Assembly: GCF_009914755.1 (NCBI RefSeq)
Contig: NC_060929.1
Source: the human T2T-CHM13v2.0 reference genome, Homo sapiens
Reading direction: 5' to 3' (one strand)
DNA length: 64,000 nucleotides
A model generated the notes under the pieces. The model searched no databases. It was not told the DNA's origin and saw only the letters and a list, made by a program, of their open reading frames with translations. Both the position numbers and the translations under genes were made by a program. The stretch's first letter is position 1. Every line of letters begins with the position of its first letter. Shown here piece after piece: positions 1 through 64,000 of this stretch.

Positions 1-115
1 GCTGGGTGTCTGCTGAGGGTCACACAAGAGTGGTGGGGGCACAGAGTCCCAGCTGCAGCTGCTGCGGCTGATCATCACCCACATTGCCTGGAGGGAGTGT
101 CAGGGTGGTAAGGGT

Positions 116-207
116 GGGTCAACTGGTCAACCTCCAGGGCTTTTGTGTTTGTTTCCGAATCAGGTTCTTTCTGTGGGCACCGGCAGGCCTAGTGTTAATA
201 TATATGG
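116..207. promoter_or_regulatory. Candidate motif cluster: nuclear-receptor DR2, forkhead, HNF1 half-site/TATA-like
   Basis: GGGTCA-AC-TGGTCA (116-129), TGTTTGTTT (146-154), GTTAATATATAT (194-205) in otherwise GC-rich DNA. Motif match only. Confidence 0.3.
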
Positions 208-2933
208 ACAGAAAGGATGAGAATCATGTTGGAAACGCCCCTTCGCCCTCCTCCTCCTCTGGAGGCTGGGCTAGAAGGTGGGAATCACCTAATGCCAGGC
301 TGGGGCAGGGGACAGGGAGAGACCTGGAGGAGGCGGGACCTGAGGGTAGGCGACGGGGAAGAGTAGGGTGAACCGATACCCCACCATGGCCAGAGTGGGG
401 GGTGAGGAGGGCAGCCCAGCACCAAAGGTGGGTGGAGAAACTGTGTCCCCTCCCGCAAAGTCTCATTATGTTCTTAAGCCCCTCCAGTCCCAGGAGTTGG
501 GAGATGGGGCCTTAGCCCCAGAGGGGTATGACATGGAAAAGAGAGCCCCAGGCCCAGGACTCGGGGGCACTGAAGAGGGAGAAGCACAGCTCAGGGAGAC
601 GGTTCAGAAGCGCCCTGGCTCTGGGCCCACACACCCCTCCCCACCGCCTTGGCAGGAGTCAGAAGGCTGAGTGTAAGCCGTGACTCGGGGAGGCCTGGCT
701 CCTCGGCTGGCCTGGAAGTCAAGTGAAACCAGGTGGCAACCAGGGGGTGGGGAGGAGCTGAGGACAGGAGGGAGGGGGGCCCACTCCAGTGCAGACCTGG
801 GGAGGTGAGAGACTCCACCTGTCGGGGCTGGCTGGGCTCCTGAAAAGCTGACAGGAGCCAGGGGGTGTCTGTGATCAGGGCTGGGGGCTGCTGGTGCATG
901 GTTCCCGGACTTGAGATGCATAGGAGCTTGCTGGCAGACTTGTCAGAACCCAGGCTGCTGCCTCCCCCTCCCCCTCCTCCAGCTCTGGGTGCAGCCCAGC
1001 CATTTGCATTTCCACTTTCTGGAACTTTCCTAGGTGCTGCGGCTACTGGTCTGGGAACTGCACTTTGAGAACCATGTCCTAGGCCACATGCTCAGCTCCT
1101 GTTGGGACCAGCTTCCCGCAGAGATGGCCTGCCTTATCTCTACCCCACCTGATCAGAATTCTACAGACAAGGGCCCAGCCCTGACCCAGTCTGTGGTCAG
1201 GAAACCAGGACAAGTCCCCTTAAGGGGTCAAGGGTGGCTCCCTTGGTCCAGCTTGTTCCCCAGTCATGGCCCAGCCGGCCCCTTCCCGGCTCCCAGGGAA
1301 GTTAGCTCTAAGGTCTCTGCCACCTGCAGGCCTGGCACCCAATTTGGGATGCTGGTTACCCCATTCTCCAGGGACTCAGCCCCAGAAGACTGTCCCGTTG
1401 TTTCTTGGGGAGGTGGGCTTGGGGTTGGAGAAGCCCCCCATCAGCCGTGACTTGTGTCCCAGGACTTTTCGTGGGAACCTGGGCCCTCGGCCTGGAGCTG
1501 GAGCATCGTTCTCCAAGTCTGCATGCACAATCACAGTCCTTCAGTGTTAGCCGGGAGCCCCCTGGGGTGAGGTTTTGGGGCATCCTTAAATGGCCTGCAG
1601 GGCCTCTGGGAAAACCGTGCATGACTTCAGGCACTCCTTTGTGTGGTCACCTCCCCGTGGCCTCACGCTGGACATGGTAAAAGCAAACCTTACGACAGAA
1701 ATAGAAAAAAAAAAAAAAGGCAGAGACGAAAAGAATCTCAGAAAAAGATAGACATGAATGGCTAGAGAGTTAAGAGAAGATCAAAATGGAAACCTGTTAT
1801 CCATCCTGTTAGCAAACGAGGCCACGCTGTGTGACACGGGGGCCCAGGACTCCACCAGGCGGCCTGTGCAAGCCTGGGCTGCATCTCCTGCCACGGCCAG
1901 GCAGGTCCCACCTCTCTGCAAAGACCCCTCTTCTCTAGAAAGGGGTGATGGTAAAATAAGGCTGGCCATCGAGAAGACCGAGAGGCAGGGTCAGGGGCGG
2001 CACTTTTAAGATAGTGACAACGAGAGCAGCGTGGAGCCAGACGCTGCTGCGAGCTGAGCTGCGATCGCAAATGCACGCAGCTCCCCGCCCAGGGCAGTTC
2101 TCAAAACCTGGATCCGGCGACGGAGGCCCGGCCTGGCCACTGCCTGGCGTTTTCTCATAAACCAGCTTTCACGAGGTGTTGGCTGCTCAGTCTTGACATG
2201 AGGTGAAGCCTCAGGAAAGCCCGGGGCTGTTCATCCGGGTAGTAAACCAGGCTTCGGCTTTCCAAGCCAGACCTCTCCTCCCTGCCCACCCCTCCCTCGG
2301 CTTTTTGGAGGCCACGTGGACGGCGCTGAGTGCATCCCTCTCCAGCGGCCCACCGGGCACTGTGCAGGGGCCGGCGTGCCTTACTTCCCTCCCTGCTCCT
2401 GCGCTGATTCTGCTCCTGCCTCAGAGATCACGGTTTGACATGGGAAACCAAGGCTCAGAGGGGGCAGGGCCGGGACTTGGACTCAGATGCGTCCAGTTTC
2501 AGAGCCAGAAGCCTCCTGGGGGCCTCACCCACTGAATCAGAGTGCGCGCTCACAGGGTGCACATATAACAGCCACCACGACCCTTGTACCACCCGGGGAC
2601 GGCCCAGAACAGCCTGGGGCTTGGAGTCCCCCTGAGGGAAATGGCTGTGCCTTTTCCTAAAGCATTAAAAGGTCCGTAACAGAAAAGCGGGAAATAGCCT
2701 GCAAGGAGGAAGAGCGCGGTGAGAGGTCAAATGGGTGGCGAGGCTCCCGCTCCTTCCCTGTGCCCAGCCTCCCTGCCTGCCCCATCCAAGCCACCACACT
2801 GGGCTGCCCAGCCCACTCCACGCCGGGGGCTCTGTCCCTAGAGCCTGAGCAGGTCCTGACGGGGTAGTCTTCTGTGGCAGCCCCTGGTGGCTGGACTCAT
2901 GTTGTCACAGCTGGGGAACAAGCATTGGGGTGG

Positions 2934-3252
2934 GGTTATCACCCACAGCTATAGGAGTGTGGGACTTGCTGTCTCCTGGGCTCTCACTCCTCAGGAACTG
3001 GGGCTCAGTCCTTTCTGCTCCTGGAGCCTCTCAGACTCTTCTCCTTACTGGGCCTTCCGCTCTGGCAGGGTGGGTTGCGGGGACCCCTCTGAGCTGCTAA
3101 TGCTTCCCTCCCCCCAGGTCTCAGTGAGCTGTGGACGCGGGGAATTCACAGAGGGAAACACCCCTGCTCTATCAAACACCACCCCCACAGGCCCACACGT
3201 CTTCATGTCAGTAGGCTGGAAGCAAATGGCCAAAAATGGAAATGTTTGTGCT
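2934..3252 (+). repeat. Left arm of ~320-bp diverged inverted duplication (IR1)
   Basis: Blocks such as TCAGTCCTTTCTGCTCCTGGAGCC, GGTCTCAGTGAGCTGTGG and GAAGCAAATGGCCAAAAATGGAAAT have colinear reverse complements in 4335-4670. ORFs 2887+ and 4367- share GDPS.L..LPS..VSVSCG. Confidence 0.93.
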
Positions 3253-3967
3253 GGTGCCTGACTCAGTTTCTTTGCCCCTTATTTCTCTTAGGACGTGAGT
3301 GCAGCCAGGCTCCAGACTGTTGGAGCCCCTGGAGCCTGGCCGGTCTCCTCCAGGAGGGTGCTGGGCACCGAGCCGGGGTGGCCCTGCTCTCCCTGTGACC
3401 CTGGCCGTGTGCACGTTAGGAAGTTACTCTCATGCCCTTCCCCCGAAGCTTCCCACAGACTGGTGACTGGCTGTCTGAGGACGTTAAGCGCATCATCTGC
3501 CACACGTCGTGGCTTGATGTTGACTCACACCTGGGTTCACAGAGCAAACTGACGTAGGAAACACCCAATCCAAAGAGGATGCTCCACAGAGGCCAGAGCT
3601 AAGCTCACCCACCTTCAAAGGCATCTGATAATAAAACCAGGACCTCTGGGATCAGAAAGTTCCCGTGTCGGCTGCCAGGATTTTCAAAAGATGTATTCAA
3701 CCTGTTTTAGTCTGGGATTTCATACAATATTTCACTGATTTTCCCTACAGTCGTAATACAGCTGACATTTCTCGGGAAATGAAAATCCATGTGTCCTAAC
3801 CATCTAGTACCAAAGCAGAAGAAGGCAGAGTGCATAGAATTTGCAGATCCACAGCAGCATTAATAGGCAGCTGGAGAAATGAAAGCTTGCATTGCAGGCT
3901 ATAATACAATGCTTGTATCCAACCCGGGCTTCGTGTATGTGGGTATGTTTTTCCAATATTATTATTA

Positions 3968-4312
<345 letters not shown>

Positions 4313-4334
4313 TCACTCACAATCCCACCAACCT

Positions 4335-4670
4335 AGCACAAATATTTCCATTTTTGGCCATTTGCTTCAGCCTGTTGAGATGAGGATATGAGTCTGTGTG
4401 TCACCAGAGGGGGGTCGGGGTGGGTGAGTGTTTGATAAAGTGGGGGTCTGTTTTCCTCCGTGAACTCCCCCGCCCCCACAGCTCACTGAGACCCGGTGGG
4501 AGGGAAGCGTTATCAGCGCAGAAGGGTCCCCGCCGCCTACCCCTGCCCCGTCAGGAGTCTGAGCAGACACCATGGGCTCCAGGAGCAGAAAGGACTGAAC
4601 CTCGGTTCCTGGGGAGCAAGAGCCTGGGAGAGAACAGGACGCACACTCCTATGGCCGTGGGGAGGTGACC
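4335..4670 (-). repeat. Right arm of inverted duplication IR1
   Basis: AGCACAAATATTTCCATTTTTGGCCATTTGCTTC ... GGCTCCAGGAGCAGAAAGGACTGA ... CACACTCCTAT matches the reverse complement of 2934-3252, with indels. Confidence 0.93.
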
Positions 4671-6659
4671 TTCTTTTGCCCTGATGCTCACTGGCTCTAT
4701 GCTGTGCCACTGATCGGATGCCTGGTAACTTCCTCGGCCATTGCCCAGTATCATCAGACATTTGAGTGGCTTCCAATATTGCACTATTAGGATGGGTGCA
4801 ATAAATACCCACAGGCTGACCTCGGCTTTGCCTCTGGACTTCAGCTCCAGGTTTCGTCTCTCGCTCCAGGCTTCCTGCTGTCCGACTTCCTGGCACTCTG
4901 CACCCCCACCTTATTTCTCTCCCACGGCAGCTTCTCATCACCCCGTCTGGAACCAACAACACCCTCTTTTCTCTTTCATTTTACCCATCCTGGTGCTGAC
5001 AGCTCACAGCAACCCTGCCCGAGTCTTCAATGGCCCCCACACACAGCCTCACCGAGGAAAGCCACGTTCTGTAGCCTGGTGATCACCCCTTATGCCTGGG
5101 CCCAGACTCCCCACTTCTCTTCCTCGTCTCCTTCCACATGCCCTTCAAATGTCCAGCCCTGGTCAAACTGACCCGCTCACAAGTCTCTAAGACACTGCTG
5201 GGTCAAGCCTCAGTGCATTTGCCCAGGTGGGTCCCTCCACAGGAGCGCTCCTCCCGAAACCCACCCACCGGACATGTTCCTGCTGCCCTCCTGCAGCTCA
5301 GAGCACCCCTGCCCATGAGCTCTCCTGGCAGGGTCGGGAACTGCCTGCTGCATCTGGGTATGCTCTGCACACTGCTCCAAGGGCTGCCCTCACAGCCGAC
5401 TGTATTTGGGGTTTGCCTGAGCCTCCCCTCCTGGACCAATAACTTCTAGAGGCTCATGACCATTTACCTTTTATCCCCAGTACGAATACAAAGATAAGGT
5501 CAAAGAACACACTCAGTAAATACACGCTGAGCTAATGAATGAACGAACGACAATGAGGCAGTGGGTCTGAGTTCTCCCTACAGACAGTGTGGGCCATTTT
5601 CCCCCGCGCTGTGCTTGCGGAGTTTCCCACTCCTCTGTCCCCCAGCTTTTATACTCAGGAAGGAAGAGGGCCCAAGGAGAAAATAAGGAGCCAAAAGCAA
5701 CCTGCCTGCAAGGCCTCCTCCCAAGATGTGGCAGCTGTGGTGGCACTGCAAGAACTGCCAGTGAAGGACAGAAATGGGCAAGTGGGAGGAGATTGATGCA
5801 GAAAGCCCCCCGCCACCATGGCCACCGCCCACCGACACTGCTCCTCAGGGCATGTCCACCCAGCGCACGCTCTCCACGGTGTGATTCTTCCAGTAGGCTC
5901 ACCTGCCAGAGCCCTTCCGTTATTGCTGGATGTAAAGTTCCCAGCCTCAGAGTCTCAGAAGCTCCCTGCCCTGAAATGCCTTTAACAGATAATTTTTCAG
6001 AGACTCCTGAAATGTAAGTCTCCCTCCAGCAAGCAGGTCTGTCAGAGATGCAAGACCTGCTTTTAGCGCTAGTCCTGATAATCCCACAGCAGAGCCAGTT
6101 CTCCACTCTGCTGAAGAATTTAGGGCTGGGGTGGCATGGGGATGAGTTGGATTTAATCTTACGTTCCCTCTTCTCAAAGGTGAAGAAAGGCCAGATATGC
6201 CTGTTGGAAGCAGGTATCCCTGGAACCTGCAGCGGGGCAGCTCAGGAGGTGGCTTACACTTACTTAAGCAAGTGACTTACATTTACTTAAGCAATGCTGG
6301 TTCTTCAGCGGCTCCTCCCAAGTCCTGGAAGCAGCCCAGGGGATCCCAGCTGGGAGAGGAAGGAGGCTGTGGGTTGCAGCATCAGTGGCCGTCTCCTTGC
6401 TTGTCTCTCCCACTGCCTGTCATCAACTTCCTCCCCTGGTGATTTTGCTGGGCCCTTCCCAGACATCCAGGAGCGGTGGAGATGGGCCTTCTGACTCATC
6501 CAGTGACCAGGCCACCGAGTGGCCTCCCTGCCTCCAGCCCAGCCCAGCCATCCTGTCTCCCATCACTGGCATCCGATGCTGTCACTCCCTTGCACTGAAA
6601 CCTGCAGTGGCTCCCTATTGCCTATTTCCTCAGAACACAAAGCCCTGAGTAACCAGTCA

Positions 6660-6842
6660 AAAGGGAGTTTACTGCAGGACTTCTCAGGGCCTTTAGTATG
6701 CTAACATCCCTTGCAGCTCTCTAAGGTGGAGATTGGAGGGGATTATACGATAAGATTTCCCAAACTTCTGTGACTGTGGAACCCTTTCCGCAGGGACATC
6801 TCATGAGTCAGGTGCTCCAGGGACACTGATTTGGGGATCACT
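6660..6842. mobile_element. MER103-like hAT-Charlie DNA transposon relic
   Basis: GCAGGACTTCTCAGGGCCTTTAGTATGCTAA...TTTCCCAAACTT...GGAACCCTTT resembles the MER103 consensus as I recall it. Confidence 0.6.
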
Positions 6843-6889
6843 AACTAAAGGCTAAAATTTACACTCCTTACCAAGGCAATTGAAGCCTT

Positions 6890-7029
6890 CATAACCCAGC
6901 CTTGACTGGTTCCCCAAACCTGGCTGTCACGCTCCCGTTGCCTCAGTGTGTGGCTTTACATAACCCAGCCTTGACTGACTCCCCAAACCTGGCTGTCACG
7001 CTCCCGTTGCCTCAGTGTGTGGCTTTACA
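6890..7029. repeat. 69-bp tandem duplication (2 copies)
   Basis: CATAACCCAGCCTTGACTG..TCCCCAAACCTGGCTGTCACGCTCCCGTTGCCTCAGTGTGTGGCTTTA at 6890 and 6959, 2 mismatches. Confidence 0.96.
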
Positions 7030-8474
7030 AAATTTTTGCTGCCTGGAAGCGGCTTTCCTTTTCCTCCACCCAGCAAAGTCCCAATGCCCCTTTCAACACA
7101 GCCTCCTGGCCACCTCCTCCAGGAAGCCCTCTCCCATTCCCTTTCCAAAGGTGGGTTTGGCTACACTCTCCCCTGTGTGACAGTTACACAGAGACTCACA
7201 GCACACAGCAACATCTGCATTTAGTCAAAGTGATGCTTCAGTTTGCATTTCACGACTAAGCTGCACAAAAGCTTCAGACCTCACCCAGATGGCGAGACAT
7301 TCACACAGGGTCTGCAGGAGCTGATGTCCACTGGGGAGCTGCACATTCTCATCCCTCCTCACAGAGGGTGCCCACTGACACTAATTCAATGAGTTATCTC
7401 TTGTTTTGCTGGACTTCCCTCCACCCCCAAGTCGTAGAAGTGGACTTGCATTGGTTAAATGTGTATATAATGTGATTCCCATGTGTAGAGTTAAGTGCCT
7501 TTCCCTTCTGTCTGTGGCCTCCTCCAGAGGTGTTTTGTTCTTCATTTAGTGACAGCAGAGTGACAAGGAGCTCCATGTCACATGGCTTCTCCCTGTGGCC
7601 TTGGTGAGCCCAAGGTGGGTATGAATATACAAAGCTGACTGCTTGCGTGACGGGTGGGCACATGCAGGCAGTGTGTGGAGAAACAGCTACGTCCAGCCCT
7701 CCTGAGCCGTTCTGAAGTGGCACCGGCTGCCCCTGCCAAGACACCGGTAAGCTCCCCCTTGCCACTAATCTCACATGCTTACAGGAAAGACGCTCGGCGG
7801 CAGGAGCTAGCAGCGGGGTGCTCAGAGACTATGTGTCCTGCCAACAATGTGCTCAGGACGGATCTGTGGGATCCAAGCCACATCTGCTGAGGCTTTGAGA
7901 AAGTTCTGTTCTCCCTCTCAAAGCTACCAGAGGCCACGAAGGCTGGCCTTGGATTCAGGGTACTGGTTTGAACCCCATGGACATTCTCACCCCAGTCCTT
8001 GCTACAGGACCAGGATGAATATATCATTTACTATCCAAACCAAGATATTTTAAGAGAGGGAGAGACCGGCTAACTTGCAGGAAGAACAGGCATACACTGA
8101 GACTGTCTGGATCATGTGGGATGTACGGTCATTGTAGCTACAACTGGCTGGAGGAGGACAGCAGGGAGCAAGGAGGCACATGGCCATGAGGCAGGTCACC
8201 TGCTGGTGCACTCCAGGCTCAGTGTGGCAGAAAGGTATGGCCACATAAAGAAGAGCTGACCAAGCCCCTCTAACCAGCTGCTCTCCCGAGGGTCCCCTGG
8301 CACAGAACCCCCTCATGTTCTCACCCCAAAGTGCACAGGACAATGAAGGGCAGAGACAGCACAATAGAGACCCCTGCAAGGCCTCCCAGTGCCATCTGTG
8401 GGCACCTGAGTTACCAAGCACCTGTCATGGAGGCTGCTGTCCTGCAATCAATAAGGTTTTTAAAACTTGTCTGT

Positions 8475-10090
8475 TCTAACAAGGGTGCCAAGACCATTCC
8501 ATGGGGAAAAACAGTCTTTTCAACACATGGTGCTGGCACAGCTAGATATCCACATGCAAAAGAATGAAAGTGGACCCCTGCCTCACACCATATGTAGAAA
8601 TTAACTCCAGGTGGATCAGACTTACATGTAAGACTTAAAACTATCAAACTCTTAGAAGAAAACATAGGTGTAAATCTTCATGATCTTGGTATTAGGCAGT
8701 AGTGTGTTAATATGACACCGAAAGCATAAGCAACCAAAGGAGCAATAGATAAACTGGATTTCAAAACAAATAAACTTTTGTGCCTTAAAACAGGGGCCCC
8801 AACCCCTGGGCTGTGGACCAGTTTGTGGCCTGTTAGGAACCGGGCCTCACAGCAGGAGGTGAGTGGCAGGACAGTGAGCATTACCGCCTGAGCTCCACCT
8901 TCTGTCAGATCAGCAGCGGCATCAGATTCTCATAGGAGCATGAACCCTATTGTGAACTATGCATGCAAGGCATCCAGGCTGTGCACTCCTTATGAGAATC
9001 TAATGCCTCCAAAACCATCATCCTTCCACCCTTGTCTGTGGAAAAATTGTTTTCCACGAAACCAGTCCATGGCACCAAAAAGGTTGGAGACCACTGCTTT
9101 AAAAGATACCGTGAAGAAAAGGAAAAAGATAAGCCATGGAATGGCAGAAAATATTTGCAAATCATATATCCGATAAGGGACCTGTAACTATAATACGTAA
9201 AGGATTCTTACAAGTCAACAATAAAAAGACAAATAGGCAGAGGATGTCAATGGACCTTTCTCCAAAGAAGATAAACAAATAGTTACTAAGCACATGAAGA
9301 CATAGGAAACGTCATTAGACAGCAGGGAAATGCAAATTAAAGCCACGATAAAGTACCACTTCACTCCCACTAGGATGGCCAGAATAAAAGAGTCAGACAG
9401 TCAAAAATGTTGGTGAGGATGGGGGGAAACTGGAACCCTCATCCATAGCTGGTGGGAATGTAAAAAATGCTGCAGCAGCTTTGGAAGACAGTCTGGCAGG
9501 TGCTCAAATGGCTTCACACAGACTGCCATACGATCTAGTAATTCTGCTCCTATTTACCCAAGAGAAATGAAACATCTGTCCATACAAACACTTGTACGCC
9601 CATGTTCACAGCAACATTATTAAAAATGGCCCAAAAGTCCAAGTATCCAAATGTCCACCAGCTGATCAATGGATAAATAAAATGTGGTATATTCATACAA
9701 TGAAACATTATTTGAGACTAAAAGGAATGAAGTACTGACACCGGGATGAACATGCAGGAATCTTGAAAACATTACGCTAAGTGAAAGAAGCCAGACACAG
9801 AAAGTCACGTATTATATGATCCTATTTATATGAAATGTCTGGAATAGGGAAATCTGTAGAGACAGAAAGTAGATTAGTGGTTGCTGCGGGCTGGGGGCTT
9901 TGAGGGGAAATGATGGGTGGCTAGTAATAGGAGTGTCTGCTATTTTTTTTTTTTTTTTTTGGTTGATGAATTGTTCCAAAATTTATTGTGGTGTTGGTTG
10001 CACTACTCTGTGAGTATAATAAAAACCACTGACTTCTGCACTTTACATGGGTAAACTGTATAGTGAGTTATATCCTAAGATTGTTATAAA
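8475..10090 (+). mobile_element. Old L1 (L1MB-type) ORF2 3' end and 3' UTR, interrupted by MER1
   Basis: AACAAGGGTGCCAAGACCATT..., CAAACTCTTAGAAGAAAACATAGG, GAAAATATTTGCAAATCATATATC, TAAGTGAAAGAAGCCAGACACA are L1 3' hallmarks. Confidence 0.9.
8791..9096. mobile_element. MER1B-type hAT-Charlie MITE
   Basis: CAGGGGCCCCAACC ... GGTTGGAGACCACTG terminal inverted repeats; 8-bp TSD CCTTAAAA/CTTTAAAA; internal GATTCTCATAGGAGC..TATGAGAATC. Confidence 0.9.
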
Positions 10091-11007
10091 GCAAAAGCAA
10101 TCTGAATGGCTGAGCCCGCACGGACGCAGCATCACAATCTGCCCTGGGTGTCCTCGGAGCACACTCACCTTATTTATATCTTTCAAACAATGCACCTACT
10201 GCATTCCCATCTTTCTTCTAAAATGTTAAAGAAACTGCATCTACAAGACACATCTTCAAACAGAAACACAAAAACCTTACAACGAAACAGGGCTGCACAG
10301 AAGGCCACGCCACCTCCAGAATTGCCCTGGCTAACTGTCAGGACAGCAGCAATGTTTTATCCACACAGAAGCACAAAGGGACAGAAACTGTGTTCTCTGC
10401 CTTCTTACTGAGACACGAGGCCACAGGAAGTCCACTCAGGATGGCAGGGTCCAGCGGACAATGGTCCCTGCTGCCACCCTCAGCCTAAATTCGGCTCCCA
10501 AATGTATCACGCTACCCCATGGCCGGCTCAGCTTTTCACCACTTGCAAATGTAATAGTGAGACCCCTCCTACCAATAGCCACATTGTTACCTGAAGATTG
10601 ACAGTTCAACAGAAAATGCCACATTAGAAGAGGAGGCCTCAGGAAGAACAAGACCCAACGTGGCCAAGCAAGAAAAGGAGAAAGGAGACCTAAGAGTGTG
10701 CCAGCGCTGAAGAGAAACACCTTGGAGGTGTCTGACAGCAGTACCACTGTTAGTGCAACTCCTCACCAGTACAGAACGCCCTCCCTCACTGGGTGCTCAA
10801 AACCACCTGCTCAGCCATCTGCATTTTGCAGAGAGACTCAGGCAGGACAAGAGCCCAAGGACCCACAGCGGGTGCCTGGCAGAAAAGCAGCTCAAGCTCA
10901 GGCCTTCGAACTCCCAACCGTGCATTGTTGCCGAAGTAAACGATTTGTTGCATGCATATAAAACATCTGGCTCGAGAGATGGCCCTGGCAGGGAGCATTA
11001 GCCTTAA

Positions 11008-11378
11008 ATGGAATAGTTTTCAGCCTTAAAAAGGAAGGAAATTCTGACACATGCGACAGCACGGATGGACCTTGAGGATGTTACGCTAAATGAAAGAAGC
11101 CACAAAGAAGAAGTCACGGAAGGACAAATGCTGGATGAGCCAAGCCAGGGTACTCCAAGTCATAAAGATGGGAAGTAAATGGTGGGTGCCAGGGCTGTGG
11201 GGAGGAGGAATGGGGAGTTATGGCTTAATGGGTGCAGAGTTTTCGTTCTGCAAGATGTAAACAGTTCTGATGATGGTTGCACAACAACGTGAATATACTT
11301 AATGCCACTGAACTGTACACTTAAAAATGGTTAAGATGGTACATTTTATGTTATGTATGTTTTACTACAATAAAAAAA
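11008..11378 (+). mobile_element. L1MB-type 3' end fragment
   Basis: CAGCCTTAAAAAGGAAGGAAATTCTGACACATG ... ACTGAACTGTACACTTAAAAATGGTTAAGATGGT. Confidence 0.88.
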
Positions 11379-11442
11379 TTTCCCTGGCACCATTCAGATC
11401 ATGTGAGACCAGCTCCCAATGCATGTGGAAGGAAATTGATAA

Positions 11443-11829
<387 letters not shown>

Positions 11830-12483
11830 TGACAGAAGGATGGGACATAACCCCTTGGTCCCAAGGAAGCAGGTGCTCAGTGTGGCCACAGACTATCAAA
11901 CCTGGAGCGAAAGACCTGGGAGGGCAGGAGGAAGGGAAGCTTCAGGGAGGAAGCAGAGGCAGGACAGGCAAGGAGGAGGCCCAGGGCTCCAGCACAGGCA
12001 GAGCATACAGTCACTATCTGCACCTGTCCTGCCCTGCAGGCCTGGAGCCTCCTGAGGGCAGGTCCGGTACAGGTTTAACCCATGCCCTGATGCTCAGTCA
12101 GCCCAGAGGCTGGCACAGAACAGTGCCTGCCACACACTGGGTGAGTCAACCCTGAGCCCTCAACTCGGAGCCACTCCCAGCTGGAGAACACCTGCTAGGC
12201 TGCATAGGGCCTGCAGCCCCACCCCAGGAATGCAGAGGCAGCCCCACCAGCCCTCTCTCAGCTCACTCCCTGAAGATCTCCAAGGAAGACAACTGTATTG
12301 ACAGCACGGGGTACTTTTCCTGCTCCAAGAAATTAACTCATTTCAAAAGCCACGATGTTCCGGCCTCAACATGGTGTTCACAGCTAAACTGTGTGGCCTG
12401 AAGGTTCACATCTTTGGGTAAACTGAAAATCATCCTTAGCTAGCATTTGGCTGCAAGTTCAGCCTCCTGGTTCCTGAGTCCAC

Positions 12484-12539
12484 CCTGGCACGCAGAGGGG
12501 ACTGCTGATGGTCTGACTCCCATCTGCTACACATGGGGA
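12484..12539 (+). repeat. Left arm of 56-bp inverted repeat flanking the VNTR (IR2)
   Basis: CCTGGCACGCAGAGGGGACTGCTGATGGTCTGACTCCCATCTGCTACACATGGGGA is the reverse complement of 15337-15392 with 1 mismatch. Confidence 0.97.
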
Positions 12540-12600
12540 AACTGAGGTCCAGAGAGATGGTATGCCTCCCCAGGGTCACAAGTGGGACATAGCAGGGCTA
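12518..12600 (-). mobile_element. MIR fragment overlapping the left IR2 arm
   Basis: CCCATCTGCTACACATGGGGAAACTGAGGTCCAGAGAG...CCCAGGGTCACA resembles the antisense MIR core. Confidence 0.65.
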
Positions 12601-12669
12601 AATTACAAGGCCCTGGGTCTCGGGCAAGGGCTGAGGGGAATTAGTTGAGCTAATTAGTCATGCTAAGCA

Positions 12670-15223
12670 GCATTCGGCTCTCAGCTCCAAACGTCCAGGC
12701 TTGGTTCCGGCCCCGGCTGTCCTCCGAGAGTCTCTCCCCGGCGGGCAGGCGCTCTGGGCATTCGGCTCTCAGCTCCAAACGTCCAGGCTTGGTTCCGGCC
12801 CCGGCCGTCCTCCGAGAGTCTCTCCCCGGCGGGCAGGCGCTCTGGGCATTCGGCTCTCAGCTCCAAACGTCCAGGCTTGGTTCCGGCCCCGGCCGTCCTC
12901 CGAGAGTCTCTCCCCGGCGGGCAGGCGCTCTGGGCATTCGGCTCTCAGCTCCAAACGTCCAGGCTTGGTTCCGGCCCCGGCCGTCCTCCGAGAGTCTCTC
13001 CCCGGCGGGCAGGCGCTCTGGGCATTCGGCTCTCAGCTCCAAACGTCCAGGCTTGGTTCCGGCCCCGGCTGTCCTCCGAGAGTCTCTCCCCGGCGGGCAG
13101 GCGCTCTGGGCATTCGGCTCTCAGCTCCAAACGTCCAGGCTTGGTTCCGGCCCCGGCTGTCCTCCGAGAGTCTCTCCCCGGCGGGCAGGCGCTCTGGGCA
13201 TTCGGCTCTCAGCTCCAAACGTCCAGGCTTGGTTCCGGCCCCGGCTGTCCTCCGAGAGTCTCTCCCTGGCGGGCAGGCGCTCTGGGCATTCGGCTCTCAG
13301 CTCCAAACGTCCAGGCTTGGTTCCGGCCCCGGCTGTCCTCCGAGAGTCTCTCCCCGGCGGGCAGGCGCTCTGGGCATTCGGCTCTCAGCTCCAAACGTCC
13401 AGGCTTGGTTCCGGCCCCGGCTGTCCTCCGAGAGTCTCTCCCCGGCGGGCAGGCGCTCTGGGCATTCGGCTCTCAGCTCCAAACGTCCAGGCTTGGTTCC
13501 GGCCCCGGCTGTCCTCCGAGAGTCTCTCCCTGGCGGGCAGGCGCTCTGGGCATTCGGCTCTCAGCTCCAAACGTCCAGGCTTGGTTCCGGCCCCGGCTGT
13601 CCTCCGAGAGTCTCTCCCCGGCGGGCAGGCGCTCTGGGCATTCGGCTCTCAGCTCCAAACGTCCAGGCTTGGTTCCGGCCCCGGCTGTCCTCCGAGAGTC
13701 TCTCCCCGGCGGGCAGGCGCTCTGGGCATTCGGCTCTCAGCTCCAAACGTCCAGGCTTGGTTCCGGCCCCGGCTGTCCTCCGAGAGTCTCTCCCCGGCGG
13801 GCAGGCGCTCTGGGCATTCGGCTCTCAGCTCCAAACGTCCAGGCTTGGTTCCGGCCCCGGCTGTCCTCCGAGAGTCTCTCCCTGGCGGGCAGGCGCTCTG
13901 GGCATTCGGCTCTCAGCTCCAAACGTCCAGGCTTGGTTCCGGCCCCGGCTGTCCTCCGAGAGTCTCTCCCCGGCGGGCAGGCGCTCTGGGCATTCGGCTC
14001 TCAGCTCCAAACGTCCAGGCTTGGTTCCGGCCCCGGCTGTCCTCCGAGAGTCTCTCCCCGGCGGGCAGGCGCTCTGGGCATTCGGCTCTCAGCTCCAAAC
14101 GTCCAGGCTTGGTTCCGGCCCCGGCTGTCCTCCGAGAGTCTCTCCCCGGCGGGCAGGCGCTCTGGGCATTCGGCTCTCAGCTCCAAACGTCCAGGCTTGG
14201 TTCCGGCCCCGGCTGTCCTCCGAGAGTCTCTCCCCGGCGGGCAGGCGCTCTGGGCATTCGGCTCTCAGCTCCAAACGTCCAGGCTTGGTTCCGGCCCCGG
14301 CTGTCCTCCGAGAGTCTCTCCCCGGCGGGCAGGCGCTCTGGGCATTCGGCTCTCAGCTCCAAACGTCCAGGCTTGGTTCCGGCCCCGGCTGTCCTCCGAG
14401 AGTCTCTCCCCGGCGGGCAGGCGCTCTGGGCATTCGGCTCTCAGCTCCAAACGTCCAGGCTTGGTTCCGGCCCCGGCTGTCCTCCGAGAGTCTCTCCCCG
14501 GCGGGCAGGCGCTCTGGGCATTCGGCTCTCAGCTCCAAACGTCCAGGCTTGGTTCCGGCCCCGGCTGTCCTCCGAGAGTCTCTCCCCGGCGGGCAGGCGC
14601 TCTGGGCATTCGGCTCTCAGCTCCAAACGTCCAGGCTTGGTTCCGGCCCCGGCTGTCCTCCGAGAGTCTCTCCCCGGCGGGCAGGCGCTCTGGGCATTCG
14701 GCTCTCAGCTCCAAACGTCCAGGCTTGGTTCCGGCCCCGGCCGTCCTCCGAGAGTCTCTCCCCGGCGGGCAGGCGCTCTGGGCATTCGGCTCTCAGCTCC
14801 AAACGTCCAGGCTTGGTTCCGGCCCCGGCCGTCCTCCGAGAGTCTCTCCCCGGCGGGCAGGCGCTCTGGGCATTCGGCTCTCAGCTCCAAACGTCCAGGC
14901 TTGGTTCCGGCCCCGGCCGTCCTCCGAGAGTCTCTCCCCGGCGGGCAGGCGCTCTGGGCATTCGGCTCTCAGCTCCAAACGTCCAGGCTTGGTTCCGGCC
15001 CCGGCCGTCCTCCGAGAGTCTCTCCCCGGCGGGCAGGCGCTCTGGGCATTCGGCTCTCAGCTCCAAACGTCCAGGCTTGGTTCCGGCCCCGGCTGTCCTC
15101 CGAGAGTCTCTCCCCGGCGGGCAGGCGCTCTGGGCATTCGGCTCTCAGCTCCAAACGTCCAGGCTTGGTTCCGGCCCCGGCTGTCCTCCGAGAGTCTCTC
15201 CCCGGCGGGCAGGCGCTCTGGGC
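12670..15223. repeat. 88-bp CpG-rich VNTR/minisatellite, 29 complete copies
   Basis: Unit GCATTCGGCTCTCAGCTCCAAACGTCCAGGCTTGGTTCCGGCCCCGGC(T/C)GTCCTCCGAGAGTCTCTCCC(C/T)GGCGGGCAGGCGCTCTGG recurs every 88 bp (12670, 12758 ... 15134). About 69% GC, 7-9 CpG per unit. The minus-strand 61-aa ORFs in the track also recur every 88 bp. Confidence 0.99.
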
Positions 15224-15336
15224 TCCTGCCCAGGACTGTTTGGCGTGGACTTCAAAGAGCAGAACAGCTGAGCATCTGGGGCTTCCCTGGTGTCCAGTGA
15301 ACAAACGTCAAAGATCTGGCACTGAGGGGCCACCTG

Positions 15337-15392
15337 TCCCCATGTGTAGCAGATGGGAGTCAGACCATCAGCAGTCCCCTCTGCGTGTCAGG
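15337..15392 (-). repeat. Right arm of 56-bp inverted repeat flanking the VNTR (IR2)
   Basis: TCCCCATGTGTAGCAGATGGGAGTCAGACCATCAGCAGTCCCCTCTGCGTGTCAGG; the match extends imperfectly to GGACTC at 15395-15400 (partner 12476-12481). Confidence 0.97.
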
Positions 15393-15644
15393 AAGGACTC
15401 GCAGAGGCTTTCTGGGACTCGGCTTGCTCCAAGCCTGGCTGTGCACCCAGCCTCCAGGAAGGGCTGTGCTGGGCCTCAGTGGCAGCATGGCTGGGCTGGC
15501 AGGACCTACTCAGTACCACCTTGGAGTCAGGCTGGCCTGGTCATTAATTCACTCCTTCCTGCCGCCACCAACATCCACTCAGCACTTCGGATACACCGGG
15601 GGCAGAGCTGAGGGGGAGACAAAGCAAAAGAAAACGGCAGGGAT

Positions 15645-15712
15645 GCTGCGTTAGCAAGACGCAAGGAGGGGGCGCTCCGGCAGGCCTCTCGCAGGAGTGA
15701 GGCGGGGCAAGG
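15645..15712. promoter_or_regulatory. CpG-containing element with CTCF-like motif and GC box next to the VNTR
   Basis: CAAGGAGGGGGCGCT (two mismatches to the CTCF core) and GAGGCGGGGC. Motif match only. Confidence 0.3.
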
Positions 15713-16057
15713 ATTTAAGGACCCACAGCTGCAACGGATCAGACATATGTTTCGGGGGAGAAAACTTAAAAGTACAGCGAGGATTCAGTAACTGAGGCTT
15801 AACGAAGAAGCCAAAGTCATCAGGACACAGAACTCACAACTATACTGCCCCTTCTAACATCAGTGCCCCCAGACACACCTGCCTGTTCACGGGCATCCGC
15901 CCCCACTCATGCCGCTGTCTTGGTTAGACAGCGCCTGGATAACCGTTACATGCCATAAATGCACCTGCTGTTTGAGGAGGTTATCTGTGCCTGTAATAAT
16001 GTGATGCGAATCCACTGCAAGTGAAGCCACAGATGTTGTAAAAAGTTGCAGAATTTC

Positions 16058-16414
<357 letters not shown>

Positions 16415-16695
16415 TCAACAAATGGGGCTGGGTCTTGGCAGAGTGAACCCAGTTAACCAAAGAGGATAATAAGGGCATGTTGGCCATGTCAAAAGAGAGC
16501 AACTTGGGTAAAAAAGATCAGGAAAGCCATATAGGAAAAGTGACAGAGCCTTTGAATATTTGTGCACGAATAACTCCCTTTATCAACATGCTGTGGCGTT
16601 CAGATGTGAACAGTCTTCATGTGCTTTCACACGTTTATTTGTAAAATAACTCCAAAGAGAAAAAATTATTCTTTTTTTTATTTAAAAAAATTCTC

Positions 16696-17019
<324 letters not shown>

Positions 17020-18435
17020 TTAAATGTAAAATTAATTCATTTTTACAATTTTCGGTTTCTATTTTCAAGATTTAGTCCCAAGGAAACCTTTGTTCACTAT
17101 TTATTATGAAATTAAAAGGCCTCTTTCAGGGACCCGTTGTTCTCATAGGAAAGGGATCCCCTAGGCACGTCTTGTGCTAACAACATGTCTCTCGTTAGGC
17201 TGTGAGTGCTCAGGGCAGGTCTTAGCGTTTTCTTCTTTGCATCCCAGCACCCAGACAGCCTGGCACTGACGAGCTGCCCCACCAGGCGCTGGTAAACACA
17301 CGGGTGGAGAGACTGCATTCTGCGTCACTCCGGGATGACTGCTCAGCTCCAGCGTACAGCAGTGCCCTTGCAGGGTCCCTGTGCACGGGCAGAGGGCCCT
17401 GGGCTTGTGGGCTTCAGTTGCTGGGGCTGGAAGGGGCACCTGGTCCAAGGTCATGCACACGGATGCTGGCATCGAAATACATCCTGATCAGATGGCTCCT
17501 CACAAAGGAAAATCACTGACATGGAGTGTGGTGTTTCTGAGCAGGAGGTCAGCAGCCCCAGGACCTGCCTTCTGCTGCCCCTCCCTCCCTCACGTGCTGG
17601 GGAGCTGCAGCTGTGAGCAGCCAGCACAGAGAAGAGAGAGAGTCAGGAGTCAAAGGGAGGGCCCCTGGGAGGGAGAGGGAGGAAAAGTAAAGATAGACAG
17701 AGACGGAGGATCCTGCCAGCACTCACTAGCTGCTGGATCCAGCCATGGCTGAAGCTAGCCCAGTCCAACACTTTTACATTTTGGGAGCCAGCACCTTCTC
17801 CTTTTTGTTGAAGCCAGTCTCTCTTGTTTGTGACTGGGCCACCTTGTTGAGCCGATTGCTGGGAACATGGAAGGGAGCAGCTGACGGCAGGCTGTCAACA
17901 CAAGGCCCACGCCCCTGCACGGGGGAAAGCACAGGAGACTCACCAAAAGCTCTGCAAACATGGGCTGTTTACCCAGTTTTAAAACAATCCTACTCAAGGG
18001 TTGTGGGGAGGGTAGCAAAACAAACAAGCAAGCCAAAACCAAAGATGGTTTTTAAAAACAGAGCATCAAAAGGAGGCTGACCAAAGGAGGGAGGGGAGTA
18101 AACATCTCTAACTAAAACCTCACTCGAGGAGATACTGAAGTATCCAGAGCGGCCAGGCTTCAGACTTGGTCTCCAGGGAAAAATGTACTGACATGATTGT
18201 TCTCTCAGTTAGAATAACGACGGCCGCATGGTTCTCATTCCCTTCGGCTCATCTGTCTCCGGATCCACCCGCGTCCATGCCTAGGGGCCTGGGGACAGGG
18301 TTCCTGGCACTGTGCTGGGGCACAGTGGAGTTGATCGATATTTGTTGGTTAAATGAATGAACCAGCAAGAACAGTCGGAGCCCAATTGGAACACCTCTAT
18401 CTTTTAAATTTTTATTTTTAAATCTACATGGAATA

Positions 18436-18875
<440 letters not shown>

Positions 18876-19002
18876 CTAAAAATTGTGGTAAGATAGACAT
18901 AACATAAAAGTTACCATTTTAACCATTTTTAAGTGTACAATTCAATGACATTAAGTACATTCACAACGGTGTGCAACCATCACCACCATCCATCTCCAGA
19001 AC

Positions 19003-19289
19003 TTTTTTTTTTTTTGAGATGGAGTCTTGCTCTATCGCCCAGGCTGGAGCACAATCTCAGCTCACTCCAACCTCTACCTCATGTGTTCAAGTGATTCTCC
19101 TGCCTCAGCCTTCCAAGTACCTGGGATTACAGGCACCTGCCACTACGCCCGGCTAATTTTTGTATTTTTAGTAGAGACAGGGTTTCACCATATTAGCCAG
19201 GTTGGTCTCGAACTCCTGACATCAGGTGATCCACTGGCCTCGGCCTCCCAAAGTGCTGGGATTACAGGCATGAGCCACCGTGCCCGGCT
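19003..19289 (-). mobile_element. Alu SINE (AluS-type)
   Basis: Antisense dimer; TSD ATCTCCAGAACTTTT. Confidence 0.97.
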
Positions 19290-20172
19290 ATCTCCAGAAC
19301 TTTTAAATCATCCCAAACAAAAACTCTGTACCCATGAAACACTAACTCTCCATTTCCCATTTCCCCCAGTGCCTGGTAACCTCCACTCTACTTTCTGTCT
19401 CTATGAATTTGTTTATTCTAGGTACCTCACATCAGTGAAATCAATCAATATCATCCAACTCCTTTTGGGTCTGGCATATTTCACTTAGCATAATGTCCTC
19501 AAGATTCGTCCACTTTGTAACATGTGTCAGCATTCCCTTCCTTTTAAGGCTGAGCAAATACTCCATCGTATGGATGGATCACAGTTGGTTTATCCATTCA
19601 TCCATTGATGGACATTGGGTCATTTGTATCCTCTGGCTATTGTGAATAGTGCGGCTATGAACACTGGGGTACGAGCATCTGTTTGAGTCCCTGCTTTCAG
19701 GGATCATCCCTGTAGTTCTGCCTCATAAGAATGTCATAGAAATGAAGCATAAAGCATGTAGTATGATTTCTATTTTTGAGTCTGGCTTCCTTATCTTGGC
19801 ATAGCGCATTTGAGATCCACCCATGTGGTGTGTGTCAATAGTCTGTTCCTGTTTATTGCTGCATAGTATTCCACTGCACAAATGTACCACAGTTTCTTTA
19901 CCCATTCTCCATTTGAGGGATATTTGGGTTATTTCCAATTTGGGTAATTATGAATAATGCCGCTATAAACATTTGCATACAGGTTTTTGTGTGAACATAG
20001 CTTTCTTTTAGGTAAATTGCAGAGTCATAGAAGTAGATGTTTAACTTGATAAGATACACTACCCAACTGTCTTCCAAAGTGCCTATGCCATTTGACATCC
20101 CCCTAGCAGTATATGAGAGCTCTGGTTGCTCTGCAATCTCACCAACACTTGGTATTGCTAATTGCCTTTGTC

Positions 20173-20486
<314 letters not shown>

Positions 20487-20560
20487 TAAAGTATCCATTA
20501 GTTGTCAGATCTAAATAATAGAATAATGATAGCAATAAGAAGTGAGTGAATGAGTGAACT

Positions 20561-20682
20561 GGCTGGGCGTGGTGGCTCACATCTATAGTCCTAGCTCCTA
20601 GGGAGGCTGAGGTGGGAGAATTGCTTGAGGCCGGGAGTTGGAGGCCAGCCTGGACAATGTGGTGAGACCCTGTCTCTAAAAA
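20561..20682 (+). mobile_element. Alu monomer (FLAM-like)
   Basis: GGCTGGGCGTGGTGGCTCAC ... GAGACCCTGTCTCTAAAAA, single arm. Confidence 0.88.
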
Positions 20683-20709
20683 CAGAGACACAGAAAAACA
20701 TATTTGGAG

Positions 20710-21235
20710 CCAAAAAAAGTAGCTCTCACGAAGACAGAGAGTAGACTGGTGGCTCCCAGAGTCTAGGAAGCAGGAATGGGATGAGGAGAGGTTGATTAAT
20801 GGGCACAAAGAGACAGTTAGAATAAATAAGATCTAGTATTTAATAGATCAGTAGAGTGACTATAGTTAACAATAACCAATTGCACATTTCAAAATAGCTA
20901 GAAAAGAATTATTTAAATGTTTCTAGCAAAAAGAAAAGATAACATTTAAGGCAACTGGCTGTGTGTGGTGGCGCATGCCTGTAGTCGCAGCTACTTGGGA
21001 GGCTGAGGCAGGAGGATCACTTGAACCCAGGAGTTCAAATACGGCCTGGGACATAGCAAAATCCTGTCTCTTAAAAAAAGAAAGAAAAAACATATATATT
21101 TAAGGTGATGGATAAACCCTGATTTGCTCTTTACACATTATATGAACGTATCAAAATATCACGTTTCCTCCAAATATGTACATCTGTTATGTATCAATTT
21201 GAAAAATTCAGAAATAGAATTAAAAATCCAAAAAA
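20710..21235 (+). mobile_element. L1MA-type 3' end, interrupted by an Alu monomer
   Basis: GAGAGTAGACTGGTGG, GTGACTATAGTTAACAATAA, TTTCAAAATAGCTAGAA, CTGATTTGCTCTTTACACATT. Confidence 0.82.
20957..21089 (+). mobile_element. Alu monomer (FLAM/FRAM-like)
   Basis: GTGGTGGCGCATGCCTGTAGTCGCAGCTACTTGGGAGGCTGAGG, single arm with A tail. Confidence 0.88.
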
Positions 21236-21304
21236 GGAGAAATGTTCCATGAATTCTGAGCACACACAAAAACGTGAGTGAATGAATGAAAATACTATTT
21301 ACTC

Positions 21305-21495
21305 AAAAAATTAGCCAGGCGTGGCAGTGTGCACCCACAGTCCCAGCTACTCAGGAGGCTGAGGCAGGAGAATTTGCTTGAACCCAGGAGGTGGAGGTTG
21401 AAGTGAGCTGAGGTCGTGCCACGGCACTCCAGCCTGGGCAACAGAGAGAGACTCCATCTCAAAAAAAAAAAAAATAAATAAATAAAAAATAAATA
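21305..21495 (+). mobile_element. 5'-truncated Alu (right arm)
   Basis: AAAAAATTAGCCAGGCGTGG ... GAGACTCCATCTC followed by an A/(TAAA) tail. Confidence 0.93.
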
Positions 21496-21559
21496 CCATT
21501 TACCGAAATCTTCTACAAGTCAGACACATATCAAACTGTTACTGCACGCCAGATGTGGT

Positions 21560-21715
21560 ATATACAGTTTACAGTGTTTTATCTCATTTAATCCTTACAT
21601 TAGCCCCAATTTACTGAGGACAAGACTTAGACACAGTGGAGGAATAACCTGCCCAAGGTCATGCACCCAGCAACGGCTGAGCCAGACCTGACCCAGGAGT
21701 TCTGGATCCAACACA
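21560..21715 (-). mobile_element. MIR relic
   Basis: ATCTCATTTAATCCTTACA ... AATAACCTGCCCAAGGTCA. Confidence 0.6.
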
Positions 21716-24203
21716 CCTCATGCCTCCCTCAATATGGCGCTAAAATGCTACTTGCCCTTCCTTCCCTTGGAGAGTTTCAAACGCGTTATCTCCATTATTG
21801 CAACAGCCCCTTGAAGGTGGGATTGTTCTTCCTATTTCATCGATGGTGTCCACTCAGCCAGTGAGACGCAGAGGCCCCGGTGCCTGGCCCACCTGTCCTG
21901 AGCCCCAGCCTCCACCATATGCCAGGGCTCACAATGTGTAACGCCACTTCCAGGCAAAAGGCCTAAGAATGAAATAAAGGCCAAGATCTTCAGGTACCTT
22001 TCAGAGCCCCAAGTGGTCCTTATAGTTCCTGGCTGAGATGCCTCACAAATGTGTAACCATTGTTTGAAGCCGCTTCCCTGTGCACCAACTGTGCCCAACA
22101 CCTGCAACGCTTTCCAAGAAAGACAATGTGAGGCCAAAGGAAAGAAAAGAACAAATGCTTTTACACAAACACCTTGATTGAAGTGTTGATCTGAAGGCGC
22201 TTGTGAGCCTTTTGGGGTGGCCCAGAAGGGCAGACCTGTGAGGCCCCCATCATGGCCTCGAAGCCACAGGCTTGTCCAGCTTCTCGTAACAAAAGCCTCA
22301 AAAGAATGACGGATTTTTCTAAAGAGAAGTTCAAAGGATCTTTTCTGGCCTTTGGTGAGATTCCCGGGAACAGAGAGGCAAGGAAGACAGGCAGATGGGG
22401 TCTCCTGCACCCCATGTCTCCCCATGGCCCTGCACACACCCTGCCTCCATTCATGTAGTGAACAGTCAGAACCGGAAGACGGCAGCCATTCGCGGAGCGC
22501 CTACTGTGTGCAGGCAGCATCTGCCTCCAGTTCCGGCGTTCTCTCTTCAGATCCCCTTGTGGGGTACCATGCCCATCACAAGGAGTGGCCACACCTTAGT
22601 AATGTGCTCAATCGCAATCACTGCCACCATCATTCATTCATTTAACAATGAAGGACCACAGTCCAATAGAAGACACAGGTGTGGATGCAGCAAGGAGAGG
22701 CAGGCACCAGGTTTTCAGCAACACCAGGAGGGAGAAACCAGTGCTGCTGGGCAGGGCACACTTCATGCAGGAGGAGATTCTTGAGCTGTGTCCTTTGAGG
22801 AGTTTGCCAGGAAGAAAAGGGCACTCCAGGCAGAAAGAACAACACAGACAAAGGCACCAAGGCATGAAATTGAAATAACATGAAAATTTGAGGGAAATAC
22901 AGCTGACTCCTTATGGTGAAAGTGTGGGGTGAGGGAGGGGCTCGAGATGAACCTGGCCCAGCCCCTCCATTGGTCCCTGGGACCTTGATCCCTGCCGCAC
23001 ATAGTGGCCACTCAATAAATCTATGCTGCTGGCCAGAGACCAATGGTCCTGCAAGGGGCACGAAGACCATGTGTGATAACCAGACCCCTCATGTCCTCCG
23101 TCCCCTCAGAGATGCAGAGGCTCACGTGATATTGAGGATGGAGGCCTTGAGGGTTGACAGAGACCTGGGCCCACACCTCTTGGCATTCCCTGGGGTGTGC
23201 GAGCTGCAACTCTCCCTTTCCCTGTCTCACTCCCTCTCCCAGTCAGGAAGACAAACCTAGGACCAGCACACCAGGACAAGAATGAGCTCACTATGCAGCT
23301 AACCTTGATTTTGCTTTAACTTATAATAGAAAAGGAAGTCATCTACAAACCCTGGTGTTTTTGCTATTGTGGATAACACATAACCAATGACATCCCCATA
23401 CCAGGTGCCCCTGCCGCCATGATCCCTCCTCAGGCTTGGCCAGGTGACCCCCTAAGCATCCCTTGGAGCCCATCTCTACCTCCCGCATTCGCACCACAGG
23501 CCACAAACACTGGCAGCCCAAGGGCCAGATGGGCTTGCATGCCCGCAGCGTGTCTGGTTCTGTGTTTGCTCTGGGAAGTGATGGATAAACCACAGCCCGG
23601 CTCTGAGGCCACCTCCACCCTGACGTTTCTGCCTTGGTTTTGTGAGTCAGTAAGTTCTCTTTTGCTTCAGCTAGTTTAAGTTGTTACATGTTTCAACACT
23701 TCTGATTAATATAGCTCTGTCCTCGTTTACATTGTTCTTCAAACAAACTATGATTCAATTTTTGTATTTTCTTTCTGACCCAATAGTTTTAGGAGATTGT
23801 AAATCTCCAGATGGCAAGGTTTTTGTATGCTTAAACACTTTCATTATTAATGCCTCATTTATTACACTGTGATAAGAGGGAGAATTGAAAGAGGTGACTC
23901 CTTTCCTTTGCATTGTTAAAAAAAGTATCACATACCCAAATGTGACATGCAATCGCACCTACTGTTGAAACTCTGAAAGCATCCCCATTAAAGTCAGGAA
24001 CAACATGAGGATGCACGACGACCACCACTACTGAACAGTTCTCCAGAAGGCCAAGAGAAAGGAAAGAAAGAGGATGAAAAATACAATTACTTACACATTG
24101 TATGATTTGATACTGCAAATCCATGAGAACAAACTAAAAACCACTAGGAGTAATGGAAGAATATAGTAAAGAGAATAGATGAATATTTAATATTCAAAAA
24201 CTA

Positions 24204-24575
<372 letters not shown>

Positions 24576-24797
24576 TTAATAACTAAAAGAACAAGATAAA
24601 AAAAAACCTAAGAGTAAATTCAATAAGAAATCAAAAGATGTATATGAAGGAAGCTTAAAATAACTCTCCTGAGGGATACTGAGAAGGCAAACACAGTGGA
24701 AGACATGCTAGTTCTTGGAGAAGTAGAGACATGTTCAGCATTGAAAAGATGCTCATGTTCCTTATATTAATCTCCAAAATTGATGACATACCAATAA

Positions 24798-25110
<313 letters not shown>

Positions 25111-27055
25111 ACCTACACTCTTTATTTGAAAACTTAAAATAATATTGGGATTCACGTGGAGAAAACACATATGATAGCTTTGATAACTTTGAAAAATTAG
25201 TGTAATGAGTAAAGACTAGCCAGATTAAGAATTTAAAATGTTATAAAGCTACAATAATTAAAACAACTTGGCAAAAAGATACAGTAGACATACTTTCCCT
25301 ACTCCTCTTGCTAAGTACAGCTAAAACCCCTAGACATTATATATACATATGAAGAAGACCCTGAAAGATGGAGAGAAACAGATCAGCTAGGCAACCTGGG
25401 GCCTGAGAAAGGACAGAGAGGTGAATTTACTTGTTTGTTTCGGTCTCATATATGCAGAACTGGGTGCTAAATAAGTTGGTAACTCAGAAACACCCACAGT
25501 GTCAGTGGAAGCCCCATGGGGAGCAGTAATGAGGCACTCCTGCCCCACCCAGCAAGGGTGGCATCAGTGGAGGCCTAGTGGGGAGGTGGAACTCTCATCC
25601 CTTCCCAATAGTAACAAGGAGCCCCTCACCACCTTAAGTGTCAATGGAAGCTCAGTTGAAAAGTTGGACTTTCACCCTCCACCTGAAAGTAATGAAGTGG
25701 TGCTCCCTCCCCCTTTATCATCAGCATGGTGTCGGAGGGGGCCAGCTGAAGCACAAGATTTAACAAAATCCAGAGTCTCATAGCACAATACACAAAATGT
25801 CCAGGGTTTAATAAAAGATCATGCATCATACCAAGAACCAGGCAAACCTCAACTCCAATGGGAAAAGACAATCAACAGATATGAACACTGATGTGACAGA
25901 AATGTTGGACTATCTGGCACAGACTCGAAAACAGCCATTATAAAAATGCTTCAGTGAGCAATTATGAACACACCTGAAACAAATGAAAAAACAGAAAGTC
26001 TCAGCAAAGAAACAAGATATGAAGAGGAACCAACTGGAAATGTTAGAAGTGAAAAACACAAGAAATGACATGAAAATTTCAATGGAGGGCTCAACAGGAG
26101 AATGAAGAGGACAGTGGAATCAGTGAGCTTGAAGGCAGAACCAATAGAAATTATCCAAACTGAACAAACAGAGAGAAAATAGACTAGGGAAAAAAAAGGA
26201 ACAGAGCCGCAGGGACCTGTGGGACTAAAACAAAAGATCTGACATTAGTGTCAGCAAGAGTCCCAAGAGGAGAGGAGAAATGGAGTGAGACTAAAAAAGT
26301 ATTCAAATAAATAATGGCTGGGGAATTTCCAGATGTGCCCAAAGACCTGGGCCTACCAATTTAAGATGCTGAGCAAACATCCAACAGGAAAGAAACCGAA
26401 GATTTCTACACCAAGAAATATCACAGTCAACTTCTGAAAACTCAAGGCAAATAAAAATATTTCAGAGAGAAATGACACCTCACTTACTGGAGAAAAGCAA
26501 TTAAAGTGACAGTGGATTTCTTCTCAGAAACCACGGAGGCCAGAAGGAAGTGGCAAACATTTTTTCAAGTGCTCAAAGAAAACACAAAATTCTACATCTA
26601 GTGAAAATATCCTTCAGGAATAAAGGGGAAATTAAGACATTTTCAGGTGAGGTTAAATTAAGACAAGTTGTCACCAGCAGACCTACCCTAAAAGAATGCC
26701 TAAAGCAAATTCAAAACTGGAAGGAAATAATTAAAGAAGGAATATTGGAACATCAGGGAGGGAGAAAGAACACAGTAAGCAAAAATATGGGTAAATATAA
26801 TAGGTCTTCTTTTACAGAGTTTTCTAAATTACATTTGATGGTTGAAGCAAAAATTAGAACACCGTCTAGTGTGGTTCTCAATATATGTACAGAAAACATT
26901 TAAGATAATTATGTAACAAATGGGGGAGTGTAAAGGAATGTAATGGGAGGAAAGGTTTCTACACTTCAATTAAACTGGTATAGTCACCCTGAAAAATAGT
27001 TTGGGAGTTTCTTAAAAAAACCCCAAAAAACAAAAAACTAAATATACACTTATCA

Positions 27056-27355
27056 GGCCAGGCGCGGTGGCTCACGACTGTAATCCCAGCACTTTGGGAG
27101 GCGGAGGCAGGCAGATCACCTGAGGTAAGGAGTTCGAGACCAGCTTGACCAACATGGAGAAACCCCGTCTCTATTAAAAATACAAAAATTAGCTGGGTGT
27201 GGTGGCAGGAGCCTGTAATCCCAGATACTTGGGAGGTTGAGGCAGGAGAATCACTTGAACTTGGGAGTCAGAGGTTGCAGTGAGCCAAGACCGTGCCACT
27301 GCACTCCAGCCTGGGCGACAAGAGCGAAACTCTGTCTCAAAAAAAAAAAAAAAAA

Positions 27356-27356
<1 letters not shown>
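27056..27356 (+). mobile_element. Alu SINE (AluSp-like)
   Basis: GACCAACATGGAGAAACCCC and GACAAGAGCGAAACTC diagnostics. Confidence 0.96.

Positions 27357-27357
<1 letters not shown>

Positions 27358-27401
<44 letters not shown>
27358..27401. repeat. (CA)n microsatellite at an Alu tail
   Basis: Uninterrupted AC run of ~22 units directly after the Alu poly(A). Confidence 0.97.
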
Positions 27402-27403
<2 letters not shown>

Positions 27404-30400
27404 CATGTGGCTGAACAATTGCACTCCTAGGTATTTATCTCAGAGATAGGAAATTTTTATGTCCACACAAAAACCTGTACATGGATGCTCATAATATTTG
27501 TATTTGGGTTATGTGTAGTAGCCCCAAATTGGAAACAACCAAAATATCCAACAATAAGTAGGTGACTAAGCCAACTGTGGTATAACCGCACCATAAAATA
27601 CTACTCAGCAATAAAAATGAATGAACTATTGATACATCCAACTTGGGTGGATCTCAAGGGCATCATGCTGAGTGAGAAAAGCCAGTCTTCGAATGCCACA
27701 CATGGTATAATTCCAGTTCTAAAACATTCTTAAAATGACAAATGTAAAGCTTTCTTAAAATGACAGATTGGTGATTGCCAGAGGTTAAGAGTGGTGAGAG
27801 GTTGGAGATGTTAGGAACATTGTCATGGTATGATAGTGCTGTATAGTGACTGTGGTGGTATTTACACTAGTGTGTGTGTGTGTGATAAAATGGCACACTG
27901 CAACAATGTCAATTTCCTGGTTTTGATAGTGTACCAGAGTTACATCAGATGCAACTATTGAGGAACACTGGCTGAAGAGTACAAGGGACTTCTCTGTACT
28001 ATTTTTGAAACATTCTGTGAATCCATAGTTATTTGAAAATGAAAGGTAAAATTTTAAAAAGCCATTTGGCAGTGAAGAATAAATTGACAATATAATCACA
28101 AAGTATGTAGAACTCAGAAATGGATCCAAATACAGTTGAGAAATTAGAATGGCATAAAGATGGCATTTCGATCAGTGCTAAAGGATAGATTGTTCAGAAC
28201 AGATAAAATTGGATGCCTACCTCAGTCATTTTACCAAAATACATTCCAAATTTATCAATGATATAAATGTAAATATAAAATAAATAAAATTGTAAGAATG
28301 AGACCTTCATGAATTTATTTACATTAGATTGAGGAGCGCTTTCTAGGAGGATATAAAAATCTGGATTTCATGAAAGAAAATACTGACACATTTGACTATT
28401 TAAAAACAAAAAACAAAAACCATCATAAACAGGGTCATGCAACTAACATCAAATTGAGACAAACAGTTTTACCATCTATGATGAAAGGTTAGTTTCTACA
28501 TTAGAAATGCTTACATAATACAGTATGAAAACAGAAGTTATTAGAATATAGGACGAAGGATATGAATAGGCAATTTACATAGAGCAAAATGAGAATAAAT
28601 TTGTGAAAAATATCCAACCTCACATTTTGTGTTTATGAATAGGAATACTTAATATTGTTAAGATGGCATCACTTCCCAAAGCAATCTACAGATTCAATGC
28701 ACTTCCTATCAAAACTCCAGCCACCTTTTCTGCAAAAATGGAGAAGCCAATCCTCAAATTCATACGGAATAGCAAGAGGGCTTGAATAGCCAAAATAATC
28801 TTGAAAAAGAAGAACAAAGTTGGAAGACTCACACTTAACCAATTTTTAAACTTACTACAAAGCTATGGTAATCAAAACAGTGGGGCATTGGCATAAGGAT
28901 AGATATAGACCAATGGATAAATTGAGAATTGAGAGTCAAACTCAATATCTACATGCCAAAGAATCAAACTGAACCTCTACCTCACACCAAATACAAAAAT
29001 TAATGCGAAACAGTGGCTTAAATATAACATCTGTAACTACAAAATTCTTAGAAGAAAACACAGATAAATCTTCATGACAATGGACTTAGAAGTGGATTCT
29101 TAGATATGACACCCAAAATACATGCAACGAAAGAAAAACCTTCATCAAAATGCAGTACAATTTCATCAAAACTTTTGTGTGTTAAAGGACATTATCAAAA
29201 AAGTAATACTACACCATACAGAATGCAAGAATACATTTTCAAATCATATATCTGACAATACTAATAGTAATTCAGAACATATCTAGAATATATAATCAAA
29301 TTAAAAAACGCTTACAACTCAACAATAAAAATACAAACAACCCTATTCAAAAATAAGCAAAGGACTTGAATCGACATTTTGCTGAAGAAGATACACAAAC
29401 AGCCAACAAGGATATGAAAAGATGCTCAACACTATTAATCATGCAACACACAAATCTAAACCACAGTGGAATACCACTTCACACCCACTAGGAAGGTTAA
29501 ACCAACAACAATAACAACCCAGAAAATAACAAGTGTTGATGAGGATGTGGAAAAATTGGAACCTTTGTACACTGCTGGTAGGAATGTAAAATTGTTCGGC
29601 TCCTGTGAAAATGTTTGGTGGTTCCTCAAAATCTTAAACAGATAATTACCATATGACCCAGCAAATTCACTCCCTGTTATATACCCCAAAGAAGTGAAAA
29701 CAGGAACTCAAATACATACATGTACGTTTACAACAACACTAATCACAATAGCCAAAGGTGAAAACAACCCAAATGCCCATCAAAAGATGAATAGGTAAAC
29801 AAACTGTGATACACACATGGAATGAAATTATTATTTATCCATAAAAGGAAATGAAGTACTGATACATATTACAATGTGGATGAACTGAAAAAAATATGCT
29901 AAATAAAGTAATCCAGACAAAAGGTGTTGTATAACTTACATGAAATATACAGAATATATAAAGCCATAGAGACAGAAAGCAGACTGGTGGTTCCCAGGAG
30001 CTGGGAGGAGGGGGAAATGGGGGATGAATGACTGCTCAATGGGTATAGGTTCTTTTGCGGTGATGAAAGTGTTCTGCAGCTGGATAAAGGTGGTGGTTGC
30101 ACAACGCTGTGAATTTATTAAATGCTACTGAGTTGTTCACTTAATTTTGTGCTATATGAATTTCACCTCAATATTCAACCTCATACATAATTAAAGTCAT
30201 TAAAATCCAAGCAAGATACTATTTTTGCCTATAGCATTGGTAGAACATTTAAAGTTTAACAATACTCTGTGCTGATGAAGATGTGTGGAAATAGAAACTT
30301 GTGTGTAATGTTACTGAGAGAATAAGTCGGCATCATTTTAAGGGCAATGTGGCAAAACTATCAGCAATTTAAGGGAAAGTTTTCATCTTTGACTAGGCAA

Positions 30401-31371
30401 GTCCATTGACAGAGTTTTTCCTTATAAACACACTCATGAATGTACGTGTAACTGTAACATTGTATATAATGGTAAAAATGGAAGCAGCGTAAGTATCGAT
30501 CAATTGAGGAGTGGTTGAAATAAATCATGGTACATTCACACAATGGAATACTATTCTAAAAAGAATGAGAAAGATCTGCATGTGACAATGTGATCTCTAT
30601 GATATATTATTCTTTGAAAATATAAGGTATGAGTAGTGTGACCTCATTTGTGTGAGTTTGTGGAGCATGGATACATTTTTTTTCTGTAAGGATATATAAT
30701 AATCTGTTAATTGTGGCTACTTTCCTCAAAAAGAACTAGAGGTAAAGGAAGGGAAAGAAAACCCAGTTTTCATTTTACATTTTTCCATCCTGGCTAATTT
30801 TCTTCTTACCACTAAATATAAACAAATTTACAGTTCTCCAATTCCCAAAGTCAAGAAGAAAATAACTTCTAAAGTCTGTTCTACACACAATGATTTTGGA
30901 ATTCTGTATATCTTTCTTTACTTCTCTACCCCTTCCTTAATTTTCCAGTCTTTATTAATGTAATCTGGGATTACAGAGATCATATTTTTGCACAGTTCTT
31001 TATTTTTTGGTGAAGCATAATATACATAAAAGTGCACGTATCACAAGTGATATGACATTTTTAACATTTTACTCTTTTTTTGAAAAATAATTTTTGGATT
31101 TGATTTTGTGACTATAATTTTAAATTTTCAGTGTCTCAATATATTTCATTGATTTTGGTGCTCACATAGACTTTCCTCTCTGGATTCTGATTTTGATTCC
31201 TTTTTTCCTTGACTGATTACATATGCTAAGCAGTTTTCTCAGAAATGCTAAGTAATATAGAGCCTGAGACACTGTACATCATCTGGAAATGTTGTTTCCA
31301 GTCTTCACCCAAGAATGACAGCACAGCCATATATGGAATTGTTGAGTACAACTTTTTCTATTCCAATTCTG

Positions 31372-31578
31372 AGCCTGGGCAACATAGCAAGACCCATTTC
31401 TACAAAAAAAAAAAATAGCTGGGCATACTGGTGTCTGCCTGTAGTCTCAGCTACTTGGGAGGCTGAGGCAGGAGGATCACTTTAGCCCAAAAGTTCAAAG
31501 TTACAGAGAGCTATGACTGTCATAGCATTCCAGCCTGGACACAGAGCAAGACCCATCTCAACAACAAAACAAAACAAA
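31372..31578 (+). mobile_element. 5'-truncated AluJ
   Basis: GGCAACATAGCAAGACCC, GGAGGATCACTT, CTATGACTG; flanked by AATTCTG on both sides. Confidence 0.9.
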
Positions 31579-31889
31579 TTCTGTAGGCACAGTTCCACTG
31601 TCTTCTGATGCTTAGAACCATGGAGAAATTTGAGGCTATTTTGCTTTTGGATAATTTGCAGATATTGGTCACATGACTGTTTATGGTAGATTTTTTCCCC
31701 CTTGAATGCTTGTAGAATAGATTTTTACCCTTTAAATTAAAATAACTTGCTACATGAAATCCAGGTGGCGTTTTCCAATTTACCTTGAATTCAACGAGTC
31801 CTTTGATAGAAAGACAGAACTTTCTCAGTAAACTTTTCTTATATCATATGTTCAATTATCCTCAAGATTCTTTCCCATTTATTCTACTT

Positions 31890-32170
31890 CAGTGCTTGGA
31901 ATTGTGCCAGGCACTGAGAATGCAGGAGTTCATAAGACATGGTTTCTGATCTCACCAAACTTTAGTTCAATGGGAAAGACAGACAGCTGATCAAGTAATT
32001 ACAATGAAGAGTGATGACAGTTACAAGAGAGAAGTTCCAGATGAGATGGATCACAGGCTGCATGATTGCTCTTAGCTTGGGGTAACTGGGAAGGTCTCAT
32101 TAGCCTATGTGGGGATGGGGAATTGGACAAGGTTAGCAGAGGGTTCCAGGCAAAGGAAACAGCATTTATT
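31890..32170 (-). mobile_element. L2 relic
   Basis: TGTGCCAGGCACTG...AAGACATGGT...GGGAAAGACAGACA...TTCCAGGCAAAGGAAACAGCA. Confidence 0.6.
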
Positions 32171-32644
32171 AAGAAGTTGGGAATGCCTGAATCTTAGGGG
32201 AAGTGCGGTATTGTTGTAAAAGCTAAGTATTATTATTTGGGGAGGTGGGTGGGTGTCAGTTTCCTCTTTTGTCTATCCAATGTCTGTTTCCATCTGCAGA
32301 TAAGGTCTTGGGAGCTCCTTAGATCTGAGCCCAATCTGCTTGCATTTTTGACAGCTTCTCTGTGCCCCAAGCATGAAGTCCAAGCTGATGTAACCAGCCT
32401 GCAGCTGGGGCTAGGACAGCAAGAGGGCACATAATTCATGCTGCTGTGTGCTCCGGTCCTGCAGTGGGAAGACTCCCAGCTTTACAGAGGGAGCTGAGAA
32501 GGGGGACCCTGGCCCTCTGCTGTCACGCTCTCCTCTGTTGATCTCATGTGGGGAAACAACTCCGCCCTGTGCTGGGCCAGCATCAGCAACAGCATCAGGT
32601 GACTTTGTTATTCCCACAGCAACAGCAGTGCTGTAAATGAGTAT

Positions 32645-32660
32645 CTACCACCTGCTGGCA
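32645..32660 (-). promoter_or_regulatory. CTCF-like motif
   Basis: Minus strand TGCCAGCAGGTGGTAG versus the CCASYAGRKGGCR consensus (one core mismatch). Confidence 0.25.
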
Positions 32661-32827
32661 GATGATTTATCTACTTGATTGCAAGCTCTCAGAGGGCAGG
32701 AATTGTATGTACCTTATGTCACCACCACCACCTGGCAGAGGGTCTGGGAGAGTGCCGTGGCTCTGGCATTAACTACAAATATCCTTTTTTTTAAAAAAAA
32801 AAAAGGACTTGTTTTCCCTCCCATTTA

Positions 32828-33199
<372 letters not shown>

Positions 33200-34524
33200 T
33201 CAGAAACCCAACCCAGCTAAGGCAGCCACATCCCACAGCCCTGCTTGAAGGCAAAGCAAGACCATCGAGCCCACCTAGGTAGGTGATGACGTGTGGAGGT
33301 GTGGGTAGGGGTGGGGAGTGGGAGGAGGTAACAAGGGGGTATGAAGTGGAGTGGGGTGAAAGGAGAGCCAGAAATGGCACCCAAAATGCAGCTGCTGCTG
33401 ACCTGCCTCTCTGCTTCCACAATAAGATGAGGGCAGGTTTTTAAACAGTTTGTGCCTCAGTTTCTCAGCACGAAACCCGGAATATGTGAGTGCTGGTTCT
33501 CTCTGCCCCAGTGAGCTGGGCTGCTTGGATTCAGCCTCTGACTCTCCCAGGAAGGAGCTCCAGTCAAGGATCCTGGCATCTTGCTTGGTGCAATGACACA
33601 CTCTTTTCTCCAGTGGGGTCCACATGGTGCCAGTTACAGTGCTCAGTGGGGACGAGCCCGCCTTGCTGGGTGAGTGACGTGGGTCTGTGCCACAGTGGGA
33701 GTGCTGCAGACACTGAGCCACCAGGCTGAGTAAACACTGTGCTCCAAATCAGTCGAACGTCTAAAAACCGTCCTGCCCCCCACCCTCAGTGCACAGGCTG
33801 TGGCCTCTTTCTCCCCGGGCCCGGGCCCTGGAGCACGGCTCACCCTGCTGCCTCTCTGCACAGGCTTGCTGCTGCCAGCCGGCCTCCACGAACACTTCTA
33901 CTGTCTCCTGACCTCTCCACAGCCAGAGGACACGAGGGACGCCCCTTGCAGATACTTCCAATGTGCTGACTGCTGGCACCAGAGGACAGTGCTGCCCCCA
34001 TCCCGCCCTGGCTCCATGAGGGCAAGGGGACTGTGCGGGCGGCGGTGAGGTGGGCAGTCAGCAGACTGTCCCACGCCACATCTGTGCCCGAGCCCTGCTG
34101 CACAAGGGGATGCAGAAGAGTGAGCACGAGGTTCTTGCCCACAGAGAGCTCCCAGCCTAGCGGGAGGTAGACAGGCAAACAAGAAAGACTGAAAACTCCT
34201 CGAGGGCACAACTGCAGACATCAGGGGCAGGATAAGGGAGAGGAGGTACTGGGTGAGGCCAGGGAGGGCTTCCGAGGGAGGTGATTCCAGGGCTGGATGG
34301 GACCAGAGAGAGCTTTCAGGAGGTGAAGTCAGAGCTGGGCCCTGAAGGATGGGACCAGGGAGGGCGGACGAAGCTGGGGCAGAGCCAGAGATCCAGAAAC
34401 AGTAGGCCAAGTCATGAGAGTCCCAAACATCAGCTGCCCCAGTGCCATTCTCACTGAGTCTAAACCCTCCCATTCATTCATTCATTCATTCATTCGCTCG
34501 TTGACTACATACTGGTGACCTACT

Positions 34525-34664
34525 GTTGCCAGGGACCCAATATAGACAAGAGATGAGCATCCAGGTTGTTGTACATCTGGATTGCTTACATAATGTGTAA
34601 AACATGATGACCAACTAGTTGCCAGGGACCCAATATAGACAAGAGATGAGCATCCGGGTTGTTG
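34525..34664. repeat. 47-bp direct repeat separated by a ~46-bp spacer
   Basis: GTTGCCAGGGACCCAATATAGACAAGAGATGAGCATCC(A/G)GGTTGTTG at 34525-34571 and 34618-34664. Confidence 0.95.
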
Positions 34665-34994
34665 AGAGGTTCAGTCTTAGAGATGCGCAAAGAGACAGCC
34701 CTGCAGCTGGCCTGCCTCCCTCAGGAGGCTCCCCGGGCCTCCATCGTGGCTGACCGGAGCTCGGCACCTGTCTTCTCCTTGGTGCCTGGATCAGCTTGGC
34801 CTTGGGGAAAACCCCGAGGGAGGCAGTGCTGCTGGTCTGGCTGCTGGGAGTGAGCCCGGAGGGGTGGGGCCCAGGAGGAGATGTAGTTGGACCAGGATGA
34901 TACGGAGGGGTTAGAGGGAGATGGGTGGCTTCCACAGGTATTCAGCAGACAGGATTAACCATACCCATGCCTATTTTAAAATCATTTGTATGTG

Positions 34995-35120
34995 CTGAGT
35001 GCTTTGTGAACATTATCTCACTTAATCGTTTCAAGCCGGTAGTAGTATCCTTCCCATTTCACAGATGAGGAAACTGAGGTTCAGAGATTAAATAACTTGT
35101 CCAAGGTCACACAGTTAAGT
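34995..35120 (-). mobile_element. MIR
   Basis: CCCATTTCACAGATGAGGAAACTGAGGTTCAGAGATTAAATAACTTGTCCAAGGTCACACAG. Confidence 0.85.
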
Positions 35121-36469
35121 AGGTAACTGATGAGATCTGGAGTGGGAGTTGCTAAGGATGACCCCGGAATCTAGTTTAAGCACACAGCCCCCAGGGCAGG
35201 GGCTGCATTCTCAGATGGAGAGCATAGCAGGGAGGAGCTGAGGGTGAGGGCAGGCTGTCAACACACAGGATGATGGCAAAGCCTCCGGTTCAGGCCCATC
35301 ACAACCTGACCACAGCCCGAGATCTGGCCTCCTCTCCTCTCTCAGCCCTCCCCAGGTATAATTCTTTCCCAGGAGACCTGGAGCTTCCTGAGACTTAGGG
35401 GCCTTGTGCAGTTCAGCATGAGCATAGGACCTGCCACCAAATAGTGCTTGTTGAATGAATCACGATCTGATTCACTCAGCACTGTCAGCAGTGTCAGCAG
35501 CGTTTGGTCCTGAAAGGAGGCTTGTGCTTACTGGAATGCTGGGCGAGGCGGTGCCAGTCTTTCCCAACGGATGGCTCTTCTGGATGTACATACAACACAT
35601 ACAACACACATGCATCTGTTCAACAGAAGGATGTAAACAGACACACTCACACAAAACATACACAGACATGCACACATGTGTGCACACACATGCCAATCTA
35701 AGCTCAGAGGCTTGACCCTGCTGATTACTGCCTTCAGACTGACGCCAAGAAGTCCTGCCTTCCTCGCTACGTGTACCTCGCCAGTATTTTTACAGGTAAA
35801 GAATCTGACCTCTTTCTAGTAGCAGAGCTGTGCTTCCGATCACTGCCCAAAGGGGGAAATCACGCCCGCAACATTCTGGATTCTCCCTCTGGGAGAAAAC
35901 CACAGCCCTGCCTCCCCATTCCATCCCCCATTCCCCCAGCGAGATATCATTATACAGCAGAAAACCACAGGATCCATATCAGACGGAAATCCAACCCTCA
36001 ACGATAAAGCGACATTTGAAAGAATGCTCAAGAACAGCCCCGTCTGATTAGACGGGGAATACTCATTTCTACAGGGAGTTATGCCTCCCTCACCTTGCTG
36101 CCCGCTTCATCCAGGCCAAGGAGACGGAGTTCATTAGCAGAACACATGTGGCTTGTCTCCACCATTAGGATAAAGATCACAAAATACCCGCAGAAACGAG
36201 GACGTTCTGAACCTGGGCTGCAACAACAACCTCTGACTTGGGCCCAAAGAAAATTGCATTTTTTCTGTCAAGTTCAATTAATAAACATTTATTCAGAGCC
36301 TATTATTTATTCGGGTTTGTTTTTCAGTCCTGGGCCTCTCTGTCAAGAGTTTCTCCTCACTTCAGGATGGGCCCTGAGGAAGGAGCCCTGGGCTGCCAGT
36401 GAGTGGGGCTGCAGAAGTCAGGCCTGTGGAGGACCCAGTGTCTGGAGGACTTGGCACTCATGTGCCCTG

Positions 36470-36620
36470 ATTCAAACCCTAGGTCTGCCACTTGGTTACT
36501 GTGTGATCTTGGATAAGTTACCTAACTTCTCTGTGTCTTGGTTTCATAATGTGTAAAATGTGATAATGATAGCACCTACCTCAGGGTGGTGAGGACTGAA
36601 TGATATAATACACATAGAAT
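36470..36620 (+). mobile_element. MIR
   Basis: CTGTGTGATCTTGGATAAGTTACCTAACTTCTCTGTG...TGTAAAATG..ATAATGATAGCACCTACCTCA. Confidence 0.82.
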
Positions 36621-38029
36621 ATGAGACTGTATGTATTCTTTGAAGGTTGGCTCTTATTATTACTACCATCAGGATAATTATCCGGCTAGCTGGGACCTCT
36701 CATGTGGGCTCCACCCTCAGTTTTCTTGCCCTATTAGACTTAAGGCTTGAAGTTCCTCCATGCAGTGGAGTCCTTCCCCTACGTTCCAGCTTTCCTGGAG
36801 AGATCCTGATTCTGTTGTCCCCTTAGCAAGAAACTGGAACCAGCCCCTGTGCACCTATCTCGGCCATGGGGTCTCACTCTAGCATGAGTGCCACTTGCCC
36901 CAGCTGCCTGGTATCGGCCTGCTGCCCTCAGGCAGAGCCACCTACTCAACCCCCACTCAAACCCACTGGTGCTTGGGTGCCAGGCGGCTGGCCAGCCCTT
37001 TCACCAGCCTCCCAGCCCCACAGTGACCCACGCTGTGGAGCCTAAGCTGTGGCCACACCAAGTCCTTTGTAGGTGGCAGGCTGGAGATGGAGAGGATTAG
37101 AGAGAGAAGATCAGAAACAAGCCTCCAGTCCGTGCAGCACCCTCTGCTTGTCGGCACTGGGAGGCAGGCCTGGCCTAAATCCTTGGTTGTTACGCCTGCA
37201 CAGTAAGCCATGTGGCCCTGATTCTGGCAGGACTGCAGAGATCCAGGTATCATGCAAAGACTAGGATCATGCAATTACAGGTTTACTGTCACCACCCCCA
37301 GCCTGCCCCACAGCTCTAGAATGGAAGCCCCAGGAGAGCAAGGACTCTGCCTGCCTCATCCACTTCATAGTGCTTGGAATGAAGTCTGACCTATGGCAGA
37401 TGCTCAAGAAACACTTGTGGAATGAACGCAGCAAACACAGTTGCCCCATCCTGTCTGCTCCCTGTCCTCCTCCACCCAGGCGTTGGCACTCGCTTTTAAG
37501 GTGAGGGGCATCACCCGGTGTCTAACGTGGCTGTGGCCATGCCAAAGTTCAGTGGCTGCTACCTGCTGGCCCTCTGTCCCTCAGTCCCTAGAGCCAAATG
37601 TCTTCTCTGACTGGGTTTTTGCTCTCAGTTGCTCAGGAACTCTGTTCTCGTCAAGGTTGACATTGGTCTAACGTTAAGCCGAAGAGCCAGTCGCATGGAG
37701 GGTCAGTGGCTGAGGACACAGGAACAGCAGAGCCAAGGCGAGCCTCCACCCTTCTCTCCCATGCAAAGCTGAGGTCACCGGTAACGACAGTAAACACTGA
37801 CTGCAAACCTGTTCTGTGCCAGGCACTGGGCTCGGCACCACGACCTGAATTATCTCCTTTAATCTGCACAGCAAACCCTGGGGTCACTATGATTAGCATC
37901 AGCCTGTTTTGTAGATGAGAAAGTGCTGGGGGGCAGTGGGTTGCAGACTGGGCATCCCTATGCCTCCCCATGTGCTGGCCCAGTCCCTAATGTCGGCGTG
38001 TGGGGTTTCCTCCTCTTCTCCCCACCTCG

Positions 38030-38471
38030 TGTTAAAGCAAACTAAATATGGCCTGAGAAGGACTCAGTACTTCTATATCTGAGTCCTTGTGGATGAACCA
38101 TAACCTAGCTTAATAGGCAGGCAAAACTGAAAACCTAACTTACTAGTATGCACCTGTAACAACAGCTGAGTCTTGGCCAATCCCAGCGGCCATCCTTCAA
38201 CCACTCATAGACCGCTGAGTGTTCAAACTGCGTTCAAATAAGGCAAACGCCGAGCTGTAACCAGTCTCACTCTTTCTGTACCGCACCTCTGATTCCTGTG
38301 TGTCACTTTACCCTTTTTGTCTATAAATTCGTTCTGACCACGAGGCACCCCTGGAGTCTCTCTGAATCTGCTGTGATTCTGGAGGCTGCTGGATTCACAA
38401 ATCATTTCTTTTTCTCTTTTTTGTTTTCTCAAGTAAACTCCATCAAATTTAACTTGCCTGAAGTTCTAACA
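38030..38471 (+). mobile_element. ERV1 solo LTR (MER57A-type)
   Basis: TG...CA termini (TGTTAAAGCAAACTAAATATGGCCTGAGAAGGACTC ... TTCTAACA), CCAAT and TATAAA boxes, AGTAAA poly(A)-like signal, 4-bp TSD CTCG/CTTG. Confidence 0.85.
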
Positions 38472-38716
38472 CTTGTTTTCAGTCTCAGGGAAAAGCTGAA
38501 CCAAGAACTGTTTTCAGCAAGTCTGAGTTTCTACCGCAGTCTCGTCACTTATCAGCCACACGGCTTAGGGAAAGCATACCACGCTCCTCACTTTCCTCTT
38601 CTATGAAATGGGGGGAATAGATGCACTTCCGTGGGGCTGCCAAGCAGATCAAACAAGAGCGCCCGTGGGCAGCACTCGTGCCAGCACAGGCCATATGGGA
38701 CAGGTGGTCAGTGAAG

Positions 38717-39098
38717 CCTCCACTCCCTCCTCCCCTGCCCCTCCTCTCTTTCCTCCTCCCCTCCCCCCTTTCCCCCTCCCCTCCCTGAGATGTGACCTCC
38801 CTTCTCCCCTCCCCCGCTCTTTCCTCCTCCCCTCCCCACCTCTATCCTCCTCCCCTCCCCCGCTCTTTCCTCCTCCCCTCCCCCCTTTTTCCTCCTCTCC
38901 TCCCCCTCCTCACTTTCCTCCTCCCCTCCCTGAGATGTGACCTCCCTCCTCCCCTCTCCCACTCTTTCTCCTTCCCCTCCCCCCTTCCCCCCCTTTCCTC
39001 CTCCCCTCCCTGAGATGTGACCTCCCTCCTCCCCTGCCCCTCCTCTCTTTCCCCCTCCCCTCTCCCCCACTTTCCCCCTCCCCTCCCTGAGATGTGAC
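38717..39098. repeat. C-rich polypyrimidine minisatellite with a fixed anchor
   Basis: Almost pure C/T strand; CCCTCCCTGAGATGTGAC occurs four times (TGAGATGTGAC at 38786, 38931, 39011, 39088). Confidence 0.93.
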
Positions 39099-39664
39099 TC
39101 TGTCCTTCGGGCTACAGCACAAGGGGAATGTGGGCTTTGGGCCTTGAAAGGGCAAAGAATCTCCCAAACAATGAGAAACTTGCTCCACTTTGGGGTGGTC
39201 TTCATGCCCATCCTGCGGGGAGGGCTGACCTCATGGGGGTCTTGGTTATTTTCAATTTATTTGTAGAACCTGAAACAGAGTTCCATTCCCAAGGAAAACC
39301 CTCATGGAAGCAGAAATAAAAACAGAATGTCTCCCTCCCTGGCGTGGGGGGGTCACAGGATCCCAACCCCAGGGAGCCGCAGGGCCCAGCCCAGGAGGGG
39401 ATAACTAGTGTTCTTTGTTGACCAGGAGGCTTAAAACACTCTCTGCTCCCTTGTTTCCATTTTCTCTTAATAAATAGGCTGGTCTGGGGAAAAAGGTTCT
39501 GGAACTGTGAAAAGTTCCCACAGTGTAACCCAAACTGTTTTTGAAGTGCAATATCAGTAAAAACGGTCATGATTTGGTTTTTGGAGATATAGGTTGACCT
39601 AATGAGTATGCGCAATAAGAAAAATATTTCTCTATAGGAGAAGAGCAACACGTAACTGGGCAGA

Positions 39665-39840
39665 CACTGGACTTGGATCTGGAAGAACCTGGATTTCCAA
39701 CCAGAACCCGCCCTTACTAGCTGTGTGATGTTTCTCAAATCACTCAGCCTCTCTGAGCTCATTTTCTTTATCCATAAGGTGGGAGTAATTATATCTGTGT
39801 AGGGAAACCGAATTTGGTAATGGATTAAAGTCTCAGCACA
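39665..39840 (+). mobile_element. MIR
   Basis: CTTACTAGCTGTGTGA...CACTCAGCCTCTCTGAGCTCATTTTCTT. Confidence 0.7.
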
Positions 39841-39967
39841 AGATAAGCATGCTACCCACTCCACACCATCAAAGTCTGCCTTCTCCTCTCATGCAGATGT
39901 TTTCCAAAGGCCCTGCCCACTGCCATTTGTCGGAAACAGAAATTCACTCCATTAACAGAGCAGACAG

Positions 39968-40419
<452 letters not shown>

Positions 40420-41237
40420 TCAGCTTCTCCAGTAAAATGAGGACTTTATCTCAGGGCCCTTCACTTTCCCCAGTCCTGAGATTGTATAAAAACGTAGCTA
40501 ATCCTTATGCCCACATCTCCAAGCAAGATTTTGAAGAGCGCACAGTGTCTGGATAATAGGTGAGCCCCTGGGGCTCCGAGAAGGACAGTTCCCAGCTCTG
40601 TGCAAGGAACATGCTGTCTGAAGGGACTCACCCAGCACCCAGCACCTTCTAGGTACAAAGCTCCTGCACGTTCTTGCCCGAATCCTGACACTTCCCACAG
40701 GCAGCTGCATTTTCCCAAAAGCCACTCTGACTGGCTCTTCTGCTTAACGTTAGACACGATGTCAGCCTTGACAGTAACAGAGCTGCTGAGCAACTGAGAG
40801 CAAAAACAAGTCAGAAAAGACATTTGGCTCTGGGGACTGAGGGCCAGAGGGCCAGCAGGTAGCAGCTACGTGGGCAGCTCAGACAAGCAAGCGTGCCCAA
40901 AGGTGGCCCATTCAGAGGCACATCATCCCCCCGCTGTCTGCACGTCCCTGAGCCACAGCAACCCAGCAGGCCGGGAGCTGGGAGGGACGGGACCTGTCAG
41001 CACCTACCCACTCACCCACCCCCACGTGGTCGCCATCCATCAGCCTCCCCATGTTTCTGGAAGATGCAGGGAATAAAATCACTCTGCATTTCCACGTAAC
41101 GCCGGGGACTGTCACTGAAGACCCCAAACTGTCCCTTGTCCTCTGGCAATACAGTTAGGATAAATTACCAGACTATGTCATTATAATTGTAGTATAATTA
41201 CTGAGTATAATTATAAATAATTATAAATCATGATTAT

Positions 41238-42001
<764 letters not shown>

Positions 42002-43343
42002 TGCATACAAGTGCAAACATGTACACACACACACAGCCCTGGCACGTCCCCTCTCCTTGTTTGATCCTACTCTAGCACGGCAGTCCTGTAGTCACATTCA
42101 TCACCGTCCTCAGGTTACCCACGAGGAAACTGAGGCTTGGTGAGGGCTACCGCAGACCAAGGACCTAGAGCTGGGAGCACTGCCTGGATCCCGGCCTGCC
42201 CATGACGCTGTGCCTCACAATAATGCTCACTTTAATGTTGGGGTGCTCCAGACAGAGATGTCTGCGCGTCTGCAAACATGGTAGCTGTGGCCCCTCACCC
42301 TAATCCAGCAGATAATCCAGGAGGGCTGAGGACCAACAGGTGGAAAAAGCCCATTTTACAGATGAGGAAATTGACACTTGGAAGAATTAAGTGACTTTCT
42401 CATTGTCACACAAATAAATAGCAGAACCTAAGGCCCTCTTCCTTCCTATCTAGGGCCCTTTCTCAGCTGCTTGGCCTTAGGGGAAGTAACGCGCTTGCTC
42501 CCTGCTCCAAGGCAGCGGACAGGAAGAAAATCAAGCAGCCTCCCTTGCAGGCCCGCAGCTATTCATTCATGCATCCTGCATTCATTCATTCACACTGCCT
42601 TGCCCTGCATTAGGTGCCAAAGCAACTCTCCAGTCCTCTCCAGGATGAAGCCTACAGGCTATGGAGGTGCTTGTTAAAACATCTTCGCCGCATTGGGCAT
42701 GGAATGTCGTGTGAATGTGAAATTGGGCCTGCCCGCCCAGCATTCTAGGGCAAGCACTGTGCTCTGCGGGACGCACACACGGAACAGCCAGGCTTCAGGG
42801 AAAACCCTTTGATCCAGGGCCCAGTCATGTCCTCTGCTCTGCTGCTGCCCCCGGACAGACAGTAAAATGTGCACATCAGTTGGAGAGAGAACACTTCATG
42901 CTCTTCTCTGGAGCTGAACAAAGAGGGAGGCAGTGCTAGGGCCAGGACAAGACACACCGGCAACGCTCAGAACTGGAATATAAGGGCAGTTGTAGTCATT
43001 CGCGGTTCTGCAGGTCAGGACTAATGGTCCTAGACTTTCTTCCTTGAAGTAAAAATCCCCCAATTAAACCTGAGCTGTCACAGTTATGGCTCAGGGTCTG
43101 ACAGCACTAGCTGGGCCGCCCTGGCAAGTTATTTATCCTCTGAGTTACAGACACTGAATCCATAAAATGCAGATGATAATCTCTCCTCCCAACTCCCCCA
43201 GGCCTTCTGGAGGATTCAGTGTTATCATGGGTGTAAAAATACCACACAGAGGGGGTTCAGTAAGTGATCTAGGGCACCCCGCTCATTGGAGAAAACCCAA
43301 GAGGGGTCCTGGCCTCGCCTCCTCCTCAGGAGATGGACTGTCA

Positions 43344-43900
<557 letters not shown>

Positions 43901-45059
43901 TCAGTTTCCTCATCCGCAAAAAGGTGGATCTGAACATTGACACCACAGGGCAGTTTTGAGATGTATGGAAATCAAACGAGATATCAGTGGTGCAACCGGC
44001 CAACACACGTCTGGCATTCAGTGGTACTCAATGAATGCAGAGTTTGGGTCTGCCGGCAACTGGAGGGGCTGGGAGAAGCCGCGGTGAATGGCAGGCCGGC
44101 CATCTGCAGCTTCAAAGATGGCTGCAGTGCACCAGCATCTGCCTCCAATGACTGTCTTGCTATCTGCTCTCGGCTTTTACTTGGAAAGATGCTTTGATAT
44201 TGACTAACCAGGAGAGCCTGATGAATTTGTGTCTTGAGAGTGCCGTGGCAGAGGCATCTTCTGCTACTGCCTGCCCATGGGGCTCAGAGGGCTGGGGGCC
44301 AGCCGCTCCCGATGGACTTGTGCTCCGGTGAACACACACCCAGAAAAGGTGCCACGGTGGGGTCCTGAGTTCACCTCTGAGGTGGGAACTCCCTCCTCTA
44401 TTCTCTCCACAGCAGGGGGGGCAACCAAAGGGGCTCACATTCCTGCCGCTTCCTTCAGTGTCTTTGTAGAAGTCTCCGTTTAGTGTGGTCAGGAAAGGCA
44501 GCAGAGATGTTAGACATCAGGCATTTTGTATACAAATAATTATTTCATAAACAAAGATCTATAAGACCATTATCCACTGTTTGAAAAATGAAAAAGAGAA
44601 AAACCCACCCTCAAGCCCATCAACCCAAGAGAATTCTCCGTATCTTTGTGGATTCCTACCTAGTCTACAGCCTTGTGCAAATGCCCTCTTAGTCTCAACT
44701 TCAGCTCATCGCTTTTCGTCTTGCATTCTCCCCTTCCTCATTAGATGACCCACGTTTTTCTGTGTTGCTTCTTCACCTCTGTGTTTACCATGTCTAGTGG
44801 CTGCCCCATTGGGAATGCCTGGGCCACCCTGTTTTCGTGCACACTCCCACGCATGTCCCACTGCCGGACACAGACCAGCTTCCACCTGCGATCGCGCTCT
44901 GTGCTGCCATCCGGGCGCAGATCCTGCTCTGGCTGTGGTCCATCCCTGTAGATGAGCCGCCAGAAGTGGTGGATGCCGCACACCACCCCCTGCAGCCTGC
45001 CACCCCACCAACTTCCCTACTGCTGCGGGATCCGAAGCAGCCATTTGAAGACCGGACTG

Positions 45060-46420
45060 TGAGACAAGCCGCAGAGAGAGAGAAAATATTTGCAAAAGGC
45101 ACATCTGATAAAGGACTGTTATCCAAAGTATACAAAGAACTCTTAAAACTCAACAATAAGAACGCGAACAGCCCCGTTAAAAATGGGCCAAAGGCCTTCA
45201 CAGATTCCTCATCAAAGAACATAGATGATGGCAAATAAGCATACGAGAGACGCTGCCCATCATATGCCATCAGGGAAGTGCAGATCCAAAATAACGATGA
45301 GGCCAGTGTGGTGGCTCACGCCTGTCATCCTAGCATTTTGGGAGGCCGAGGCAGGTGGATCACTTGAGGTTAGGAGTGCGAGACCAGCCTGGCCATTATG
45401 GTGAAACCCCGTCTCTACTAAAAATACCAAAAAAATTAGCCAGGCATGGTGGTGGGCACCTGTAATCCCAGGAACTGGGGAGGCTGAGGCAGGAGAATTG
45501 CTTGAACCTGGGAGGCAGAGGTTGCAGTGATCACACCATTGCACTCCAGCCTGGGCGACAAGAGCAAAACTGTGTCTCAAAAAATAATAATAATGATGAT
45601 GAGATACCACTACATACCTATGAGTATGGCCAAAATCCAGCACACTGAACCACCAGATGCTGGCAGGGATGTGGAGTATTGGGAAGCCTCGTCCATTGCT
45701 GGTGGGAATGCAGAAGGGTACAGGCCCTTTGGAATACAGCTTAGCAGTTTCTTACAAAACTAAACATACTCTTGCCATATGCTCCAGCTATCTTGCTCCT
45801 TGGTATTTACACAAAGAAGCTGAAAACGTATGTCCATACAAAAGCCTGAACACAGATGATTATAGCAGCTTTATACATAATTTCCAAACCTGCAAGCAGC
45901 CAAGATGTCTTTCAGTAGGTGAGTGGGTAGGTAAGTTGTGGTACAGCCACAGTTTGGGATATTATTTAGCTACATAATATTTAGCACTGAATAATATTCT
46001 ATTATTCAATGCTGACAAGAAATGAGCTCTCAAGCCAGGAACAGACATGGAGGAAGCTTAAATGCATATTATTAGGAGAAAGAAGCTATCTGAAAAGGCC
46101 ACATGCTGTGATTCCAGCTAGATGACATTCTGGGAAAGGCAAAACTATGGAGATGGTGAAAAGATCACTCGTTGCCAGGGGCTGGGGGAGGGAGGGATGA
46201 ATAGTTGGAGCACGGGGGATTTGGGGGACAGTGAAACTATTCTGTATGATACTATAATGGTGGATACATGTCATTGTGTATTTATCCAAACCCACAGACT
46301 GTCCAGCACCAGGAGTGGTCCCCTAATGTTAACTGTGGAGTTTGGGTGATGGCATGTCATTGGTTTATTAATTCTAAGGAATGTACCCTCTGGTGGGGGA
46401 TGTTGATCCCTGATCCAGGG
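45060..46420 (+). mobile_element. L1MC/MD-type ORF2 end and 3' UTR, interrupted by an Alu
   Basis: Translation EKIFAKGTSDKGLLSKVYKELLKLNNK matches the L1 ORF2p C-terminus; TGACATTCTGGGAAAGGCAAAACTATGGAGA 3' UTR. Confidence 0.9.
45301..45595 (+). mobile_element. Alu SINE
   Basis: Dimer inserted in the L1; flanks AATAACGATGA / AATAATGATGA. Confidence 0.96.
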
Positions 46421-47769
46421 AGGAAGGAGTATTAGGAAGCCAATTTGGCTCTGGTCCAAGCCCTCTCCTCCAGTCCAGCCTTTCCAGCAATGAGGGTATC
46501 ATCAAAAGCCCACATCTATGCTCACTGGCTCAGATATCACAGGGAAAAGAGAACGAGGAATCCAAAGTCCTGAGCAATCGTGTCCCCTTAGGTGACCAAG
46601 CCTTCTGCTGTGGGCTCCCCGAGGCATTTCCTGGGAGAAGGGTCTCTGGCTTCCCAAGATGCCATCTCTCCAGCCAAGAAGGTGCCCTGGGCAGTCCCCG
46701 AGGCTGGCCATCCCCTCTAGAACCTGCAGGACCATGGAGCCAGCTCTTTGCACGAGGAGGAGCCTTCCTGGATCAAAACCTACCAAGATAACAGGGAACC
46801 AGGGGCAGCTTCCAGGGCCCCTTCCTCATTCTGCTGCTCGGAACTCCTTGTGACAAGGACTGAGTGAGTGTCCGGAGTGACTGCCAGCTGGGCCTGTGCT
46901 CTGTGTCCAGGAGCCGCGGCAGGGTGCCCAGCGGGGCCTCTTGGATGCTCCTCCTGGCTGGCAGCCCCTGCCCGGCCCAGGCCTTTTTAGCCCCCGAGCC
47001 AGGATGGCAGCCTCTTCTCCTGACCTCATTATGTCAGCGCCCGGATTGTGTGCTGGGGCTGGGCTGGGGACAGGATGTTTTCTGCTTCTCCAGGACATTG
47101 TCACTCTCTTGGCCTGTGATCATTCATTTCAGGGCCTCATTTTGTTCCTGAACTGGGCTCAGTGTTAGGATTTTAACTGCTCATCTGCCCAGATGGGGGC
47201 TGTGCAAGCAGGGTCTGCAAGCAACTCTGCCCCTGGAGTGGTGCCTCGTGGGGGTGGGGGCAGGGCTGCCTTTGCCTCCCTATTGTTTCCAAGCCAGCTC
47301 CCTACCCGCACACAGACAGGCAGGCCCTCCGTGAGTGTCCTGAGACCCTACCACACCCCAGTGCTGCCCAGGCCCAGCACCCGGGGTGCGGGTGTACCTT
47401 CTTTTCTGCTCGTGATTGGCTGGGGCACGCGACTGCTCTGTAAACCAGGTGCGGGGAGGGCCAGGCAAATACTTAGGTATGTTGGGCCCCATGCCAGGCA
47501 CCAGGGCATTTCAGCGCCTTTACAGCTCCTCACAGCCTGGGGAGGTGGGTATTACCTCATCCTGCAGTGGATGGGGCATGCGCCTCGGGAAAGGCCGGGA
47601 CTCATCCAAGGTCACAGGGCAGAGCTGGGGCGCCACCAGGCCCGTCTACCTCAAGCCCAGCACCCCACACCACACCACAGGCCTCCCCTCCACACCCCAC
47701 GAGCGAAGGGCCCCTCCTCTGCCTTCCTCTAGAGAAAGTTGCCCTGCTTCCCCGGCCTGAGCCTCACGG

Positions 47770-48005
47770 TGTGAAAGAAAAACAAAATGCCAGGACCTCA
47801 AACTCACCATGCCAAAGCGAAAGTTAAGCTCAGAAACTGAGTCAGGCAAAAACTGCCTTCCTTTTCTTCCCAAACAGATAGCTGCAGTGTCGCATGCTTA
47901 CTTTAGCTTGTGTAAACTGTAGATTTAGTGAGTGGGAGATGAATGCAGAATTTTGGCTCCCCTCACTCCCTTCTTTTCATGCGTAAAATGTAGATTCATT
48001 GAGTG
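47770..48005 (+). mobile_element. MER4-group ERV1 LTR 5' fragment
   Basis: TGTGAAAGAAAAACAAAATGCCAGGACCTCAAACTCACCATGCCAAAGCGAAAGTTAAGCT resembles MER4 LTR starts. Confidence 0.7.
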
Positions 48006-49757
48006 CCGCTTCCTGGTCTTCCTGGTGAGGCTGCACGCACTCTCGCCTGGACACTGCACACTCCCTACTGCCTCCCCCAGCTCATTTTCCACATTGACGC
48101 CAGAGGGATCTGAGCACATGGCCCTGACTGTGTCCCTCCCTGCACCACCCTCTATGGCTCCCCATGGCCTACTGGCTACCGTCCAAGTGTCTGAGCCTCT
48201 GCTTAGAGGGTCTACAGTGTGGCCCTACTTCCTTTCCCTGACCTATGGCCTGGCTCTAACCCCACCTCCCTCTGCACCACTCCCCAGGCATGGCTAGAAC
48301 TCTGCTACAGTTCTGTCCCCACTGACCGTGCCTTTCCCTGTGCAGGGTCGCCCTTTCATGTTCCTTGTCCAGGCAGGCTCTGGAGTCAGCTTTCACAACC
48401 TGTCCCCAGGAAGTATGTTCAGCCAGGGAGGTCAGCCAGGTACTCTGTCCCCTGAGGTGCACCTGGAAAGACCCACGTGCCTCAGCCTGTCATGCTGAAC
48501 TTTTAAGAGCACCAGAAACTTCTGGGTGGAACTGTCACTTCGAGACCTTAATCCAGAATATGCTGCATTATCTTGATTGGACATTCATTTCCTGTCTCCC
48601 GAGAACGATCACACCCCATAAGGAATTTCTCCCATGCAAGCAATTAACAAAGACACACAGGTGACTTCACTGGGGCCCCAGGTTCCTGGGTCTCTGCCCA
48701 CTGGAATTCTGCCACTCACTGTCAAGAATTCCAGAAACGGGTTCCGATTTCCTAAGGACATCAATGGCACCAGTTGCACAATTCCATCCTGGGGCTCATA
48801 GTCCCCTGGAAAGGACACAATGGGACGTGGGAAGACAAGGAAAGAAGAGTAGTTCTGTGCTCGTGAGAGGCGAGCTTCTCTCTTCCTAGGGGCTGCCAAT
48901 ACCCTGGCTCTCACCTCCGTGGGAAAGATCCATGTATGTCCACGTGTGACGAGCGCAGCAGAGTGAGCACAGAGTGTGAGCGTGCAGAGAATACTGGGCT
49001 CCTGCCTGATGTCCAGGTAGGAGACTGAGAAAGGAAACTAACAAAGTTGGATGGTTTCTTTCAATGGCAACTTGGGAAATAGAGCATTCTGATAAAATGA
49101 GAACAAAATAATCCATTTGCTTGATTCAACACTAGTCACATTTTCTGAGTGCTGTGTCCCAGACCCTGGGATCTGGGTCTGTGATATTCTCTCCCAGCCA
49201 TGCATAGGTGGTGCCTTGTGGTTGCTAGGTATGGTGGGTACAGAGGTAGGTGAGTCCCTACCTGGGAGTCAGGCAGCATCCCACAGCCCTCACGTGATGC
49301 CCTGGGTGAGTTCATACAGACGTAAAGACATGAGCGGCCTGCTGCAGGAGCACAGGGCAGGGAGATGGTGGAGGAAGAGATGCCAGAGGGAGACGGGCTA
49401 GGAAGGAGGAGCAGAGTTCTCCAGGCAGGGGAGGGAGACCAGAGCCCCAGGCAGTAAGTGCGGTGTGAGCAAAGACATAGAGGGAGCACCGCCAGCTTAT
49501 GGGATGGCAAGTGGGTGGGCTGAGGATGCTGAATGACAGTGACAGAGGCATGAGAAGGATCCCAGGAAGGCCAGTGGGCCCAGGCTGCCAGTGGGGAGCT
49601 GGGCTTGGGGTTGCAAAACTCAGGAACTGCCCTCCTGTCACACGCAGGGTGTGTCCTGGTCAGAGCTGGTTTTGGAAAGCTCGTTCTGGGGGCAGACACC
49701 TCTTCACACACAGACTGTTCTGGGACACAGCTGCCATGGTGAAGTTCCCAAAGACAC

Positions 49758-50220
49758 TACGGTTGACAGAATAGTGGCTCCCCACAGATAGCCCTTCCCT
49801 AATCCCCAGAACCCGCGAATGGTTCCTTCTGTGGGAACAGAAACTGCAGATGTGATGAAGTTCCGGATATCGAGACGGGGAGACTATTCTAGATTAGTTT
49901 GGCCCCAGACGTAATCACAAATGTCAAAGTGGAAGATCAGATACAGAAGAGAAGTAGGCGATGTGGCCATGGAGCAGAGACTGGAGTGATGCAGCCACAA
50001 GCCAAGGAACGCTGGCAGCGGCCAGGAGCTGAAGAGGCAAAGAACGGATTCTCCCCTGGAGCCTCCAGAAGGAAGCTGCCCTGCCACCATCTTGATTTCA
50101 GCCTTTCAAAAGACTCATTGCAAACTTCCGGCCTCAGGAACATTAAGAGACTAGATCTGTGTTGTGTTAAGCCACCAAGTTTGTGATAATTTGCTACAGC
50201 GTCCACAAGAAACTAATACA
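49758..50220 (+). mobile_element. MaLR LTR (MLT1C/D-type)
   Basis: GATGCAGCCACAAGCCAAGGAAC, GATTCTCCCCTGGAGCCTCCAGAAGGAA, TTAAGCCACCAAGTTTGTG, terminal GAAACTAATACA. Confidence 0.9.
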
Positions 50221-51429
50221 GCCACCTTCTTGAATTGTCACACATTGGCAGTCACGAAATATCTCACTTGGAGAAGAGTCATATCAAAGTTGTCTGTGGT
50301 CACTTTGGCTAAGTAGACTAAACACGGGATGGGGGAAAATCTCTGACTCAGACTTTCTCTGGGCAAAGAACAGAAATCCATGAGAAATGATTTACCAGTT
50401 CTGATGCGAAATCTAAGAAGTTAAAAGTCCTGCTGAAATAGAAAGGGGCTTTTGCAAACTGCTTGTAAGGTCTTGGAATAAAATCTGGTACGTCCCCTGA
50501 GTGTTTTAGGACTCTGGCTACAATGAATCATTGCAGCATTCTTCAAGGTAACTTATAGAACCCTTTCCTTTTATTTCAAAGCCTTCAGGAAAAAGTCCTC
50601 ACATTTATTCATGTGGACGAGGTCCAACTAAGAAAAGAGAAAGCACTCCAAGGAATTACAACAGAGGGAATTTAATGCAGACGGCTCGTTACACAGGTGT
50701 TGGAGGAATTGAAAAGCCAAACAGAGGACATTTTAAATGACCCACAGGTTTGCAACAGCAGATAGTGACTACCACCCCTCAGCTGGAGTGATAAGTGGCA
50801 GGAGGTTGTGGGGACCCTGGCAGGAAATATGGGAGAAATACCCCATTTCTCTTTGCCCCACCCTCTCGCCTGCCTCCTACGCTCCCGGCAGGAAGTCAGA
50901 AGACCCAGGAGCTACAGGGCTCAGGGTCTGTCACATGGAGCAGAGCAGGAAAGAAGCAGAGAACAAGGAGGCAGGAAACACCCAGAGCTGGGCTTGCAGA
51001 CTGAGCGAGGCCTCAGTCACCCTCCAACTGAAGAGACTCAAGCCAGGAAGCAGGGAGAGGATGCTGGGCAGAAGCCAAAGGAAGTAGAAGGCAAAGAACC
51101 CCTAAGCCAATGTTCTGGGGCTGGTAAGGGCCCAGCCCTGGGACAGTCGTGCTGAGCGCCTGCCTGGGACAAGTGCCCCAGGGCCCTCCCCTGCTCTTCC
51201 TTGAGGTCCTGGGCACAGGCTCCCTTTCAGCTGTTCTGCTGACCTGTTTGGTCCTTACCCCCCTTGCAGTGGTCACTAGGACTCCCCAGAGCTCCCTTCA
51301 CCCACCAACCAATTCTGGCAACTCGAATCCACCACACCCCTTACTACTGGTAGCCCTGGACTGCTGAGACCATGGTAGCTGGAGTTCCCTTGGTTTCCCT
51401 CTCCGAGAGGTTTATTTCCCTCCTGACAC

Positions 51430-52120
51430 CAAATGCAATGGTGTCTTTTCCATCCTCCTTCCTCCAACACCAACCAGAAGTCCCACAGTTCAGTTCCATC
51501 CTGACACTACTGGAAGTTGGTATGGACTCCGCAGGTTTAAGGCCCAGTCCCCCAAGACTGCTCCCACCGCAGAACCCAGCTGTAAGCTCTGGGCCACCAA
51601 CTGCCAATAAATCAGGGGCTCCCACGACCGCCTCCTCAGGCTCGGTGATTTGCTAGAGTGTTTCACAGAACTCAGGAACACATCCTACTTACATTTACCA
51701 GCTTAGAAAGAATACAAATGAACAGCCAGATGAGGGGGTCCACAGGGCAGTGTCTAGGGCGGTCCTGAGGCAGGAGCTTCTTCTGTCCCTGTGGAGTTGG
51801 GGTGGGGTCGCCACCCTCCTAACACATGGAAGCTCTCGGAACCTCGTTGCTGAGGGTTTTTATGGAGGCTTTACTACGGGCACAGTTGATCAGATCATTG
51901 GCAATTGGTGATTAAACTCAACCTCCAGCCTCTTTCCCCACCCCAGAAGTGGAGGGTGGGGCTGAAAGTTCCAGTCCTCTGACCCGCAGCTCTCCAGGGG
52001 CCCTGAGCCACCAGTCACGTCATTACATACAAAGACACTCCTATCACTCTGAATAGTCCAAGGATTTTAGAGTTCTGTGTCAGAACCAGGGATAAATACC
52101 AAATACTTATTTTTACCACA
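51430..52120 (-). mobile_element. MER21-type LTR
   Basis: ATTTGCTAGAG..TCACAGAACTCAGG, GTTTTTATGGAGGCTT, GGGGCTGAAAGTTCCA resemble antisense MER21C. Confidence 0.75.
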
Positions 52121-52140
52121 CTCTCATTCATTTAACCCTC

Positions 52141-52500
52141 TGTTAATGGCTGAATTGTGCCCCCTTAAATTCACATATTGACGTCTTAACCCCCAGTACC
52201 TTAGGAGATTACTGTTTTTGGAGATGGAAACTTTAAGTGATTAAGTTAAAATGAGGTCGTGTGTCCTAATCCAACAGGACTGGTGTCCTTACAACAAGAG
52301 AAGATGAAGACACAGACACACACAGAAGGACGGCCATGTGAGGACACAGGGAGAGGCAGCTACCTGCAAGCCAAGGAGAGAGGCCTCAGGAGAAACCAGC
52401 CCTGCCCACACCTTGATCTCAGAGCTCCAGCCTCCGGGCCTGAGAAAATAAATGTCCATTGTTGATGCCATCCCAACTGGTACTTTGTTATGGCAGCGCA
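52141..52500 (+). mobile_element. MaLR LTR (MLT1A/B-type)
   Basis: CTGAATTGTGCCCCC, CCTAATCCAACAGGACTGGTGTCCTTA, GCAAGCCAAGGAGAGAGGCCTCAG, TTTGTTATGGCAGC. Confidence 0.88.
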
Positions 52501-53489
52501 CACACTCACACACCCTCCCAATGCCTCAGGAAACAGCGACTGTCATCTTCTCCACTTTCCAGATAGGGAAATCAAGGCTTAGAGAAGTGGGCTGCCCCAG
52601 GTCACACACTGATGCCCCAGGTCACACTGTGGGTCAGTGGCAGGCTGGGCTTTTCTGCTGGCCTCTGCAGCCTTCTTGGGTACCTCCTCCTCACGTACTC
52701 ACTGGCCCCGAGGCACTGTTCTCCAGGACAGATGCAGCAACCACACATGGTCCCACCAGGACAGCGCCCCTGCAGCACGGTGGCCTCGGGCAAAATGCCT
52801 GGACCAGGACTTGGACATTGGGCGGCTGTGTGACAGGCATGGACTCTCACATGTCTGAACCTCACACCTCATCTGTAAAATGGTGAGGTTGGGTGAAGAT
52901 CAAAGGAGAGGAGGGGCAGCTGAGCCCCAGCCTGGGGCCTTCCCTGGGGCCTTCCACTGGCGCTCTTCCTGGGACCCCAGCTGGGCGCCTGGCCTTGCAT
53001 CCCAGGTGGGTAATCTGGAGACAGTGGGGGGCTCTGGCCCTGGTGCTGCTGAGGGAGGGAAGAATCTGACCCTACCTGTGCCCCTCTAGAGGCCGGTGCC
53101 TCCCCAACATCTCCACTTCACCGCTGAGGAAACTGAGGCCTGGGATGGTGGAGGGCTGTGGGGTATCATTTTCTTAGGGCCCCAGTGCTAGAGCTTAATG
53201 GAGATGGGATTCCAGCTCAGGGCTGGTTTCAAAGCCTCTGCCCGCTGCAGGAAGGCAGGCATCCACTTCTGAACCCTCGGTCTCAGCCCTTGCAGGGCAG
53301 CCCAGCCCCGACCCTGCCGCCGGTCAAGACTGTGTTTCCCAGGGGCCTCTGCTGCAAGGGAGGGGGTCGGCACCCGTCCAGCACCGCTCGCTCGATTTCC
53401 AGCCAGCACCGGATGCAGGCGCTGTGTGCCCAGCGGGGCGAGCAATAATCTTTTCGTCTATTCCTGGCTCCTGGAGATTTGCCTCTCTC

Positions 53490-53700
53490 TGGGGAAATTA
53501 CTTTGGGGTCACAGTGAAATTTCTGTGACAGCTAATAAAGTAACCTTTCTGTTTCTGGAACCAGATCCTGGAGTCCGGGACCCCTGTGGGCTCTGTATTG
53601 TATTTTTTTCTCCTCTTTTAATCTCCGGATGAGGTGAAAGAAGGGAATGGGAGTGTGGCTCATTCCCAGCTGAACGGGACTTCCTGGCCCAGGCTGGCTC
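53490..53700 (+). repeat. Left arm of ~210-bp inverted duplication (IR3)
   Basis: TGGGGAAATTACTTT...CTTTCTGTTTCTGGAACCAGATCCTGGAG...GGAGTGTGGCTCA aligns to the reverse complement of 55511-55716. ORFs 53509- and 55431+ both end GSGSRNRK.TLLAVTEISL. Confidence 0.96.
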
Positions 53701-55510
53701 TGACATTTGCAAACATGGAGCTCAGGGACCACGGTGTCACCACTGGAGCCCCAAGTGATCTTCACCTATATGTGGGGTGATTCAGGAGTCCCAACTTCAA
53801 CCCTCCACTTGGCAAACCTGGGTGCGGAGCCCTGAGCTGGGCACAGAAAGGCAGCCCAGCCCTGGGGTGCAGACCACGCATGGCTCACAGCAGCTGCCAT
53901 GGTGGCGTTCCATCCCAGCTCTGCCACCTGACCTCAGGCGAGTTACTGAGCTCTCTCAGACTGAGTTACTTCACCTGCAAAACTAGATAACTACAGGATG
54001 CATCTCGTGGGCTTCCCGGGCAGCTGCAGAATTTCTGATGAGGAAAAGCGAGGGGGAGGGAGGTGATCTGGTTTCAGGGTGTTGAGAGGGAAAGCTGCTT
54101 TTGAAGCCGCAATTGCATGCAGGGCCCTGTTTACCTTAGATGGTATGTTTTGGAGGTGGCCCTGGAGAGGGCACCCCCATCCCCCTCAACTTCCCGGACC
54201 TGTCACTGAGGACTGAGTCAGATGACGCGCAGAATCGTCTAACACGATGCTTGCCACATAGGTAGCACAGAAAATGTTGATGCCACATCATTTTAGGACT
54301 GTTTGACTCTTGCCCGGGATGAGTTTACAGAACAAGAGGGAGGCAGCCACACAGCGGTCATTACAAGTGCGCCAAATGTGCTGGGCATCGTGGGCATGCA
54401 CAGCAAGCATGCTTAATTCTGCCTGGGCACTGAAGGCCGACTTCACGGAGCTGGTGACATTTTAACTGAGGCACGAAGGATGCGCCTGGCCTCAACAGGC
54501 TGAGTGGGAGGGGAGAGGGAGGTCAACATGAGCAAAATGGGGGCATAGCAAGGACCCTCCTGGAAAAGTTGGGGGTGAGGTAGCCCAGACCCCTGAAAAC
54601 CATCCTAGGAGGGGATGCTGAGTCCCAAACCCAGATGTCTGGTGTTTAGTGCTATGGACAGTGTGGGAAGTGAGAGAGACAGAGGCAGAAAGACCAGAGA
54701 GGAGGCTGCCCCCATCCCAGGCAGCCGGTGTCCAGGTCAGCGGTTGTGGCGAGCACGGGGAGAGGGCAAGAACCTCAGGACCCTGCAAGGCTGCATTGGG
54801 GGGTGGGGTCGGGGTGGCTGGAAGGGGAGGGCAGGAAGAGCAGGTGCAGAGGGTGGGGTACGTTTCAAAGGGAGAAGGCACAGAACACCAACTACGGTCC
54901 AAACCACCTGGAAACACACTGTGTGTTCTTCCCAAAATGTGCCATTGTCAAGGATGCCCTAGGGCTGACTCGGAACAAGAGCTCCAGAATGCTGAGCGAG
55001 GTGCTGCTTCCCTGTGGCATCCCTGTGCAGCGGTGGTGACCAGCTAAGCCCTCCTTACTGAACAAAGAGGTGGGAACTCAAAGATAAACTCTGCTCATTC
55101 CTCATTACCCGTCCAGGCCACAGAGCTCACAGCTAACATTTATTGGGTACTTACCATGTGAAGACACAGTGCCAAGCCCCTGGCAGGCTTGGTAAAAACT
55201 CTTGAGAAGTGTTACCCCCATTTTGCAAAAGAAGAGACTGGGGGTCAGAGAGGTTTCACTTCTCAGTTAAAGCTGCACAGTGGTAGACGGTGGAGCTGGG
55301 GTCGACCTGGCCTGCACAATTGACAGAACGCATTCAGAGCCTCATCTCTCGAATTGCTTGTTTCCTGGTGATCCCCCTCCCTAAGATCACAAGGCTGTGT
55401 AGAACAGGGATTTGAACCTGGGACTGTCTATTGCCAAGTCATATATTCTTAATACCCTGCCCTCCACCTCAGTGGAGTATAATCTTGTTCTTTTATCTAA
55501 TTCCTGGTGG

Positions 55511-55716
55511 GAGCAAGCCTCGGCCAGGAGGTCATTCAGCTGGGAGTGAGCCACACTCCTGTTCCTGCCCTTCACCTCATCTGGTGATTAAAAGAGAAAA
55601 ACATACAATACACAGCCCACAGGGGTCCTGGGCTCCAGGATCTGGTTCCAGAAACAGAAAGCTTACTTTACTGGCTGTCACAGAAATCTCGCTGTGACCC
55701 TAAAGTAATTTCCCCA
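55511..55716 (-). repeat. Right arm of inverted duplication IR3
   Basis: GAGCAAGCCTCGGCCAGGAGGTCATTCAGCTGGGA ... CTCCAGGATCTGGTTCCAGAAACAGAAAG ... AAAGTAATTTCCCCA. Confidence 0.96.
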
Positions 55717-57227
55717 ACCTCTGGCTCTTTAGGACCTACCTGGGATGAAACAGGGTGCCAGGAGAGGTTGCAGGAGCAGAACTGAGCCGGGTCCAGGGAG
55801 CAGGAGGTCGCCAGGATCTGGTCCACTTCTATGGAATCCCCAAGCCCAGCAGGAGCCTCCCATGCCACAGTTGCCAGTGGATGAGTGGATGTGTGGTGGG
55901 GAGGAGGGTAGAAGGCTGTATGAGCTGGGCCCCAGCCGCTATCTGCCCAGCAAGGCATGTGGCCTGCCCAGGGGTCAGTCCAGCCTCTGAGCATATGGCC
56001 CTGGTCCCACTGAGTTCTCAGGGCCCAGGCCCTGAGGGTACCCACTGTCCCACCTGGATCACACAGTCATGGCCCCGTACTCCCCTACTTCCCTGCTGCT
56101 CACCTGGCCCCTCTGTGGCCAGACCTACGTCTCCATCAGTCCCAGGGCCAGCTCCTTCCCAATGTTCATCAGCCAAGATGCGGGAGTCAAGAAGCAAACC
56201 CAGTCCTGGAGGGTGCTTGTGGGACGGGACCCAGGACCCCAACCAGCAAGGGGCCTGGGGGGAGGTGGGATGTGGGGTCAGCCTCGGCTGGGCTGAGCTG
56301 CTCATGCCTGGTCTGAGTGCCCACCATGGGCTCAGAGGCCCCTGACCACCACAGTGATTAAACTTGAGGTTTAGGCAGGGCTGCTGCTTAGGCCTCAAAA
56401 AAATCTCAGCTAATGTGTCTTAATTCCCTGGAAGAGGACCTGGGGCCAAAGATGTGCAGGGGCACAGCTCCTCTGTGGCACCTGTCCCCATCCTCAGATC
56501 CTCTGCTGTGGTCCAAACCAAAGAATTAAGGGATTAAGTGTGAAGAACACAGACAGCACCTAGAGAACTGAAGACACCAGGGCACTTGGTAACACAGTCC
56601 AACTTTACAATATCAAGCTGAAAGCACAGCTCTGGCCCCTCCTCAAGTTACTGCTTTAAGAGTTAAAAGATACTTGGGTTACATGAGCAAGAATGCCAAA
56701 CACCTGGAGGGGGAAAAAAAGGTATGTAGGAGCTATCATATTGTTTATTTAAATTTACTATCTGAAAATATCTGGGCAAGAAAAGTAAACATAAGTGAGC
56801 TTTCCAGCCAGATCTGGGGTCCTGGTGAAATAAACCGCTTTACCTGTAGGAACGCAGTTCATCCCTGTATCTGACTGGTGTTTATGTATCATATGCTATG
56901 GAGACCACAGAGCAGGCAACACACAGCTAACATGCTGGTTCCTTACCCAAAAATACCTTGAAATTCCTCTGTATCTGCATTTGTAAATATTTTATGTAAA
57001 CCAGATGGGTTTACAGAACACGTGCAGTGGAATCTGGTTTTATTTTTTAGCAACATGTACTATAAAATGCTTCAGAAAAATAATCTGTACATTGAGAAGG
57101 AAAAAAAAAAGATTTCTGGGTCTACTTATAAAGAGCGAGAGAATCAAGAACACTCTTTTAGGAAATGCTAGCATTAGAAGCATCTGCTCAGAACTGACTC
57201 TTGGGTCCAAACAAGTTGCCTTCAAGC

Positions 57228-57547
57228 AGCAGTCCCCAAACGTGGCTGCGCGTTATAATCACCCGGGGAAAGGTTACAACTCCTAGTGCACAGGCTTCCC
57301 CCTGTCCCAACTGCACCAAAAGCTCTGGGTGGGACTCAGCACTTTAGTAGTTTGTAAAACTCCCCTGGAGCTCCCAGTGTGCACCTGCGCCTGAGAGCTT
57401 GACTCAGCCCAGTGTGCATTCAAATCACCTGGGAGCTTGAACCTCTCCATGCCCAGGCTGTGCGCAGATCAGTTACATCAGGACCCAGCCAGCAGATTTT
57501 AAAGTTTTCCAGGTGATTCAAAAGGGCAGCCAGGACTGGGAGCCACT
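57228..57547. mobile_element. Two adjacent MER5-type hAT-Charlie relics
   Basis: AATCACC(C/T)GGG occurs twice; CCAGGTGATTC...GCAGCCAGGACTGGGAGCCACT. Confidence 0.62.
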
Positions 57548-57979
57548 CCCCTTACAGGATGTGGGAACCTTCTGAAGGGATGTGACTGCTGATCTGGCCA
57601 TGCATGATGCATGGACAGGCAAGAGCCAGAGGCCCCGGCACCATCATCGCAGTCCAGATGGAAGTCTTGCTCCCAAGTCACCTCCATCTTTTCTCTCTCA
57701 GCCACTTGCTGATTGAGGCTGAGCCAGTTACCAAAGTCTCTGTGGCTCCTGCTCCTTCCATGCCAGACCCTGTTGAACACATCCCTGGACTCCAGCTCCT
57801 TGTCTCTGGTCCACCCAGAGCCGGAGCTTTAGCCTAGGACCCAGACTTCTCCCTCCTGCCTCTTCCTTTCCCTCTCAGTGACCCTCACCCGGCAGCTGGA
57901 GGAATCTTCTGAAGAGCAAGTCTCATCACATCTCTCCTCTGCTCAAATCCTCCAGCAGATGTGAAGACACGAGATAAGC

Positions 57980-58570
57980 TGCTGGTGGGAACACGCCACG
58001 GTGCAGCTGCTTCAGAAGTCAGCGAGGCAGTTTCTTAAAGAGTTAAACATACGTTCACCATGCAGTGCAGCAACTCCGCTCCTAGGATCTCCCCGGGAGA
58101 AATGAAAACATACGTCCATACAACTCAGATGCAAATGCTCATAGAAGCGTTCTTCAAAATAGCCCCAAACTGGAAACAATCCAAGCATCCATCATCTGGC
58201 AAATGGAGAAACTACAGTGTAGCCAATCAATGGAATACCACTACATGCTACAACATGGATGAGCCCCAGAAATGCGACGCTGAGTGACAGAAGCCAGACA
58301 CAAAGGACTGGATTGTAGGAGTCCATGTGTACACGGTTTCTAGAAAGGACAAATCTGCAGAGACAGAAAACAGATCAGTGGTTGCCTGGGGCTGGGGGAA
58401 GGAACGGGGATTGACGGACATGGGCACCAGGGCGCTTTTTGGGGTGATGGAGATGTTCTAAAACTGGATGGTGGTTGGACAACTCCATACATTTACTAAA
58501 AATCATGGCCCTGTCCACTTACAATAGGTGAATTTTATGGTATATTTCAAATAAAGCTGTTAAAAAAACA
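57980..58570 (+). mobile_element. L1MB/ME-type 3' end
   Basis: GAGAAATGAAAACATACGTCCA, AAACTGGAAACAATCCAA, GGGGTGATGGAGATGTTCTAAAACTGGAT, GGTGAATTTTATGGTAT. Confidence 0.87.
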
Positions 58571-58860
58571 AACCACTTCCTATGGCTCACACAGGAGAGA
58601 GTACAGCATCTTGCTGGACACCCAATGTGCTCCACCATCTGCAGATTTGCCTTTCCGGGACCAACTCCCCAGGACCCAAGCCCCGTGGAACTCTCTCCAG
58701 GCTCATGACCCCCTCTGGAATTCACCTCATAACCACCGCCAGCTTCTCCACCGCAAGCTCCATCTCATCCTTCAACACTCTGGGCAAATGCCGCTTCCTC
58801 TGGAAGTCTGCACCACCGCTAGGATAATGCTTAGCAAAAATCAATCTCTCTCATTAGAGC

Positions 58861-59400
<540 letters not shown>

Positions 59401-60086
59401 GATTTCAACTAGACAAGGCACTCCTTGAGGGCAGGGGCTGTGCTCTGTTTCTCTCTGTATCCTTGTGGTCAGCATGGGGCTTGGGACCCAGAAATTACCC
59501 AATAAGACGTCTACTCTGTGAGAGTGGCTTTGCAAGCATGTTGATTAAAGGCCCTTTGTGTCGTATTTTTTTCCCTCTCACACAACATGCAAACATTCTT
59601 TAAAAAGCTGTTTGTTGGCTGACAGACCACACCCTACAGTTAAGACTGGCAGCAAAGCTCTGCAAGAAGTTCAATGACTGCTGTAAATCTCACTTATAAA
59701 ACTAATACATACACGTGCATTTTTTAGAGTGAAGATATATAGCCTAAAAATACTAATAAAATAATAATTCAAATCTAAAACTCCACATGGGACAGGCTGC
59801 GTAATTTGCAAAATCAAAGTGTGGGACCCTGTTCACACACTATTGAGAATTTTAGAGGGCAACTGCAGAGCCGGAAACCAAATTCAAGGCCTCTCGGTAC
59901 AGGCGCACAGGGGCTTGCTGATGAAGCTGACCCCAAATTATAAAGACAGAGATGGGGGGATGCGGGGCTAGAGTTTCAAAGGGCTGCCTTAATGGTTCTT
60001 AAGATCCCATTTCACCCTGATGTTTGGAGAAAGACAAACACAAACATGCTTTTGAAACAAACAAAATAGTCAAGGAACCCCTAACA

Positions 60087-60126
60087 GACGACACGGGGTG
60101 ACGACGCGGGGTGATGACGCGGGGTG
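60087..60126. repeat. 13-bp tandem repeat x3
   Basis: GACGACACGGGGT GACGACGCGGGGT GATGACGCGGGGT. Confidence 0.9.
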
Positions 60127-61552
60127 GGCAGAATCAGCATTTGGCTCTACCACAAACCTCATCTGCTTGTCTTTGGGCTAAACATTCTGTGCCATTTGCC
60201 CAGATCTCAGAATCCCACCAACCCCAACCTGATGGCAGCAATGAAGGAAACCTGTGGGCCCCAAGTCATCAATAACAGGAGGACTGGGGTTTTGTGGAAG
60301 AAACCGTGTACTTCATAGCCTAAGCATGACCAGGCAGAGGGTCCAGTGGCTCATGCCTCAGTTTCCCTGCCCCAAATCCTCATCTGTTTGGCCAAGGCTT
60401 TGATTTTCAACCTGAGTCCCCACCCACGGGCCTGGCCCTCTGGGACGTCCAACTGAGAAACCACGCACGCCGAGTCCTGCAGCCTGGTCAGACCCCGAGC
60501 CTGGCCCCTGCTTTCTCCTCTTCCCCTTGGCCAAGGTCCCCAGATGATTAAAAAAAAAACAGTCTGAACTCCATCTCTCTCTCTTTGTCTTAGGAAAGCT
60601 GGGATGGGTGGGTGGTCAGGAAAGAGGGAGAGGCCTGTCTGAGGCACAGAAGTCTTATGAAAGGTTCTGTTTGCTGGTAATTCCATGAGGAAAATTGCCT
60701 TTGACTGGTTTGTCCAAACAGGTTTGCAAATTGAGATGGGAACATTTTTTAAAGATCACCGCCATCTCCACATGATTTAAAATGTCATCATTTAAATTAT
60801 GTGGAGCTTCTTTTGAGAAACGTTTTACCCCTGAGCATGTCAAAAGCAATTTCCCAGAGTGCAAGCTTTATGAATCTAACATGATAGGCCCGAGCGTCTC
60901 CCTCCCTGACAGCTGGGGTCCCAGTCTGCCATTCGGGGAGCACCAGCGTGCTTCCTGCTGACTCAGGGAAACCCAGGGCGCCAAAGGGGCCTCACAAATC
61001 GCTCAGTCCCCTGATGATTAAAATCTTACTTTAAAGCAGCAGAAGCTGCTCTTTAAACAGAAGGCATCTCGGAGAGGCCAGGCTAGAGAAGAATCGGAGT
61101 GGAACAGCTCTGGCTGGAGGGAGCACAGGCGCCAAGACCTGACCTGCTGTACTCCCCCTCGCCACCCCTGCTGGGGAAGGGCCTCTGCCACCCTTAGAAC
61201 TCTCCAGAGCCCAGCTTGGGAACCCGTGGTCTGTTCTGCCCCCCTCCCATATCCCTATTTCACAAGCAGGGGAGAATGAGCCACCAAAGGGTGGCCTCCC
61301 ACGGTCTCACCGAACCTTCGGCTGACTCCAGGCCGGCGGTTTCCAGCACCCCAGGCGGCCTGTTTCCTTTTAGTTGCTGGGAATTTAAGGGCCCTGAAAG
61401 GTTTGAAGCAGCTTGTGCATCTGTGTGGTCCCAGTGGGGTCTCGCTGTCCCACTGCCTTCATTTGAGCTCTGTGGCCTGCAGTCCTCAGTGGGAGGAAGC
61501 ACCTGCACGTCCTCACCCCACCCACCTACAGCGTTTCCCTGAAACCCATTAA

Positions 61553-62149
<597 letters not shown>

Positions 62150-62304
62150 TGAATTTCTAAGCATTTTTTTTTTATTAGTTATTCCTGATTGTATACCCTA
62201 ATGGTTAAATAATGGGACCTATGTAATTTCTGATTTTGAACTATGCTGTCATCTAACATATGGCCACTTATAAAAATATATTATGTTAAGATATAAAGAA
62301 AATG

Positions 62305-62608
62305 GGCTGGGCACAGAGGCTCACGCCTGTAATCCTAACACTTTGGGAGGCTGAGGCAGGTGGATCGCTTGAGCCTGGGAGATTGAGACCAACCCAGGCA
62401 ACATGGTGAAACCCTGCCTCTACAAAAAATAAAAAAATTAGCCAGGTGTGGTGGCACATTCCTGTCTGTAGTCCCAGCTACTTGGGAGGTTGTGGTGGGA
62501 GGATCCCTTGAGCCCAGGAGGTCAAGGCTGCAGTAAGCTGTGATTGCACCACGGCCGGGGTTACAGAGCAAGATTCTGTCTCAATAAAAAATAAAAAAGT
62601 AAACAAAC
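62305..62608 (+). mobile_element. AluJ-type
   Basis: GGAGGATCCCTTGAGCCCAGGAGGTCAAGGCTGCAG; TSD AAGATATAAAGAAAATG. Confidence 0.96.
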
Positions 62609-62897
62609 AAGATATAAAGAAAATGTCAACAAATCCCATCCCCCCCAAATATCTAGGTAGTTCTGTTTTATTAATCTTGCCAAATATTCAGTGAGGCCTT
62701 TTGATCTGAAGACTCAGGGAACTCTGTTGATTATTTCTTTCATATTTGTTTTTCTCTGTTCTCTCCTCCTAAAACTTCTACTTTGGATATGTGTAGTTTT
62801 GTATTAGAGTTTTCCTCTGTGTCTCTTATTTTCAAAATGAGAGGCAAATGACATGAGATGGTGAGACAGTGCACTTTAGTGGCAAAACACAGGACAA

Positions 62898-63389
<492 letters not shown>

Positions 63390-63390
<1 letters not shown>

Positions 63391-64000
63391 TTTCTGAGAA
63401 AAAAAACATTGCCTGGCTAGTGCTAGTACCTAATATCCTAAACAAAACATTAGCAAATTTGATTTAAACACAGACTAGAAGAATAATACATGTGATCCAA
63501 GTAGTATTTATTCTAGGATTGCAAGGATGGCTCTATATTATAAAATTTGTTAATATAACTTACGACATTAATTAGTCAAAATCATTCATTTAAGAATCTT
63601 TCCTTTTCCCGGTGATTTGAAATATGTCACTATAATGATACATTGTACTAAATTATTTTTTATACTGGGGTCTGTTTCAGACATTTCTTTGTTTCACTGA
63701 TTTGTTTGTTCCTATACTGGTAACATCTGTTTTCACTATCATTACTATAGCTTTATAAGATATTTTAATATCAGATGCCCTAAGTGTCTCTCCCCTTTGA
63801 ATTTTTCCCTTCTGAAATTTTCTTGGCCATTTGTACATGTTTATTCTCCTAGATGAAATTTATAATTATGTAGTCAAATTCCCAAAGCGTCCCATTACGA
63901 TTCTGATGGAAATCGTACTAAATTTATATATGAAACTGAAAAGAGTTGACATCTAAAGTAGCCAACCAGTCATTTCTATGACATCACCACTTTGAACGAC
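63390..64000. mobile_element. Old L1 ORF2 fragments (sense, then antisense)
   Basis: CCTAAACAAAACATTAGCAAA, GATTGCAAGGATGG (+); TTACTATAGCTTTATA, AAAGAGTTGACATCT (-). Confidence 0.65.

What the first reader, a model, noticed from the sequence alone, without database searches (positions are those of the whole stretch)
12476..15400. CpG-rich 88-bp array enclosed by a near-perfect 56-bp inverted repeat
Seen: 12484-12539 and 15337-15392 are reverse complements with 1 mismatch, lying ~130 bp left and ~115 bp right of the 29-copy array. The left arm runs into a MIR-like relic that continues only on the left, so the right arm looks like the derived copy. Inference: with one repeat unit the arms would be ~330 bp apart, so the array seems to have expanded inside a pre-existing stem-loop. 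The arms could close a 2.8-kb loop in RNA or ssDNA, act as recombination sites that flip the cassette, or have promoted the expansion. One mismatch in 56 bp implies recent origin or arm-to-arm conversion. I know of no described element with this layout.
Basis: partly seen in the sequence, partly recalled or inferred. Interest (0 to 1): 0.8.

Follow-up and report, generated by a model that had tools for sequence, protein, structure and literature searches.

The report
Intronic minisatellite between short inverted duplicate
A very uniform 88-base repeat array in an intron of the human COL23A1 gene really does sit between two short mirror-image copies of one sequence, but this looks like two ordinary kinds of replication accident landing together, not a new kind of genetic element.

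Summary
Arms 12476-12539 and 15337-15400 are 64 bp reverse complements with 3 mismatches, all in the outer 13 bp; the inner 51 bp are perfect. They enclose an 88-bp x 29.0 array (12670-15223, 99% matches, GC 69.5%, CpG o/e 0.78). Arms and unit occur nowhere else in the 3.1-Gb assembly, so the dispersed-repeat refuter fails. A MIR-like relic runs unbroken across the inner edge of the left arm (12518-12600). The right flank has no such match, so the right arm is the derived copy.

The layout is not very unusual. In 264 kb around the locus there are four locus-unique inverted duplications (54-140 bp, 89-95%, spacers 0.75-3 kb). Four other homogeneous VNTRs there have no flanking inverted repeat.

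Best reading (0.6): an ordinary GC-rich subtelomeric minisatellite plus an incidental template-switch-type inverted micro-duplication, with no shown function.

The arms need not be recent: 3 mismatches in 64 fit roughly 5-68 My. The order of events, inversion alleles and an RNA duplex could not be tested, because no primate or population data were available.

Interest is low.

The parts
12476..12539 (+). Left arm of the inverted repeat (the source copy). Its inner 51 bp, 12489-12539, pair perfectly with 15337-15387.
   Evidence: Unique in the genome apart from the right arm.
12518..12600 (+). MIR-like SINE relic. It starts inside the left arm and runs on into the interior (nhmmer envelope 12497-12617; single-sequence matches span 12511-12632).
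   Evidence: a profile built from 43 copies in the 264-kb sample matches here at model positions 194-276, E 5.8e-9. Searches agree. The name 'MIR' comes from my recall of the consensus, not from a library.
12540..12669 (.). 130-bp single-copy spacer between the left arm and the array.
   Evidence: No homology to the reverse complement of 15224-15336.
12670..15223 (+). 88-bp x 29.0 tandem array, GC 69.5%. Only two positions vary, and both are CpG/TpG. Position 49 is C in units 2-4 and 24-27. Position 70 is T in units 7, 10 and 14. The first and last units equal the consensus.
   Evidence: The unit is found only at this locus, always on the + strand (13 matches, 1 candidate region).
15224..15336 (.). 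113-bp single-copy spacer between the array and the right arm.
15337..15400 (-). Right arm: the derived reverse-complement copy of 12476-12539. Mismatches at 15388, 15393 and 15394.
   Evidence: There is no MIR-like continuation beside it.
15378..15407 (.). Small local palindrome across the outer edge of the right arm. The 8-mer at 15378-15385 is the reverse complement of the 8-mer at 15400-15407, which also repeats 12491-12498 of the left arm in direct orientation. It may be a footprint of the return switch (inference only).
   Evidence: Read directly. By my own arithmetic the chance of such an 8-mer is about 0.04.
11500..11749 (-). Context: an Alu that forms an outer inverted pair with the Alu at 16059-16316 (+). 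This pair also encloses the array, 4.3-4.5 kb apart.
   Evidence: pairs I1, I3-I5; SRP-like Rfam matches below gathering score. The hub table masks 11459-11743 and 16053-16358.

Best explanation
These are two ordinary, probably neutral mutational products that happen to sit together in a COL23A1 intron, 3.1 Mb from the 5q end.

(1) The array is a GC-rich subtelomeric minisatellite (VNTR). It began as one 88-bp segment bounded by a 2-bp 'GC' microhomology. It is kept uniform by replication slippage, unequal exchange or conversion.

(2) The arms are a single local inverted micro-duplication. A nascent strand left its template near 15336, copied 51-64 bp of the opposite strand of the MIR-bearing left flank (12539 back to about 12489-12476), and then returned near 15388-15401. 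This is the '3-2-1-4' outcome of the four-point template-switch model, but over at least 331 bp.

No function is required. The arms can pair in single-stranded DNA or in the pre-mRNA, but nothing shows that they do.

Shown: the anatomy, the uniqueness of arms and unit, which arm is the source, and the local base rate of such inverted repeats. Inferred: the template-switch mechanism, the order of events (I put the inverted repeat older than the present array at about 65%), and neutrality.
For: Anatomy.

The arms and the unit are single-locus.

The source arm is fixed by MIR-like continuity across 12539/12540 and by the lack of any match in the right flank.

The array fits the class described by Linthorst 2020 (PMC7608644; passages read): VNTRs with GC >60% and units >15 bp are 21-fold enriched within 5 Mb of chromosome ends. 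This array has GC 69.5% and an 88-bp unit, and lies 3.1 Mb from the end (contig length).

Template switching is a documented one-step source of new inverted repeats in human DNA. It also perfects near-perfect ones, and the repeat-creating type makes up 31% of high-confidence human-chimp events (PMC5453318; passages read).

Base rate: of 26 inverted pairs in 264 kb with >=88% identity, >=40 bp and spacer <=10 kb, 22 are high-copy (52-186 copies). Four are two-copy, and all four are unique genome-wide.

Of 9 arrays tested, only this one has an inverted repeat within 500-bp flanks: score 113 against <=29 for the rest, with a random median of 21. The 30x12, 60x24, 47x12 and 31x37 VNTRs expanded without one.

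The mismatches cluster at the outer end: P = 0.027 for a perfect run of >=51 given 3 mismatches in 64. That fits a homeologous return point or later perfecting of the core.
Against: Two of the 4 locus-unique inverted repeats in the 264-kb sample enclose a tandem array of >=200 bp. Random placement predicts 0.22 in total, or 0.135 for the three non-index pairs, of which one does. A causal link between inverted repeats and arrays is therefore not excluded, although the sample is tiny.

Published short-range template switches act over tens of bp. This one needs at least 331 bp.

The array is roughly centred in the ancestral loop (130 vs 113 bp), as a loop-targeted process would predict.

No outgroup or population data were available, so the derived state of the right arm, the order of events and neutrality rest on inference.

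Confidence: 0.6

Rival explanations
1. The inverted repeat came first and caused the array. A 64-bp stem with a 331-bp loop stalled replication or was cut in the loop, and the repair duplicated the 88-bp loop segment. The array then grew inside the stem-loop.
For: The arms pair (62 bp) in the minimum-energy fold of the whole 2.9-kb segment, as DNA and as RNA. The duplex energy is -84 kcal/mol for DNA and -134 for RNA. The array is nearly centred between the arms. The units are far more uniform than the arms: 10 single-base differences in 29 units, all at CpG, against 3/64 in the arms. The inverted repeat is therefore nominally older than the present array. Two of 4 unique inverted repeats enclose arrays, against 0.22 expected.
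Against: Eight of 9 arrays in the same 264 kb, including four equally homogeneous VNTRs, have no flanking inverted repeat, so such a repeat is not needed. From recalled yeast and human work on inverted Alu pairs, hairpin or cruciform instability falls steeply once the spacer exceeds some tens of bp, and 331 bp is far beyond that. Excluding the index case, 1 of 3 other inverted repeats encloses an array, against 0.135 expected (P about 0.13), which is not significant. The array's uniformity dates its last homogenisation, not its birth.
Confidence: 0.15
2. The arms are the scar of a past inversion of the interior. A staggered break across the 64-bp site left one copy at each end in inverted orientation, so the cassette has flipped once.
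For: The layout fits: one arm is contiguous with the interior (the MIR-like relic runs from the left arm into 12540-12632), and the other is attached only to outside sequence. Homology ends abruptly at both arm ends. That inversion breakpoints carry inverted duplications is recalled from Drosophila breakpoint studies. I did not read a paper on this; PMC6278893 was seen only in a search listing.
Against: Copies made from the two strands of one duplex start identical and should diverge evenly. Instead the 3 mismatches lie in the outer 13 bp (P = 0.027). Neither outer flank belongs to a repeat family that would let the ancestral junction be rebuilt, so there is no positive evidence.
Confidence: 0.1
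3. The arms have a present-day function. Either they form a 64-bp RNA duplex that loops out 2.8 kb of the COL23A1 intron (an ADAR substrate, or an effect on splicing), or they are recombination sites that invert the array.
For: Both arms lie in one intron of a minus-strand gene (hub gene table). The predicted RNA duplex is -134 kcal/mol and is present in the minimum-energy fold.
Against: No Rfam family matches 12200-15600. A longer inverted Alu pair (11500-11749 / 16059-16316) encloses the same region and would be the more usual double-stranded RNA former. A 51-bp perfect core is well below the hundreds of bp that I recall as usual for inversions mediated by inverted repeats. Three older, equally unique inverted repeats (89-91%) lie nearby as apparent relics. 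No expression, editing or haplotype data could be consulted.
Confidence: 0.05
4. It is a mobile element with terminal inverted repeats and an internal tandem array (foldback- or MITE-like), or two independent inverted MIR copies patched by gene conversion.
For: The layout looks superficially like a foldback element: inverted termini around internal tandem repeats (Tetris, PMC4079207; seen only as a search listing and the start of its abstract).
Against: Arms and unit are single-locus in 3.1 Gb. There is no target-site duplication: the bases outside the two arms differ (read). The left arm is part of a MIR-like relic that continues into the interior. There is no MIR-like match on either strand of 15224-15800, even with filters off and E <= 10.
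Confidence: 0.02

Closest known systems
GC-rich subtelomeric VNTRs / minisatellites (Linthorst et al. 2020, PMC7608644)
   Same: Head-to-tail array with an 88-bp unit, GC 69.5%, intronic, 3.1 Mb from the chromosome end, with very uniform units.
   Different: Copy-number polymorphism was not checked here. The flanking 64-bp inverted duplication is not a feature of the class. This array is not among the 467 human-specific VNTRs of Course 2021, whose Table S1 lists two other COL23A1 arrays.
Template-switch mutations that create inverted repeats (four-point model, type 3-2-1-4; Loytynoja & Goldman 2017, PMC5453318)
   Same: A fragment is the exact reverse complement of nearby sequence, the source copy sits in its ancestral context, and the borders are abrupt. 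The same process can perfect a near-perfect inverted repeat.
   Different: Published events act over tens of bp. Here the source and the copy were at least 331 bp apart and are now 2.8 kb apart. The derived state was not verified against an outgroup.
Foldback or TIR transposons with internal tandem repeats (e.g. Tetris of Drosophila virilis, PMC4079207; listing only)
   Same: Inverted termini around a central tandem array.
   Different: Single copy in the genome, no target-site duplication, and the arms are made of host MIR-like DNA that continues inward. It is not a member.
Inverted Alu pairs in introns (double-stranded RNA / ADAR substrates; recalled)
   Same: Two reverse-complementary segments in one intron, a few kb apart, able to form a long RNA duplex.
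   Different: The arms are 64 bp against about 300 bp, single-copy, and 95% rather than about 80-89% complementary. Editing was not examined. A real inverted Alu pair lies just outside the arms.
Inversions with inverted duplications at their breakpoints (staggered-break model; recalled from Drosophila work)
   Same: A short inverted duplication bounds a segment, with one copy contiguous with the interior.
   Different: There is no evidence that the interior was ever inverted, and the mismatches are unevenly placed.

Membership tests
GC-rich subtelomeric VNTR | Head-to-tail array with a unit >15 bp | tested here: met
   TRF: period 88, 29.0 copies, 99% matches, 0 indels.
GC-rich subtelomeric VNTR | GC content >60% | tested here: met
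   GC 0.695. The threshold is from PMC7608644.
GC-rich subtelomeric VNTR | Within 5 Mb of a chromosome end | tested here: met
   The array starts at C5:178,944,670 and the contig is 182,045,439 bases long, so it lies 3.1 Mb from the end.
GC-rich subtelomeric VNTR | Copy number varies between individuals | not testable with these tools
   Only one human assembly is held. COL23A1 was not found in the supplements held for PMC11701250 and PMC7608644.
Template-switch inverted duplication (four-point model) | The fragment is the reverse complement of nearby sequence and has abrupt borders | tested here: met
   64 bp at 95%, with a perfect 51-bp core and no extension.
Template-switch inverted duplication (four-point model) | One copy is in its ancestral context and the other is derived | tested here: met
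   MIR-like continuity runs across 12539/12540, and the right flank has none.
Template-switch inverted duplication (four-point model) | The copy is absent from the ancestral (outgroup) sequence | not testable with these tools
   No primate genomes are held.
Template-switch inverted duplication (four-point model) | Short range (tens of bp) as in the published set | tested here: not met
   The minimum distance is 331 bp with one unit, and it is 2797 bp now. I therefore say it 'works like' this kind and do not file it as a member of the published short-range set.
TIR / foldback transposon with internal tandem repeats | Several copies in the genome | tested here: not met
   Arms: 2 of 2 matches are this locus. 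Unit: 1 candidate region.
TIR / foldback transposon with internal tandem repeats | Target-site duplication outside the arms | tested here: not met
   The bases just outside 12476 and 15400 differ (read).
Segment that inverts by recombination between inverted repeats | Both orientations are seen in a population | not testable with these tools
   No haplotype panel is available. All 13 unit matches are on the + strand in this assembly.
Intronic inverted-repeat dsRNA (ADAR substrate) | Long RNA duplex between the arms | tested here: inconclusive
   Predicted only: -134 kcal/mol, with 62 arm-to-arm pairs in the minimum-energy fold. No editing or cross-linking data.

The most novel reading that the evidence does not exclude
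Short, locus-unique inverted duplications may be seeds for minisatellite birth. In this reading the loop of a template-switch-made stem-loop is a preferred site for the first tandem duplication and for later expansion. 'Inverted-repeat-enclosed VNTRs' would then form a recurrent class in subtelomeric human DNA, with this locus and the 37555-40866 locus as two examples within 64 kb.
Probability: 0.1. Interest if true: 0.6.

Novelty: new member of a known kind. Interest (0 to 1): 0.2.

Why it matters
If the coincidence is only chance, the locus is one more polymorphism-prone intronic VNTR of COL23A1, with a neat example of a longer-range inverted micro-duplication beside it. It would matter only if a genome-wide test showed that unique inverted repeats are enriched around VNTRs. 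That would give a concrete, testable mechanism for how minisatellites are born, which is still poorly understood.

Two results here can be reused. First, 'near-perfect' arms of about 60 bp say little about age. Second, this region carries about one locus-unique inverted duplication per 66 kb, and that rate is the baseline any such claim has to beat.

Tried and rejected
- Dispersed-repeat origin of the arms: rejected.
- TIR or foldback transposon: rejected, because the locus is single-copy, there is no target-site duplication, and the arm is part of a MIR-like relic.
- Two independent inverted MIR copies joined by gene conversion: rejected as far as detection allows, because the profile does not match 15224-15800.
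- Longer, weaker homology beyond the arms: none.
- Known RNA families: none in 12200-15600.
- Coding potential: the + strand is open in all three frames over the array (ORFs of 983, 856 and 807 aa). This is because the unit has no stop codon on that strand. The three Pfam matches have no stretch that passes on its own, so they are repeat artefacts.
- A bacterial promoter/terminator scan has no bearing on human DNA and is disregarded.
- A larger base-rate sample failed.
- Literature: searches for COL23A1 with VNTR or tandem repeat, for '88-bp' with tandem repeat and 5q35, for minisatellites flanked by inverted repeats and for VNTR with inverted repeat and stem-loop found no description of this array or layout.
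- The COL23A1 epivariation of Garg 2020 lies, by my coordinate arithmetic, about 100 kb outside the window.
- Supplements: COL23A1 is not in the files held for PMC11701250 and PMC7608644. A coordinate search in PMC7608644 hit only chr3. PMC6859368 and PMC8026704 are not held. One supplementary file of PMC8327921 was not searchable. bioRxiv supplements are closed. These unseen files may list the array.
Full report
**What is there**

The sequence, the repeat finder and a local alignment agree. Arms 12476-12539 and 15337-15400 are reverse complements over 64 bp with three mismatches, at 12482, 12483 and 12488. The inner 51 bp (12489-12539 / 15337-15387) are perfect. Homology stops abruptly at both ends under strict and lax scoring.

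Between the arms lie 130 bp of single-copy DNA, then an 88-bp x 29.0 array at 12670-15223 (99% matches, no indels), then 113 bp of single-copy DNA. The array has GC 69.5%, 236 CpGs and CpG o/e 0.78. The flanks have o/e 0.16 and 0.34.

Only two unit positions vary, and both are CpG/TpG. Position 49 is C in units 2-4 and 24-27. Position 70 is T in units 7, 10 and 14. Nineteen of 29 units, including the first and the last two, equal the consensus.

**Is it more than chance, and is it a dispersed repeat?**

Among 170 inverted pairs in the window, this is the only one at >=95% identity. In the window's own 3.1-Gb assembly a 76-base query over the left arm finds two places, which are the two arms. 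Queries with either whole flank find the opposite arm and otherwise only short old-repeat matches: chr4, 35 bp, and chr17, 158 bp at 77%. The 88-bp unit is found only here, always on the + strand (13 matches, one candidate region). That tool skips very common words, so its counts are lower bounds.

**Which arm is the original?**

Relaxed BLAST and nhmmer match 12511-12632 to old repeat copies elsewhere. I then built a profile from 43 such copies in 264 kb. Its consensus looks like the MIR SINE as I recall it; no repeat library was available to name it. The profile aligns to 12518-12600 (model positions 194-276, E 5.8e-9) in one unbroken alignment across the inner arm edge at 12539/12540. It finds nothing on either strand of 15224-15800, even with all filters off.

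This also argues against two independent inverted MIRs patched by conversion. The outer 40 bp of the arm are not detectably MIR-like. For that reason I could not use the outer flanks to separate a copy-insertion from an inversion scar.

**How old are the arms?**

By my calculation, with recalled substitution rates of 0.5-1 x 10^-9 per site per year:
- 3 mismatches in 64 gives K = 0.048, or about 24 My at 1e-9 (95% range 5-68 My).
- 1 in 56 gives 9 My (range 0.2-50).
- 0 in 51 allows anything up to 36 My.

'Near-perfect' therefore does not imply recent origin. The three mismatches are clustered: P = 0.027 for a perfect run of >=51 given 3 mismatches in 64. This fits either a homeologous landing site for the return switch or later perfecting of the core. 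Template switching is reported to do the latter (PMC5453318; passages read).

An 8-mer at 15400-15407, just outside the right arm, repeats 12491-12498 of the left arm and pairs with 15378-15385 (read). By my arithmetic the chance of this is about 0.04. It may be a footprint of the event, but that is inference.

The array has no non-CpG differences in about 2,100 non-CpG bases and at least two CpG events. With recalled rates and my own arithmetic, this puts the coalescence of the present units in the last few million years. That dates the last homogenisation, not the birth of the array. On balance (about 65%) the inverted repeat predates the present expansion, but no outgroup was available to confirm this.

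**Is the layout unusual?**

I analysed the resulting 264 contiguous kb.

- There are 385 inverted pairs with spacers <=10 kb. Of these, 26 have >=88% identity and >=40 bp.
- Twenty-two of the 26 belong to high-copy repeats (52-186 copies in the sample). Four are two-copy.
- The four are 3203-3255/4331-4383 (54 bp, 88.9%), this one, 37555-37692/40729-40866 (140 bp, 90.7%), and one 132 kb beyond the window's end (59 bp, 89.8%).
- All four are unique in the whole genome.

Small local inverted duplications are therefore a recurring background feature here, at about one per 66 kb. The other three are older, with K of 0.10-0.12.

I also tested nine tandem arrays for an inverted repeat between their 500-bp flanks. 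Only this one has one: score 113, against <=29 for the others and a median of 21 for 400 random intervals. The 11 random intervals that reached 113 I take to be Alu pairs; I did not inspect them. Four other highly uniform VNTRs (30x12, 60x24, 47x12, 31x37) expanded without any inverted repeat.

Against my reading, two of the four unique inverted repeats enclose an array of >=200 bp: this one, and a degenerate CT-rich 80-bp x 5 array at 38723-39098. Random placement predicts 0.22. Without the index case, one of three does so against 0.135 expected. That is suggestive, but not significant in so small a sample.

**Other checks**

- The arms could pair. The duplex energy is -134 kcal/mol as RNA and -84 as DNA, and 62 arm-to-arm pairs appear in the minimum-energy fold of the whole 2.9 kb in both. 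This shows capacity only.
- Rfam has nothing in 12200-15600. It marks the Alus at 11500-11749 (-) and 16059-16316 (+), which form a longer inverted pair around the same region.
- The + strand, antisense to COL23A1, is open in all three frames across the array, because the unit has no stop codon on that strand. The Pfam matches are repeat artefacts.
- No target-site duplication flanks the arms.

**Explanation**

I commit, at 0.6, to two ordinary mutational products at one site.

The array belongs to the GC-rich, long-unit VNTR class, which is 21-fold enriched within 5 Mb of chromosome ends (PMC7608644; passages read). That paper also notes fewer such VNTRs on 5q. This array lies 3.1 Mb from the end.

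The arms are best explained by one replication or repair template switch. It copied 51-64 bp of the opposite strand of the left flank into the right flank. This is the inverted-repeat-creating outcome of the four-point model, but over at least 331 bp instead of tens of bp. I therefore say it works like that process and do not file it in the published short-range set.

Rivals:
- The stem-loop seeded the array (0.15).
- The arms are the scar of a staggered-break inversion (0.10).
- A present-day RNA or recombination function (0.05).
- A mobile element (0.02; effectively refuted).

**Comparison with print**

Searches found no description of this array or of a VNTR enclosed by a unique inverted repeat in human DNA. 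Table S1 of Course 2021 lists two other COL23A1 VNTRs as human-specific, and not this one. The closest layout in print is foldback transposons with internal tandem repeats (Tetris; search listing only), and this locus fails their defining features. Several supplements that might list the array could not be seen (bioRxiv supplements are closed).

**Verdict**

The feature is real and was accurately described. The claims of recency, function and a new kind of element are not supported by anything I could test. Interest 0.2; new member of known kinds.

Noticed in passing
window 37555-37692 and 40729-40866 (enclosing 38723-39098): A second non-Alu, genome-unique inverted duplication (140 bp, 90.7%, 3036 bp apart) lies in the same window. 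It also encloses a tandem array, a degenerate CT-rich 80-bp x 5 repeat with 76% matches.
   Followed up: partly
window 3203-3255 / 4331-4383; L033:1955-2013 / L033:2765-2823: Two more genome-unique short inverted duplications (54 bp at 88.9%, spacer 1075; 59 bp at 89.8%, spacer 751), with no tandem array inside. Together with the other two they give about one such inverted repeat per 66 kb of COL23A1.
   Followed up: partly
window 12660-15611, + strand: An ATG-started ORF of 983 aa, plus two further ORFs of more than 800 aa in the other frames, run through the array antisense to COL23A1. The 88-bp unit has no stop codon on this strand. The Pfam matches are repeat artefacts.
   Followed up: yes
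window 11500-11749 (-) and 16059-16316 (+): An inverted Alu pair (77-89% complementary over 36-111 bp pieces) lies just outside the 64-bp arms, 4.3-4.5 kb apart. It encloses the whole structure and would be the more conventional double-stranded RNA former in the intron.
   Followed up: no
L027:9416 to L028:859; L020:2483-2842: Two other very uniform VNTRs lie in COL23A1 outside the window (60 bp x 24.1 at 99%; 30 bp x 12.0 at 99%). Neither has a flanking inverted repeat. The 47-bp and 30/31-bp arrays listed as human-specific by Course 2021 are also in this stretch.
   Followed up: partly
window 12670-15223: The ancestral-looking CpG variant at unit position 49 survives in two blocks (units 2-4 and 24-27). 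They lie on either side of a long run of the TpG variant, while the outermost units carry TpG. The array edges are as uniform as its centre, which is unusual for an old array.
   Followed up: no
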